Source of the DNA: a virus
Lineage: Duplodnaviria > Caudoviricetes
Direction: 5' to 3' (one strand)
Length of the DNA stretch: 42,597 nt
Virus record (IMG/VR): IMGVR_UViG_3300049182_000046
Coordinates: 1-42,597 of that record
Shown: positions 1-42,597 of the stretch, in pieces
Numbering within the stretch: the first letter of the stretch is position 1
Layout: every line of letters starts with the position of its first letter
Notes under the pieces: model-generated
The model's input: only the letters and a program-made list of their open reading frames with translations
Database searches by the model: none
Told to the model about the DNA's origin: nothing
Position numbers and translations under genes: made by a program

Positions 1-112
1 GGGTATGAACCCGGTGTGTTTTTGTCGCCGTCAAACGACTGGTCTTACCTTTTCCTCGCTCTTGAGCAGTTGACGCTGCCGCAAGTGAGTAGACGATTTT
101 GGTAATTAGAAC

Positions 113-140
113 GGTCCGCCCCATCGCAACGGGGCGGACC
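113..140 (-). terminator. GC-rich hairpin downstream of 165..728 (possible terminator or RNA stabiliser, no U-tract)
   Basis: GGTCCGCCCC-N8-GGGGCGGACC, a perfect 10-bp stem. Confidence 0.5.
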
Positions 141-164
141 AACGCACGTACCGAACCCGACAGG

Positions 165-728
165 TTATTCGGTCGTTGCGTCTTCCGTGACTTCGCCGTC
201 GACTTCGGGGGAAGCTTCGGTGGCGGTTTCGGTCACAGATTCCTGGACTTCGGCGGTTTCGGTTGCCTTGGCCTCAGCAGCCTTGGCAGCAGCGCCGCCC
301 AGAGCCGGCTTCGGCAGATCGATCGCGACTTCTTCGTCATTCAGGCCGACCAGCTTGCCGTTCTTGCGGGCGATGGTGGCGAGCATGTTGCGGAGCGTCA
401 TCTTGGCGCGGCCCTGCGAACCGTGGGCCTTCGAGGCGACGAGTTCTTCGTAGTGCTTGACCTTGGCTTCGTCGATGCCGTTCTTGCGGCAGATCGAGAA
501 GAAAGCCGGGTACTCGAAGCCTTCCTTGCCGGAGCACTGGTTGTCGATGAACTTGGCGAGGTCGTCGTTCTTGGACTTCCAGCCAGCCGGAACGATCGAC
601 TTGGTCGTCTTTTCTTCGGCGGCGGCATCAGCAGCCGGGGCGTCGACAGCGGCAGAGCCGGCTTCGGTTTCGGGGGCAAATGCGATGAGGCTGGCGAGGG
701 CTGCGCCGAGTCCGATGGTCTTGATCAT
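165..728 (-). CDS. hypothetical protein with shared 'QGR-x-(R/K)MT' domain (paralog 1 of 3)
   Basis: 187 aa ORF with AGGAG RBS and its own sigma70 promoter; core resembles the C-termini of 4977..5966 and 10445..11032. Confidence 0.85.
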   Translation of the reverse strand: MIKTIGLGAALASLIAFAPETEAGSAAVDAPAADAAAEEKTTKSIVPAGWKSKNDDLAKFIDNQCSGKEGFEYPAFFSICRKNGIDEAKVKHYEELVASKAHGSQGRAKMTLRNMLATIARKNGKLVGLNDEEVAIDLPKPALGGAAAKAAEAKATETAEVQESVTETATEASPEVDGEVTEDATTE

Positions 729-781
729 GGTCGTATCTCCTGTTTGACGGGCGGGGGTTAGCGGTTGATCCCGATGTCACT

Positions 782-810
782 AATGTATCACAGCGACGGC
801 CCCCTGTCAA
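782..810 (-). promoter_or_regulatory. sigma70-type promoter
   Basis: TTGACA-17bp-TACATT with TG extended -10. Confidence 0.75.
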
Positions 811-833
811 CCTATGTCTGAACACAACTGCAT

Positions 834-3365
834 TCAGAACTTGGTCGGTCGGTTCCCCTTCCAGTTGATCCGTGCCCCGATTTCGGCGTCATTAATACCA
901 AAATCCGCTTCGGGGTCGAAGTCGAAACGTGAGTTCAGTGGCACCCCGATGGCGTCGCTAAACAGCTTGGTGAGGTCGCCCAACTTGTAGCGGAACCTGC
1001 GATAGCGTTTGAAGCCGGACGTCACCGTGTCGACGATACCGATCTGTTCGAACTCGCGCATCACGCGACTGCCCTGAACGGTACGCAGTCCCATTTCCTT
1101 GACCAGTTCGTTGACCCGGTTGTTGAAGTCCGCTTCGAGGAACGGCACTTCGATGGAGAGGTCCTCGTATATGCGGCCCTCTTCGATGATCCGCTTGGCG
1201 ATCATTCTCGGCCACGCCATATTGGCGTTGATGATGCTCGGATCGTTGGAGGAACTGTGCTTGATGGATTCGACCTGCGCCTTCGTGACCTCGCGATCCA
1301 TGAAGAAGCGGACATAGTGCTCGCGGACGTCGCGTCGCGCCATGAAGGTGAAGTAGGAATCGAACCAAGGCTTGAGCGTCTCAGCCCACCCCCGGAACTG
1401 CATTTCCGTCAGTTCCTTGTACTCGTGGTCGTAAGTCTTCGAGTAGAACAGGGCGCGATCCACGACGCCAGTCTGGCCGACGCCGATATCAAACCGGTTG
1501 GACGCGAACATCAGACGGCTGAAAATGCGGTAGTTACGCGCACGGGCGAATTTTTCGGCGCCACCAACGTCGACATTTCGGATCAGCTTCTTGATTTCGT
1601 CGGTCGACGCATCCCCGTTGAACTTGGCCTCGTCGATGAAGACCATGATCTTGTCTACGAAAGGTTCCACCGAAAAACCGCCCTCCATGACCTTCGGGGA
1701 AGCCGACCCCCACAGACGACCGAGCAGCGCCTTGGCAAAGACGTTACCGTAGAACGATTTGCCGACACCCTGACCGCCGACGAGGACGGGGGCGATCTGC
1801 TGCTTTTTGCCGGGGTGCTGGAATACCCACGCCCACCAGTCTTTGTGCCATTCCACCTGCTCCCTGCGGTCCTGCGTGAGGTACATCAGTAGGGTGTCCA
1901 GCCGCTCCTCACATTCCCGCATGAGGGCCGGGTTGACCTCCTCAGCGGGCTTGATTGGCCAACCACGCCACGTGTTGAAGATGACAGCCGCGTCGTCTTC
2001 GTCAATGTTGTCGTCCTCGACGATTTCGTCTGAGTTGTTGATGCGGTAGATTGCGCCGGGGATCAGGTCGGGGTGAAGGTCGCGCCTGTCCACGCGTTTG
2101 CGCATGTCGGATGATTCGAACACGCCGAAGGCTTCGCGGGGTTTGCCGCCGATCTTTACGATATCACCCTTGTGACGTGTCTTCAACTCTTCCGTGATGT
2201 GGGTAAACGGACCATCCTGCAGGTGACGCTTGCGGTCGATGTAGGTGTTGTCCGTCTCGTCGTACACGTAACGCTCGGCCAGCACGTTGAGGATGGAGAC
2301 GTCGGAGCCGGGGGTGAACACGGCGCGAAGCGCATTGACGCGCTCCATACCAAACATCGTTTCCATCGCGGGCCAGCCGGGAATCTTCGCGTCGGGGTTG
2401 CGCTCCAGCTTGGCCAGCGCGTCGTAGTAGGTACGAATGCGCATGTGCGGCTCTTCGTCCTGCTGATAATCGCAGACGAAATGAAGCATGGACTCGACGA
2501 TGCTGTCATCATCAACGGGGCAGAACACGTCGGAGGCGATCACCTCGTGATTGTTCATGGCCTGACTGTCGCGGACTACACGAGCCAGCCAGCCGCAAAC
2601 CTTCGTAGCAGTAAGCTGGCGTTCGCCTTCCACCCAGTGGTCTTTGATGATGTAAAGAAAGGTTGCGAAGGTGATGGCCCGTACGAGCGTATTGAAATTG
2701 ACGCGACGGGGCGTAGTCGCAGCGATCTGCGTAACTTCTGAAGCGATCCCTTTCGGCGTATACCAGACGGAAATGTCATACTCGTTCGCTTTCGACTTGT
2801 GGCTGTAGATTGACCCCGGCATAACGGTCTGCTGAGCGGTCTTCGCCACGTTGTCTTTGGAAATGTTGGTGGAGTAGGAGCGCAGCTGCGTCTTGTAGCG
2901 CTTGCCGTTGATTCGGAACTCCTTGGGTTCGAACTTCTTGAGCGTCTCGAAATTAGCGCTCTCTTCCTCACCAAGTTGCACGAGAACGTGCGTTGGGTAG
3001 CCCACCGAAAGTCGACCGAAGCGGAACCGCGTGTCAACGCCTAGGTGGTCCAACGCAGCGATGAGGCACTTGTTGTACTCGGGGTCATCGACGTCAATGT
3101 CGATATCGGTCCAGCCCTGTTGCAGGTTGAAGCCGGTGTTGTGAAACTTGAACTCGGGGTTGTCGATCCAGTCCTGCAGATTGGTGTCGCGGTGGTTCGA
3201 CTTGTGCCAGTCGTCCGCGATGGGCATCTTGCCGCTCATCTTGAGGAAGACGGCCCCGACCTGAATGAACCGGTCGTTTACATGCTTTGTAATTGCGCGC
3301 TGCCTATTGAGAAGTGCAGCGTCGTCGTCGCGGATATCGAATCCGCCCTTAACAGTGTCGTACAT
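834..3365 (-). CDS. primase-helicase (N-terminal Prim-Pol-like domain, C-terminal SF3/DUF5906-like helicase)
   Basis: 843 aa; N-terminal 'DIDID' acidic motif; Walker A GGQGVGKS, Walker B VFIDEA, motif C FASN. Confidence 0.85.
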   Translation of the reverse strand: MYDTVKGGFDIRDDDAALLNRQRAITKHVNDRFIQVGAVFLKMSGKMPIADDWHKSNHRDTNLQDWIDNPEFKFHNTGFNLQQGWTDIDIDVDDPEYNKCLIAALDHLGVDTRFRFGRLSVGYPTHVLVQLGEEESANFETLKKFEPKEFRINGKRYKTQLRSYSTNISKDNVAKTAQQTVMPGSIYSHKSKANEYDISVWYTPKGIASEVTQIAATTPRRVNFNTLVRAITFATFLYIIKDHWVEGERQLTATKVCGWLARVVRDSQAMNNHEVIASDVFCPVDDDSIVESMLHFVCDYQQDEEPHMRIRTYYDALAKLERNPDAKIPGWPAMETMFGMERVNALRAVFTPGSDVSILNVLAERYVYDETDNTYIDRKRHLQDGPFTHITEELKTRHKGDIVKIGGKPREAFGVFESSDMRKRVDRRDLHPDLIPGAIYRINNSDEIVEDDNIDEDDAAVIFNTWRGWPIKPAEEVNPALMRECEERLDTLLMYLTQDRREQVEWHKDWWAWVFQHPGKKQQIAPVLVGGQGVGKSFYGNVFAKALLGRLWGSASPKVMEGGFSVEPFVDKIMVFIDEAKFNGDASTDEIKKLIRNVDVGGAEKFARARNYRIFSRLMFASNRFDIGVGQTGVVDRALFYSKTYDHEYKELTEMQFRGWAETLKPWFDSYFTFMARRDVREHYVRFFMDREVTKAQVESIKHSSSNDPSIINANMAWPRMIAKRIIEEGRIYEDLSIEVPFLEADFNNRVNELVKEMGLRTVQGSRVMREFEQIGIVDTVTSGFKRYRRFRYKLGDLTKLFSDAIGVPLNSRFDFDPEADFGINDAEIGARINWKGNRPTKF

Positions 3366-3451
3366 TGATCACCCCATGTTAGTCCCGAAGAGCGCTGGTG
3401 GGGGTCTGGCCGGACCTTGTTCCCACCAGCTGTCTCACGGGGGCAGTCTAA

Positions 3452-3480
3452 AGTATACCACGCCGGGGCGGCGGAGTCAA
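3452..3480 (-). promoter_or_regulatory. sigma70-type promoter for the primase-helicase
   Basis: TTGACT-17bp-TATACT with GCGTGG before the -10. Confidence 0.8.
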
Positions 3481-3806
3481 TCCCTAGGGAACGTACAAGA
3501 AACGCGGATTGCGTTATCGAGGTTGTAAAGGGTAACCTCGCCGCCCATAGCACCCTTGATCATTATCGCCGACGCAGAAGCAATGAACTGGGCATCGACG
3601 TCAGGAGAAGTGCCGGGGTGGTTGATGATTTCCAACAGCCGAGGGTTGTCGTAGCGCTCCGTGTCCCAATGCATCTTGCCCTCGCGGGTGACAGACCTAT
3701 GGGGAATGTCGATCCAGAAGATACTAGAGGCGGGGAAGCCAACTTCGTACTGACTTTCGTCGGTTCCCCAACGGATAGTAACTCGATAATCTTCAAGCTT
3801 TTTCAT
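3477..3806 (-). CDS. hypothetical protein
   Basis: 109 aa, GAGGTGA RBS, in operon orientation. Confidence 0.7.
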   Translation of the reverse strand: MKKLEDYRVTIRWGTDESQYEVGFPASSIFWIDIPHRSVTREGKMHWDTERYDNPRLLEIINHPGTSPDVDAQFIASASAIMIKGAMGGEVTLYNLDNAIRVSCTFPRD

Positions 3807-3809
3807 GCG

Positions 3810-3893
3810 TCACCTCGGTGAGTCGTAGAAGTCTTTTTCGCCGTAACCGTCGTCGCCTCGAAAGCGACGCCACATCTTGATAAGCCACTTCAT
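3810..3893 (-). CDS. small hypothetical protein (27 aa)
   Basis: MKWLIKMWRRFRG...; fits a gap in the operon. Confidence 0.35.
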   Translation of the reverse strand: MKWLIKMWRRFRGDDGYGEKDFYDSPR

Positions 3894-3975
3894 GTGTACG
3901 CCCTGTGTGCTGGTGGTGGTGCGGGGTGCTAGTAGCGGCCACCCCGCGTAGCCGCGCCGCGTACCGTGCGCCGCC

Positions 3976-4407
3976 CTAGTGCGTACCGCCAGCCGGGGGC
4001 CAGCCACCACCGGGGGTGCCAGCCAGCGGCGGCTGATTGGGCTGCGACAGTTCAAAGGCCACGCCGAAATTGGCGGTCACGGTTCCCAAAAACGCAGTGG
4101 TGAAATCCGTGATGAAGTCCTGGGTTGCCGTGTGCACGATGGTGGTGTTACCACGGGGAATGGTGCGCACCATCAACTCGGAACACATAGTGACGATCGT
4201 GGACACCACCGCCTCGTTGGCCTGTACCGGATCGACCTCCTTGACTTCGCACTCGTTGAGCACGTGGACGAAGGGGCGGATTACCCGGTCCAGCATGTTC
4301 TGCTCGATGCGTGGGCGACCCTTTTGCTTCATATCCTTCAGAAGCTTGTTGATGATATCGTTGGAGCGCTGATTGCGCTTCGTGATTCGCGCGTCAAATT
4401 CGGTCAT
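3976..4407 (-). CDS. hypothetical protein
   Basis: ATG at 4407 with GAGGA RBS (MTEFDARITK...). Confidence 0.75.
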   Translation of the reverse strand: MTEFDARITKRNQRSNDIINKLLKDMKQKGRPRIEQNMLDRVIRPFVHVLNECEVKEVDPVQANEAVVSTIVTMCSELMVRTIPRGNTTIVHTATQDFITDFTTAFLGTVTANFGVAFELSQPNQPPLAGTPGGGWPPAGGTH

Positions 4408-4485
4408 TGGGTCCTCGCCACAATTTATATGAAACGACCGTCGCGACGAGAACCACCGCGACGGCAAGGAGTAGGAGCGCGATAC

Positions 4486-4977
4486 TCACCGGTATTCGGT
4501 GACGCGGATCGGCGGGCGGGGTTCTTCACCTTCGATGAGGCAGACAGTCTGGAGTACTAGCCACTTGTCACCCGCGCCGATAACCTTGGCGATGTCAACA
4601 CGGACTTCATGTTGACTGTTGCGCCATTGGGTGTACTCACGATCACCACCGTAAGCTATGTCACCATCCTCAGTCGCCCTAGCGCCGATGTATTTCGTGC
4701 GTTCGTATCCGGCCATTTTTCTGTTTTCCTGTTCCACGAAGTTGTAAGGGGTGTACCTGCTGAAATCACCCTTGACGGGATTCCATACCACAAGCACGTA
4801 GTAGCCGTTTTCGTCTATTTCGACGGCGTGGACTTTGCGCCACTCACCCGATGGCCAGCGATGCTGAGCGCCCGAGTAGTTGTAGCGGCTCGGGGAGGGG
4901 CTAATCCAATCCCCCGCCCTGATTGGTGGTGGCCCCTTGTGCATGGGCCACCTGTTCTTGGTGCTACGGCGAGACAT
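4486..4977 (-). CDS. hypothetical protein
   Basis: Start overlaps the stop of the upstream gene (TGATG); MSRRSTKNRW... Confidence 0.7.
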   Translation of the reverse strand: MSRRSTKNRWPMHKGPPPIRAGDWISPSPSRYNYSGAQHRWPSGEWRKVHAVEIDENGYYVLVVWNPVKGDFSRYTPYNFVEQENRKMAGYERTKYIGARATEDGDIAYGGDREYTQWRNSQHEVRVDIAKVIGAGDKWLVLQTVCLIEGEEPRPPIRVTEYR

Positions 4978-5966
4978 CACTTGGCCTCGGGCTTGGAGAA
5001 CCGCTGCGCCGAAAGCCAGTCGGCGGGGGCCTCGATTTCCATCGTACCGCCGCGATCGGGTTCCGGAACGATGATCTTGCGGTTCTGGTACACCTTCTTG
5101 GCGAGCAGGTTGCGGCCAGTCATTCGGATACGGCCCTGCCAGCCCACGCCCTCGCGCTTGTACTTGCTGGTGTCCACGCCGTTCATCGAGCAGATGTTCT
5201 CGAACGTGATCAGGTCGGTGTGCTTTTCGCCGACGCAGTAGTTGTTGAGCAACTCGGCCAGCCAATCGCCGCAGTGGTTCGGGTGCCCTTCTTCCTTGTA
5301 CTTGGTGCGGTACTTGGACTTCACGACCGAGCCGCCGCCTTCGGTGTTATCTTCCTCAGCGCTATCAGCAGCAGCGTCCCACTCATCATTCCAGTCGAGG
5401 AACCGCTGGTATTCTTCGTCGTCCTCGCCCTCGCTGCTGAATGGGCAGTCTGCAGCGGTGATGCCCTCACGGTAGGCGATAGCGCCGTCCAGAGGCACGC
5501 CGTGTTCGTTGCGCTTGACCACCGGGGTGTCGTCGACCACCGGCTTCGGCTCGGGGTCCTCCTCGAATGGCGTGTCCTTGCTCAGGGTGTCCTCGATATT
5601 GTCGACCACCTCGACGGTGACAGTCGGCATCGTGTCGTCGGACTGGCCCTCCCACTCGATCTTGTTGCCCTTGAGGTCTGCGAGGAGGCCGAAAGGCGTG
5701 GCTGTCTGCTTGCTCAGATCGCCGCTGCTGTGTTCCAGCTGGCCGTTGATCGAGCCTTCGACGGGCACGAACTTGATGTCGCCTTCGGTGTATTCCTTGA
5801 TTTCGACTGCTGCGAGGACCTGCTTGATCGCGTCCTTACCTGACACGCCGTAAGCCAGAACAGCCTTCGACGGGATGAATGCGCGAACGATCGAGCCGTC
5901 AACCGACAGGACGATGCCCTGCTTTTCGGCGGCTTTGATCGTGGAGTGGTGGATGCTGGTGGCCAT
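4977..5966 (-). CDS. hypothetical protein with RMF-like motif and shared 'WQGR-x-RMT' domain (paralog 2 of 3)
   Basis: GGAGAG RBS and own promoter; AYREG..DCPF..W..EW motif; C-terminus similar to 10445..11032. Confidence 0.85.
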   Translation of the reverse strand: MATSIHHSTIKAAEKQGIVLSVDGSIVRAFIPSKAVLAYGVSGKDAIKQVLAAVEIKEYTEGDIKFVPVEGSINGQLEHSSGDLSKQTATPFGLLADLKGNKIEWEGQSDDTMPTVTVEVVDNIEDTLSKDTPFEEDPEPKPVVDDTPVVKRNEHGVPLDGAIAYREGITAADCPFSSEGEDDEEYQRFLDWNDEWDAAADSAEEDNTEGGGSVVKSKYRTKYKEEGHPNHCGDWLAELLNNYCVGEKHTDLITFENICSMNGVDTSKYKREGVGWQGRIRMTGRNLLAKKVYQNRKIIVPEPDRGGTMEIEAPADWLSAQRFSKPEAK

Positions 5967-6016
5967 GTTGCTCTCCGTGAGTTGTGGGGCGAGCCAATCT
6001 CGCCCCATCTGTGTTC

Positions 6017-6045
6017 AGTATACCACGCCCGAACTGGCGTGTCAA
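6017..6045 (-). promoter_or_regulatory. sigma70-type promoter
   Basis: TTGACA-17bp-TATACT with GCGTGG extended -10. Confidence 0.8.
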
Positions 6046-6608
6046 TTAGGCTTCCGCCCACCGCCCCGCTTGAAGGCTTCGAGGATAAGCGCCATGGCCT
6101 CGTTGCTCGACGTGCCTTGCCCGGCGTCGCCCTCGAACGTGACGCCGTGGTTGCGCAGCGTCTCTTTCGGAGGTGTCGAGTGGAACAGACCGGCGTATTC
6201 TTGATTGCCCAATTCTTCACAAACGAAGCTGCCGCGACGCTTGGCAGCTTCCGGATTGTCGTAGTAGTAGGCGAGGAAGCGTCGGTGGAACTGCTTTACG
6301 GTTTCGTCCCACTCGTCGAGTGCGACGTCCATAGCGAGGTCGCGGGGCTTTGCACCGGTCAGCTGGCAAGCCAGCGCCAATTCAGGCTCGTCCTTGAGCA
6401 GTAGCGCCGATCTGCCGAGGAAGAGGTCCTTGACGAGCGCCTCGAAGTGGTTGGACACTGCTTGCAGCATCACGGCGCAGTTGACGTTGCCCTTCTGGTT
6501 GGGGTACGCGTGGATTGCGCGGGATACGAGGTCGAGCGCGATGCGCTGCGCGTCGTCCTGAGTACCGCAGCCGCAAAGCTCGTTGCAGGTGTGCTTGTCG
6601 TACTTCAT
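6042..6608 (-). CDS. hypothetical protein
   Basis: AGGAG RBS before MKYDKHTCNELCGCG. Confidence 0.75.
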   Translation of the reverse strand: MKYDKHTCNELCGCGTQDDAQRIALDLVSRAIHAYPNQKGNVNCAVMLQAVSNHFEALVKDLFLGRSALLLKDEPELALACQLTGAKPRDLAMDVALDEWDETVKQFHRRFLAYYYDNPEAAKRRGSFVCEELGNQEYAGLFHSTPPKETLRNHGVTFEGDAGQGTSSNEAMALILEAFKRGGGRKPN

Positions 6609-6642
6609 GCCTGTCTCCTGTGTTGGTGGCAGTTCGATCCTA

Positions 6643-6876
6643 TCACGCTGCCGGTGGGTTGTCAATATCGCTTACGATCGGGGCGGGTCCTTGTCTGTTG
6701 AACCCACGAGCGAGAAGCTCAGCCCGCATCGAAGCGATGGCGCGGGTTTCGCCGTACACCTTAGCAAACAGCTGGTATCGCTCGGTGCTGTCGCCGGTCT
6801 TGAGCAAAAGGTGGGATTCCCACCCCTGCGTGGTTTCCTTAATCATCGGGGCGACGATCAGATTTCCGTCATGCAT
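6643..6876 (-). CDS. hypothetical protein
   Basis: MHDGNLIVAP...; AAGG RBS, operon context. Confidence 0.6.
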   Translation of the reverse strand: MHDGNLIVAPMIKETTQGWESHLLLKTGDSTERYQLFAKVYGETRAIASMRAELLARGFNRQGPAPIVSDIDNPPAA

Positions 6877-7139
6877 GATTTCTTTACCTTCTTGAGGTGG
6901 TTCAGCCCCCGCTGCCAGTCGCCCGCGTCGACAGGGTGCCAGTAGCACGACAGCAGCGGAATGCGTACGCGGTAGGTGCGACCATCAGGCTCGACCACCA
7001 CGCCTTTTCGGTTTATATCCAACTCGGGCGCGAGGAAATCAGCGAAAGTCGCTGCCTCCTGCTTCTTGGCCCAGACGCCGCGCACGTGGTCGAAGGATTT
7101 GATGTACTCGTCGATCATCGTGGCCTCATCCACCACCAT
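6858..7139 (-). CDS. hypothetical protein
   Basis: 93 aa ORF in the operon; start could be 7118. Confidence 0.6.
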   Translation of the reverse strand: MVVDEATMIDEYIKSFDHVRGVWAKKQEAATFADFLAPELDINRKGVVVEPDGRTYRVRIPLLSCYWHPVDAGDWQRGLNHLKKVKKSCMTEI

Positions 7140-7348
7140 GGGCGCTTCGCGGCCTGAATTTCCCCGATAGCCTCGGGGCCATTATCCATGAAAGCCAGCA
7201 CGGTGATGGCCGACTCCATGTCGAGGGTCACCGTTGCCTCGCGGTTGTGTTGGTCGGTGAAACGGAAACTGACTGCGGCGAATGCCTGACTCCGGGCAAC
7301 TTCGATCGGCGTGTCCAGCTGTTGTACTACGTTTACCGTGTTTTTCAT
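7115..7348 (-). CDS. hypothetical protein
   Basis: ATGA overlap with the upstream gene; MKNTVNVV... Confidence 0.6.
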   Translation of the reverse strand: MKNTVNVVQQLDTPIEVARSQAFAAVSFRFTDQHNREATVTLDMESAITVLAFMDNGPEAIGEIQAAKRPWWWMRPR

Positions 7349-7560
7349 ACGACCACCTGCAAGAAAGCGATGGCGCCGCAGACGAAGATGGTGAGCGACG
7401 CACACTCGATGATTTCACGGAAAGTCACGCCGAAGGCGATGTTGCGGTCGTACCACTTCACCGGTTCCTTGATCCGCATGTTGAACTTCGACATGAAGTT
7501 GTAGGGCTTGCCCGTGATGCGGGTGTATTCCTCGGGCGTTACTGGTTCTCTGGGCTGCAT
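7345..7560 (-). CDS. small protein with C-terminal hydrophobic helix
   Basis: AGGAGG RBS; C-terminal ASLTIFVCGAIAFLQVVV. Confidence 0.7.
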   Translation of the reverse strand: MQPREPVTPEEYTRITGKPYNFMSKFNMRIKEPVKWYDRNIAFGVTFREIIECASLTIFVCGAIAFLQVVV

Positions 7561-7585
7561 TGGTCTACCTCCTGATTGATGTCCC

Positions 7586-7614
7586 ATTGTACCACATTGC
7601 GACGCTGTCAGCAA
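7586..7614 (-). promoter_or_regulatory. sigma70-type promoter
   Basis: TTGCTG-17bp-TACAAT with TG extension. Confidence 0.55.
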
Positions 7615-8252
7615 TGGGCTTTCGCGTGGTTGAGCGCACGAGACGACGTCAGGTGCGACTCGGCTTCCGGGTCACCTTGCCAGCGCTCCGGGGTGTCGGA
7701 GTCCATGTCGCGCCAGTACCATCCAGCCGGGTGCTCGAATGGCCCGTTGTCGTCCTCGGCAGTGTTGGCCTCCAGCCACGCCACCTCGATACGGTGCGAA
7801 TAGTCGTGGTGAGGAAGCTTCACATTGTTGATGCCTGAGTTGGTGCTGGCCCGCTTGTTCGGGTGGTTGGCACGAGAAGATGCGGATTCGTCATATTCCT
7901 TGAAGCGCTTTTCGCCGACCTCGGGCTTGACTACGCTTTCCCGCACTCGGGCAGCGATGGCCTCGGTCACATAAGTCGCGATGAAATCCGCGTTTCCGAG
8001 GCGGGCCAGTTCTTCACGAACGTCGTGGTACTTGCTGGACCCCGAATCAACGATCTTGTTGATCGTACGACGGTTGACATCGAAAGTAGCAGCCAGTTGG
8101 GGTACGGAGACGCCGCTGATGCGAAGCGCAAGGATGGCGCACCTTTCGTCGCGGTTCAGCTTCGCCACGAACTTGTTGCCCACGAAGACCGTGTCGGGCA
8201 GGGAGTTGAGCGGGTGATCCGCCGGGTGTTGGGGGAAACGCAGGTCTTCCAT
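7608..8252 (-). CDS. helix-turn-helix DNA-binding protein
   Basis: LNRDERCAILALRISGVSVPQLAATFDVNRRTINKI is an HTH-like pattern; GGAG RBS. Confidence 0.75.
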   Translation of the reverse strand: MEDLRFPQHPADHPLNSLPDTVFVGNKFVAKLNRDERCAILALRISGVSVPQLAATFDVNRRTINKIVDSGSSKYHDVREELARLGNADFIATYVTEAIAARVRESVVKPEVGEKRFKEYDESASSRANHPNKRASTNSGINNVKLPHHDYSHRIEVAWLEANTAEDDNGPFEHPAGWYWRDMDSDTPERWQGDPEAESHLTSSRALNHAKAHC

Positions 8253-8253
8253 A

Positions 8254-8592
8254 TCAAAGCTCCGTGTAAGATGACAGCATGCGGGATCGGCCATGGTAGC
8301 CGTAAACTGCGCCAGTCAGCCCGCTTCGTTGCGCGGGCTTCGGCTTTTCGGGTGCAGAGCGGGTCCATTCCTGCGAAGCGTAGTAGTCTTTCTCCCAATT
8401 GAACGGGGTGGGCGGCAAGGGTATGCCACGACGTTCGTAGACCTTGCGCACTGCTTGCAGCTGATATTCAGGGTACGTGCGATGGACGATGGCCAGCACC
8501 TCCCCGGCATGGAAACCGGGGTTGGCTAGGATCACTTCTGCGCAGTGCTTGGCTGCGGGGCTGTTGCGACCGGGGCCTTTCTTCTCAGTCAT
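8254..8592 (-). CDS. hypothetical protein
   Basis: 112 aa, GGAGG RBS. Confidence 0.7.
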   Translation of the reverse strand: MTEKKGPGRNSPAAKHCAEVILANPGFHAGEVLAIVHRTYPEYQLQAVRKVYERRGIPLPPTPFNWEKDYYASQEWTRSAPEKPKPAQRSGLTGAVYGYHGRSRMLSSYTEL

Positions 8593-8755
8593 GCTGCTTC
8601 ATCCTCCAGTGGTAGCACCATTCGGGCTTGATGGCCGCGACGGCGTAAACGGTGTTCGCGTACCCCACGGGATCGGTGCAGTCCTGCTCCACGGCGATCC
8701 GCATCAGGGTGATGTAGTAGGCGATGCGCTCTGAGAGAGTCATGCCGTCCATCAT
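8585..8755 (-). CDS. small hypothetical protein (56 aa, not in the ORF track)
   Basis: ATGA overlap with the DUF2786 gene stop; MMDGMTLSERIAYYITLMRIAVEQDC... Confidence 0.6.
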   Translation of the reverse strand: MMDGMTLSERIAYYITLMRIAVEQDCTDPVGYANTVYAVAAIKPEWCYHWRMKQHD

Positions 8756-9753
8756 CGGATCGCCCCCTTCTTGGCTGCGTCGACCTGCGTGTCAAGGCCG
8801 ATCTTCGCACCGTCGTTGTAGCCCTCGCGGAATTCGCGCATTTGGGCGCGCTGCTCTTCCGGGGTGAGGGCGCGTGACCGCTCGCGACCGGAACCACGTG
8901 CTTCGCGGCGAGCTTGCTTCTTGAGGTAGGATTCGTACCACTTCTCGTTCTCTTCCTTGATACGCGCCTGTTTTTCCTCGAACTCGGCCTTGTACGCGGG
9001 GTCGTTCTGTAGCTTTTCCTCGTGGATGCGCTGCTTTTCGGCCTGTTCAGCGTACCATGCCGCCTCGCGGGCTTTTTGCGCTGCGCGTCTTGCCGCCGTG
9101 GTGCCCGGTTCCCAGCCGTTGACGTAGTCGTTGTTGAGGGCGTCTTCGTCCTCCATGATGTCCACGATCGTGAGGGCGGTGCCCGACGAGGCATATGCGG
9201 GGTGTTGTGCGCGGGCGGCTTCCTCAGCGGCCTTCTGCTTGGCCTCGGCGATGCGCTGTTCGCGCAGCTGCGAAAGGCGGAGGGCGATACGTTCTGCCAG
9301 TCCTTCGCGATAGGCGATCGCCTCCCGTACGAAGACCGACTTGTAGCCCTGCTCTTTCGCCCATGTCTGCGCCATCTTCTCGATTGCGCCCTGCAGGTAC
9401 TCGGCCATCAGTTCGGTACTGACCACGTTGGCGTGGGAACCGACGATGCGGTGTTCGTACGTGGGGCCGCGAGCCAGCCCCTTGATCGACCAATAGTGGC
9501 AGAAGTTCAGCTTGGCCACGTTCTCCCAGAGCTTGCGCTGCCAACCGTACAGACCGCCTTTCTGCTTTTGGTCCTTGCGCGGGCGTCCTTGCGCCGTGTG
9601 GCCGATCGCGGCGACGTCCAGATTGTGTTGCTCCAGCATTTCCTGCGCCTTGGCGGCGGCAGACTGTGCCTCGGCTTCGTTCGGGTTGTTGTTGGCGAGG
9701 GCGAGCAGCTTTTTTATGCGCTCGATGATCTTCTCGGAGACTTCGTGTGCCAT
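8752..9753 (-). CDS. DUF2786-domain protein
   Basis: N-terminal IIERIKKLLALANNNPNEAEAQSAAAKAQEMLEQHNL is typical of DUF2786; GAGGA RBS. Confidence 0.8.
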   Translation of the reverse strand: MAHEVSEKIIERIKKLLALANNNPNEAEAQSAAAKAQEMLEQHNLDVAAIGHTAQGRPRKDQKQKGGLYGWQRKLWENVAKLNFCHYWSIKGLARGPTYEHRIVGSHANVVSTELMAEYLQGAIEKMAQTWAKEQGYKSVFVREAIAYREGLAERIALRLSQLREQRIAEAKQKAAEEAARAQHPAYASSGTALTIVDIMEDEDALNNDYVNGWEPGTTAARRAAQKAREAAWYAEQAEKQRIHEEKLQNDPAYKAEFEEKQARIKEENEKWYESYLKKQARREARGSGRERSRALTPEEQRAQMREFREGYNDGAKIGLDTQVDAAKKGAIR

Positions 9754-9793
9754 TGGTTCTGTCCTCTCAGTGGCGTTGGTGTGTCGATGCCCC

Positions 9794-9822
9794 ACTGTAC
9801 CATAGCGGGGACACCGTGTCAA
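9794..9822 (-). promoter_or_regulatory. sigma70-type promoter
   Basis: TTGACA-17bp-TACAGT with TG extension. Confidence 0.7.
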
Positions 9823-9834
9823 GTGGGCTTCGAA

Positions 9835-10083
9835 TCAGTCCTCAACGGGCATGTCGCAGATCAGGCGCATGTCCTCGTCGTTCGAGAAGCGTTCGATCTT
9901 CCGTTCCCGCATGAAGGCAGGCAGATCGTCGAGGCTGATGCGTTGCCATCCTGTCTGTTCTGTGCCCTTGTGCATGGCTTCGTCGCCACGGTATTCAGTC
10001 TTCGTGGTGTACTTGCGGATGGTGCAGTACCCTGCGTTCAGGTCTGCCTCCATCGTCCAGTCGGTGGTCGTTGTTGTGGTCAT
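9835..10083 (-). CDS. hypothetical early protein
   Basis: 82 aa, GAGGAG RBS. Confidence 0.75.
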   Translation of the reverse strand: MTTTTTTDWTMEADLNAGYCTIRKYTTKTEYRGDEAMHKGTEQTGWQRISLDDLPAFMRERKIERFSNDEDMRLICDMPVED

Positions 10084-10094
10084 GGTGCTTCTCC

Positions 10095-10388
10095 TCAGGG
10101 AAGGCGCGATGCGGTCTGGAGGCGGCGAAAGTAAATAGCGTGCTTCACGCGTTCTCTGCGCGTCTCGTACTCTTCGTTCAGGCGCGTGGGTTCGGTGAGG
10201 AAGGCCGCGATCAGCGCCGCGATAAACGCGCTATCCTGTCGGGAGGTCCCGAACTGCCCGTTCTGGAGTACGTACCCGATCGTACGGAAGTTGTGGAGGC
10301 TGCTGATGGTTTTCGTGCAGCCCTCGTTCTTTGCTGCCTTTTTGCGGTCGCGAAGGTATTGCTGCTGGTAGGTCTTTTCGCTGTACAT
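10095..10388 (-). CDS. hypothetical early protein
   Basis: 97 aa, GGAG RBS. Confidence 0.7.
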   Translation of the reverse strand: MYSEKTYQQQYLRDRKKAAKNEGCTKTISSLHNFRTIGYVLQNGQFGTSRQDSAFIAALIAAFLTEPTRLNEEYETRRERVKHAIYFRRLQTASRLP

Positions 10389-10444
10389 GGTGCTTCTCCG
10401 GTGTTCCGATTAGAGGGGTGGGGGCTTGCGCCCCCAGAGGTGTC

Positions 10445-11032
10445 TCAGTGCTGGTGTTTCGCGATCCAGCTCTTCGGGGCCGGGATCGTGGATGCGTCGG
10501 GCAGGGCCAGTTCGCCCGCTTCTGCGACGACGCGCTGCAGAGCCAGACGGCCAGTCATCCGCAGACGGCCCTGCCAGCCCTTCGTGGTGCGGTTCCAGTG
10601 GCTGTGCTTGACGCCGTTCGCGTCGAGGATGGCCTCGAAAGCGGGCACGATCAGCTTGGTCTTCTCGTCCAGAGTGCGGCGGGCCAGTTCGATGGCGAGC
10701 CAGTCCGAGGTCGAGCGGGCCAGAGCCTTGACGGAGACGTCCTTCGGCTTCCGCATGGTGGCGGCGCGTTCCTTGTACTTGGCTTTGTACGTGGAGGCGA
10801 CGACGCTGTTCGGCAGGTCCTCTTCGTCGTCGAGGTCGATTGCGAGCGAGGCTGCGGCGGCAACCCACTGCTCGATCGTCAGGTCCGAAAGCTTCGTGGC
10901 TTCGACCGTCTCTTCACCCTGCTCTGCGGAGAAGACGTAGACGCCGTCTTCCTGCTCGAGGGTGAGGTCCGTGATCATGGGGTATGCTGCGAGTACTGCT
11001 TCGACGATTGCGCGGGTGGTGATGCGGGCCAT
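10445..11032 (-). CDS. hypothetical early protein with shared 'WQGR-x-RMT' domain (paralog 3 of 3)
   Basis: GGAGG RBS before MARITTRAIV; own promoter; C-terminal similarity to 4977..5966 and 165..728. Confidence 0.85.
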   Translation of the reverse strand: MARITTRAIVEAVLAAYPMITDLTLEQEDGVYVFSAEQGEETVEATKLSDLTIEQWVAAAASLAIDLDDEEDLPNSVVASTYKAKYKERAATMRKPKDVSVKALARSTSDWLAIELARRTLDEKTKLIVPAFEAILDANGVKHSHWNRTTKGWQGRLRMTGRLALQRVVAEAGELALPDASTIPAPKSWIAKHQH

Positions 11033-11089
11033 TGGTCTGTCCTCCGTCTGGCGTTGCGTCGGTGGCGTCGTGCCCTCCGATCTGTTTGC

Positions 11090-11118
11090 ATTGTACCACG
11101 GCGGAGAGGCGGTGTCAA
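11090..11118 (-). promoter_or_regulatory. sigma70-type promoter
   Basis: TTGACA-17bp-TACAAT with CGTGG extended -10. Confidence 0.85.
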
Positions 11119-11225
11119 TGGCTTTGGTGTTGCGTCGGACGCAGGTTTGATGTGCACGGAACGCATGGCTCGTGGGGCAGAGTTGGCACGGCGCTTGCAA
11201 GGAGACAGGAGGGCGTTGTGGTGTA

Positions 11226-11462
11226 GAGGCGGCGATACGATGAGGCGTGGCCCGGTGCCACCCATACGACTTATTACCACCGTACCCCAGTCGTTCGGGG
11301 GAGGGAGCTACGCGGGGTTTTTAGGGGGTTACTTTCGATGGTCAGTAGTGGTCCCCGTGTAGGGGGCCGCAGCCGAACGACTGGGACACGGTGGTAACAG
11401 GTCGCATGGGTGGCACCGGGCCACGGGTGCACCGCCCCTGCTTTTCGCCGTATCGCCGCCTC
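11226..11462 (-). ncRNA. long intergenic RNA hairpin (53-bp inverted repeat plus outer 14-bp stem)
   Basis: 11246-11298 pairs with 11373-11425 (5 mismatches, 4 of them G-U on the minus strand); 11226-11239 pairs with 11449-11462. Confidence 0.6.
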
Positions 11463-11583
11463 CACGCACCGCCTTTTCGTGTTCCCTTCGCCCCGCTGCG
11501 CCTACGCTCCTCCGACGCACGGACACAACGAAGCGCCTCCACCGTTCTGGCAGAGCCGCTTCGTGTCGTCGCTTCCGTGGGGC

Positions 11584-11784
11584 TCAGTCGTCGACGTTCT
11601 TCGCTGCGACGACAGCCATCGCGGCTTCGCACCAGATGCGATGAAGCTCTTCCACCGACCTTCCGGGCAGCTTCGCTTCTAGGTCTTCGCATTGGTCCTC
11701 GGGTGCGACGCGCTCGCTGAACGCGCCGATGACTGCGAGAAGGGCTTCATGCTGTTCGTTCGTGAGGTGGAGGGTCTTGGCCAT
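11584..11784 (-). CDS. small acidic early protein
   Basis: 66 aa, preceded by the duplicated 40-nt leader with AAGGA RBS. Confidence 0.8.
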   Translation of the reverse strand: MAKTLHLTNEQHEALLAVIGAFSERVAPEDQCEDLEAKLPGRSVEELHRIWCEAAMAVVAAKNVDD

Positions 11785-12068
11785 TGCGTTCTGTCCTTGT
11801 GTTTCACGTGTGGCGTTCTGTGGGGCTTCAGTTCATCATCCAGAGGAGGCTGCGCTCCAGAGCCGCTTCGATCGTCGGCTGCTTGTTCGTGACGAGGCGC
11901 GTTCTGTCGCTGCAGTACTGTACCATCCAGCGCCCGTCCTTCTGTTCGGATACGACGAAGGTTCCGTTCCAGCCGAGCTTCGCTGCTTCGTCGTGGAGGC
12001 GCTTCTCTGTGGCTTCGATCTTGGCGTTCATTGCGTTCTGTCCTTGTGTTTCACGTGTGACGTTCTGT
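11782..12068. repeat. 40-nt direct repeat (duplicated translation leader) at 11782-11821 and 12029-12068
   Basis: cattgcgttctgtccttgtgtttcacgtgtg(g/a)cgttctgt, one mismatch. Confidence 0.9.
11828..12031 (-). CDS. small early protein
   Basis: 67 aa MNAKIEATEK...; duplicated leader with RBS. Confidence 0.8.
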   Translation of the reverse strand: MNAKIEATEKRLHDEAAKLGWNGTFVVSEQKDGRWMVQYCSDRTRLVTNKQPTIEAALERSLLWMMN

Positions 12069-12301
12069 CGAGGTTCATGCACGGCGCGTTCTGTGGGCTA
12101 CGACGCTGCGAAGCGCTTCCTTTGCGCTCGTCGTGTCTGCGCGTCCCGGTTGCGCCGGGCTTCGCCTCGTTGGGGTTCGGTTGTGCCGGTTCGCCGCCCT
12201 GTTGGCCCTCGCTTGCGCGTGGGTTCGCCGCCCCGGTTGGGGTTCGCTTGGGCGCGGTTTGCCCCGCCCGCCTTTCGGCGTCGGGGCTGGCTTCGCCGCT
12301 G

Positions 12302-12613
12302 TTAGGGCCGGTTGGCGGCCGCTTGCGCGGCCTTCCGGGCTTCGTGGGCTTCCGCCTCGGCTTCGCCGTCGCTGCCGTCGGCGTCGCGGTGCGCTGCCGC
12401 TGCCCGCTCGTGCTCGTCTGCCGCCTCGTCGTTTCCGGCCTCGCGCTGCGCGTCTGCCGCTGCTTCGTGCGCGTCTGCCGCTGCCTCGTGCTCGGCTGTC
12501 GTGTCGCCGCCGTTTTCGTCTGCGGCCTCTGCGCGTTCGCTGGCGGCGGTCGCTGCTGCCGTGGCTTCTGCTGCCGCTGCGCGGCGGGCCTGCTCGTCGT
12601 GGTGGTCCTGCAT
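12302..12613 (-). CDS. first early gene: Ala/Glu/Asp/His-rich 103-aa protein encoded by a U-free reading frame
   Basis: AGGAG RBS at 12622-12626, ATG at 12613, TAA at 12302-12304, upstream promoter; no T in any internal codon. Confidence 0.85.
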   Translation of the reverse strand: MQDHHDEQARRAAAAEATAAATAASERAEAADENGGDTTAEHEAAADAHEAAADAQREAGNDEAADEHERAAAAHRDADGSDGEAEAEAHEARKAAQAAANRP

Positions 12614-12681
12614 TGTCGTTGCTCCTGTCGGTTGTGCCCCGCGCCCCCGGCGCGGGCGGGGCGAGCGCCGCCCCAGAGACA

Positions 12682-12710
12682 AGAATACCACGGCGCGGCG
12701 GGGGCCGCAA
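12682..12710 (-). promoter_or_regulatory. first early sigma70-type promoter
   Basis: TTGCGG-17bp-TATTCT with CGTGG extended -10, the same architecture as the other phage promoters. Confidence 0.7.
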
Positions 12711-12719
12711 TGTATCGGG

Positions 12720-13010
12720 GGTTGTATCGTGCGCGCCGCGCTCTCGCGCCGGGGTTGTGGCCTCGCGCCCCGCCGCCGCTCGCCTCGGGGTTGTGGCGCT
12801 GCGCCGCTGCTCGTCCCCCGTGTCTCGCGCCGGGGTTGTGGCCTCGCCTCTCTGCTCGCGTCGCGTGTCTCGCGTCCCGGTTGCGCTCTGCCCGCCTTGC
12901 TCGCCCCGGTTGTGTCGCCTCGGTCGGTTGTCCTCGCCCCGTCTCTGCGCGTCTGGGTTGTGTCCTCCCCTCGGGTTGTGGCCGCGCCGCCGCCTCGCGG
13001 CCGGGTTGTG
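12720..13010. repeat. array of 10 GGTTG(TG) motifs (CACAACC on the minus strand)
   Basis: GGTTG starts at 12720, 12753, 12789, 12834, 12879, 12908, 12926, 12956, 12974, 13004; the longer unit ctcgcgccggggttgtggcctcgc occurs twice. Confidence 0.8.
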
Positions 13011-13150
13011 CCGCCTCCGGGGCGCGTCGGCTTCGATACCCCCCATGACTATGGGTGCGGCCTAGACTGTGAAGGGGACCCGTTTCGCCGCGCGTCGTAT
13101 CGACAATGTAGTACCCCAGTGCCCCTCCGATTCCACGTTACCACACTACC

Positions 13151-13179
13151 TTGACACCCGCCCACGCGTATGATATGCT
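13151..13179 (+). promoter_or_regulatory. sigma70-type promoter (rightward arm)
   Basis: TTGACA-17bp-TATGCT with TG extension. Confidence 0.75.
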
Positions 13180-13214
13180 ACCTAGTCAACTCGCACAAAG
13201 GAAGGCGCAGTATT

Positions 13215-13586
13215 ATGGACGAAGAATTAGCATTGAAAGTCGAGGTCATCGCATCAACGTGCCACGAAGCGAATCGGGCATATTGCAAGACCATCGGCGA
13301 TTTCTCGCAGCCCCTCTGGAAAGACGCCCCCGAATGGCAGAAAACGTCGGCTCGTCAAGGCGTCGTATTCCACATGAAACACCCCGACGCAGACGCTTCG
13401 GCCTCGCACCAAAGCTGGTATGACGCAAAGGCCGCTGATGGCTGGTCTTATGGTCCCGTCAAGGACCCAGACAACAAGCGTCACCCCTGCTTCGTTCCCT
13501 TCAAGGAATTGCCCATCGAGCAGCAGGTCAAGGACCACATCTTCCGGTCGGTCGTCCACGGAATGCTCAGCTGCATGGCCCAATGA
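13215..13586 (+). CDS. RyR-domain protein
   Basis: HQSWYDAKAADGWSYGPVKDPDNKRHPCFVPFKELP..QQVKD matches the RyR repeat pattern common in phages. Confidence 0.8.
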   Translation: MDEELALKVEVIASTCHEANRAYCKTIGDFSQPLWKDAPEWQKTSARQGVVFHMKHPDADASASHQSWYDAKAADGWSYGPVKDPDNKRHPCFVPFKELPIEQQVKDHIFRSVVHGMLSCMAQ

Positions 13587-13948
13587 CCCACAATTCCGAG
13601 GCCAGTCCGCTCAAGATCACGTTGGAATTGCAAGAGGTGTGGCGCGCTTTCGATGCCTTGCCGAAGATCATTCGTGACGAGATTGCACACGCTGCTTTCG
13701 AATATGACACGATAGCAATTCTCGCGGACTATCGTGCTCACAAGGCGGACTGGCTCCGGGATATATCGGACTATGAATACCTGCAGATCATGAAGGACAA
13801 TTTCCGGCGTGATCTGTATGCGCACTCAATGACGAGGACGGAAAATGGAACATATCGCCTTGCTAAGCGTAAGGTTAGCAAACTTCATGGCCGACAGGAA
13901 TCAGAGCGAAAGGACTTTCAAACCTACCAACCGCGACACCCTCGATGA
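13583..13948 (+). CDS. hypothetical protein
   Basis: ATGA-coupled, 121 aa. Confidence 0.65.
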   Translation: MTHNSEASPLKITLELQEVWRAFDALPKIIRDEIAHAAFEYDTIAILADYRAHKADWLRDISDYEYLQIMKDNFRRDLYAHSMTRTENGTYRLAKRKVSKLHGRQESERKDFQTYQPRHPR

Positions 13949-14417
13949 TATCGCCAAGTTCAACACCACAGCGAAAATGCTGGAGGACCAAGGCAAGATC
14001 ACCATCTTCAAACAGCCCGACGCGTGGCGTCTGGTCAAAAAGGTAGTACCGATCATGGAAACTGCAACCCCCTCCCTCGACAAGTCCGACGCAAGCGCCG
14101 CTCAGGTCGCCAAGACCCCGTGGCGCGTAAGCCTGGAAGCGATGAAGCGTCAGGTCGAGAGCGTCGAATACCTGCACCCGCAGACTATCCCCCACATGAC
14201 CATTGCGGTCGTGCTTCTGAAAAACGGCTATGCTCTGCAGGGAATGTCCGCCCCTGCCGACCCGGAAAACTACAACGAAGAGCGCGGCCGGGAATTTGCC
14301 TACGAGGATGCCCTGCGGAAGATGTGGCCGTTGGAGGCGTACGTAATGCGTGACGTCCTTTCGGAGCGCATCGAACTCGTTGGAGAAGAACAGGCGGCGG
14401 AACGCTGGGGTAGTTGA
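13887..14417 (+). CDS. N4 gp49 / Sf6 gp66 family protein
   Basis: MTIAVVLLKNGYALQGMSAPADPENYNEERGREFAYEDALRKMWPLEAY pattern; start uncertain. Confidence 0.75.
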   Translation: MADRNQSERTFKPTNRDTLDDIAKFNTTAKMLEDQGKITIFKQPDAWRLVKKVVPIMETATPSLDKSDASAAQVAKTPWRVSLEAMKRQVESVEYLHPQTIPHMTIAVVLLKNGYALQGMSAPADPENYNEERGREFAYEDALRKMWPLEAYVMRDVLSERIELVGEEQAAERWGS

Positions 14418-14442
14418 CACCCCCACGCGTACGTGCTATACT
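14414..14442 (+). promoter_or_regulatory. sigma70-type promoter
   Basis: TTGACA-17bp-TATACT with TG extension. Confidence 0.8.
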
Positions 14443-14470
14443 TCTCACGCATGCAACCAAGGAGACTCCA

Positions 14471-14989
14471 ATGAACGACAAGACAACCAACGAGGCCAAG
14501 CCGACCGGTTCCCCGGTAACGACGGCCACCCCCGGCAACGAAGTGAAGGGTTCGCCCGTCACCGCCGCATCGAGCGACAAGTCCAACAACGCTCCGAACA
14601 ACGCGGCTCCGGGTCCGCAGTCCACCAAGACCCTGACTCCGAGCGGCACTGCCGTCAAGACGCCGGAAGGCGACGAAAAGCCGAAGAACGAAGTGTCGGA
14701 CAACACTACCGAGGACCCGGCTCCGGAAATTTCCCGCGAAGAAGAAGCCAAGCTGGAATCGATTCTGGATGGCGAGGCCGAAGATGACGGTCGCATGAAT
14801 GCCGACGGATCGGTGAAGATCGGCGACGACGACCCGGACTATATGAAGGCCGGCAAGACTGCGTGGAACAAGATCGTCCGCATCACGTCGATCGTTCCCA
14901 AGGACACCCCCGATGAACACGTCGTTTGGGGTGCTGGCGGCGTTGTTCTCACGCTCGGCGACTTGCGCGCCCTCGTGAAACGCGGCTGA
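14471..14989 (+). CDS. hypothetical protein with disordered N-terminus
   Basis: AAGGAG RBS; MNDKTTNEAK... Confidence 0.8.
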   Translation: MNDKTTNEAKPTGSPVTTATPGNEVKGSPVTAASSDKSNNAPNNAAPGPQSTKTLTPSGTAVKTPEGDEKPKNEVSDNTTEDPAPEISREEEAKLESILDGEAEDDGRMNADGSVKIGDDDPDYMKAGKTAWNKIVRITSIVPKDTPDEHVVWGAGGVVLTLGDLRALVKRG

Positions 14990-15005
14990 TACGTTCCAGT
15001 ACTAC

Positions 15006-15034
15006 TTGACTTCGGGCCGGTGGCGTGGTACACT
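15006..15034 (+). promoter_or_regulatory. sigma70-type promoter for packaging genes
   Basis: TTGACT-17bp-TACACT with GCGTGG. Confidence 0.75.
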
Positions 15035-15055
15035 TCCACTCACCGGCCTCTTCGT

Positions 15056-15526
15056 ATGCGGAAAATCATGAACGCTCAATTGCCCCGTGACCTCATTCCC
15101 CTGCCCACCATGCCTTACGACACCCGGCCTGACTACCTGCCGCTGGATATCGAGGAATGCAGGACTGCGATCTGGCGCGGCAATGGCAACGTCACAACCG
15201 CTGCCGACATTCTCAAGGTCACCTCCGCAAGGCTTCGCGCATTTGTCCGGAAGTCCCCCTACCTTTCGGCGCAGCTTGAAGAAGCCAAAGAGCAACTCAA
15301 GGATATCGCGGAGGACAACGTCTACGAAGCCCTGACCGACAACGAGGATAAGGGCCGAAAAGACGCCATGACCCGCTTCGTCCTGCAGGGTATCGGCAAG
15401 GACCGGGGATGGGGTTCCGGCGGCACCAAGGTGCAGGTGAACAATTCCCAAGGTGGCACGGTCATCGTGGGCTGGCAAGATGGCACAGTATTCCAGCCCC
15501 AAGAGCGAGTGATCGACCATGAGTGA
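15056..15526 (+). CDS. terS: terminase small subunit (HTH)
   Basis: GNVTTAADILKVTSARL HTH pattern; immediately upstream of and overlapping terL; start 15056 or 15068. Confidence 0.7.
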   Translation: MRKIMNAQLPRDLIPLPTMPYDTRPDYLPLDIEECRTAIWRGNGNVTTAADILKVTSARLRAFVRKSPYLSAQLEEAKEQLKDIAEDNVYEALTDNEDKGRKDAMTRFVLQGIGKDRGWGSGGTKVQVNNSQGGTVIVGWQDGTVFQPQERVIDHE

Positions 15527-16874
15527 GGCTCCGAGGTACGCAGAAGAGAATACCGTCGACGAGCCGAAGAAAGTCGTAATCCCTTATCGGCCCCGGAAAC
15601 ACTTCATCGCGCTCCACACTTCGACGAAGCGCTGGAAATTTGTTGTCGCCCATCGTCGAGCCGGGAAATCGGTCGCCGCGATCAACGAAATGATCAAGAA
15701 GGCGCTTGAGAATACCCGCCAAGACCCACCACCGAGGTATGCTTATGTCGGACCATCCTTCGACCAGACCAAGGACCTCATTTGGGGTTACCTCAAGCAC
15801 TTTGCCGGTGCGATACCGGGTGTGGAGTTTCGTGAGGGTGACCTCATGTGTATTCTTCCTAATGGCGCTACTATTCGGCTCTATGGCGGTGCAGCTGCTT
15901 ATGAGCGTATGCGTGGCCTCTATTTTGACGGCATCATGCTGGATGAGTTCACGCTCCTTAATCCTGCCGTTTTCTCTACTGTCGTTCGACCTTGTCTTGC
16001 TGACTATCGTGGCTGGGCAATCATTTCCGGTACTTCTAACGGTGATGACCATTTTGCTGAGCTTAGGAACAAGAACATCAACAATCCCGCTTGGGACATC
16101 TTCAGCATCCCGGTAACGGAAACCGACGCGCTTCACCCCGACGAAGTCATCGAAATGACTGCCGATATGTCGCCGGAGGAGTACGCACGAGAAATGCTGT
16201 GCTCTTTCGACGCGCCGGTTGAAGGAAGCTATTACGGCGATATCCTCAACGAAATGGAGGGGCTTGGAACCACCACGGCAATGCCGTACGGGACCAATCG
16301 CGTCCCGCAGATCACGGTCGTTCCGTACCAGCCCCAATTACCCGTCCACACGATGTGGGACCTTGGCATCGACGATGCGACGGCGGTCTGGTTCTTCCAG
16401 ATCGTGGGTCAGGCTCTCCACTTCATCCGATACAAGGAATACGTCGGCAAGGGCCTCCCCGATATCTGGGCAGACATCCTGTCGATGAAGTACGCCGTTA
16501 TGGGTGATCTAATCACGCCGCACGACGTTAAAGCCCGCGAATTGGGCACAGGGAAGTCGCGCTTTGAGGTGTTCACTACCCTCACTGGTGACGTACCACA
16601 GGTAGCGCCTCTACACCGTGTCGAGGATGGAATCGAGGCCGTGCGCGGCTTGCTTCGCATCTCTTATTTTGACAAGGATGAGTGTGCCGCTGGCCTTTCG
16701 GCGATGAAGAACTATCACCGTAGCAAGGCTGGTAAGCCGGTTCACAACTGGGCCTCCCACGGAGCGGACTCTTACCGCACCGGAGCAATGGGCCTCCACC
16801 TCATTTCTAGTTACGGCAATGTCCGTGGTAGAAACGTTTTGTCGATGCGACGCGGCTTGCGCCGTAGACTCTAA
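15519..16874 (+). CDS. terL: terminase large subunit
   Basis: Walker A HRRAGKS, Walker B IMLDE, nuclease motifs WDLG..D and SHGADSYR. Confidence 0.93.
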   Translation: MSEAPRYAEENTVDEPKKVVIPYRPRKHFIALHTSTKRWKFVVAHRRAGKSVAAINEMIKKALENTRQDPPPRYAYVGPSFDQTKDLIWGYLKHFAGAIPGVEFREGDLMCILPNGATIRLYGGAAAYERMRGLYFDGIMLDEFTLLNPAVFSTVVRPCLADYRGWAIISGTSNGDDHFAELRNKNINNPAWDIFSIPVTETDALHPDEVIEMTADMSPEEYAREMLCSFDAPVEGSYYGDILNEMEGLGTTTAMPYGTNRVPQITVVPYQPQLPVHTMWDLGIDDATAVWFFQIVGQALHFIRYKEYVGKGLPDIWADILSMKYAVMGDLITPHDVKARELGTGKSRFEVFTTLTGDVPQVAPLHRVEDGIEAVRGLLRISYFDKDECAAGLSAMKNYHRSKAGKPVHNWASHGADSYRTGAMGLHLISSYGNVRGRNVLSMRRGLRRRL

Positions 16875-16885
16875 GGGATCACACA

Positions 16886-19000
16886 ATGGAATCCATCTTC
16901 TCCAATCTGCCATCCGAGAAGTCGGACATGAGCGCAGACGAATATGCGGAAATCGACAACTACGAAGCCCGCATCAAGGCTTTGATCAGCGATGCCGCTG
17001 ACTTCAACGACTCGGACCTGTCCCCGGAGCGTGAAGAGAACCTCAAGATGTATTACGGGCTGCTCCCGGCATTGTCCCGTGACCCCGATGAGGCTATCAA
17101 CGGCCAGTACGACAGTTACGACGATACTGCCGAGTTCCGTGATGAGGCCAACCGGGCCACTGTGGTTTCGACGGACGTTCGCGATACCGTCATGGCAATC
17201 ATGCCCTCCTTGATCCGCATCTTCACGTCGTCGGAGAACATCGCCGACTTCGTGGCGACCTCTGCTGAGGCCGAAGAAATGACGGAACAGGCCACCCACG
17301 ATGTCCTCTACACCTTCTGGGAAGAGAATCCCGGCTTCTTGATCATCCACACCCTGCTCAAGGATGCTCTGACCGAGAAAATCGGCGTCGTGCGTTGGCA
17401 GACCCACGACAACAAAAAGTACACGGAAAAGGAATTCCTCAAGATTCGCGAAGAGCAGGTCGCGATGATTCTGGAAGAGGCCAATGATATCGGCAACCAG
17501 AATGCCGAGGTCAAGGAAATGGGCAAGCCGGATGCGGATGGCTTCATCGACCGCGTCGTGATCGGCTTCACCAAGTCTGTACCTTCCCGAGAGGTCGTTA
17601 CGGTTCCCCCGGAAAACTTCCGCATTTCCCGCCGCGCTCGCACCATCCACACGGCACCTCTCGTCGGGGTAGCCGAGTTGGTGTCGGCTTCGGACGTCGT
17701 CGAACTGGGGTATCCGAAGGAGTTGGTCCATCAGTACACGGGCAACTACGATCATTACAGCCCCGAGCGCAGCATCCGCAACCCCTCCATCGACTTTTCG
17801 ATCATCGACGATCAACTCGTTGAGTTCGGGGACTATTTTATCCGCATCGACAAGGACGGAGACGGCATCGACGAGCTTCGCCGCATCCGCACGATCGGCT
17901 CGAACTGGGATATCCTCGAAGACGAAATCGTTGACGACATCAACCTCGCTGTGTTCTGCGGTGACCCGCGCCCCCATACAGTCATCGGGGACGCGCTGGC
18001 CGACCTCATCAAGGACATTCAGGAGATCAATACCGCGTTGATGCGAGGCGCACTGGACAGCCTTTCGGGGTCCATGTTCCCAGACATCGCCGTCAACGAA
18101 AACATGGCGAGCATGAACGACATTCTCGCTCCCGGCGTCGGTCGTGTCCTTCGCATGAAGGGCGATCCTTCCGGCATCATCAAGGAAATCCGCCCAAGCT
18201 TCATCGGTCGCGACGTCTTTGAAATGATCGACCGCATGAACATGACGCGCCAGAGCCGTACCGGTATCTCCGAAGCGTCGAAGGGTGTTGACCCGAAAGC
18301 CCTGCAGTCGACCAACCTCATGGGTATCGAGGCCATCGTCACGGGTGCTCAGGAACGCATCGAACTGATTGCTCGCATTCTTGCTGAGACGGGCTTCAAG
18401 GACCTCATGCGCGGCTTGCTCCGCGAAATCGTCCGCGCCCCGAACCGTAAGCGCAGCCTCAAGCGAGAGAAGAAGTGGGTCGAGTACGACCAGTCGATTT
18501 ACGATCCGGACCTGATGGTGAAGGTCAACCCGAGCCTTGGTCGCGGTAACGACATTTCCAAGATGATGACGCTGCAGACCATCCAGCAGACGCAGATGAT
18601 GATCATCGAGCAGATGGGCCTCAACAACCCATTCGTAACCCCGTCCCAGTATCTGAACACGATCAAGGACCAGTTGGCCCTTGTCAACATCCGCAATTCG
18701 TCCCGTTACTTCAACGAAATCACCGAAGAAGTTATGGCTCAGATCAGCGGACCGAAGGAGCCTACCCCGGAGGAGAAGATCGCCACCGCCGAGGTCGAAC
18801 GCGTCAAGGCAACTACCGCTATCGCCATCGACAAGCATCGCGTCGATCGGGAGAAGATGGCGGCGGACGACGATTTCAGGCGCGACAAGCTTGGCCTCGA
18901 CACCCTCGTGAAGCTCGTCACTTCCATGGCCGAGTATCCCTTGGGGGCCGAACTGATCGACGATGCCTCTGCAGTCATCGATGAAAGGAACCAGCCTTGA
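16886..19000 (+). CDS. portal protein (podovirus / P22-like)
   Basis: 704 aa directly after terL; VVSTDVRDTV..IMPSLIRIF N-terminal motif. Confidence 0.88.
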   Translation: MESIFSNLPSEKSDMSADEYAEIDNYEARIKALISDAADFNDSDLSPEREENLKMYYGLLPALSRDPDEAINGQYDSYDDTAEFRDEANRATVVSTDVRDTVMAIMPSLIRIFTSSENIADFVATSAEAEEMTEQATHDVLYTFWEENPGFLIIHTLLKDALTEKIGVVRWQTHDNKKYTEKEFLKIREEQVAMILEEANDIGNQNAEVKEMGKPDADGFIDRVVIGFTKSVPSREVVTVPPENFRISRRARTIHTAPLVGVAELVSASDVVELGYPKELVHQYTGNYDHYSPERSIRNPSIDFSIIDDQLVEFGDYFIRIDKDGDGIDELRRIRTIGSNWDILEDEIVDDINLAVFCGDPRPHTVIGDALADLIKDIQEINTALMRGALDSLSGSMFPDIAVNENMASMNDILAPGVGRVLRMKGDPSGIIKEIRPSFIGRDVFEMIDRMNMTRQSRTGISEASKGVDPKALQSTNLMGIEAIVTGAQERIELIARILAETGFKDLMRGLLREIVRAPNRKRSLKREKKWVEYDQSIYDPDLMVKVNPSLGRGNDISKMMTLQTIQQTQMMIIEQMGLNNPFVTPSQYLNTIKDQLALVNIRNSSRYFNEITEEVMAQISGPKEPTPEEKIATAEVERVKATTAIAIDKHRVDREKMAADDDFRRDKLGLDTLVKLVTSMAEYPLGAELIDDASAVIDERNQP

Positions 19001-19257
19001 AGAAATTCGAAGACCTGAGCGCGATGGAAAAGGAAGAGTTGATTGCGGATGCTCAGGCCGCACTCAACTCGTCAGCCGTTAAGTTTGTGTTCCAACAATA
19101 CCGTGAGGAGTGCATTCAGGAACTACTGAATGCCGAGGTAGGGGGATTGACAGCGGCCACGGCGCATGCTAGTATGAAGGTGCTAGCGGGGGTGGAAGCG
19201 AGGCTTCAATCCATCGTCAATGAGAAGCTCGTAGCAGCGCGAAGAAGGATCAAGTAA
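18997..19257 (+). CDS. small head-module protein
   Basis: 86 aa, coupled to portal and scaffold genes. Confidence 0.7.
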   Translation: MKKFEDLSAMEKEELIADAQAALNSSAVKFVFQQYREECIQELLNAEVGGLTAATAHASMKVLAGVEARLQSIVNEKLVAARRRIK

Positions 19258-20366
19258 TGTCTGACAGCCTCGAACAAGCCGCAATGGCCTTCGATAGCGC
19301 ACTCGGCAACACTGCCCCGAGTGAAAAGGCTCCGGCGTCGTCCGGCCAGCCGACTGAAATGTTGTTCAACAACCTCGGTGACCTCGAAGTTGACGAAGAA
19401 AGCCCTGCCAAGGGTGGCGGCGACGACATTCCGAATCCAAAGGTCCGCACCAAGGCCGTTGAGGTCGAGGATGATGAGGATGACGAGCCAGAAACTCTGT
19501 TCAAGCAGGTCGCGGACGACGATCAGGACGGCGAAGATGCTGATCCCGATGCCGACGAAGACGCTGACGGCGAGGACAAGAAGGACGACGAGGAAGAAGA
19601 GGAAGACGATAGCGACGTTTACGAAGTCACTGTCGACGGCGAACGGGTCGAAGTCAGTCTGCGCGAAGCGCTTGACGGCTATATCCGTGGCGAAACCTTC
19701 CATCGCCGCCTGAGCAAGCTGAACGAGATGCAGGGCGTCCTCAAGACCGAGGCCGTCGAAGTCATCAATCAGCGCCAGAAATACACCAACTTGATCGAGC
19801 AGATGGAAGCCCACCTCGACAAGCTGATCCCACCGGAGCCGGATTGGGACAAGGAATACGAAGCGGACCCCAAGGCCGCTCGCGCACTTGAGCAGAAGTA
19901 CGCTGAAATCAAGCGTACCCGCGCTGCTCTGGAGTCCGAGAAGCAGAAGGTTACGCAGGAGCAGAAAGAGCAAGACGAGAAAGCTCTCAAGGAATTTATC
20001 GCCGAGAACAACGTGAAAATTCTCCAGAACAACCCGACGTGGAAAGACACGAAGGTTATGGAGCGCGACTTGTCCTCGATGATGAAAACTGGCCTCAAGG
20101 CCGGTTTCAGCAAGGAAGAGGTCCTAGAGGTCTACGACCATCGAATGATCACTGTCCTTCTCAAGGCCGCGAAATACGACAGACTTCAGGACAACAAGCC
20201 GAAGCCTGTCCGTCGCGGTGGCAAGCCTATCAAGCCCGGAGCGGGAAGCAAGAGCACCGCACCCAAGGTAAGTACGGCAATGAACAGCCTTTCCCGCACG
20301 GGATCGGTAGATGACGCGGCTGGCGTCATGCTTTCGTTGATCAACCAGAAAACCAGAAGGAAATAA
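19257..20366 (+). CDS. capsid scaffolding protein
   Basis: Acidic N-terminus, YEVTVDGERVEVSLREALDGY motif, coiled coil, lies before the major capsid gene. Confidence 0.82.
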   Translation: MSDSLEQAAMAFDSALGNTAPSEKAPASSGQPTEMLFNNLGDLEVDEESPAKGGGDDIPNPKVRTKAVEVEDDEDDEPETLFKQVADDDQDGEDADPDADEDADGEDKKDDEEEEEDDSDVYEVTVDGERVEVSLREALDGYIRGETFHRRLSKLNEMQGVLKTEAVEVINQRQKYTNLIEQMEAHLDKLIPPEPDWDKEYEADPKAARALEQKYAEIKRTRAALESEKQKVTQEQKEQDEKALKEFIAENNVKILQNNPTWKDTKVMERDLSSMMKTGLKAGFSKEEVLEVYDHRMITVLLKAAKYDRLQDNKPKPVRRGGKPIKPGAGSKSTAPKVSTAMNSLSRTGSVDDAAGVMLSLINQKTRRK

Positions 20367-20368
20367 CC

Positions 20369-21361
20369 GTGGCCAAGGTTTCACAGGCTTACACCACCTA
20401 CAACGCGCAGGGCAACCGGGAAGACCTGTCCAACGCGATCTACAACATCGACCCGTTCGATACCCCTGTCATGTCGGCTGCTCGCCGCCGTAACGCCAAG
20501 GCTCGCCAGTTCGACTGGCAGACCGAGAACCTGCCGACTGTCGATGCCAACAACGCACAGGTTGAAGGCTTTGAACTGGAACGCACCGCTTCGCAGCCGA
20601 CCATCCGTCTGTCGAACGTGACCCAGATTTCGAAGCGCGACGCCACCGTTTCTGGCTCGCAGGAAGCCTCGGAAGCCGCCGGCAAGGGTTCGGAAATGGC
20701 CCACCAGATGGCGCTCAAGTCCAAGGTCCTCAAGTCGGACATGGAAGTCATCATGTGCAGCCGTCAGGCTCGCAACGATGGCGACGATGCCACCGCCCGC
20801 AAGACCGAATCGATCCTGCACTTCATTGCTCGTGGCCGCGATCGCAACAACGTGCAGGGCAACGCCGTCGTCGGCGTCAAGACCGGTCTTCCTCTGACCG
20901 CCACCGGCGCTTTTGCTGCTCCCATCGTCGGTGACCAGTTGGCGTTCTCCGAAGTGATGGTCGGCGATGCCATGCAGGCCGCTTTCGACAACGGCGCTTC
21001 GCCGTCCCTTTTGATCGTTCCGACCGCCATCAAGCGTACGGTTTCGACCTTCAAGGGCCGTGATTCGACTCAGGTTCAGGTCGGTCGTACCGAAGTTGTT
21101 GCTACCGTCGACATCATCGCGACGGACTTCGGCCGCATCAAGGTCATCCCTTCGCGTTGGCTCCCGGCTGATGCCGCTCTTCTCGTCGATCCGGCCTATC
21201 TGGCTGTTGCCTTCTTCCGCAACTTCCGTCAGATTCCGCTCGCCAAGATCGGTGACGCCGAAACCCGCATGATCCTGGCGGAATGGGGCGTCGAAATGCG
21301 CAACCCTATGGCGCACATCATGTTCAACGGCGTCAAGCAGGGTGCCGTAATCGGCGCCTAA
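20369..21361 (+). CDS. major capsid protein (DUF5309 / SU10-like)
   Basis: GNREDLSNAIYNIDPFDTP, FDWQTE and NVTQI motifs; position after scaffold. Confidence 0.9.
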   Translation: MAKVSQAYTTYNAQGNREDLSNAIYNIDPFDTPVMSAARRRNAKARQFDWQTENLPTVDANNAQVEGFELERTASQPTIRLSNVTQISKRDATVSGSQEASEAAGKGSEMAHQMALKSKVLKSDMEVIMCSRQARNDGDDATARKTESILHFIARGRDRNNVQGNAVVGVKTGLPLTATGAFAAPIVGDQLAFSEVMVGDAMQAAFDNGASPSLLIVPTAIKRTVSTFKGRDSTQVQVGRTEVVATVDIIATDFGRIKVIPSRWLPADAALLVDPAYLAVAFFRNFRQIPLAKIGDAETRMILAEWGVEMRNPMAHIMFNGVKQGAVIGA

Positions 21362-21437
21362 GGACCTCCTCCCGAGGGCACGACGAGGGGTCGGGGAAAT
21401 ATTTTCTCGGCCCCTCACGTTTAAAAAGGGGATCAAA

Positions 21438-21779
21438 ATGCCGACATTCGCAGCTGAATATATGGACAGGTACGAGGACGAAGGTCCAGACCCGTCTTTG
21501 AAAGAACTCACTTCGGGGGGCGACAGCGGCTCTGCTGGAGCCGTGGGTGAAGTTTTCACTACTATCGAGGATGTTTTGGGGACAAACTCCACCCTCAAAG
21601 TCATCAAAGGTGGCGAGTACTTTTACCTCCAAACCACCATCGACGGGGACGACATCACCGTCGAAGTATTGTTTGGCGGCGTTCTCGATCCGGGTGACTA
21701 CGAAGTTACCATTCTGGAATCCAACCCGTTCTCCATCCCGGACAATCGCCTTACGGCCTTTACGTTTACTATCACCTGA
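21438..21779 (+). CDS. hypothetical virion-module protein
   Basis: 113 aa acidic ORF with AGGGG RBS. Confidence 0.65.
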   Translation: MPTFAAEYMDRYEDEGPDPSLKELTSGGDSGSAGAVGEVFTTIEDVLGTNSTLKVIKGGEYFYLQTTIDGDDITVEVLFGGVLDPGDYEVTILESNPFSIPDNRLTAFTFTIT

Positions 21780-21822
21780 CGCTCGCGCCGCCCGCAAAGT
21801 GGCCTAAACAAGGAGTAGCCCA

Positions 21823-22545
21823 ATGACCGTTGTAGACATTCAGAAACGTCTTATCGAATTGGGCTACTCTCTACCTCGCTTCGGCGCGGACGGCGATTTT
21901 GGTGCCGAAACTATCGAAGCGCTTAACAAGGCGCTTGATGACCTCAAGCCGTATCGTACTGCATTCCAGCCCCCTGTGGCGGCACCGCCTCGACCTGTAG
22001 CAGGTCGGCTACTGCGCCCGGAATGGCTCCCAAGCGTTACCATGGCCCGCGTCATTGGCCACTGGACAGGCGGCAGTTATATCGCTTCTTCGCTCGACAA
22101 AGAGCATTATCACCTACTTATCAACGGAAAGTCTGAAGTCGTACGAGGTCTTCACTCCATCGCTGATAACGTGAACGTGTCCGGTAAGTCGCCCGACGAC
22201 TATGCCGCCCACACGTTGAACACCAACAGTCAATCGATAGGCGTATCGATCTGTTGTATGGCCGGAGCTACCGAGATTCCTTTCGATGCCGGGCAATTCC
22301 CCATGACAGCTGCGCAATGGGACGTGTACACGAGCGTGGTGGCCGAGCTTTGCTTCCACTACAAAATCGCCGTGACACCGAAAACCGTACTGTCCCACGC
22401 CGAAGTGCAAAACAACTTGGGAATCCGTCAGAGGGGCAAATGGGATTGGGCCCGCCTCGCTTTCGATCCTTCCGTTGTCGGTGCGGCTGCAACCGGCGCA
22501 AAACTCCGCCGAGAAGTCTCGGAAAAATTGAAAGGTTTGAAGTAA
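21823..22545 (+). CDS. endolysin (peptidoglycan-binding domain plus amidase-2)
   Basis: IQKRLIELGY..GADGDFGAET peptidoglycan-binding motif; GHWTGG..YHLLI..AHT..N..SIG..SHAE amidase motifs. Confidence 0.85.
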   Translation: MTVVDIQKRLIELGYSLPRFGADGDFGAETIEALNKALDDLKPYRTAFQPPVAAPPRPVAGRLLRPEWLPSVTMARVIGHWTGGSYIASSLDKEHYHLLINGKSEVVRGLHSIADNVNVSGKSPDDYAAHTLNTNSQSIGVSICCMAGATEIPFDAGQFPMTAAQWDVYTSVVAELCFHYKIAVTPKTVLSHAEVQNNLGIRQRGKWDWARLAFDPSVVGAAATGAKLRREVSEKLKGLK

Positions 22546-22724
22546 TGGGTTCGTTTTCAAAAGCTATCGCTGCCGCCGCTGGTGGTGCTGCAACTGGCAC
22601 GATCGGTCTTCCGTTCATGCCCGACGATACCCCTTGGTATGGGTATCTCGCCCTCTACGCGCTCACGATCGGCCTCCCGGCCCTTCTGACGTACATCGCT
22701 CCGAAGAATACCCCGTCGGAGTAA
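22545..22724 (+). CDS. putative holin / small membrane protein
   Basis: 59 aa, hydrophobic segments, TAATG-coupled to the endolysin. Confidence 0.55.
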   Translation: MGSFSKAIAAAAGGAATGTIGLPFMPDDTPWYGYLALYALTIGLPALLTYIAPKNTPSE

Positions 22725-22755
22725 GGTCAACGCAGTGAATAGGGAACGAGACCCG

Positions 22756-23202
22756 ATGGCCATCAATTGGACTCAGGTTAATGTTCCGACAATCCTGGCA
22801 GTTGTCGGGGCCGCATGGGGCGTTTTCCAGTATATTGGGGACTTTGACAAGCGCCTTTCTGCGTCGGAACAACAGGCAAAAATAGAGGCTGATTCCAACC
22901 GATCTAAGCTGGTGGATATCACCCGCCTTATCGGTGACGTTCAGTCCGAATTGAGAAGTACTCGGCAGTTTGTCGAGAACGTGCCCTACCGAGTGGGACA
23001 ATTGGAGGCCGGACTAACGGAACAAGGCAGGAGGACCGATAGGATATCGGAAGCCCTGGCAACCAGCCTTGACGCGCTCCGCAAAGATGTGAGCGCGTTG
23101 GGCGTAAAAATCGAGGTGTTGTCCTCCAAGCTGGAGACGAACCCCTCAGGACGTAAGATCAATCTCGTGCTGCCTACTTCCGGTGTTCCACTGGTAAATT
23201 GA
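22756..23202 (+). CDS. membrane-anchored coiled-coil protein (lysis-associated?)
   Basis: N-terminal TM segment VPTILAVVGAAWGVF followed by coiled coil. Confidence 0.65.
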   Translation: MAINWTQVNVPTILAVVGAAWGVFQYIGDFDKRLSASEQQAKIEADSNRSKLVDITRLIGDVQSELRSTRQFVENVPYRVGQLEAGLTEQGRRTDRISEALATSLDALRKDVSALGVKIEVLSSKLETNPSGRKINLVLPTSGVPLVN

Positions 23203-23227
23203 CAGCGCCCCTGCCGCGTGGTATACT
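23199..23227 (+). promoter_or_regulatory. sigma70-type promoter for tail genes
   Basis: TTGACA-17bp-TATACT with GCGTGG. Confidence 0.75.
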
Positions 23228-23230
23228 AAC

Positions 23231-23530
23231 ATGGAAAGTCAATTCGTCTACCGAAACAGCGATGGGGTCCGTAGGACTTTCATCGTCGACGACGAGCATC
23301 CGGATCGACTGGTCACTAAGACCGAAGTTGTGATGGACGGCGTGATCGAAACCAACAAGATCATGCGCGAACTTCACCCTCAAAACTCCACCAATAAACT
23401 GGTGGCCAGAGGGATTCCAATGACCGTCTACGAGCGCTCAGTTCACGAGCAATGGGACGACAGCGATTGGAACAAGTGGCTCAATGATCCAGACAACAAA
23501 GTGTTTCGCGTCTGGGAAGGTAGGGTTTGA
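23231..23530 (+). CDS. phage hypothetical protein
   Basis: 99 aa ending in KWLNDPDNKVFRVWEGRV, a pattern typical of podovirus head-tail modules. Confidence 0.75.
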   Translation: MESQFVYRNSDGVRRTFIVDDEHPDRLVTKTEVVMDGVIETNKIMRELHPQNSTNKLVARGIPMTVYERSVHEQWDDSDWNKWLNDPDNKVFRVWEGRV

Positions 23531-24129
23531 TGTCTGACTTCACCGATTTCCTCTCGAATGTCAAAAAGTGGGTAGGTCGTCCCGACTTCGACGACGCCCT
23601 TACCACGTCGTTTGTTCGTATGGCTGAAACCACGCTCAGCCAGACCCTTCGGGTCAAGGAAATGGTGGTCCGATCTGTTGCCACGATTACCGAGGGGCGG
23701 GTTGCGCTGCCCCTCGACTTCGTTCACGCCGAGCTTATCGTCGGCCCCAAGGGGAAGCCCCTCCTCTTTCGCAGCCCCACCGAATATTTTGAAAAGGACC
23801 ACCGGCCGGAACATTGGTACACCATCATTGGCGGTGAAATCCTCTTTGCGGCCCCCATCGACGAAATCGAAGGGGCAGAAATCACTATGTGGTATTTCCA
23901 GTTCGTCCCGACTTTCACCGGGGCGTCGACTTGGCTCCACTCCAAGTACTATCACATCTTCCTCCAGTCTTGCAACGCTGCTGCCGCCCTGTTTTCGCAG
24001 GAGTACGAGCGCGCTACCTCGATTGAGGGGATCGCGTCGGGCCTCGTTCAGATGGCCAACGACACCTACGAAAAATCCAAGACTAGCGGCTCTGTGCTGC
24101 GAACCCAACTCGTCCGGAGGAAAATCTGA
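23530..24129 (+). CDS. head-tail adaptor / tail tubular protein A-like
   Basis: About 200 aa; FVRMAE..L..LRVKEM..ALPLDF motif; position in the module. Confidence 0.7.
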   Translation: MSDFTDFLSNVKKWVGRPDFDDALTTSFVRMAETTLSQTLRVKEMVVRSVATITEGRVALPLDFVHAELIVGPKGKPLLFRSPTEYFEKDHRPEHWYTIIGGEILFAAPIDEIEGAEITMWYFQFVPTFTGASTWLHSKYYHIFLQSCNAAAALFSQEYERATSIEGIASGLVQMANDTYEKSKTSGSVLRTQLVRRKI

Positions 24130-24500
24130 TGTCGCTTACCGAAGCCGGCGAAAACCGCGCTCTTAACGGTCTTCTGACCCCCGCTGTCTACGTCGGGTTG
24201 CACACTGGCGTTCCATCGGCTGGGGGTAACGAGGTAGCCGGTGGCGCTTACGCCCGACAGGCTCTTGGTGCCTACACCATCGCCGGGACCAAGCCAGCCG
24301 TGGCTTCCAACAACGCTCTCATTCAGTTCCCCACCGCAACAGCGGATTGGGGCCTCGTCACTCATGTTGGCATATGGTCCGCCATCGCTGGTGGAACGCT
24401 TCTTGATGAACAAGCCCTCGTCACTGAGAAAGACGTTGGCATCGACGACTCGTTCCGCTTCCTCGCCACTAAACTCAAGATTCGCGCATCGGTGCCGTAA
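24129..24500 (+). CDS. tail-fiber-associated protein
   Basis: YVGLHT..EVAGGAYARQ..IQFPTATADWG.VTHVGIW pattern. Confidence 0.7.
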   Translation: MSLTEAGENRALNGLLTPAVYVGLHTGVPSAGGNEVAGGAYARQALGAYTIAGTKPAVASNNALIQFPTATADWGLVTHVGIWSAIAGGTLLDEQALVTEKDVGIDDSFRFLATKLKIRASVP

Positions 24501-25087
24501 TGTCGAGGAGGTATGGGGTCTACAAATACGGGGTCAACGCTTACTCGGCCGCTGAGAATGTTGCAGCCGAAGTTATTAGCGATATCGTGTTTGACGCCGT
24601 ACCGCTTGCTTCGGTACGTTGGGCTTCGTCCGCCATAAGCGACATGGCGTTCGACGGTGATTTTCTTGGCTCCGTATCGCACGGGGGGCGATACGTAAGC
24701 AACATTAAGGTTGACACGGTACTCGACAGGGCTACCGCCCTTGATTTCGCTGCGATGGCAACTTCGGACATTAAGTTCGAAACCGTTGCTGAGGGCAGGC
24801 TTCGTATCAACCACACCGTCGAAATGGAATTCGACATACGCTTCCAGTCCGAGTACGTGGCTAACGTCTACTCAGGCGGTGCCATCGTATCGGACATTAC
24901 GTTTGATAATCAGTTCGACCCGTATGAATCAAAATTCTGGGAGCCGAAAACCGCTGATGGGTCTTGGGACCCAGAGTCTACTTTCCCGACTGCGTGGGTT
25001 GCACAGCCCGCCGACGGGTCTTGGGCTCCCACTTCTAACTTAACCAGTGTATGGGTTGTCCAGCCCACGCCAACTCCTTGGGGGTAA
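24500..25087 (+). CDS. tail-associated hypothetical protein
   Basis: 195 aa, translationally coupled, beta-repeat-like composition. Confidence 0.65.
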   Translation: MSRRYGVYKYGVNAYSAAENVAAEVISDIVFDAVPLASVRWASSAISDMAFDGDFLGSVSHGGRYVSNIKVDTVLDRATALDFAAMATSDIKFETVAEGRLRINHTVEMEFDIRFQSEYVANVYSGGAIVSDITFDNQFDPYESKFWEPKTADGSWDPESTFPTAWVAQPADGSWAPTSNLTSVWVVQPTPTPWG

Positions 25088-25088
25088 C

Positions 25089-25841
25089 ATGGCCGATACA
25101 GTAACCACAAATCTTGACATGATCAAGCCGGAGCCGGGTGCGTCTAACGACACTTGGGGTGTGAAGATCAACGATGACCTCGATATCATCGACACTGCAA
25201 TCGGCGATCTGCAAGGGGTTGCTGGTGGTCTGGAAGACGACGTCACGGCTTTGCAGACCGACAAGGCTGACAAAGCTACGACGTACACCAAGGCCGAAAC
25301 CAACACTTTGCTGGACGCCAAGGCACCTCAAGCTACGACGTATACCAAGACCGAAGTGGATGCCCTTGTTGCAGCTGCCGTCGCTGCCGGAACCCGGATC
25401 GGTCAGAGTATTGAGTGGAACAGCAATAACATCCCCTCGGGCTTTGTCAAAGAAAATGGTGCGGCCTACTCCCGAACCACTTACGCCACGCTTTTCGCAG
25501 AGATCGGGACCACTTTTGGTGCGGGTGATGGTTCTACCACCTTCAACGTTCCTGACAGCCGAGGTACTGTTACTCGAACTGTCGACGATGGCCGTGGTTT
25601 GGACACGGGCCGCGCATTGGGTTCGTACCAAGCTGATGCGATGCAGGGTCACCGCCACGTAATCAGCCCTCCGTATTGGCCGCAGTCTGGAGGCGGCGCG
25701 GGTATGAGCGGTAGCACGTTCAGCGCGAGTGGCACCAGCACCGGTAACCCCACCACCGATGGTGTCAACGGAACCCCTCGAACCGCAGCTGAAACCCGCG
25801 TGAAGAGCATCGCCAAATTCAAGCTCATTCGCGCGTTTTAA
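25089..25841 (+). CDS. tail fiber protein with collar domain
   Basis: IPSGFVKENGAAYSRTTYATLFAEIGTTFGAGDGSTTFNVPDSRG is a tail collar domain. Confidence 0.88.
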   Translation: MADTVTTNLDMIKPEPGASNDTWGVKINDDLDIIDTAIGDLQGVAGGLEDDVTALQTDKADKATTYTKAETNTLLDAKAPQATTYTKTEVDALVAAAVAAGTRIGQSIEWNSNNIPSGFVKENGAAYSRTTYATLFAEIGTTFGAGDGSTTFNVPDSRGTVTRTVDDGRGLDTGRALGSYQADAMQGHRHVISPPYWPQSGGGAGMSGSTFSASGTSTGNPTTDGVNGTPRTAAETRVKSIAKFKLIRAF

Positions 25842-25850
25842 GGAGTCGAC

Positions 25851-26354
25851 ATGTTTTACCACAGTTATACACTGGAAACTCAGGAGTACAACGGCTCCTT
25901 TGAAGCAGACCTTGACCCACTGGAAGAGGGCGTATATGTTCTTCCCGGACATGCCACATGGGTCGAACCTCCTGCCCCCGTTGAAGGTAAGTGGCGTAAG
26001 TTCGACGGTGAGGCTTGGGTCTACGAGGACATCGCTGAGCCCGAAGAGGAACCAGAGCCTGAGGTGTCCAAGCCTGACACTATCTCCGACCGCCAGTTCT
26101 TTCAGGCGCTGGCCAACAGGAACATGATAACCCGCTCTGAGGCATTGGCTGCTGTGTCCGTTGGCACCATTCCGGCGGCTATGGAAGCAATCCTCACCGG
26201 TCTGGATGACGACGAGGAGTTCAACGCCCGCATGTTGTTGTCTGGGGCGACGCAGTTTAACCGGAGCCATCCGATCACTCTGGCTTTTGCCGCTGGCTTC
26301 AACATGTCCGAAGCCGACGTCGAAGATTTGTGGGTGGAGGCCAACCAGCTGTGA
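25851..26354 (+). CDS. tail fiber assembly protein-like
   Basis: DPLEEGVYVLPGHATWVEPP..FDGEAWVYED motif; follows the fiber gene. Confidence 0.7.
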   Translation: MFYHSYTLETQEYNGSFEADLDPLEEGVYVLPGHATWVEPPAPVEGKWRKFDGEAWVYEDIAEPEEEPEPEVSKPDTISDRQFFQALANRNMITRSEALAAVSVGTIPAAMEAILTGLDDDEEFNARMLLSGATQFNRSHPITLAFAAGFNMSEADVEDLWVEANQL

Positions 26355-26608
26355 ATCCTGACGTTCCCGACATGGAATGCAGCCTCTGGCCCGACGGCAT
26401 TCCGACGTGGCTTGGGGGCAGCGGCAACGAGTGGATAAATTGCTGTCAAATCCACGACGTGTCGCCCCAAAACTTCGATACCGCCATGGAACTCGGCAAA
26501 TGCGTCGCAAACGGTGGATACCCGCTGATGGGCTTCGCAATGGCCGCTGGAGTGGCGGTTTTCGGCCCCTTCTACATCGCGTTCAAACGTCGTAAGGCCA
26601 AGAAATGA
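26351..26608 (+). CDS. small Cys-rich protein with phospholipase A2-like motif
   Basis: GTGA-coupled start; CSLWPD..W..CCQIHD..L.KCV..M..GV..FG. Confidence 0.55.
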   Translation: MNPDVPDMECSLWPDGIPTWLGGSGNEWINCCQIHDVSPQNFDTAMELGKCVANGGYPLMGFAMAAGVAVFGPFYIAFKRRKAKK

Positions 26609-28125
26609 TCGAGCCGCTTACCATCGAAATCCCCGCAGGGGTTGTAGCTACCCCCACGAAGCGTAGCCGGTCCGCTAACTGGGCGGAAACCAACCTTGTG
26701 CGTTGGATCGATGGTAAGTTGGCACCGATCGGTGGGTGGAGCAAGGTCAACTACCCTGCGTTTGCCTCGAAAATCCGTGCCATCCACCGTTGGACCACCA
26801 ACAATGGCACGAAGCTGATCGGCTACCTCTGCGAAGGGCACGTCTACGTTGACGCAGGTGGCACCATCTACGATGTTTCCCCGGTGGACCCCCTCGTTGC
26901 GCCCGACGCCAGCTTTACAGCGGGCGGCTATGGTGATTCCCCGTTCGGCTTCGGCTCATACGGTACGCCTCGCCCCGACAAGCCGTCGCGTTTTGTTGTT
27001 CCAGACGTTTTCACCATCGACAACTGGGGCCAGAACCTTCTGGTCATGTCCAGCGTCGATGGGAGGCTGCTCCAGTGGGACCCCACCAGCCTCACGAACA
27101 AGTGCGAAGTTGTTGAGAACGCCCCGTTGGCGAACCGCACTTTCGTCGTTTCGCCGTATCGTCACGTGATCCTTTTCGGTATGGGTGGTAATCCTTCTGA
27201 TTGGGGGTGGTGCGACGAAGAAAACATCGAAAACTGGGACTTTGCCAGCCTCACTTCCAAGGCGGGCAAGAACAACATTCAGCCCGCGTCCAGCGTCATC
27301 TGCGCGGCTCGCTCCGGCTCGGACGTCGTGCTCTTCACCGAGGACAACGTAGGGCATATCGTCAATTACATCGGCCTCCCCTTCATCTTCTCGATGGACG
27401 TGCTTGGTGCCGAAGGCGCTCCTATCGCTTCTGATGCCCTGTCCGACACCCCCGATGGGTGCATTTGGGCATCGCGTGATGGCTTCTGGCGCCATTCCTC
27501 GGGTAGCGTGGCCCCCATCGTTTGCCCGGTGTGGAGTTGGGTTAACACCCTGATCGACGAAGACAACGCCCGGTTCACTGCTGCTTTCGCTGTTATGCCG
27601 GAATATTCGGAGGTGTACTTCTTCTTCCCCCAAAAGGGCAGCGCCACCAACACCCACTACGTTGTTTACAACTTCAAAGAAGGCTGGTGGGGAACGGGGA
27701 AAATGCGTCGCTCGTGTGGGGCGAAATCTACTTTCACGGGTTATCCGATCCTGTCCGATGGGGTCAATGTTTACCGCCACGAATTCGGCAACGCCTACGC
27801 CTTGCAAATCGGGGAAGAGTTGCCATGGGCCAAGACCCACAACATGAACCTCCTAAATGGTGGCATGATGATGACTGTCGGTCGGGTGCTCCCGGACTAC
27901 GACGGCGACGTCTCTGATGTGCGTTTCAAGTTGGACTACGCGGTGTTCCGTGCTGGTAGCACTATCCCGATGAACTCCGGGGACAAACCCGTTACGGAGG
28001 GCATCGTGGGGTTCATGGATACGGGCCGCGATTTCCAAATGACGGTGAAGCAGGTCGCCAACAGGGTGGCGGCTTGGACCGTCGGAAATAACATCGTAGA
28101 AGTTGTAAGGAGGGGCAGGCTTTGA
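26605..28125 (+). CDS. tail nozzle / DNA stabilization protein (P22 gp10 / T7 gp12-like)
   Basis: 506 aa, beta-propeller-like composition, position in podovirus tail module. Confidence 0.7.
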   Translation: MIEPLTIEIPAGVVATPTKRSRSANWAETNLVRWIDGKLAPIGGWSKVNYPAFASKIRAIHRWTTNNGTKLIGYLCEGHVYVDAGGTIYDVSPVDPLVAPDASFTAGGYGDSPFGFGSYGTPRPDKPSRFVVPDVFTIDNWGQNLLVMSSVDGRLLQWDPTSLTNKCEVVENAPLANRTFVVSPYRHVILFGMGGNPSDWGWCDEENIENWDFASLTSKAGKNNIQPASSVICAARSGSDVVLFTEDNVGHIVNYIGLPFIFSMDVLGAEGAPIASDALSDTPDGCIWASRDGFWRHSSGSVAPIVCPVWSWVNTLIDEDNARFTAAFAVMPEYSEVYFFFPQKGSATNTHYVVYNFKEGWWGTGKMRRSCGAKSTFTGYPILSDGVNVYRHEFGNAYALQIGEELPWAKTHNMNLLNGGMMMTVGRVLPDYDGDVSDVRFKLDYAVFRAGSTIPMNSGDKPVTEGIVGFMDTGRDFQMTVKQVANRVAAWTVGNNIVEVVRRGRL

Positions 28126-28337
28126 TCCCGTCACCTAAGTTTTCGGGCTACCCCGAGATCGTCAGATACCTCGGAACCCTTGTGGACTATCTTCGTCGGG
28201 AGTTGGCTAAACGCCCTCCCGCGAACACCGCAGTGGATTCCGTACTACTTGTGTCACCGAACCGGTCAGTGTATACTGTGCGGGTGACCGACACTGGAAC
28301 CTTGGAGACTACCCTTGAGTACGAAACGCCCCCGTAA
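28122..28337 (+). CDS. small hypothetical protein
   Basis: 71 aa coupled ORF. Confidence 0.65.
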   Translation: MIPSPKFSGYPEIVRYLGTLVDYLRRELAKRPPANTAVDSVLLVSPNRSVYTVRVTDTGTLETTLEYETPP

Positions 28338-28671
28338 TTTCCACAAAGAAATGGCGAGGGTGCTAGAGCTTCAAGGAGGTTTCTACACCGTCGAGGACAT
28401 CCTAGACCTCATCCACGAGGGCCGGATGCAGAGCTTCGCCAACCAAGACACTTGGGTAGTCACTCAAGTAAATAACTTCCCCCGCAAAAAGGTGTTGGAA
28501 GTGGTCTTTGTAATTGGTGATGCCGACAAGCTTCGTGAAATGGAACCTCGCATCGAGGAATACCGCCGAGAAATCCAAGCGGATATGTTGATGGCGACGG
28601 GCCGACTAGGGTGGCTTACTAAACATTTTGACGGGTGGAAGCCCATCAGCGCTAACTTCATTAAGGTGTGA
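28315..28671 (+). CDS. GNAT-like virion assembly protein (P22 gp14 / T7 gp13-like position)
   Basis: 118 aa with GRLGW motif, just before the ejection genes. Confidence 0.6.
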   Translation: MSTKRPRNFHKEMARVLELQGGFYTVEDILDLIHEGRMQSFANQDTWVVTQVNNFPRKKVLEVVFVIGDADKLREMEPRIEEYRREIQADMLMATGRLGWLTKHFDGWKPISANFIKV

Positions 28672-28672
28672 A

Positions 28673-29713
28673 ATGGTCTCGAAACAGCCGTCCCATACGA
28701 CACAGACGACGAAGGTCGAACTACCCGCGTGGGTCGACAAGGCGTCGCAGGATAACTACGCGCTCGCCGAGAAGCTCGGTTCGAAGCCGTTCATGCAATA
28801 TGGCGGCGATCGTGTTGCCTCCATGAGCGACGCTACTCAGGCCGGTATCAACGGCGTCCGAGACAAGATTGCTTCCGGGGACATGACCGGCATCATGTCG
28901 AAGATCGCTGACGGCACGATCAGCATCGGCAATACCGACATGTCGAAGTACATGAACCCTTACACGACCGAGGTCATCGACAAGAGCCTGTCGGCCGTTG
29001 ATGACAAGCGTCGTCAGGCTCTCATGGGCAACAGCGACGCGGCGGCGAAGGCCAAGGCATTCGGCGGCTCGCGTCACGGCATCATCGACGGTGTGACCAA
29101 TGCGGAATCGCTCAAGGATATGGGCCTCATCGCTTCGCAGCTGCGCTCCGACGGCTACAAGACCGCGCTGGCCTCCGCTTCGACGGATATCAACAATCAG
29201 GGCGCGATGGCGCAGGGCACCATCGACGCACGGACCAAAGAACTGGCAGCCCTTATGCAGACCGGCATGATGGAGAAGGGTCAGGGGCAGGAAGAGATCA
29301 ACGCGGCGATCCAGAAATTCAACGAGCCGCGTGACTACGACCTCGAAAACCTCAACCTGCGCCTTTCGGCGCTCGGAATGTCCCCTTACGGCAAGTCGGA
29401 ACAGACCGACAAGCAGACCACCGGGGGTTCCAGCGGCACCGACTTTGGTCAGTTGGGCATGGGTATCTTCTCGCTTCTGCTCGGCCTCTCCGAAGACGAC
29501 GAAAAAACCGACAAGAAAAAGCTCGGCAAGCTCCCGAACACAGACCTCGACTTGTGGGCATACCGCTACAAGGGCGACCCGAAGAGCTACCCGAAGGTTG
29601 TCGGCCCGATGGCATCCGACGTCGAGAAGAAGATGCCGCATCTGGTCAGCAAGGTCGGTGGCAAGCGTATCATCGACTTCGCGCCTATCATGGCAATGGC
29701 AAAGGGGGCGTAA
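28673..29713 (+). CDS. internal virion / ejection protein with C-terminal S74 chaperone-like segment
   Basis: YMNPYTTEVI, AFGGSRHG motifs; C-terminal KTDKKKLG..LWAYRYKGD..GPMASDVEK. Confidence 0.72.
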   Translation: MVSKQPSHTTQTTKVELPAWVDKASQDNYALAEKLGSKPFMQYGGDRVASMSDATQAGINGVRDKIASGDMTGIMSKIADGTISIGNTDMSKYMNPYTTEVIDKSLSAVDDKRRQALMGNSDAAAKAKAFGGSRHGIIDGVTNAESLKDMGLIASQLRSDGYKTALASASTDINNQGAMAQGTIDARTKELAALMQTGMMEKGQGQEEINAAIQKFNEPRDYDLENLNLRLSALGMSPYGKSEQTDKQTTGGSSGTDFGQLGMGIFSLLLGLSEDDEKTDKKKLGKLPNTDLDLWAYRYKGDPKSYPKVVGPMASDVEKKMPHLVSKVGGKRIIDFAPIMAMAKGA

Positions 29714-30511
29714 ATGGACATCGAAGCTTACATCCGCCAAGCCGCTGCCGCCCGAGGCATCGATCCGGACATCGCCGTGCGTGTTGCCAAGTCCGAAGGG
29801 GGCCTCAAAGACCCCACCCGGCAGAGCCTCGTCACGAAGGGTGGTGTTCGCGAACCGTCCTACGGTCCCTTCCAGCTGCTCGTCGGCGGTGGCGATACAG
29901 GGTTCCCGGCTGGCATGGGCAACGACTTCGTCGCCAAGTACGGCATGCACCCTTCCGACCCCAACGCGTGGCAGAAGGGCATCGACTTCGCCCTCGACAA
30001 CGCAGCCAACAAAGGCTGGGGCGCTTGGTACGGTGCGGCTAAGGTCGGCGTCGACCGCTTTGACGGCATCGGCGGTCCACGTCGTGTTCCCGGCACCTCG
30101 CTGGCCGGGGCTGAGCGACAGATGGGCGACCAGCCGATGACCGCTAGTGTTCCGCCTCTTGAAAACCGGGGCGACGTTAAGACGTACAACGTGGCCGAGG
30201 CAACCGAGCCGTCCCTTTCGATGGGGGATAAAATCGGACAAGCAATCTGGGGTGATAATGCCGAGAAGCTCAAGGGGCTGTTCGGCGAGGGGGCCACTGC
30301 TAACCCGGCGTCTAAAGGTCTGAACCTGTTGTCGGGCGCTATGGGCAAGGGCAGCACCGCTCAGGCGCAGGAACACGCGGCTCCGATACAGTCGAGCCTG
30401 CCCGCAATCGAAGCGGCTGATGCGCAACGCACCATGGCGGCGCAGCAGTTGATGTCAACACTTCTTTCTACCCGCAAAAATCGGGGTACGACCATTGGGA
30501 GGTTCGCATGA
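29714..30511 (+). CDS. internal virion protein with lytic transglycosylase / lysozyme-like domain
   Basis: YIRQAAAARGIDPDIAVRVAKSEGG..SYGPFQL. Confidence 0.72.
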   Translation: MDIEAYIRQAAAARGIDPDIAVRVAKSEGGLKDPTRQSLVTKGGVREPSYGPFQLLVGGGDTGFPAGMGNDFVAKYGMHPSDPNAWQKGIDFALDNAANKGWGAWYGAAKVGVDRFDGIGGPRRVPGTSLAGAERQMGDQPMTASVPPLENRGDVKTYNVAEATEPSLSMGDKIGQAIWGDNAEKLKGLFGEGATANPASKGLNLLSGAMGKGSTAQAQEHAAPIQSSLPAIEAADAQRTMAAQQLMSTLLSTRKNRGTTIGRFA

Positions 30512-32007
30512 GCGTAGGGGCACGACTTCTTGACCTGATGGGCAAGGAAGACCCACGTGAGAAGCTTATCGCCGCCATAGTGGGCGGCGGGGCTACGGGT
30601 GCGCCCGCTGCTGGCGGCGGGGCTGGCGGCGCACCGTACGCGGGGGGCGGCGCGGGTGCGGGCGGTACTGGTGCCCCTGCACCCGCTGCCCCCGGTGGCG
30701 CACCGGCTGGTCCCACGGGGTTTGAAAGCCCTCCGGACTTCGCAGCGCTGTACAAAGACCTGGCTCAATACGCCAGCAAAACGCAAAGCATCGACCGGGG
30801 CTTCGGCCTCATTGGTTCGTCGATTTCGCAGGATGGCAACCGCGAGGCAACGCTCAACTCGTTTACCGGGGGCAACGGCTCCAACATTGGTGTTCCCGAC
30901 CCCGGCGCGATGGCATCGACCGCCATGGAGTTGCAAAAAGCGTCGATCGCTCGGCAGCAGCGAGCAGCGATGCTGGCTTCCTTGCCGATGATCGCTCGCA
31001 AGTATGGTCTGGACCTCGAAACGGCGAAGATGCTCTACGAACAGGGCAAATTGGAGGAGGTGATCGCCGAGCGCGAGAAGCCGAACTCCGAGATCGTCAA
31101 GGCGGAAGACGGCACCAACATTCTGATCGACCGTACCTCGGGCGATCAGCGCGGCGTCTACGGTGGCAAAAAGGACACGACCAAGGTCATTCCCGGCCCC
31201 AACGGATCGAACGTGCTTTTCGACGAGGAAGCCGATCAGGTCATCGGCTCTGTTACGCCACGAGACATGTCCAGCGAGTACGTGGAGTACACCGACTACG
31301 TCAACAACGAAGCCAAGGCGAACCCCAACAACCCGCCGATGAGCTTCCAGCAGTTCCGGATGACGAAGCCGCCGTCGACGCAGATCACTAACAACATGGG
31401 TAATAAGCTGGACCCTGAAAGCGAAGCCTTCGCCAAGAAGTCGGGCGATTTCTTTGCGGAAGACTACCAGAAATTCCGGGGCCAGCGCAGTCAGGCTCGG
31501 GACATGCTCAACCAGTATTCCATCGCTCGGAAGGCGTTGGATACGGACGTCACCACCGGTACTTTCGGCGAGTACGAGCAGTCTCTCCGCAAGCTGGGTG
31601 CTTCCATGGGCATCGACACGGATATGAGCAAGATCACCGGTGGTGAACTTCTTAAGACGGTAACGAACCGAATGGCCCTGCTCATGCGTAACCCCGAAAG
31701 CGGGATGGGTATGCCGGGTTCCGTTTCCGACCGCGACTTGACCTTCTTGAAGGACGCGCAGGTCAGCCTGACTACGGCTAACCCCAAGGCGATGATCGAC
31801 ATCTTCGAGCGGATCGAGAAACGCAAAATCGAGATCGCTGACCTCGCCGATAAGTACGTCAAGGAAAACAAGAAACTGGACGCTGGCTTCGACGATGTCG
31901 TCAGGGAGTTCGTCGACAGTAACCCGCTGTTCGAAGGTATCAACCTTAAACCGCAGGACCCCGAGGAGTATCGAAAGTCGGTGTACGAGCAGTACAGGAG
32001 CAAATAA
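30508..32007 (+). CDS. internal virion / DNA ejection protein
   Basis: 499 aa; GSVSDRDLTFL motif; position in module. Confidence 0.65.
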   Translation: MSVGARLLDLMGKEDPREKLIAAIVGGGATGAPAAGGGAGGAPYAGGGAGAGGTGAPAPAAPGGAPAGPTGFESPPDFAALYKDLAQYASKTQSIDRGFGLIGSSISQDGNREATLNSFTGGNGSNIGVPDPGAMASTAMELQKASIARQQRAAMLASLPMIARKYGLDLETAKMLYEQGKLEEVIAEREKPNSEIVKAEDGTNILIDRTSGDQRGVYGGKKDTTKVIPGPNGSNVLFDEEADQVIGSVTPRDMSSEYVEYTDYVNNEAKANPNNPPMSFQQFRMTKPPSTQITNNMGNKLDPESEAFAKKSGDFFAEDYQKFRGQRSQARDMLNQYSIARKALDTDVTTGTFGEYEQSLRKLGASMGIDTDMSKITGGELLKTVTNRMALLMRNPESGMGMPGSVSDRDLTFLKDAQVSLTTANPKAMIDIFERIEKRKIEIADLADKYVKENKKLDAGFDDVVREFVDSNPLFEGINLKPQDPEEYRKSVYEQYRSK

Positions 32008-33759
32008 ATGGCGACGCGGAAAGAACTCGAAGATATGATGATCCGCGCCCACGAGGCCGGTGACGTACAAGCTGCTAAGCTTTTTGCCGACGATATCGCG
32101 AAGCTCGAAGCCGCGCCCTCCGCCCGCGAGCAGTACGATCAGATGGGCACCCTCGGTAAGATTGGCACTGCAGCAAGTGACGTGGTTCGCCTCGCTGGGT
32201 CGGGCGCTGGCTTTGGCTACGCCGAAAAGGCGCTGGCCGGGGTTAAGTCGATGCTCGGCCAAGGCGGGTACGATGAACTGCTGGAGTCTGAAAGGCTCGC
32301 CACTCAGCAAGCACGTGAGCGTGCGGGTTCCGCAGCTACACCGGCCTCGGTACTCGGGCCTATGGGGGCGTCCAGTGCGCTGCAACGAATGCTCCCTGCG
32401 GTCATGAGCGCGGCTCCCACTGGCCCACTCTGGCAGAGACTCCTTGGAGCAACGTCGGCAGGTGCCATCGAAGGTGGCGCTTACGGGGCCTTGGAAGCCT
32501 CCGGCAACGACCGCGATATCTCGGACGGTGCAATGACTGGCGCTGCTTTCGGTGCTGGAGGTGGCGCTTTGTCCGAGGGCTTCCTTTCGGCGGTCAACGC
32601 TGTTGCGGGCAAGGGAATGGGCTACGCTCCCCCGGCTCCGTCGAAAGACGAACTTATGAACGAATCCCGCTCTCTTCGCACCGAGGCGGCTGATCAAGAT
32701 GTGTTCATCAATCCGGACGCCATCGCGGGCTTGAACCAGACGCTCTACCGCAACGTTGGTGAAGGCAACAAACAGGGCGCTCGCCCCGATCGCCACCGCG
32801 CCACTATCTCAGAATTGAACCGATACGGGGAGTACACCCCGAGCCTTCAGTCCCCGAAGACCAAGTCCACTCGCACGTATTCCGACGTAGATGGTGCGAC
32901 CCGTTCGACCACGGAGACGGCTCCGAACCCGCCTGTCACGAAGGATACCAAGTTCCGTCGCCAGTCGGACGTCAACAGCACCCGCACCACGGTAAATACG
33001 AACCCCGACCGTGGAATGTCGCTGTACGACCTCGACCAGCACCGCCAGACTACTCAAATGAACGCCGCTCGGCATCCGGATGACGCTGAAGCGAAGTTCG
33101 GTACGGACATCATTCGCGAGTTGGACAAGTTCGCGGACAGCCTTGACAACACGACGGCGGGCGCGGTCCGGGGAACAGTACCGGAGGCCGTCGACAAAAT
33201 GAAGACGGCTCGCGAACTCGATCACCGCCGCCTCAAGCTGCAGGACGTCGAAGCGCCGATCGAAGCCGCCCGCCGACAGCAAGACGCATCGGCTGGCGTC
33301 AACACCGGCTCGGATATCCGATCGACCGTAGCTAACATGTTGCGCGATGAGCGCAAGGTGCAGGGGTTCAGCGACGTCGAGAAGGAAATGATGGAGGGCA
33401 TCGTCAAGGGCAGCAAATCCGCCAACCGTTGGCGTGGTACGAGCCAGAAGATGCGCGGCATGATGGGCGGTGCTATCGGCGGCGCGGCTGGCTTCTCGCT
33501 CGGTTCCCTTATGGGCGGAGGGATCGGCGGCGCAGCAGGAGCCGGTGCCGGTGTTGGTGCAGCCCGCGTTCTCGCGGACTACGCTGCGGGCAAGGCGTCA
33601 AAGGCGACCGAAAAGCAAGTGGAAGAACTGCTTGACACCATTGCGCGTGGCTCGGTAGCTTCGCCCCGTAATGCGCCCAAGCTTGTAAAGGACGATTACA
33701 AGCGGACCGCTCGCGAGCTTATCACGTTTTTGGGTATTGAAGAGAGTAGCCCCGAGTAA
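32008..33759 (+). CDS. internal virion / DNA ejection protein
   Basis: 583 aa with Gly/Ala-rich membrane-like segments; last late gene. Confidence 0.65.
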   Translation: MATRKELEDMMIRAHEAGDVQAAKLFADDIAKLEAAPSAREQYDQMGTLGKIGTAASDVVRLAGSGAGFGYAEKALAGVKSMLGQGGYDELLESERLATQQARERAGSAATPASVLGPMGASSALQRMLPAVMSAAPTGPLWQRLLGATSAGAIEGGAYGALEASGNDRDISDGAMTGAAFGAGGGALSEGFLSAVNAVAGKGMGYAPPAPSKDELMNESRSLRTEAADQDVFINPDAIAGLNQTLYRNVGEGNKQGARPDRHRATISELNRYGEYTPSLQSPKTKSTRTYSDVDGATRSTTETAPNPPVTKDTKFRRQSDVNSTRTTVNTNPDRGMSLYDLDQHRQTTQMNAARHPDDAEAKFGTDIIRELDKFADSLDNTTAGAVRGTVPEAVDKMKTARELDHRRLKLQDVEAPIEAARRQQDASAGVNTGSDIRSTVANMLRDERKVQGFSDVEKEMMEGIVKGSKSANRWRGTSQKMRGMMGGAIGGAAGFSLGSLMGGGIGGAAGAGAGVGAARVLADYAAGKASKATEKQVEELLDTIARGSVASPRNAPKLVKDDYKRTARELITFLGIEESSPE

Positions 33760-33876
33760 CACAAGGAACACCGAAAACACCCACCGATCGGCCCAACTCT
33801 CGAAATGGAGTTGGGCCTTGTCGTACAGGAGTATCGCGAAGGCTACAAATAGGGTCAAAACACGGTTCCCGTTCAT
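33598..33876 (-). CDS. possible small two-TM membrane protein
   Basis: ATGA-coupled to the helicase stop; two hydrophobic segments; 3' end overlaps the convergent gene. Confidence 0.4.
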   Translation of the reverse strand: MNGNRVLTLFVAFAILLYDKAQLHFESWADRWVFSVFLVLLGATLFNTQKRDKLASGPLVIVLYKLGRITGRSYRATRNGVKQFFHLLFGRL

Positions 33877-35267
33877 TTCTTTTTCCCAATGTGCTGGAAG
33901 ACGGATTGGAAGACCGACTCTTTTCGCTGTAGTGCAAGCGCCGCCGATTTGTCGAGGGGTGTCCCAATCAGGTCGGCGTACATGTTCCCGCTACCAAGCT
34001 GCCCGATGCGGTGGTTCCGGTCCTCCAGCTGCGAGCGGTCGTCCAGCGAGTACGTGTTCTCGTAGAAGATCATGTTCGTGCAGTGGTCGTCGAGGTCGTC
34101 GAGGCCGAGCAGGGTGTGCCCGTACTTCGCCGCCTTGGTGAGGAAGATGATCCGGCAGTTCTTGTCGGTGTTGAAGCGACGCTTCTCCTCATCGATCTCC
34201 TGCTGCGTCATTCCCCCGACGATGCGGGCGGGCTGCAGTTTTTCGAAGCGGTCGTACAACATCGGCCTGACGACCTTGTGGTTGTAGACGACAATCAGCT
34301 TGCCCCGGATTTCCTCATAGTATTCCACCAGTGCATTGAGGCGGGGGTTCTTGGACGGCTCGACGAGCATGTGCACCTTTTGCTGTTCGTCGATGATGAA
34401 GCCAGCTTGAATTTGCGCTAGCTTGATGTATTTGGTGATGGCCTGATCGACCGTGACGCGCTCTTCGTCCGAAAGCCACAAGACGAACTGCTCTTCCATC
34501 TGTTTGTACATCGACAGCATTTCTGCCGTCATGCGGTATTCACGCAGGGTGTACAGCTTCGGGGGTAGGTCGGTCCACTCCGCCTTCGTGGCCCGGAATA
34601 CATGGGGGTCGATCTTCTGCGCCAATATGTCTTCGTTTTGCGCCCCGATGACCGACTTCATCTTGAAGCCGCCCATCTTGCAGAACGCGTTTTTGAAGGC
34701 ATAATAGACTTGACCCTGTAGATGGCCGATAAACCGCATCTGCGCCCACAGATCGTGTGGACCCTGCGACATAGGCTTCCCCGAAAGGATGCGCCTAAAC
34801 TCGAATAGCTGCGCGATTTCGAGCGCAGCCTTGGTTTGATCCGACCGGTGGTCCTTGAGTTTGATGCTCTCGTCAGCCGCTATGTAACACCGTCGCTCAC
34901 GCGTAAAATCCGCGATGAAGTCCCTAGCGGATTGATGGCGGATGGCTTCATAATTAATAATAAGGTTGGGTCGAGTGTTGAATCCACGACGAAGCGCAGA
35001 CCGTAGATACTTCTCGTTTCCGGACTCCCAGACCAAGGGGGTGATTGGGAATCCAAACTTGTCAACTTCGTCGGCCCATCCCCCTTTGAATGAGTTTGGG
35101 GCGATTGTGACCATTCGCTGGAGATCGTAGGCGACAGCGTTGTCAAGGAAGTCCCCGTAAGTAGTCGATGTTTTTCCAAGACCCTGCTCCATGAAATAGC
35201 CGAAGCCCGTTTTGCCGAAGCTGCGCTTCATTGCTTCGCGCTGCGCGCCTTGTGGTTCCCAAGTCAT
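33873..35267 (-). CDS. SNF2-family (SF2) helicase
   Basis: MEQGLGKT, IAADES, LSGKP, QLEDRNHRIGQ motifs. Confidence 0.9.
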   Translation of the reverse strand: MTWEPQGAQREAMKRSFGKTGFGYFMEQGLGKTSTTYGDFLDNAVAYDLQRMVTIAPNSFKGGWADEVDKFGFPITPLVWESGNEKYLRSALRRGFNTRPNLIINYEAIRHQSARDFIADFTRERRCYIAADESIKLKDHRSDQTKAALEIAQLFEFRRILSGKPMSQGPHDLWAQMRFIGHLQGQVYYAFKNAFCKMGGFKMKSVIGAQNEDILAQKIDPHVFRATKAEWTDLPPKLYTLREYRMTAEMLSMYKQMEEQFVLWLSDEERVTVDQAITKYIKLAQIQAGFIIDEQQKVHMLVEPSKNPRLNALVEYYEEIRGKLIVVYNHKVVRPMLYDRFEKLQPARIVGGMTQQEIDEEKRRFNTDKNCRIIFLTKAAKYGHTLLGLDDLDDHCTNMIFYENTYSLDDRSQLEDRNHRIGQLGSGNMYADLIGTPLDKSAALALQRKESVFQSVFQHIGKKK

Positions 35268-35824
35268 CAACGGCCCCTTTTCGAGTGTCGTTCAGAAATG
35301 TCGTTGGACATGTGTTGCATTAGCGGCCACACAAAAGCACGCCACACCTCAAAAGGCTGTGGAAACCCCGAGTGCTCCATTATGTAGTTGCTGATTTCAG
35401 CTTGGTAGCTCTGGTAGTGATTCTCCACAAACCGGTTGCCGAGCAGCCGCTCTACGCAGATGAAGTGATAGCCTTCCAGCAGGTCTGCCAGCTTGACGAT
35501 GGGGCGGAGGTTTGCGCTGATCACCGGCTTCGGAATCAGGTCTTGATGGTCCTCCACCATCCCCGCCTCGTCGATGTACGGCTTGACCATCGTCGGCGGA
35601 TCGCCCATGACCGCTTCGAGGTTGTCGTGGTTCAGGGCGTATTGGGATAGTTCGTAGAGTTCGTCGATCCGAGTAATACCGAACCAATCTTTGGCGATGC
35701 GGGTAGCCAGCCTTTCGACGTTGAAGCAGTGTTCCGCCACAGACTGCTTCTGGATCGTGTGGAGAACCGACCAACGAGGCACCACCGAAAGGCGGTGGTC
35801 TAGTTCTGTGAAAATGGGCTTCAT
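35267..35824 (-). CDS. datZ: HD-domain deoxynucleotide phosphohydrolase (dATPase, DatZ candidate)
   Basis: RW..QSVAEH..HD..E..GDPPT.VK..KLADLLE, a YfbR/DatZ-type HD pattern; lies in the purZ cluster. Confidence 0.8.
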   Translation of the reverse strand: MKPIFTELDHRLSVVPRWSVLHTIQKQSVAEHCFNVERLATRIAKDWFGITRIDELYELSQYALNHDNLEAVMGDPPTMVKPYIDEAGMVEDHQDLIPKPVISANLRPIVKLADLLEGYHFICVERLLGNRFVENHYQSYQAEISNYIMEHSGFPQPFEVWRAFVWPLMQHMSNDISERHSKRGR

Positions 35825-36015
35825 TTTGCCCTCTCTAACGCTTGCTTTACGTCCTTGAATTTTTCCAACAAGGTCACCATCTTGTGTGCCCCTCGTTCGT
35901 CAAGTGTTTGCAAAGCCGAAAGCCCGAAGGCTATGTTGGTATTGCAGCCCTCAAGGAGGAACTGGTATTGTTCCTCGGTAAGCTCCACCACTCTGTCCGG
36001 GGGATTATTGCTCAT
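35821..36015 (-). CDS. small hypothetical protein
   Basis: 64 aa MSNNPPDRVV..., ATGA-coupled on both sides. Confidence 0.7.
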   Translation of the reverse strand: MSNNPPDRVVELTEEQYQFLLEGCNTNIAFGLSALQTLDERGAHKMVTLLEKFKDVKQALERAK

Positions 36016-36326
36016 TTGCCGCGCTCCACGGCGATATTGGCGATCATCAGCGCGAAGTTGGCGACGTCCGCCGCTTCGAGGATGGTCTTGATGGAGTTGC
36101 CCCCGATTTCCTCGCGGAGTTCGGACACCTCGGCTTCGAGAAGTTTGAAAGCATGGTCGACTGTGTAACCTTCCCACTTACCTTTGTCGGCATTCTTCTC
36201 CAGCTTGTATACCATCGCCTCGACGAAGCGGCGGATATCGTGGGCGTAGTGCGCCATTTCGCCGGGGACGGTTACCGTGAAGCTTATGGCGGGCATTTTC
36301 GGGGTTATTTCTTTTTCGGATAGCAT
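36012..36326 (-). CDS. mazZ: MazG-like nucleotide pyrophosphohydrolase (MazZ candidate)
   Basis: LEAEVSEL..LEAADVANF = ExxE..ExxD; directly downstream of purZ. Confidence 0.65.
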   Translation of the reverse strand: MLSEKEITPKMPAISFTVTVPGEMAHYAHDIRRFVEAMVYKLEKNADKGKWEGYTVDHAFKLLEAEVSELREEIGGNSIKTILEAADVANFALMIANIAVERGK

Positions 36327-36345
36327 TTTATCCTCGTAAAGTTGT

Positions 36346-36365
36346 GGCGGGGATCGCTCCCCGCC
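36346..36365 (-). terminator. hairpin downstream of purZ
   Basis: GGCGGGGA-GCGA-TCCCCGCC on the minus strand (GNRA loop), weak U tail. Confidence 0.45.
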
Positions 36366-36368
36366 GTA

Positions 36369-37421
36369 TCACAGGTATTTCACGTCGTCGCTGGTCGGCC
36401 CACTGCACGTGATGACGTCAAACCACTGCAGCGCGGAATCCCGCACTCGGTCGATCGCTTCCAGCATATTGACCTGCCCCTCTTCATCGAGGTAGTTCAT
36501 GAAGTTGAGGAACACGAAGTTCGCGCCGTTGACATCGACGGCCTCCTGCAACTGCTGCTCGGAGAATGTGAATACGCGACGCACTCTCTGCGTGACGGTG
36601 GTAAGCTCGGGTGTCTGCCCGATCGCTTCCCACGTAGTCTCGGTCTGGTCGGTGTAATGATCGCCTGAGGAAAAGCCGTCGACATTCCCTACCCGGATGG
36701 GGTAGGTCCGCGCCGACACGTAGGTCTTGACGATCAGGTGTGGCGGAATGCGGGCGTCGGCCATGGCTTGCATAACGGTGCACTCCCGGCTCGTCACTTT
36801 AGGATAGAACTCGGAGTTGATGCCGAGCGAGAACCCTTGGCTCACCTCCACGAATACACGATCCGTGTAAGCCACCTGATGAACGTGGCGACGATACATG
36901 CTGACGTTGCTCGGAAGCAGCCCCTCGAAGAAGTAGTTTTGGAAGACGGCCATCGGATCGCGGTTGATCTTGTTGGCAAGCGCCGAACCCGTGCCGGACC
37001 GGGTCCCCGCAACGGCGGCGATGGTCCCCGTCTTTTCGGCCTCCTTGTCGTAGTCCATGATCACCGCTGCCATCGGATCAACGGTGATCGAGAGCATGGG
37101 GTACTTCTCTGCCTCGGCACGGAGAATGTCGAGGTCGATGATGGCTCCCGCCGACAGGTAAACGTGGGGGGCACTTTCGTAGTCCATCAGATACCAGGCA
37201 ACAGCGAAAGTGGGCAGCTGCTTGAGCACGTGCTTTTCTTCGCCGTGATAGAACGTGTGGCCTGAGTTGGGGCCAGCGTTGCTGACGACGAGGTCGAACC
37301 ACTGGTGGCTTTCAAAAGCCTGTTTGGCGAGCCATGCGGCAAGGACACCCTTGCCAGTGGAGCCGAACTGACCGTCGACGAGAACGTGAGCGCCCGAATG
37401 TTCGAACAGGTTGTTATGCAT
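36369..37421 (-). CDS. purZ: PurZ, N6-succino-2-amino-dAMP synthetase (adenylosuccinate synthetase paralog)
   Basis: 350 aa; DGQFGSTGKG (Ser in place of the PurA catalytic Asp), NAGPNSGHT, SQGFSL..YPKVTSR, TTVTQRVRR, FLNFMNY. Confidence 0.92.
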   Translation of the reverse strand: MHNNLFEHSGAHVLVDGQFGSTGKGVLAAWLAKQAFESHQWFDLVVSNAGPNSGHTFYHGEEKHVLKQLPTFAVAWYLMDYESAPHVYLSAGAIIDLDILRAEAEKYPMLSITVDPMAAVIMDYDKEAEKTGTIAAVAGTRSGTGSALANKINRDPMAVFQNYFFEGLLPSNVSMYRRHVHQVAYTDRVFVEVSQGFSLGINSEFYPKVTSRECTVMQAMADARIPPHLIVKTYVSARTYPIRVGNVDGFSSGDHYTDQTETTWEAIGQTPELTTVTQRVRRVFTFSEQQLQEAVDVNGANFVFLNFMNYLDEEGQVNMLEAIDRVRDSALQWFDVITCSGPTSDDVKYL

Positions 37422-37932
37422 TGGCGTCGCCCTTCGGAGCGAGCTTTGCGGCCATTGCAGCGGCAGCATCGGCTTCGATCTTGGCCTCGGCGCGGAGAGC
37501 TTCAAGGTCGACCCTTTCCTGAGCGCTCTTGACGGAAACGGGCGACGCCGGGGGCTTGCCCTGACCGACCGATTCTTCACGCCTGACTTCGACGCCGCCG
37601 AGGCCAGCGGCCAGAGCGGAGTAGCCGACCTTGTCCACGAAGTTGTCAGCGTTCTTCGGATCACCGTGAACGCGACGGGCGGTCTTGAGTAGGTCCATCA
37701 TCAAGGCCACGTCTTCCTGCCGGATGATGATGTCCGGAACGTCGATGTGTTGTGACGGCTGAGGACTATAGTAGGCCATCCGGTTCGTGTTGGTGAGGTA
37801 AGTCGACCAAAAGTCGGCGATCATCTGAAAGCTGTTTTCGGCGCCTCCGTGCTGATTGCCGCGTTCCGACCCAACCACCTTGGCCGCTGCGCCCATCACG
37901 TTGATGGCGTTGTTTGCGATTTTGTTGCTCAT
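37414..37932 (-). CDS. DUF6378-like protein
   Basis: ERGNQHG..ENSFQMIADFWSTYL..DVALMMDLLKTAR..DNFVDKVGYSAL. Confidence 0.75.
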   Translation of the reverse strand: MSNKIANNAINVMGAAAKVVGSERGNQHGGAENSFQMIADFWSTYLTNTNRMAYYSPQPSQHIDVPDIIIRQEDVALMMDLLKTARRVHGDPKNADNFVDKVGYSALAAGLGGVEVRREESVGQGKPPASPVSVKSAQERVDLEALRAEAKIEADAAAAMAAKLAPKGDANA

Positions 37933-38318
37933 TTCTGTCCTTGCTCCTTGTACCATCTGCGCAATGCGTCGCAGAATGTCTCGCCGTCTTGCTGGACGAC
38001 ACAGTTGTCCACGTGGGCGACGTCTGCCTCCCGGTGGAAATAATACGGCCCCTTGGTGCCGATGCGAACTCCGATCAACGTCGAAACGCCACCGGCAGCG
38101 TTGATGTCGACCATTTCGACGTGCTGCCTCGGGCGGGGCTTGAATTGCTTGCCGGTAAATCGCTTGACTTCGGCGAAGATTACCGGTAGGTCGGGCAGCT
38201 TGAGGATGGTGTCGAGTATTCCGACGGCGTACTGGTCCTCGATGCGTCGACCATAACCACCCTCAGCACGGACCTCCCGAACCATGTCCTTTTTGTACTC
38301 GGACTCAAGCTTTCCCAC
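37929..38318 (-). CDS. VRR-NUC / Holliday-junction-resolvase-like PD-(D/E)xK nuclease
   Basis: LESE..GILD..FAEVK..PRQ motif. Confidence 0.75.
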   Translation of the reverse strand: MGKLESEYKKDMVREVRAEGGYGRRIEDQYAVGILDTILKLPDLPVIFAEVKRFTGKQFKPRPRQHVEMVDINAAGGVSTLIGVRIGTKGPYYFHREADVAHVDNCVVQQDGETFCDALRRWYKEQGQK

Positions 38319-38547
38319 AAGTGCACTCCCGTGTGCCTTCGATCAGCTTCTGGCTGAAATTGTGAAGCAGCGCCGAGGCGTAGACCACTTGACTGATCAT
38401 CTGGCGATCGTACCACACTTCGGAAATCTGGTCCTTGCGCTCGACGATGAGCACCACATGCGCAATATCATCGTCTTCGATCGCTCGGCGCAGCAACTCC
38501 CGGTAATCCAAGTATTCCGAACCGTCCATTCTTACTACGTTTGCCAT
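38305..38547 (-). CDS. hypothetical protein
   Basis: 80 aa, coupled start (TGATG). Confidence 0.65.
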   Translation of the reverse strand: MANVVRMDGSEYLDYRELLRRAIEDDDIAHVVLIVERKDQISEVWYDRQMISQVVYASALLHNFSQKLIEGTRECTCGKA

Positions 38548-38756
38548 CACGAAATCCCGTTCTTGCCAGCCCACCATTGAGTAACGTGGAACTCAAACAA
38601 GTCCATGTCGTCGCCGTAAGGGCCAAATGTGTCGATTGTTTGCGACTTCGGCAACCAAATCTCGTTGCCGCCGTACTCGATCAGTTCTGCTTTCGCAGTT
38701 CTCGGGCCAACCTTGCGGCCCTCGAATGTTATGATCTCGTCGCCTCCACGGGCCAT
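38547..38756 (-). CDS. hypothetical protein
   Basis: AGGAG RBS; TAKAELI..EIWLPKSQ motif. Confidence 0.75.
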   Translation of the reverse strand: MARGGDEIITFEGRKVGPRTAKAELIEYGGNEIWLPKSQTIDTFGPYGDDMDLFEFHVTQWWAGKNGIS

Positions 38757-38778
38757 ATCGTCTCTCCTGTCTGATCCC

Positions 38779-38807
38779 AGTGTACCACGCCAGATGGCCA
38801 CTGTCAA
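38779..38807 (-). promoter_or_regulatory. sigma70-type promoter for the Z-synthesis operon
   Basis: TTGACA-17bp-TACACT with GCGTGG. Confidence 0.8.
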
Positions 38808-38822
38808 CCCGCCCTTATGTGT

Positions 38823-40658
38823 TTAAATGTTCCAGCCCTTTTTGCCCTTCAACTTCGGCCCGTAGGACGCCTCGGACCAGTGCAGCCCTGAACCCACTTC
38901 GAAAGGGATCGGCACGATCAAGTTAAACTGTGGCTCGTGCGGCACGTTCTCGACGATGCGAACCAACTCGCGGAGCAGGTCCACTCTGCCGGGGTCGCGC
39001 TGCCAGATCAACGAGTCGTGAATGGTCAGCAGCATCTGGATCAGGTCGGGGTAGGCGTCTTCGAACTGACAAGCCCGCAAGAGGCAGGTCTTGACGTGCT
39101 CGCCGCCACTGTTCTGAATGATACGCGAAATCGCTTTGTACGAAAAGCGGGGATCGGGCAAGTAAGCGCGACGACCGAGAATGGACTTGACGTAGCCCCG
39201 TCTTTTCGCCGTCTTTTTGGCGAGGTCCTGAAAGTCCTTGATCCGGGGGAACGCGTCTTCCAGATACCGACGATGGTCGCGGTTGGCTTCGCTGAGGCTG
39301 TAACCCATATGCATCGCGAGGGTCTTGGGGGACATCATCGTCAACATGCCGAGGCCAAGACGTTTAGCGTATTCACGGTCCATTTCCAGAACGTCGGAAG
39401 CTCGCTGGTGGATATCCAACTCCCCGGTTCGGTATCCGTGGATCAGGGCCTCGTCTTCCGAGTAGTGGGTGAAGAATCGCGGCTCCTGCTGCATCGCGTC
39501 GGCCTCTTCGAGGACCATGCCGTGATCGGCGACGACGAGCGGTCGCACAACCTTACCGATGATGATGTTGCGCTTCGGGTAGGCTTGGAGATTCGGCTCG
39601 GAGCAGGAGAAACGCGACCCCGTAGCGCCGTATTCTTCCGATTTCGCTTGATTGAGAATAGCGTGTACGCGCCCGTTAATGTTGTGACTTGAAACCAGTG
39701 GGGCGATGAAGCTAGATTCCGCTTTCTCAAGCTGCCTGATGGTGAGGATATCCTGCCCCATCTGCGTCTTCTCCAACCACTTCTCACGAAAAGACAGCTG
39801 GCCATTGGGGTGCCTCGTGGTTGGATCGGTACGATCGAATTGGTGGTCCTCGAAACCGTTGGCCCGGAACAGCTGCTCCAACTCGCCGTTGGATCGTACG
39901 TTGAAGCCGGGAGGGAATTTCTGCTTCGCCGTTTCGACGGAGTCCTTCAACTGTACCGCCACTTTTTCGGCGTAGTCACCATCTATGCGTATTCCACGGT
40001 GGTGCATGCGGGCGACGTAGGGCAGTAGGTCGCACTCCAGCTGCCACGGAACACGCAGGTTATCCTCGTCGAGGATGCGCTGTTGGGACTTCCACAGTTC
40101 AAGCGTGGACACGCCGTCGCCCGTGGCGTAATCGACTACATCGAAATGGTCCCCCGGCATGCGCCAGAAGTTGCCCATGGACTTGCGATCCGGCATCCCG
40201 CCGAAGCGCTCGGCGATGGCGCGATACAGAGCGTCCCCTTTCTTCTCGGTAACCCGGTGGCGGCGAGCGCAAGCGTCGAGGCTGAGTTCAGTGGTGGTAT
40301 CGTCGATCAGCGTCTCGTTAATCTGGGTATCCTCACAGGGGGACCCGACTACGATGCCACGGCGAAGAGAGCCACGAAGATCAAAACCAAGATGATGGCC
40401 GATTGTGCGATATCCAAGACGAGTGCGCTCAGCAAAGGCGACGGCCAATTCAGCTTCAAATTCGTCCACCATCGGGATATTGCCGCCAGCTTCGTGTCGA
40501 ACTGGAACATAGACGGAGTGCTCCCAATCGGTGAAGACGTACCCCACGATGATGCTCGTGACTTCGAGGCCGTCGGTTTCAGTGTCATACGCCATTTCTG
40601 GCGAGGTGCGGACCATCCGAAGCGCGAGCGACGGGTCGATAATGCCGGTTTTGATCAT
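38823..40658 (-). CDS. dpoZ: family A DNA polymerase with 3'-5' exonuclease (DpoZ candidate)
   Basis: Exo I YDTET, Exo II HHLGFD, Exo III YATGD; motif A DAMQQEPR, motif B REYAKRLGLGMLTM, motif C TIHDS; adjacent to the purZ operon. Confidence 0.8.
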   Translation of the reverse strand: MIKTGIIDPSLALRMVRTSPEMAYDTETDGLEVTSIIVGYVFTDWEHSVYVPVRHEAGGNIPMVDEFEAELAVAFAERTRLGYRTIGHHLGFDLRGSLRRGIVVGSPCEDTQINETLIDDTTTELSLDACARRHRVTEKKGDALYRAIAERFGGMPDRKSMGNFWRMPGDHFDVVDYATGDGVSTLELWKSQQRILDEDNLRVPWQLECDLLPYVARMHHRGIRIDGDYAEKVAVQLKDSVETAKQKFPPGFNVRSNGELEQLFRANGFEDHQFDRTDPTTRHPNGQLSFREKWLEKTQMGQDILTIRQLEKAESSFIAPLVSSHNINGRVHAILNQAKSEEYGATGSRFSCSEPNLQAYPKRNIIIGKVVRPLVVADHGMVLEEADAMQQEPRFFTHYSEDEALIHGYRTGELDIHQRASDVLEMDREYAKRLGLGMLTMMSPKTLAMHMGYSLSEANRDHRRYLEDAFPRIKDFQDLAKKTAKRRGYVKSILGRRAYLPDPRFSYKAISRIIQNSGGEHVKTCLLRACQFEDAYPDLIQMLLTIHDSLIWQRDPGRVDLLRELVRIVENVPHEPQFNLIVPIPFEVGSGLHWSEASYGPKLKGKKGWNI

Positions 40659-40669
40659 TCTGTCCTCTG

Positions 40670-40716
40670 AAAAAGTGGGGTGGGTCCGTGATGCGACTAG
40701 CGCCGAAACCCACCCC
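40670..40716 (-). terminator. hairpin with U-tract immediately upstream of the polymerase RBS
   Basis: Minus strand GGGGTGGGT...ACCCACCCC-ACTTTTTC-AGAGGACAGAATG. Confidence 0.5.
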
Positions 40717-40794
40717 GTCTGACCTATGCCGCTAGAGCGCGGCGTCCTTGCATGCGTCCCCTTGAGGTACGACTAATGACCCGGACTCTGCTGG

Positions 40795-41658
40795 TCAGAA
40801 CTTGCCGCCGTCGTCGGCCTTGGACTCGCCACCGACGCGACCCGCACCAGCAGAGCCAGCACCAGCCGCTTTTTCGGTGTCGTCGCTTTCCTCACTGGCC
40901 TTCCAATCGAGTTCACGGAACTTGTCGTAGACCGCCTTCATCTTGGCGGCGAGGTCCGTATCCTCGACATAACCGGCCGAGGTGTAGGAATAGCCCTTGT
41001 ACGGGCCTTCGTCACCGACCTCGTCCGTCACGCCCATCGTGTAGACCTGATAATAGTGGTCGACCGGCTTCATTTCGATCTTGCTGATCAGACCCTTTGC
41101 GGCCTTGACGCTCGAACGGGTGTTGATGACGATCGCGGGCGACGCTTCCGGGAAATCCAGGAAGAAGAACATCATGCGATACGTCAGCGAGGCGGCGGGG
41201 CGGGAGTTCGGATCACCGGGGACAGCGGAACCGAACTTGTCGAGGCCACTTTCGGCGACCGATCCCTTGGTGTCGTACTTGACTGGTTCCTTGACGCCCT
41301 TGAGCTTGACCTCAAATTCGAGGTTAGCAAAGCCGTCGTCCCAGTTGATGCAGTCCGACGAGCGGGCGAGAACGCCGCGATCGTCGCCTCGGGGTGCCCA
41401 GAGCGTCAGTTCCTTCTTGAGGATCAGCGGCACGATCTTCAGGCTGTTGCCCATCGCCTCTTCGGAGAGGGTGTGCCAGAACTGGCCGGTGCGAGCACCG
41501 CGCTCGATGAAAGCCTCGACTTCCGGAGACGTCGACTGCAGCAGCTTGACGCGGGGAATGATCAGGTCGTTCGAGTCAATATTACCGAACGACGCCTGCT
41601 TGCCCTGCTGGAGGTGAGCAGGCAGAGCGTTGTCCTTCTGTGTGGTTACAGCGTTCAT
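40795..41658 (-). CDS. putative single-stranded DNA-binding protein
   Basis: 287 aa; DLIIPRVKLLQSTSPEV motif; acidic tail ending in Phe; upstream of the polymerase. Confidence 0.6.
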   Translation of the reverse strand: MNAVTTQKDNALPAHLQQGKQASFGNIDSNDLIIPRVKLLQSTSPEVEAFIERGARTGQFWHTLSEEAMGNSLKIVPLILKKELTLWAPRGDDRGVLARSSDCINWDDGFANLEFEVKLKGVKEPVKYDTKGSVAESGLDKFGSAVPGDPNSRPAASLTYRMMFFFLDFPEASPAIVINTRSSVKAAKGLISKIEMKPVDHYYQVYTMGVTDEVGDEGPYKGYSYTSAGYVEDTDLAAKMKAVYDKFRELDWKASEESDDTEKAAGAGSAGAGRVGGESKADDGGKF

Positions 41659-41682
41659 AGTGATATCCTTTAATGTTGAGGA

Positions 41683-42201
41683 TCAACCCTTGCGGATCGA
41701 GGTGTAGTGCTGGATACTGACCTTGAAGATATCGTCGGGCAACTCATGACCGCTTTCGAGGATATCCTTAGCAAACGCCGAAAGAGTGGAGGAGTTGACA
41801 GTCTCGACCACCAAAGACCCGTGCTCGTTTTCCTTGAGCCAACGATAGCCGACCTGCTTGCCCTCGACCGGATCGTCGATGATGGAGCAGGACGTCTTGT
41901 TGGCGATGGACACGGAACCCACGCCCTCGATCTTGAACGGCGGCTTTTCACCGGTTCGGGTCTTGAGATCGCGGACGATGTCGGGGATACGCACCTTGGA
42001 CAGGTCTTCCTCGATTTCTTCGAGGGCTTTGCGAGCCTGTTTGATTAGCTCGACGGCACCGCGCAGCTTGGCGAAGTGCTTGATGACAACAACGTGGTTG
42101 CCAGTCTGGAGGGCCTCGTGGGTGTCCTCCCTTACCATTGCGGCGACCTTGGTCATACCATCGGCCACCTGCATCAGCGTAGTCTCTGTCTCTTGCTTCA
42201 T
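41683..42201 (-). CDS. phage replication-module hypothetical protein
   Basis: 172 aa; GGAG RBS; WLKENEHGSLVVETVNSSTLSAF motif. Confidence 0.8.
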   Translation of the reverse strand: MKQETETTLMQVADGMTKVAAMVREDTHEALQTGNHVVVIKHFAKLRGAVELIKQARKALEEIEEDLSKVRIPDIVRDLKTRTGEKPPFKIEGVGSVSIANKTSCSIIDDPVEGKQVGYRWLKENEHGSLVVETVNSSTLSAFAKDILESGHELPDDIFKVSIQHYTSIRKG

Positions 42202-42246
42202 CGTACTCTCCGTTGCACCGATCAGGTCCTCCCCGATCGTGCTTTG

Positions 42247-42275
42247 ATTATACCACGCAGCGGGGCGGCAGTCAA
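42247..42275 (-). promoter_or_regulatory. sigma70-type promoter for the replication operon
   Basis: TTGACT-17bp-TATAAT with GCGTGG. Confidence 0.85.
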
Positions 42276-42293
42276 GTGTACTTCGAATACGAC

Positions 42294-42328
42294 GAACCCC
42301 GCCACGAGGACAGTCGTGGCGGGGTTCG
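42294..42328. terminator. strong hairpin (about 15-bp stem)
   Basis: CGAACCCCGCCACGA-GGACAG-TCGTGGCGGGGTTCG; no U-tract on either side. Confidence 0.55.
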
Positions 42329-42550
42329 AAGGAGGGTTCATTTGCTGTTCAATCGATTTGCCAAGTCTTCCGGGAAACCCCGCTCGGTAGAGTCGATCGC
42401 AGTCGGCTGATGTACCCACAACGCATCCACTGCCTTCTAAGGAGAACGTTGCAACTCTCCTTCGAAACCTGAACCCCTTGAGCCTACGGGGGCAACTAGA
42501 ACGAGACTTAGCTTTCGCAAGCGCCTGGCCCTTGGACGCCCCATACCCCT

Positions 42551-42572
42551 CGTTCTAATTACCAAAATCGTC
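42551..42572. repeat. 22-bp perfect inverted repeat with 92-113
   Basis: cgttctaattaccaaaatcgtc is the reverse complement of gacgattttggtaattagaacg. Confidence 0.95.
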
Positions 42573-42597
42573 AGGGCTTACACCACTTGGCCTACGC

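Follow-up and report, generated by a model that had tools for sequence, protein, structure and literature searches.

Why should one strand of a phage genome lose nearly every adenine at the start of its early genes? The window analysed here, a stretch of 42,597 nt, comprises a near-complete 42.6-kb phage record in which the late arm runs rightward (terL at 15519, portal, capsid, tail and ejection protein) and a leftward arm encodes primase, PolA, helicase and homologues of purZ, mazZ and datZ. Its + strand has 2 A in the 551 nt of 12113-12663, 14 A in the gap at 12664-12726 and 0 A in the 309 nt of 12727-13035; for the two A-poor parts these are exactly the counts from which the original prediction had started. 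The two lone A's of 12113-12663, at 12304 and 12612, are, as had been claimed, the complements of the T of the TAA stop (12302-12304) and the T of the ATG (12611-12613) of the first leftward ORF, and the predicted promoter explains most of the A's in the gap. The A-free runs are 191 nt (12113-12303), 307 nt (12305-12611), 51 nt (12613-12663) and 309 nt (12727-13035) in length; outside the tract the longest A-free run in the window is 56 nt, and runs lacking C, G or T reach at most 31, 31 and 50 nt, respectively. T remained at 140 in 12113-12663 and 72 in 12727-13035 (about 24%), in keeping with the claim that one base is excluded from one strand and that this is not high GC.

Coordinates of features in the window and, where another genome is named, in relatives
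Feature	Position	Strand	Remarks
3' spacer after first early ORF	12113..12301	-	0 T in sense strand (0 A in 189 nt on +)
First leftward early ORF	12302..12613	-	103 aa, Ala/Glu/Asp/His-rich; T only in ATG and TAA
5' leader	12614..12681	-	AGGAG RBS at 12626-12622, 8 nt before ATG
Predicted sigma70-type leftward promoter	12682..12710	-	TTGCGG (12710-12705), 17 nt, extended -10 TG-n-TATTCT (12687-12682)
A-free degenerate repeat array	12727..13035	.	GGTTG core, 45/30/18-nt spacings; upstream of promoter 12710-12682
CCCCCC-N30-GGGGACCC element	13039..13081	.	conserved at early/late junction
Predicted rightward late-arm sigma70-type promoter	13151..13179	+	TTGACA-17-TATGCT
Next three early ORFs	11828-12031, 11584-11784, 10445-11032 (10445..12031)	-	low, non-zero synonymous T
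Near-consensus leftward promoter	11118-11090	-	sigma70 scan
Leftward near-consensus promoters, window	42275, 38807, 11118, 9822, 6665, 6045, 3480, 810	-	sigma70 scan
Rightward near-consensus promoters, window	13151, 14414, 15006, 19147, 23199, 25846, 25912, 39689	+	sigma70 scan
datZ-like HD phosphohydrolase	35267..35824	-	phrog_7076 dATP triphosphohydrolase, E 7e-18; aligns with phiVC8 and S-2L DatZ
mazZ-like gene	36012..36326	-	52% to OH gene annotated nucleoside triphosphate pyrophosphohydrolase; adjoins purZ
purZ-like gene	36369..37424	-	phrog_1211, E 1e-61
Family A DNA polymerase, DpoZ-like	38823..40658	-	best NCBIfam match NF038380 phage_DpoZ_1, 263 bits, below its cut-off of 500 bits
53-nt inverted repeat	11246-11298 / 11373-11425		91% complementary, 74-nt loop, gene-free gap
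49-nt direct repeat	11782-11830 / 12029-12077		92%; covers RBS of two early genes; GTTTCACGTG in each copy (11801, 12048)
First ORF of G026	16836-17192 (L039 8549-8905)	-	Ala/His-rich; distant purZ-positive relative
Junction-facing genes of OH (L001)	49-724	- (of record)	synonymous T 0/41, 0/13; 4/56, 1/29
Small A-poor ORF of G003	42448-42660	- (terL-forward)	sense-strand A 5/207
Small A-poor ORF of G004	5813-6010	- (terL-forward)	sense-strand A 5/192; hairpin at end, before next gene
Small A-poor ORF of G016	22976-23206	- (terL-forward)	sense-strand A 7/225
Small A-poor ORF of L032	232-420	+	sense-strand A 1/183

The tract has an ordered anatomy. A leftward unit of promoter, RBS and ORF could be read from the sequence, which agrees with the claim that the + strand is the template for early transcription; the promoter at 12710-12682 was likewise read from the letters and lies too far from consensus to enter the near-consensus sigma70 scan. 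The sense strand of the leader is T-free from 12663 down, and none of the 58 four-fold or 23 two-fold synonymous sites in the first ORF carries T. The spacer holds three copies of a GGTTG motif on the + strand, and the non-coding tract as a whole holds 12, compared with a mean of 1.4 and a maximum of 6 in shuffled sequences. There was no sign that the 309-nt array is transcribed, lying as it does upstream of the only promoter found. A structured RNA or put-like antiterminator found no support: the array folded no better than shuffles, z for the minus-strand RNA being -0.10 (array) and +0.51, and there was no Rfam match at E<=1. The long ORFs that cross the tract (12075-13046 on the minus strand and 11729-13048 on the plus strand) were rejected as by-products of absent stop codons; the spacing of the GGTTG motifs shifts frame. 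Beyond the tract lie two repeats. The inverted repeat downstream is a candidate origin or terminator, and a similar pair occurs at about 111-240 of a sister-phage contig (L011); the direct repeat carries GTTTCACGTG, which we take to resemble half of a ParB parS site, and a fuller copy lies at the end of the record of Ochrobactrum phage vB_OspP_OH (OH), the closest cultured phage.

To estimate how probable the absence of A would be by chance, we used the A rate of the adjoining early arm, 0.137. At this rate an A-free 189-nt spacer has a probability of 8e-13 and an A-free 309-nt part one of 2e-20, and the probability of no synonymous T in the 103-codon ORF, given its protein sequence, is 1e-7. 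High GC or amino-acid bias alone was ruled out, since T is abundant, A at four-fold sites is unreduced and the protein sequence does not force the result. An assembly artefact was ruled out as well: all of the A-free runs are repeated in the IMG/VR contigs L009 and L013 (99.8-100% identical), contig L010 repeats the tract over the portion that it covers, and a contig from run X4 spanning 12030-13756 does not differ from the window at any position; 8 of the 24 listed runs were compared in this way. The layout recurs in a sister phage (contigs L011 and L012; TerL 81%), whose A-free runs measure 165, 289, 41 and 279 nt; its ORF encodes 108 aa, rich in Ala and His, and the matching slot of its gap holds a consensus-like promoter (TTGACA-17-TATGAT in L011). 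The L011 counterpart of the spacer, at 583-745, is likewise A-free, and that of the array is 279 nt of A-free sequence in 45-nt units. Identity between the window and L011 across spacer, ORF and array is 59-64%, and only 10 of 304 mismatched columns in the tract have an A, compared with 55 of 88 in the right flank; this points to selection against A on that strand. We concluded from these results that the tract is a real, selected feature.

The gene content suggests what that selection may concern. Phages with PurZ-, MazZ-, DatZ- and DpoZ-like proteins replace adenine with 2-aminoadenine (Z), and this gene set, which the original prediction had attributed to the phage, is present. The PurZ-like protein has NF038379 as its best NCBIfam match, at 228 bits and under the cut-off of 300, and contains the GSTGKG motif that, by alignment, is common to the PurZ of phiVC8, S-2L, SH-Ab 15497 and ZP6; datZ and mazZ lie beside purZ. 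The mazZ-like gene had no Pfam or NCBIfam match, and its assignment is by synteny and the 52% identity. We predict from these genes that the virion DNA carries Z. No match to the window DatZ was found by tblastn at E<=1e-4 in the purZ-positive genomes G022, G023, G027, G046-G049 and G061, which may use a divergent or different dATPase.

The tract also has a particular position in the genome. The CCCCCC-N30-GGGGACCC element next to it is present in the window, OH, G001-G006 and G016, including the purZ-negative G006, and we infer that it is a candidate packaging or terminus signal. In 8 of the 29 genomes the record begins at a point 2-5 kb ahead of terL (p=5e-4), and the ends of ZP6, set with PhageTerm, fall at the same early/late junction; together these make a genome end near 13040 likely. 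The 55- to 127-nt end repeats of the records look like assembler overlaps.

If a Z-free tract were an obligatory means of starting infection, close purZ-positive relatives should carry it, and the original prediction had named its absence from them as grounds for abandoning the idea. It was absent from all 15 of the other purZ-positive family genomes, in which the longest A- or T-free runs were 46-86 nt, so that 1 of 16 has a long tract. It was also absent, as expected, from all 13 purZ-negative family genomes (longest run 44-86 nt), and in 12 cultured purZ phages, OH included, the longest A- or T-free run was 43-73 nt. Among 157 capsid-related loci a run of >100 nt occurred only in the window phage and L011/L012, whose contigs end before the purZ region; L032, one of the terL loci, has a run of 171 nt with reversed polarity. 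In its strict form the prediction holds that host RNA polymerase (RNAP) cannot read Z templates until the 103-aa product has modified RNAP or the DNA. The first transcription unit does have template A only at promoter, start and stop, and the first ORF of G026 is similarly Ala/His-rich and T-poor: it has T at 14 of 351 positions, almost only where the amino acid demands it, the next gene is nearly as clean, and G026 possibly made an independent move to the same T-free extreme. Against this stand the 15 relatives, the seven leftward near-consensus promoters besides 11118 that lie over ordinary, A-containing templates, and the behaviour of plasmids: in one report, transformation by fully dZ-substituted pUC19 stayed within two-fold for most E. 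coli strains and was 46- to 63-fold lower in two Mrr-positive strains, for which its authors left transcription-coupled repair open (PMC12944874). The 103-aa product had no Pfam, PHROG or NCBIfam match; it aligned with the L011 ORF (52%), P0001 (65%) and the G026 ORF (28%); a protein search gave one homologue, and tblastn gave no match in the other genomes tested. Feature matches in the ESM Atlas (0.81-0.82) and helical-bundle structure matches are leads only. The product is small and acidic; as its homologue in L011 lacks this acidity, the two do not have DNA mimicry in common. We therefore regard the strict form as very unlikely.

A weaker form of the same idea, that template A is avoided in degree, could be examined in codons. 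Genes were called with a home-made caller and kept if they had an RBS-like site or more than 100 codons; the family set comprised 29 records of >38 kb with both TerL and capsid matches (G001, G002, G044, G050, G051-G054 and G067 were left out, and G012 served as an outgroup). Over the first 400 early codons, the ratio of synonymous T to its level in late genes was 0.11-0.60 in 16 of 16 purZ-positive genomes (0.22 in the window and 0.11 in G026) and 0.78-1.23 in 13 of 13 purZ-negative genomes. For spans of 200, 400, 800 and 1500 codons the ratio was 0.23, 0.41, 0.51 and 0.61 with purZ and 0.9-1.0 without it, and the rank correlation of the gradient was positive in 16 of 16 purZ-positive genomes, against a median of -0.07. 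Compared with the remainder of its own strand, early T was lower in 15 of 16 purZ-positive genomes and 1 of 13 purZ-negative ones (p<0.05). In the window the gradient continues past the tract, with four-fold T of 1/30, 3/33 and 10/113 and two-fold T of 0/13, 2/13 and 0/28 in the ORFs at 11828-12031, 11584-11784 and 10445-11032. Depletion was found in all 15 codon boxes and before all four following bases, with four-fold A unreduced (ratio 0.98), and thus reflects neither GC3 nor a single motif. The bias follows the sense of transcription, since the junction-facing genes of OH, of which the terminal one is rightward (T 0/41 and 0/13), are also low in T. Rightward genes inside the early zone had four-fold T of 123/853, against a late median of 0.27. 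A uniform replication-strand bias was rejected, as it does not give a within-strand gradient or low T in rightward early genes, although where purZ is present the + genes immediately ahead of terL are themselves mildly depleted (median about 0.75). Template-A avoidance at the early head, then, tracks purZ as a gradient in the 29 family genomes and 7 outgroup podoviruses; as an obligatory tract it does not.

How far this association can be read depends on the phylogeny. On a quick IQ-TREE tree purZ changes only twice, so the family test amounts to about two contrasts and its p-values overstate independence; both were in the expected direction, as G061, purZ-positive among negatives, had a ratio of 0.58 and G006, purZ-negative with PolA, one of 1.11. 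Outgroup Z podoviruses gave 0.38 (phiVC8), 0.40 (K300), 0.53 (ZP6), 0.41 (G012) and 0.48 (BUCT555), and outgroup non-Z podoviruses 0.90 (P26218) and 1.22 (Mvi-Yong). PMBT28 and Kokobel2 showed little gradient, and the 12 Z and 8 non-Z outgroups were not told apart by a position-blind minimum-window test (p=0.20). These points leave some room for an effect of clade, host or mutation bias, with the tract arising from a low-complexity gene and an amplified A-less repeat: purZ labels change so rarely, the array is indeed made of repeats, host or lifestyle may differ between clades, and, since GC is lower and late T higher where purZ is present, the denominator accounts for part of the ratio. However, T in the first genes is also below that of the other genes on their strand, about 40% divergence has left the tract without A, T-free codons are not dictated by the protein sequence alone, and host-matched phage pairs differ in promoter excess (below). 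We consider this explanation barely probable. As an observation in its own right, GC is 0.55 in purZ-positive and 0.60 in purZ-negative family genomes and median late-gene four-fold T is 0.27 and 0.14, respectively, as if T:Z pairs relaxed the pressure toward GC in purZ-positive late arms.

Because the family-wide signal lies in codons and not in intergenic DNA, selection on the RNA has to be weighed: U-poor first messages might escape a U-directed host ribonuclease or be translated faster, with purZ a mere marker of lineage. Sense-strand T was not depleted family-wide in intergenic DNA (1221 T/1325 A vs 779/905, p=0.28) or just downstream of promoters (p=0.28), and related phages make A-free messages, which resembles avoidance of a base at the RNA level. 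However, depletion was not confined to one motif, so escape of a motif-free mRNA from a sequence-specific RNase was rejected; every codon box and next base is affected, and the tract reaches zero T. Capsid genes are biased oppositely, with high T and low A at four-fold sites, and ordinary translational optimisation was rejected on this ground. Selection on RNA also leaves unexplained the link to purZ seen in G061, G006 and the outgroups, the promoter excess, and the array upstream of the promoter. It is unlikely, in our judgement, while keeping an appreciable chance.

A second signature also tracks purZ. The window has 16 near-consensus sigma70 promoters, with 4.2 expected; family genomes have 12-24 each if purZ-positive and 1-7 if purZ-negative, and the median excess over local shuffles is 11.6 and -1.8, respectively (p=6e-6). 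In the outgroups the excess was 7.5 in 12 Z phages and -0.1 in 8 non-Z phages (p=0.015). S-2L, Ghobes and G012 showed no excess despite purZ, and the non-Z phage PSASB_03 showed one. Host-matched phages differed: Theresita from BubbaBear and Coltrane, and SH-Ab 15497 from Loki.

Taken with the gradient, these results lead us to favour, with somewhat more confidence than doubt, the reading that template A has been purged from the early head in a purZ-linked way, most completely in this tract, because template Z hinders host RNA polymerase. Incoming virion DNA with Z would first be read by the unmodified host enzyme, and Z in the template strand would slow or stall it, as a graded cost per base and not as a block. 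This cost would be heaviest while one newly arrived genome is all there is to transcribe, and the genome end near 13040 would enter first. The phage could compensate by purging synonymous T from its first genes and by adding promoters, which would give many short transcription units; most relatives would have thinned out synonymous T, and the lineage of the window would have removed it altogether. Each of these elements, Z in the virion, the first-entering end, the per-base cost and the compensation by short units, is inferred. A kinetic cost appears to fit better than the miscoding that had also been proposed, because misreading of Z as if it paired with C would leave the protein unaltered at third positions and cannot explain a bias there. 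Note that the transcription argument covers the 309-nt array only if RNAP enters from the genome end. Several further results count against the favoured reading: the few purZ changes on the tree, the presence of a long tract in only one purZ-positive family genome, the undepleted T between genes and after promoters, the position-blind test, the exceptions to the gradient and to the promoter excess, the small ORFs of reversed polarity in some relatives, the transformation by dZ plasmids and the acceptance of Z by most polymerases. The direction of the original prediction was thus probably right, even though its obligatory bootstrap was not borne out.

Polymerase studies bear on such a cost. One report cites a block of T7 RNAP and human Pol II by a single Z, of up to 92%, and itself measured yields 35% and 85% lower with Z coding templates (PMC10786293); another states that most DNA and RNA polymerases accept Z and that sigma factors are sensitive to it (PMC8342488). 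In the literature searched we found nothing on a bacterial multi-subunit RNAP reading template Z. A 2022 study by Tan et al. in ACS Chem Biol is said to have had the blocking Z on the transcribed strand.

The stronger T:Z pair, with its three hydrogen bonds, allows a different explanation, in which RNA content would set the strength of the RNA-DNA hybrid: a U-free, A-rich RNA would leave its template easily, an A-free RNA would form lasting R-loops, and the role of the tract would be to adjust how RNA is released, or some strand-specific process at the end of the genome (entry, priming or packaging), and not polymerase bypass. This would cover both polarities, the T-free ORFs of the window and G026 and the A-free ORFs of G003, G004 and G016; extreme-polarity ORFs occur in 5 of 16 purZ-positive and 0 of 13 purZ-negative genomes (p=0.048). 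Immediately after their promoters, purZ-positive genomes are richer in A (0.315 vs 0.20, p=0.005, with only 8 promoters in the negatives), and the array abuts the candidate terminus signal. Set against this, the argument is a thermodynamic one, no rightward promoter was found left of the tract, and G003 and G004 have not retained the terminal segment's strand bias. We hold it to be improbable. The small A-poor ORFs of G003, G004, G016 and L032 each lie behind a near-consensus promoter and an RBS, and three of them begin MLWxxCRSALV, after which that of G016 diverges; such ORFs with an A-free sense strand could possibly be an R-loop, attenuator or adenine-sensing unit.

Returning to hindrance by template Z, we can also propose a bolder version, which is rather unlikely. 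Z genomes would be poorly legible to host RNAP, and this lineage would boot at its first-entering end in three letters: RNAP would read about 600-900 Z-free bases into a U-free message, and the Ala/His-rich helical product or the GGTTG array would then let transcription and entry continue into Z-containing DNA. Were this true, the T gradient and dense promoters would be a general signature of modified-base genomes, readable from sequence. Even under the graded reading the two may flag such genomes from sequence alone and may guide the design of genes for expression from ZTGC DNA, and, as both signatures track purZ, they make testable the question of how host RNAP handles fully Z-substituted phage DNA.

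The tract appears to be an undescribed feature: literature searches, and term look-ups in passages of PMC13128860, PMC8065100, PMC7139368, PMC8515928, PMC10504480, PMC12884076 and bioRxiv 2025.10.22.683976, gave no account of such a tract, strand or codon bias or gradient. What we add to the locus is a set of purZ-negative controls, a gradient at the level of codons and an excess of promoters. The nearest measured precedent is the block of transcription by 2,6-diaminopurine (Tan et al. 2022, as cited in PMC10786293), which gives a measured cost of Z to RNA polymerases; it differs in that it was obtained with T7 RNAP and human Pol II on engineered DNA and not with a bacterial RNAP or a phage genome. 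The nearest genomes are the Z-genome phages OH, phiVC8, ZP6, S-2L and SH-Ab 15497, which have the same Z-gene set as the window phage. OH also has the same gene order, with TerL and PurZ each 64% identical, and a graded avoidance of T in early genes and an excess of promoters also occur in OH, phiVC8 and ZP6; the 12 cultured purZ phages differ in having no A- or T-free run beyond 73 nt.

Other phages shape the end that enters first. The leading end of T7 (the first about 850 bp, with gene 0.3/Ocr) and the first-step-transfer DNA of T5 are free of restriction sites and are DNA that enters first, is transcribed first and is shaped by the host, as the tract may be; they resemble it in their similar length and in a first product that, in the window, is small and acidic. 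They avoid short restriction sites on both strands, whereas the tract drops a whole base from one strand. ACA-less messages under MazF are mRNAs free of cleavage sites and are alike in that a message is written without the target base pattern; in contrast to them, the tract has no motif specificity and extends into non-coding sequence ahead of the promoter, and its bias goes with purZ. Exclusion of a whole base from one strand differs in kind from known phage motif avoidance.

Follow-up and report, generated by a model that had tools for sequence, protein, structure and literature searches.

A tract of 923 nt in a bacteriophage genome excludes thymine almost completely from its coding strand, and sequence comparisons indicate that this T-free tract is real, that it is maintained by selection and, with moderate confidence, that it is tied to a genome in which 2-aminoadenine (Z) would replace adenine. 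The window, meaning the whole stretch of DNA analyzed (42,597 nt), corresponds to an entire virus record that is 99% complete. The tract occupies positions 12113-13035, and its 16 coding-strand T residues comprise 14 in a promoter block, one in the ATG and one in the TAA of a 103-amino-acid open reading frame that runs from 12613 to 12302 on the minus strand. Seen from the plus strand, the tract consists of A-free runs at 12727-13035 (309 nt), 12613-12663 (51 nt), 12305-12611 (307 nt) and 12113-12303 (191 nt), and the longest A-free run in the rest of the window is 56 nt. The elements of the region are as follows.

13045..13082, minus strand: junction of the form GGGTCCC-(about 30 nt)-GGGGG, a motif present in 13 of the 19 genomes that reach 36 kb, including a PurZ-negative one (G008)
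12727..13035, minus strand: noncoding T-free leader of 309 nt, with about ten CAACC-core repeats at a spacing of 18 to 45 nt
12664..12726, minus strand: promoter block of weak sigma-70 type with an extended -10, holding 14 of the 16 coding-strand Ts of the tract
12614..12663, minus strand: T-free 5' leader with an AGGAG ribosome-binding site 8 nt before the ATG
12302..12613, minus strand: 103-amino-acid His/Ala gene in which ATG and TAA are the sole codons containing T; the product is predicted to be a four-helix bundle with a Gly-Asn turn
12113..12301, minus strand: T-free trailer, part of the 191-nt run 12113-12303; its counterpart in a second lineage (G001) is 165 nt
8752..12031, minus strand: following early genes, with low but nonzero third-position T (0.02 to 0.08)

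The junction motif separates a leftward early arm from a rightward late arm, and the T-free tract begins directly after it. Judged by its position, the motif is likely the terminase cut or packaging site; contigs run through it, and the accessible text of the paper on Ochrobactrum phage vB_OspP_OH (here OH) contains no terminus mapping. In G013, G014, G016 and G017, the spacer of the junction is an inverted repeat.

An earlier note, made from the window sequence alone, had described a 103-codon gene without internal T, and only codon 1 and the stop codon were indeed found to contain that letter. What the note missed was the extent of the exclusion, which reaches a further 309 nt beyond the promoter on its upstream side and 191 nt past the stop. 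Its residue counts were correct on recount (40 Ala, 27 Asp/Glu and 7 His, the last at positions 4, 5, 42, 49, 68, 75 and 90), and the product, which is 39% Ala, is built from 12 amino-acid types with no internal L, I, V, F, Y, W, C or M. The probability of 307 nt without T is 9e-15 even if a T content of only 10% is assumed. Given early-gene codon usage, the same protein would be expected to use 11.5 T-containing codons and uses none (log10 P = -5.8). Two further IMG/VR assemblies contained identical A-free runs and an identical open reading frame.

T-free DNA holds no stop codons and is open in all frames, and thus the length of the open reading frame is no evidence of coding by itself. Comparison with a second lineage, represented by the fragments G001 and G002 (terminase 81%, capsid 90%), indicated an equal layout with T-free runs of 279, 289 and 165 nt, in which the 279-nt run is the leader counterpart and carries 45-nt repeats. 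The gene in this lineage encodes a 108-amino-acid homologue and contains one internal T. Nucleotide identity between the window and G001 was 0.71, 0.65 and 0.49 at the first, second and third codon positions, and the protein alignment scored 166 against 98 +/- 10 for shuffled sequences; scores for the other same-strand frames were within the shuffle range. A 323-codon plus-strand open reading frame (12077-13048) and its G001 counterpart scored 120 against 90 +/- 15 when shuffled, a result also placed within the shuffle range, and this candidate was rejected. Within strain X19, which has 60 differences in the tract, 36 substitutions are listed in the open reading frame and 22 of these fall at third codon positions (p = 6e-4); among the insertions listed for X19, those in the body of the open reading frame are 3 nt each and in frame. 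Strain X21 carries a 21-nt duplication equal to one heptad.

The signals for expression are also present. The AGGAG ribosome-binding site claimed in the earlier note was confirmed, and a custom pattern found the promoter that it had claimed as TTGCGG-17-TATTCT with an extended -10 TG, the -35 element beginning at 12710. That promoter is weak and was missed by a consensus promoter scanner, which made no call on it, and a canonical TTGACA-17-TATGAT lies at the equivalent position in G001. The gene stands first in the early transcription unit, in agreement with the proposal that its product is made early. A search for structured RNA in the tract found none (fold z = -0.2, no Rfam match), and blastn of the tract returned only short, chance-level matches. 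Kinetoplastids insert U into messages by RNA editing. Editing of that type was rejected here because the conserved frame is the unedited one. Two sequencing runs filed as RNA were flagged as probably DNA, and no RNA source of the tract is listed. The third-position bias, the homologues, the in-frame insertions and the kept start, stop and ribosome-binding site support the view that the gene is real. From these patterns of conservation, we conclude that the T-free open reading frame is a real gene.

Strain comparison indicated that the exclusion is kept as the sequence diverges. Across 12113-13035, four runs, each from a separate study, departed from the window sequence at 60 (X19), 44 (X21), 6 and 4 positions, and changes to or from plus-strand A numbered 0/60, 0/44, 0/6 and 0/4, respectively; X19 and X21, with many variants in common, are only partly independent. 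Outside the tract, about 15 of 46 changes in X19 go to A, an approximate count obtained as the difference of two comparisons with unlike likeness limits (inside versus outside, Fisher 8e-7). Among the differences listed for the four strains, the promoter block showed no change from A. We conclude from the absence of such changes that T exclusion is maintained by selection.

The tract is rare. A- or T-free runs longer than 100 nt occurred solely in the window phage and in G001/G002 among 160 capsid-anchored loci (1.62 Mb), many of which stop short of the junction, and 13 further genomes contained no such run over 86 nt. Moreover, the tract is absent from 11 of the 12 scorable PurZ genomes, and the six named Z-phages differ from the window phage in having no A- or T-free run longer than 67 nt and no His/Ala gene. 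The tract is therefore not required by PurZ genomes in general. The His/Ala gene itself was present in 2 of 25 related genomes or contigs and in 0 of 69 other loci.

The window phage has the genes expected of a Z-genome. Its cluster is as follows.

35267..40658, minus strand: Z-pathway cluster, from Pfam, PHROG and NCBIfam matches, PurZ alignment and comparison with OH
35267-35824, minus strand: datZ-like HD hydrolase, dATP triphosphohydrolase PHROG (E 7e-18)
36012-36326, minus strand: probable mazZ, 52% identical to an annotated NTP pyrophosphohydrolase of OH
36369-37469, minus strand: purZ, PHROG 1211 PurZ (E 6e-62)
38823-40658, minus strand: family A DpoZ-like polymerase, with DpoZ as the best-scoring NCBIfam model

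PurZ carries, in an FGSTGKG motif, a Ser that is invariant with phiVC8 and OH and that replaces the catalytic Asp of PurA, a replacement given as the criterion for PurZ in the accessible text of PMC8515928. The NCBIfam PurZ and DpoZ models were the best models for their proteins and scored under their curated cutoffs (228 of 300 and 263 of 500 bits, respectively). The datZ-like gene and the probable mazZ adjoin purZ, the arrangement that marks a PurZ-type Z-genome phage. The closest named relative is OH (PurZ 63%), which has the same gene cluster, genome layout, junction motif and T-poor early genes; phiVC8, ZP6, S-2L, SH-Ab 15497 and PMBT28 are named Z-genome phages that share the PurZ/DatZ/MazZ/DpoZ cluster. 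G001 and G002 are fragments and stand outside the purZ comparison. We conclude from gene content that the DNA of the window phage likely contains Z in place of adenine.

A weaker form of the bias extends through the early genes of PurZ relatives. With the T-free gene itself left out, T at four-fold sites was 0.07 to 0.16 within 3.5 kb of the junction against 0.18 to 0.29 elsewhere in every one of the 12 scorable PurZ genomes (per-genome p values between 7e-13 and 6e-3), a comparison that relies on heuristic gene calls and on mutually related genomes, 6 of 19 genomes having been dropped for want of the junction motif and 15 metagenome loci having been left out of purZ scoring. Across these relatives, the earliest genes are poor in T at silent sites, and in two lineages T falls to zero. 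G008 (L023) is a complete relative with the same polymerase, primase, helicase and capsid module. No match to purZ, datZ or mazZ was found in it, which makes it a natural non-Z control, and its four-fold-site T was 0.20 in early genes versus 0.17 in the rest (n = 120, p = 0.32); it is the single PurZ-negative control and its early genes are not orthologous, G028 (a provirus with no terminase match) and G035 (a fragment) having been left out. Early genes of OH that lie on the opposite strand are T-poor in their own coding strand (0/74 third positions in p01 and 5/121), and opposite-strand early genes when pooled gave T4 0.14 and A4 0.16, that is, part depletion. We conclude from these sequences that the T bias appears to follow the direction of transcription more than the physical strand.

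The explanation that we favor, with a probability of about 0.45, is selection that keeps Z out of the strand used as template by host RNA polymerase. Each coding-strand T corresponds to a template-strand Z, and template Z would slow the unmodified host RNA polymerase. The zone is probably the leading end of the genome, and probably also the first stretch to be transcribed once the DNA has entered, and the first genes, read from a single genome copy by the host enzyme, would be under the strongest pressure against template Z. The protein family, made of Ala-, His- and acid-rich helical hairpins, had few residues that require T to begin with, so that zero T could be reached in two lineages, with T kept only where promoter, start and stop demand it. 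The accessible text of PMC10786293 reports that Z-substituted coding regions behind a T7 promoter gave cell-free yields 35% and 85% lower, and it cites Tan et al. 2022 for a block of T7 RNA polymerase and Pol II of up to 92% by one Z, data that concern those enzymes and not the bacterial multisubunit enzyme. Template Z and mRNA U are indistinguishable by sequence. In the experiments of Tan and colleagues, Z was reportedly placed in the transcribed strand. The earlier note had suggested a link between the locus and Z, through a protein that could modify RNA polymerase and permit Z read-through. Depletion of silent-site T in early genes across the clade supports a connection with Z. No finding connects the protein itself with RNA polymerase, and its distribution rules out a general role in Z read-through, as it was found in just 2 of 25 related genomes or contigs.

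Two observations run against selection on template Z. First, the 309-nt leader is T-free although it sits upstream of the sole promoter found, and T counts in the leaders of other PurZ genomes are no different from that of the control (22 to 55 per 250 nt versus 34). Second, early genes in G005, G006, G011 and G009 show the opposite bias, with no third-position A, 23 to 32% T and 0.5 to 3% A:

G005 464-676, plus strand: A-poor gene with a ribosome-binding site and its own sigma-70 promoter
G006 37338-37535, plus strand: A-poor gene with a ribosome-binding site and its own sigma-70 promoter
L080 48-278 (G011), minus strand: A-poor gene with a ribosome-binding site
G009 7264-7452, minus strand: A-poor, Trp/Phe-rich gene with a ribosome-binding site and its own sigma-70 promoter

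The genes of G005, G006 and G011 form one family under purifying selection (identity between G005 and G006 of 0.83, 0.86 and 0.49 by codon position), and the G009 gene is unrelated.

Both observations would be accommodated if the entering end instead kept all of its Z on one strand, an explanation that we consider unlikely. Such DNA would lack both palindromes that contain A/T and Z residues in close opposition, and would thereby evade a host nuclease or glycosylase dependent on such sites in both strands until the phage counterdefense was made. The rule would account for a leader that looks untranscribed, would unite the T-free zone with the mirror A-poor genes and agrees with the single occurrence in the tract of any of the 12 kinds of A/T-containing 4-nt palindrome. 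It is also in keeping with the accessible text of bioRxiv 10.1101/2023.10.17.562781, according to which dZ-DNA is still cut by 46.9% of 147 restriction enzymes and Mrr+ cells reduce transformation about 50-fold. Sites made only of G and C are nevertheless abundant in the tract (CGCG 25, GCGC 29, CCGG 14 and GGCC 12), the graded bias tracks the coding strand rather than the physical strand, the A-poor genes are flanked by A-rich DNA, and no Z-dependent defense system was found in the literature as accessible, the preprint on the END nuclease included.

Selection could alternatively act on the RNA, which we regard as quite unlikely: a U-free transcript would resist a U-directed ribonuclease or tRNA loss, and an anti-defense protein would still be made while other mRNAs were destroyed. 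Cas13a-like enzymes, RNase E and MazF-type toxins are candidates for U-directed ribonucleases. Evasion of this kind agrees with the restriction of T to promoter, start and stop and with a bias that tracks the coding strand, and the A-poor genes could be its counterpart against A-directed nucleases. However, T is absent to the same degree from the leader, which precedes the promoter, and the weaker bias tracks the presence of purZ (12 genomes versus 1), which an RNase would not predict. Moreover, motif-specific RNases would require avoidance of their motifs only, and the TA and AT dinucleotide odds in early genes equal those in other regions.

An effect of replication or mutation, in which the plus strand of the zone is made or remade without dZTP or dATP, or a local process removes A, has little probability in our judgment. 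Fill-in of a terminal repeat by a host polymerase would be one example, and the gene would merely be tolerant. The zone begins at the presumed packaging junction, covers coding and noncoding DNA alike, and has a plus strand that runs 5' to 3' toward that junction, all as such an effect would have it, but T depletion that follows gene direction over 3.5 kb is left unexplained. The plus strand of the tract retains 37% C, unlike the result of single-strand deamination, and no reverse transcriptase or deaminase was found among the 25 open reading frames scanned by Pfam. Equally improbable is a zoned alphabet, in which a Z-free template at the entering end would yield a first-gene factor that binds the polymerase or a Z-sensing defense and so unlocks the Z-genome, and the mirror A-poor genes would be the later half of the switch, expressed after the block is lifted. 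That the locus is no gene at all, and instead an assembly or low-complexity artifact in which a stop-free compositional tract holds a chance ATG, would suit DNA that is open in every frame and a protein with no Pfam, PHROG or NCBIfam family but is scarcely credible for a tract held by independent assemblies and by diverged strains from other studies, with third-position bias, three homologues (P0003, P0005 and P0004) and a confident predicted fold.

Homologues place limits on what the exclusion means for the protein. P0003 is a 93-amino-acid protein (67% over 52 amino acids, pI 4.99) from one 943-nt Logan contig, and P0004 is a 199-amino-acid NCBI protein from a 33.6-kb contig that is basic (pI 9.8) and contains two copies of the His/Ala hairpin; both share an H-x6-H...GN...H-x6-H motif with the window protein. 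The expectation in the earlier note that homologues would likewise be U-free was contradicted: T is needed for one codon (Ile) in P0005, the G001 homologue, for at least 8 internal residues in P0003 and for at least 18 in P0004, the last two minima being deduced from protein sequences rather than DNA. Profile searches returned solely P0003 and P0004 and nothing among longer proteins, where a negative is weak evidence, and tblastn of the protein against named phages gave no match. A metagenome scan with the three-sequence alignment yielded 0 of 599 candidate stretches, and alignment-based viral scans returned solely copies of the window phage and, having missed G001, are insensitive. No Pfam (E<=1), PHROGs or NCBIfam family was assigned to the protein, and its best ESM Atlas feature score, 0.82, is a lead only. 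We conclude that, on the sequences available, the His/Ala family is T-poor by nature and not obligatorily T-free.

AlphaFold2 predicted four helices (2-34, 39-58, 62-77 and 83-100; pLDDT 88.6, pTM 0.82) for this Ala-rich protein from a shallow alignment of three sequences, a predicted bundle that supports the earlier suggestion of a helical protein. The invariant polar residues are H42, H49, H68, H75, a DEN cap, the GN turn, a DG and E86, and the spacing on either side of the turn would bring H42 opposite H75 and H49 opposite H68 across helices. Those predicted cross-helix pairs make plausible the metal binding that had been proposed, and we consider it likely that the pairs 42/75 and 49/68 bind a divalent metal. 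The window protein is acidic as claimed (pI 4.45), but its acidity is not conserved, as the G001 homologue is balanced in charge (pI 6.70, 12 D/E versus 11 K/R). A DNA mimic, another earlier proposal, is weakened by that lack of conserved strong negative charge, and metal binding appears to fit the modeled protein better.

Structural comparison pointed to no particular family. Foldseek found no match at E<=1e-3 among PDB and viral structures, and the fold matches by VIA were generic bundles, all tied, that included designed proteins, HPt domains and SmbP. The HPt domains CheA P1 and HptB (Z scores of 10 to 11, 7 to 9% identity) were tied with designed bundles, and the protein had no Pfam Hpt match. 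SmbP (PDB 3u8v) is a four-helix bundle, as is predicted here, and has His at 7-residue spacing, as does the window protein (VIA Z score 10.2, rmsd 2.2 over 81 residues), but identity was 12% and the match was again tied with generic bundles (10 to 11). Membership of the SmbP family was not indicated by Pfam, and the best PDB sequence match (E 0.26) was to ankyrins; unlike SmbP, the window protein could carry no signal peptide, as it lacks hydrophobic residues. No Ocr or other DNA-mimic fold appeared among the matches listed, in which generic bundles predominate. The role that we consider most likely for the protein, albeit with low confidence, is an effect on a host process, such as a metal- or His-dependent defense or signaling, during the opening minutes of infection.

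T7 offers the nearest parallel in layout. Host RNA polymerase reads the T7 leading region, which makes up the first 0.9 kb or so of the early arm, and the first T7 gene, 0.3, encodes the small, acidic DNA mimic Ocr. The window phage resembles T7 in having an early-arm start of about 0.9 kb and a small acidic first gene; Ocr has no sequence or fold match to the window protein among those listed, and the acidity of the latter is not conserved. T7 avoids specific restriction motifs, whereas the window phage avoids a whole letter, and if restriction-site avoidance is the cause, the exclusion falls within a known kind of phenomenon. Messages depleted of a nucleotide feature are also familiar: ACA-less transcripts resist MazF, and uridine-depleted mRNA has been made synthetically. 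The window transcript is alike in lacking such a feature and differs in that the missing feature is an entire letter, absent from a natural gene and from its flanks, silent and noncoding sites included.

We know of no other case in which a whole letter is excluded. Between start and stop, this natural protein-coding message is written in three letters. No description of a Z-phage gene or tract lacking one base was found in the openly accessible literature, as covered by the accessible text of PMC12884076, PMC8515928, PMC7139368, PMC10786293, PMC10504480, PMC9997456, PMC12191111, bioRxiv 2023.10.17.562781 and bioRxiv 2025.10.22.683976, and the T-free tract is apparently undescribed. The handling of a fully Z-substituted genome by host RNA polymerase appears unsettled, and the locus would be a natural readout of it, predicting a measurable, strand-specific cost of Z.

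Other features of these genomes were noted. Early promoters at 11118, 9822, 6665 and 6045 (minus strand) combine TTGACA, a C/G-rich 17-nt spacer and an extended -10 TG, elements that may matter for the opening of Z-DNA. Eight purZ-containing genomes (G013, G014, G016, G017, G026, G029, G030 and G031) gave no tblastn match to the window datZ, and another dATP-removing enzyme may stand in for it there. An imperfect inverted repeat of about 180 nt (11246-11425) lies in a gene-poor part of the early arm, and a 59-bp direct repeat (11775-11830 and 12019-12077) lies upstream of two small early genes. Each copy of the direct repeat contains what we take to be a parS-like site, and fuller palindromes, presumably also parS-like, occur in the early regions of G003, G004, G007, G009 and OH.
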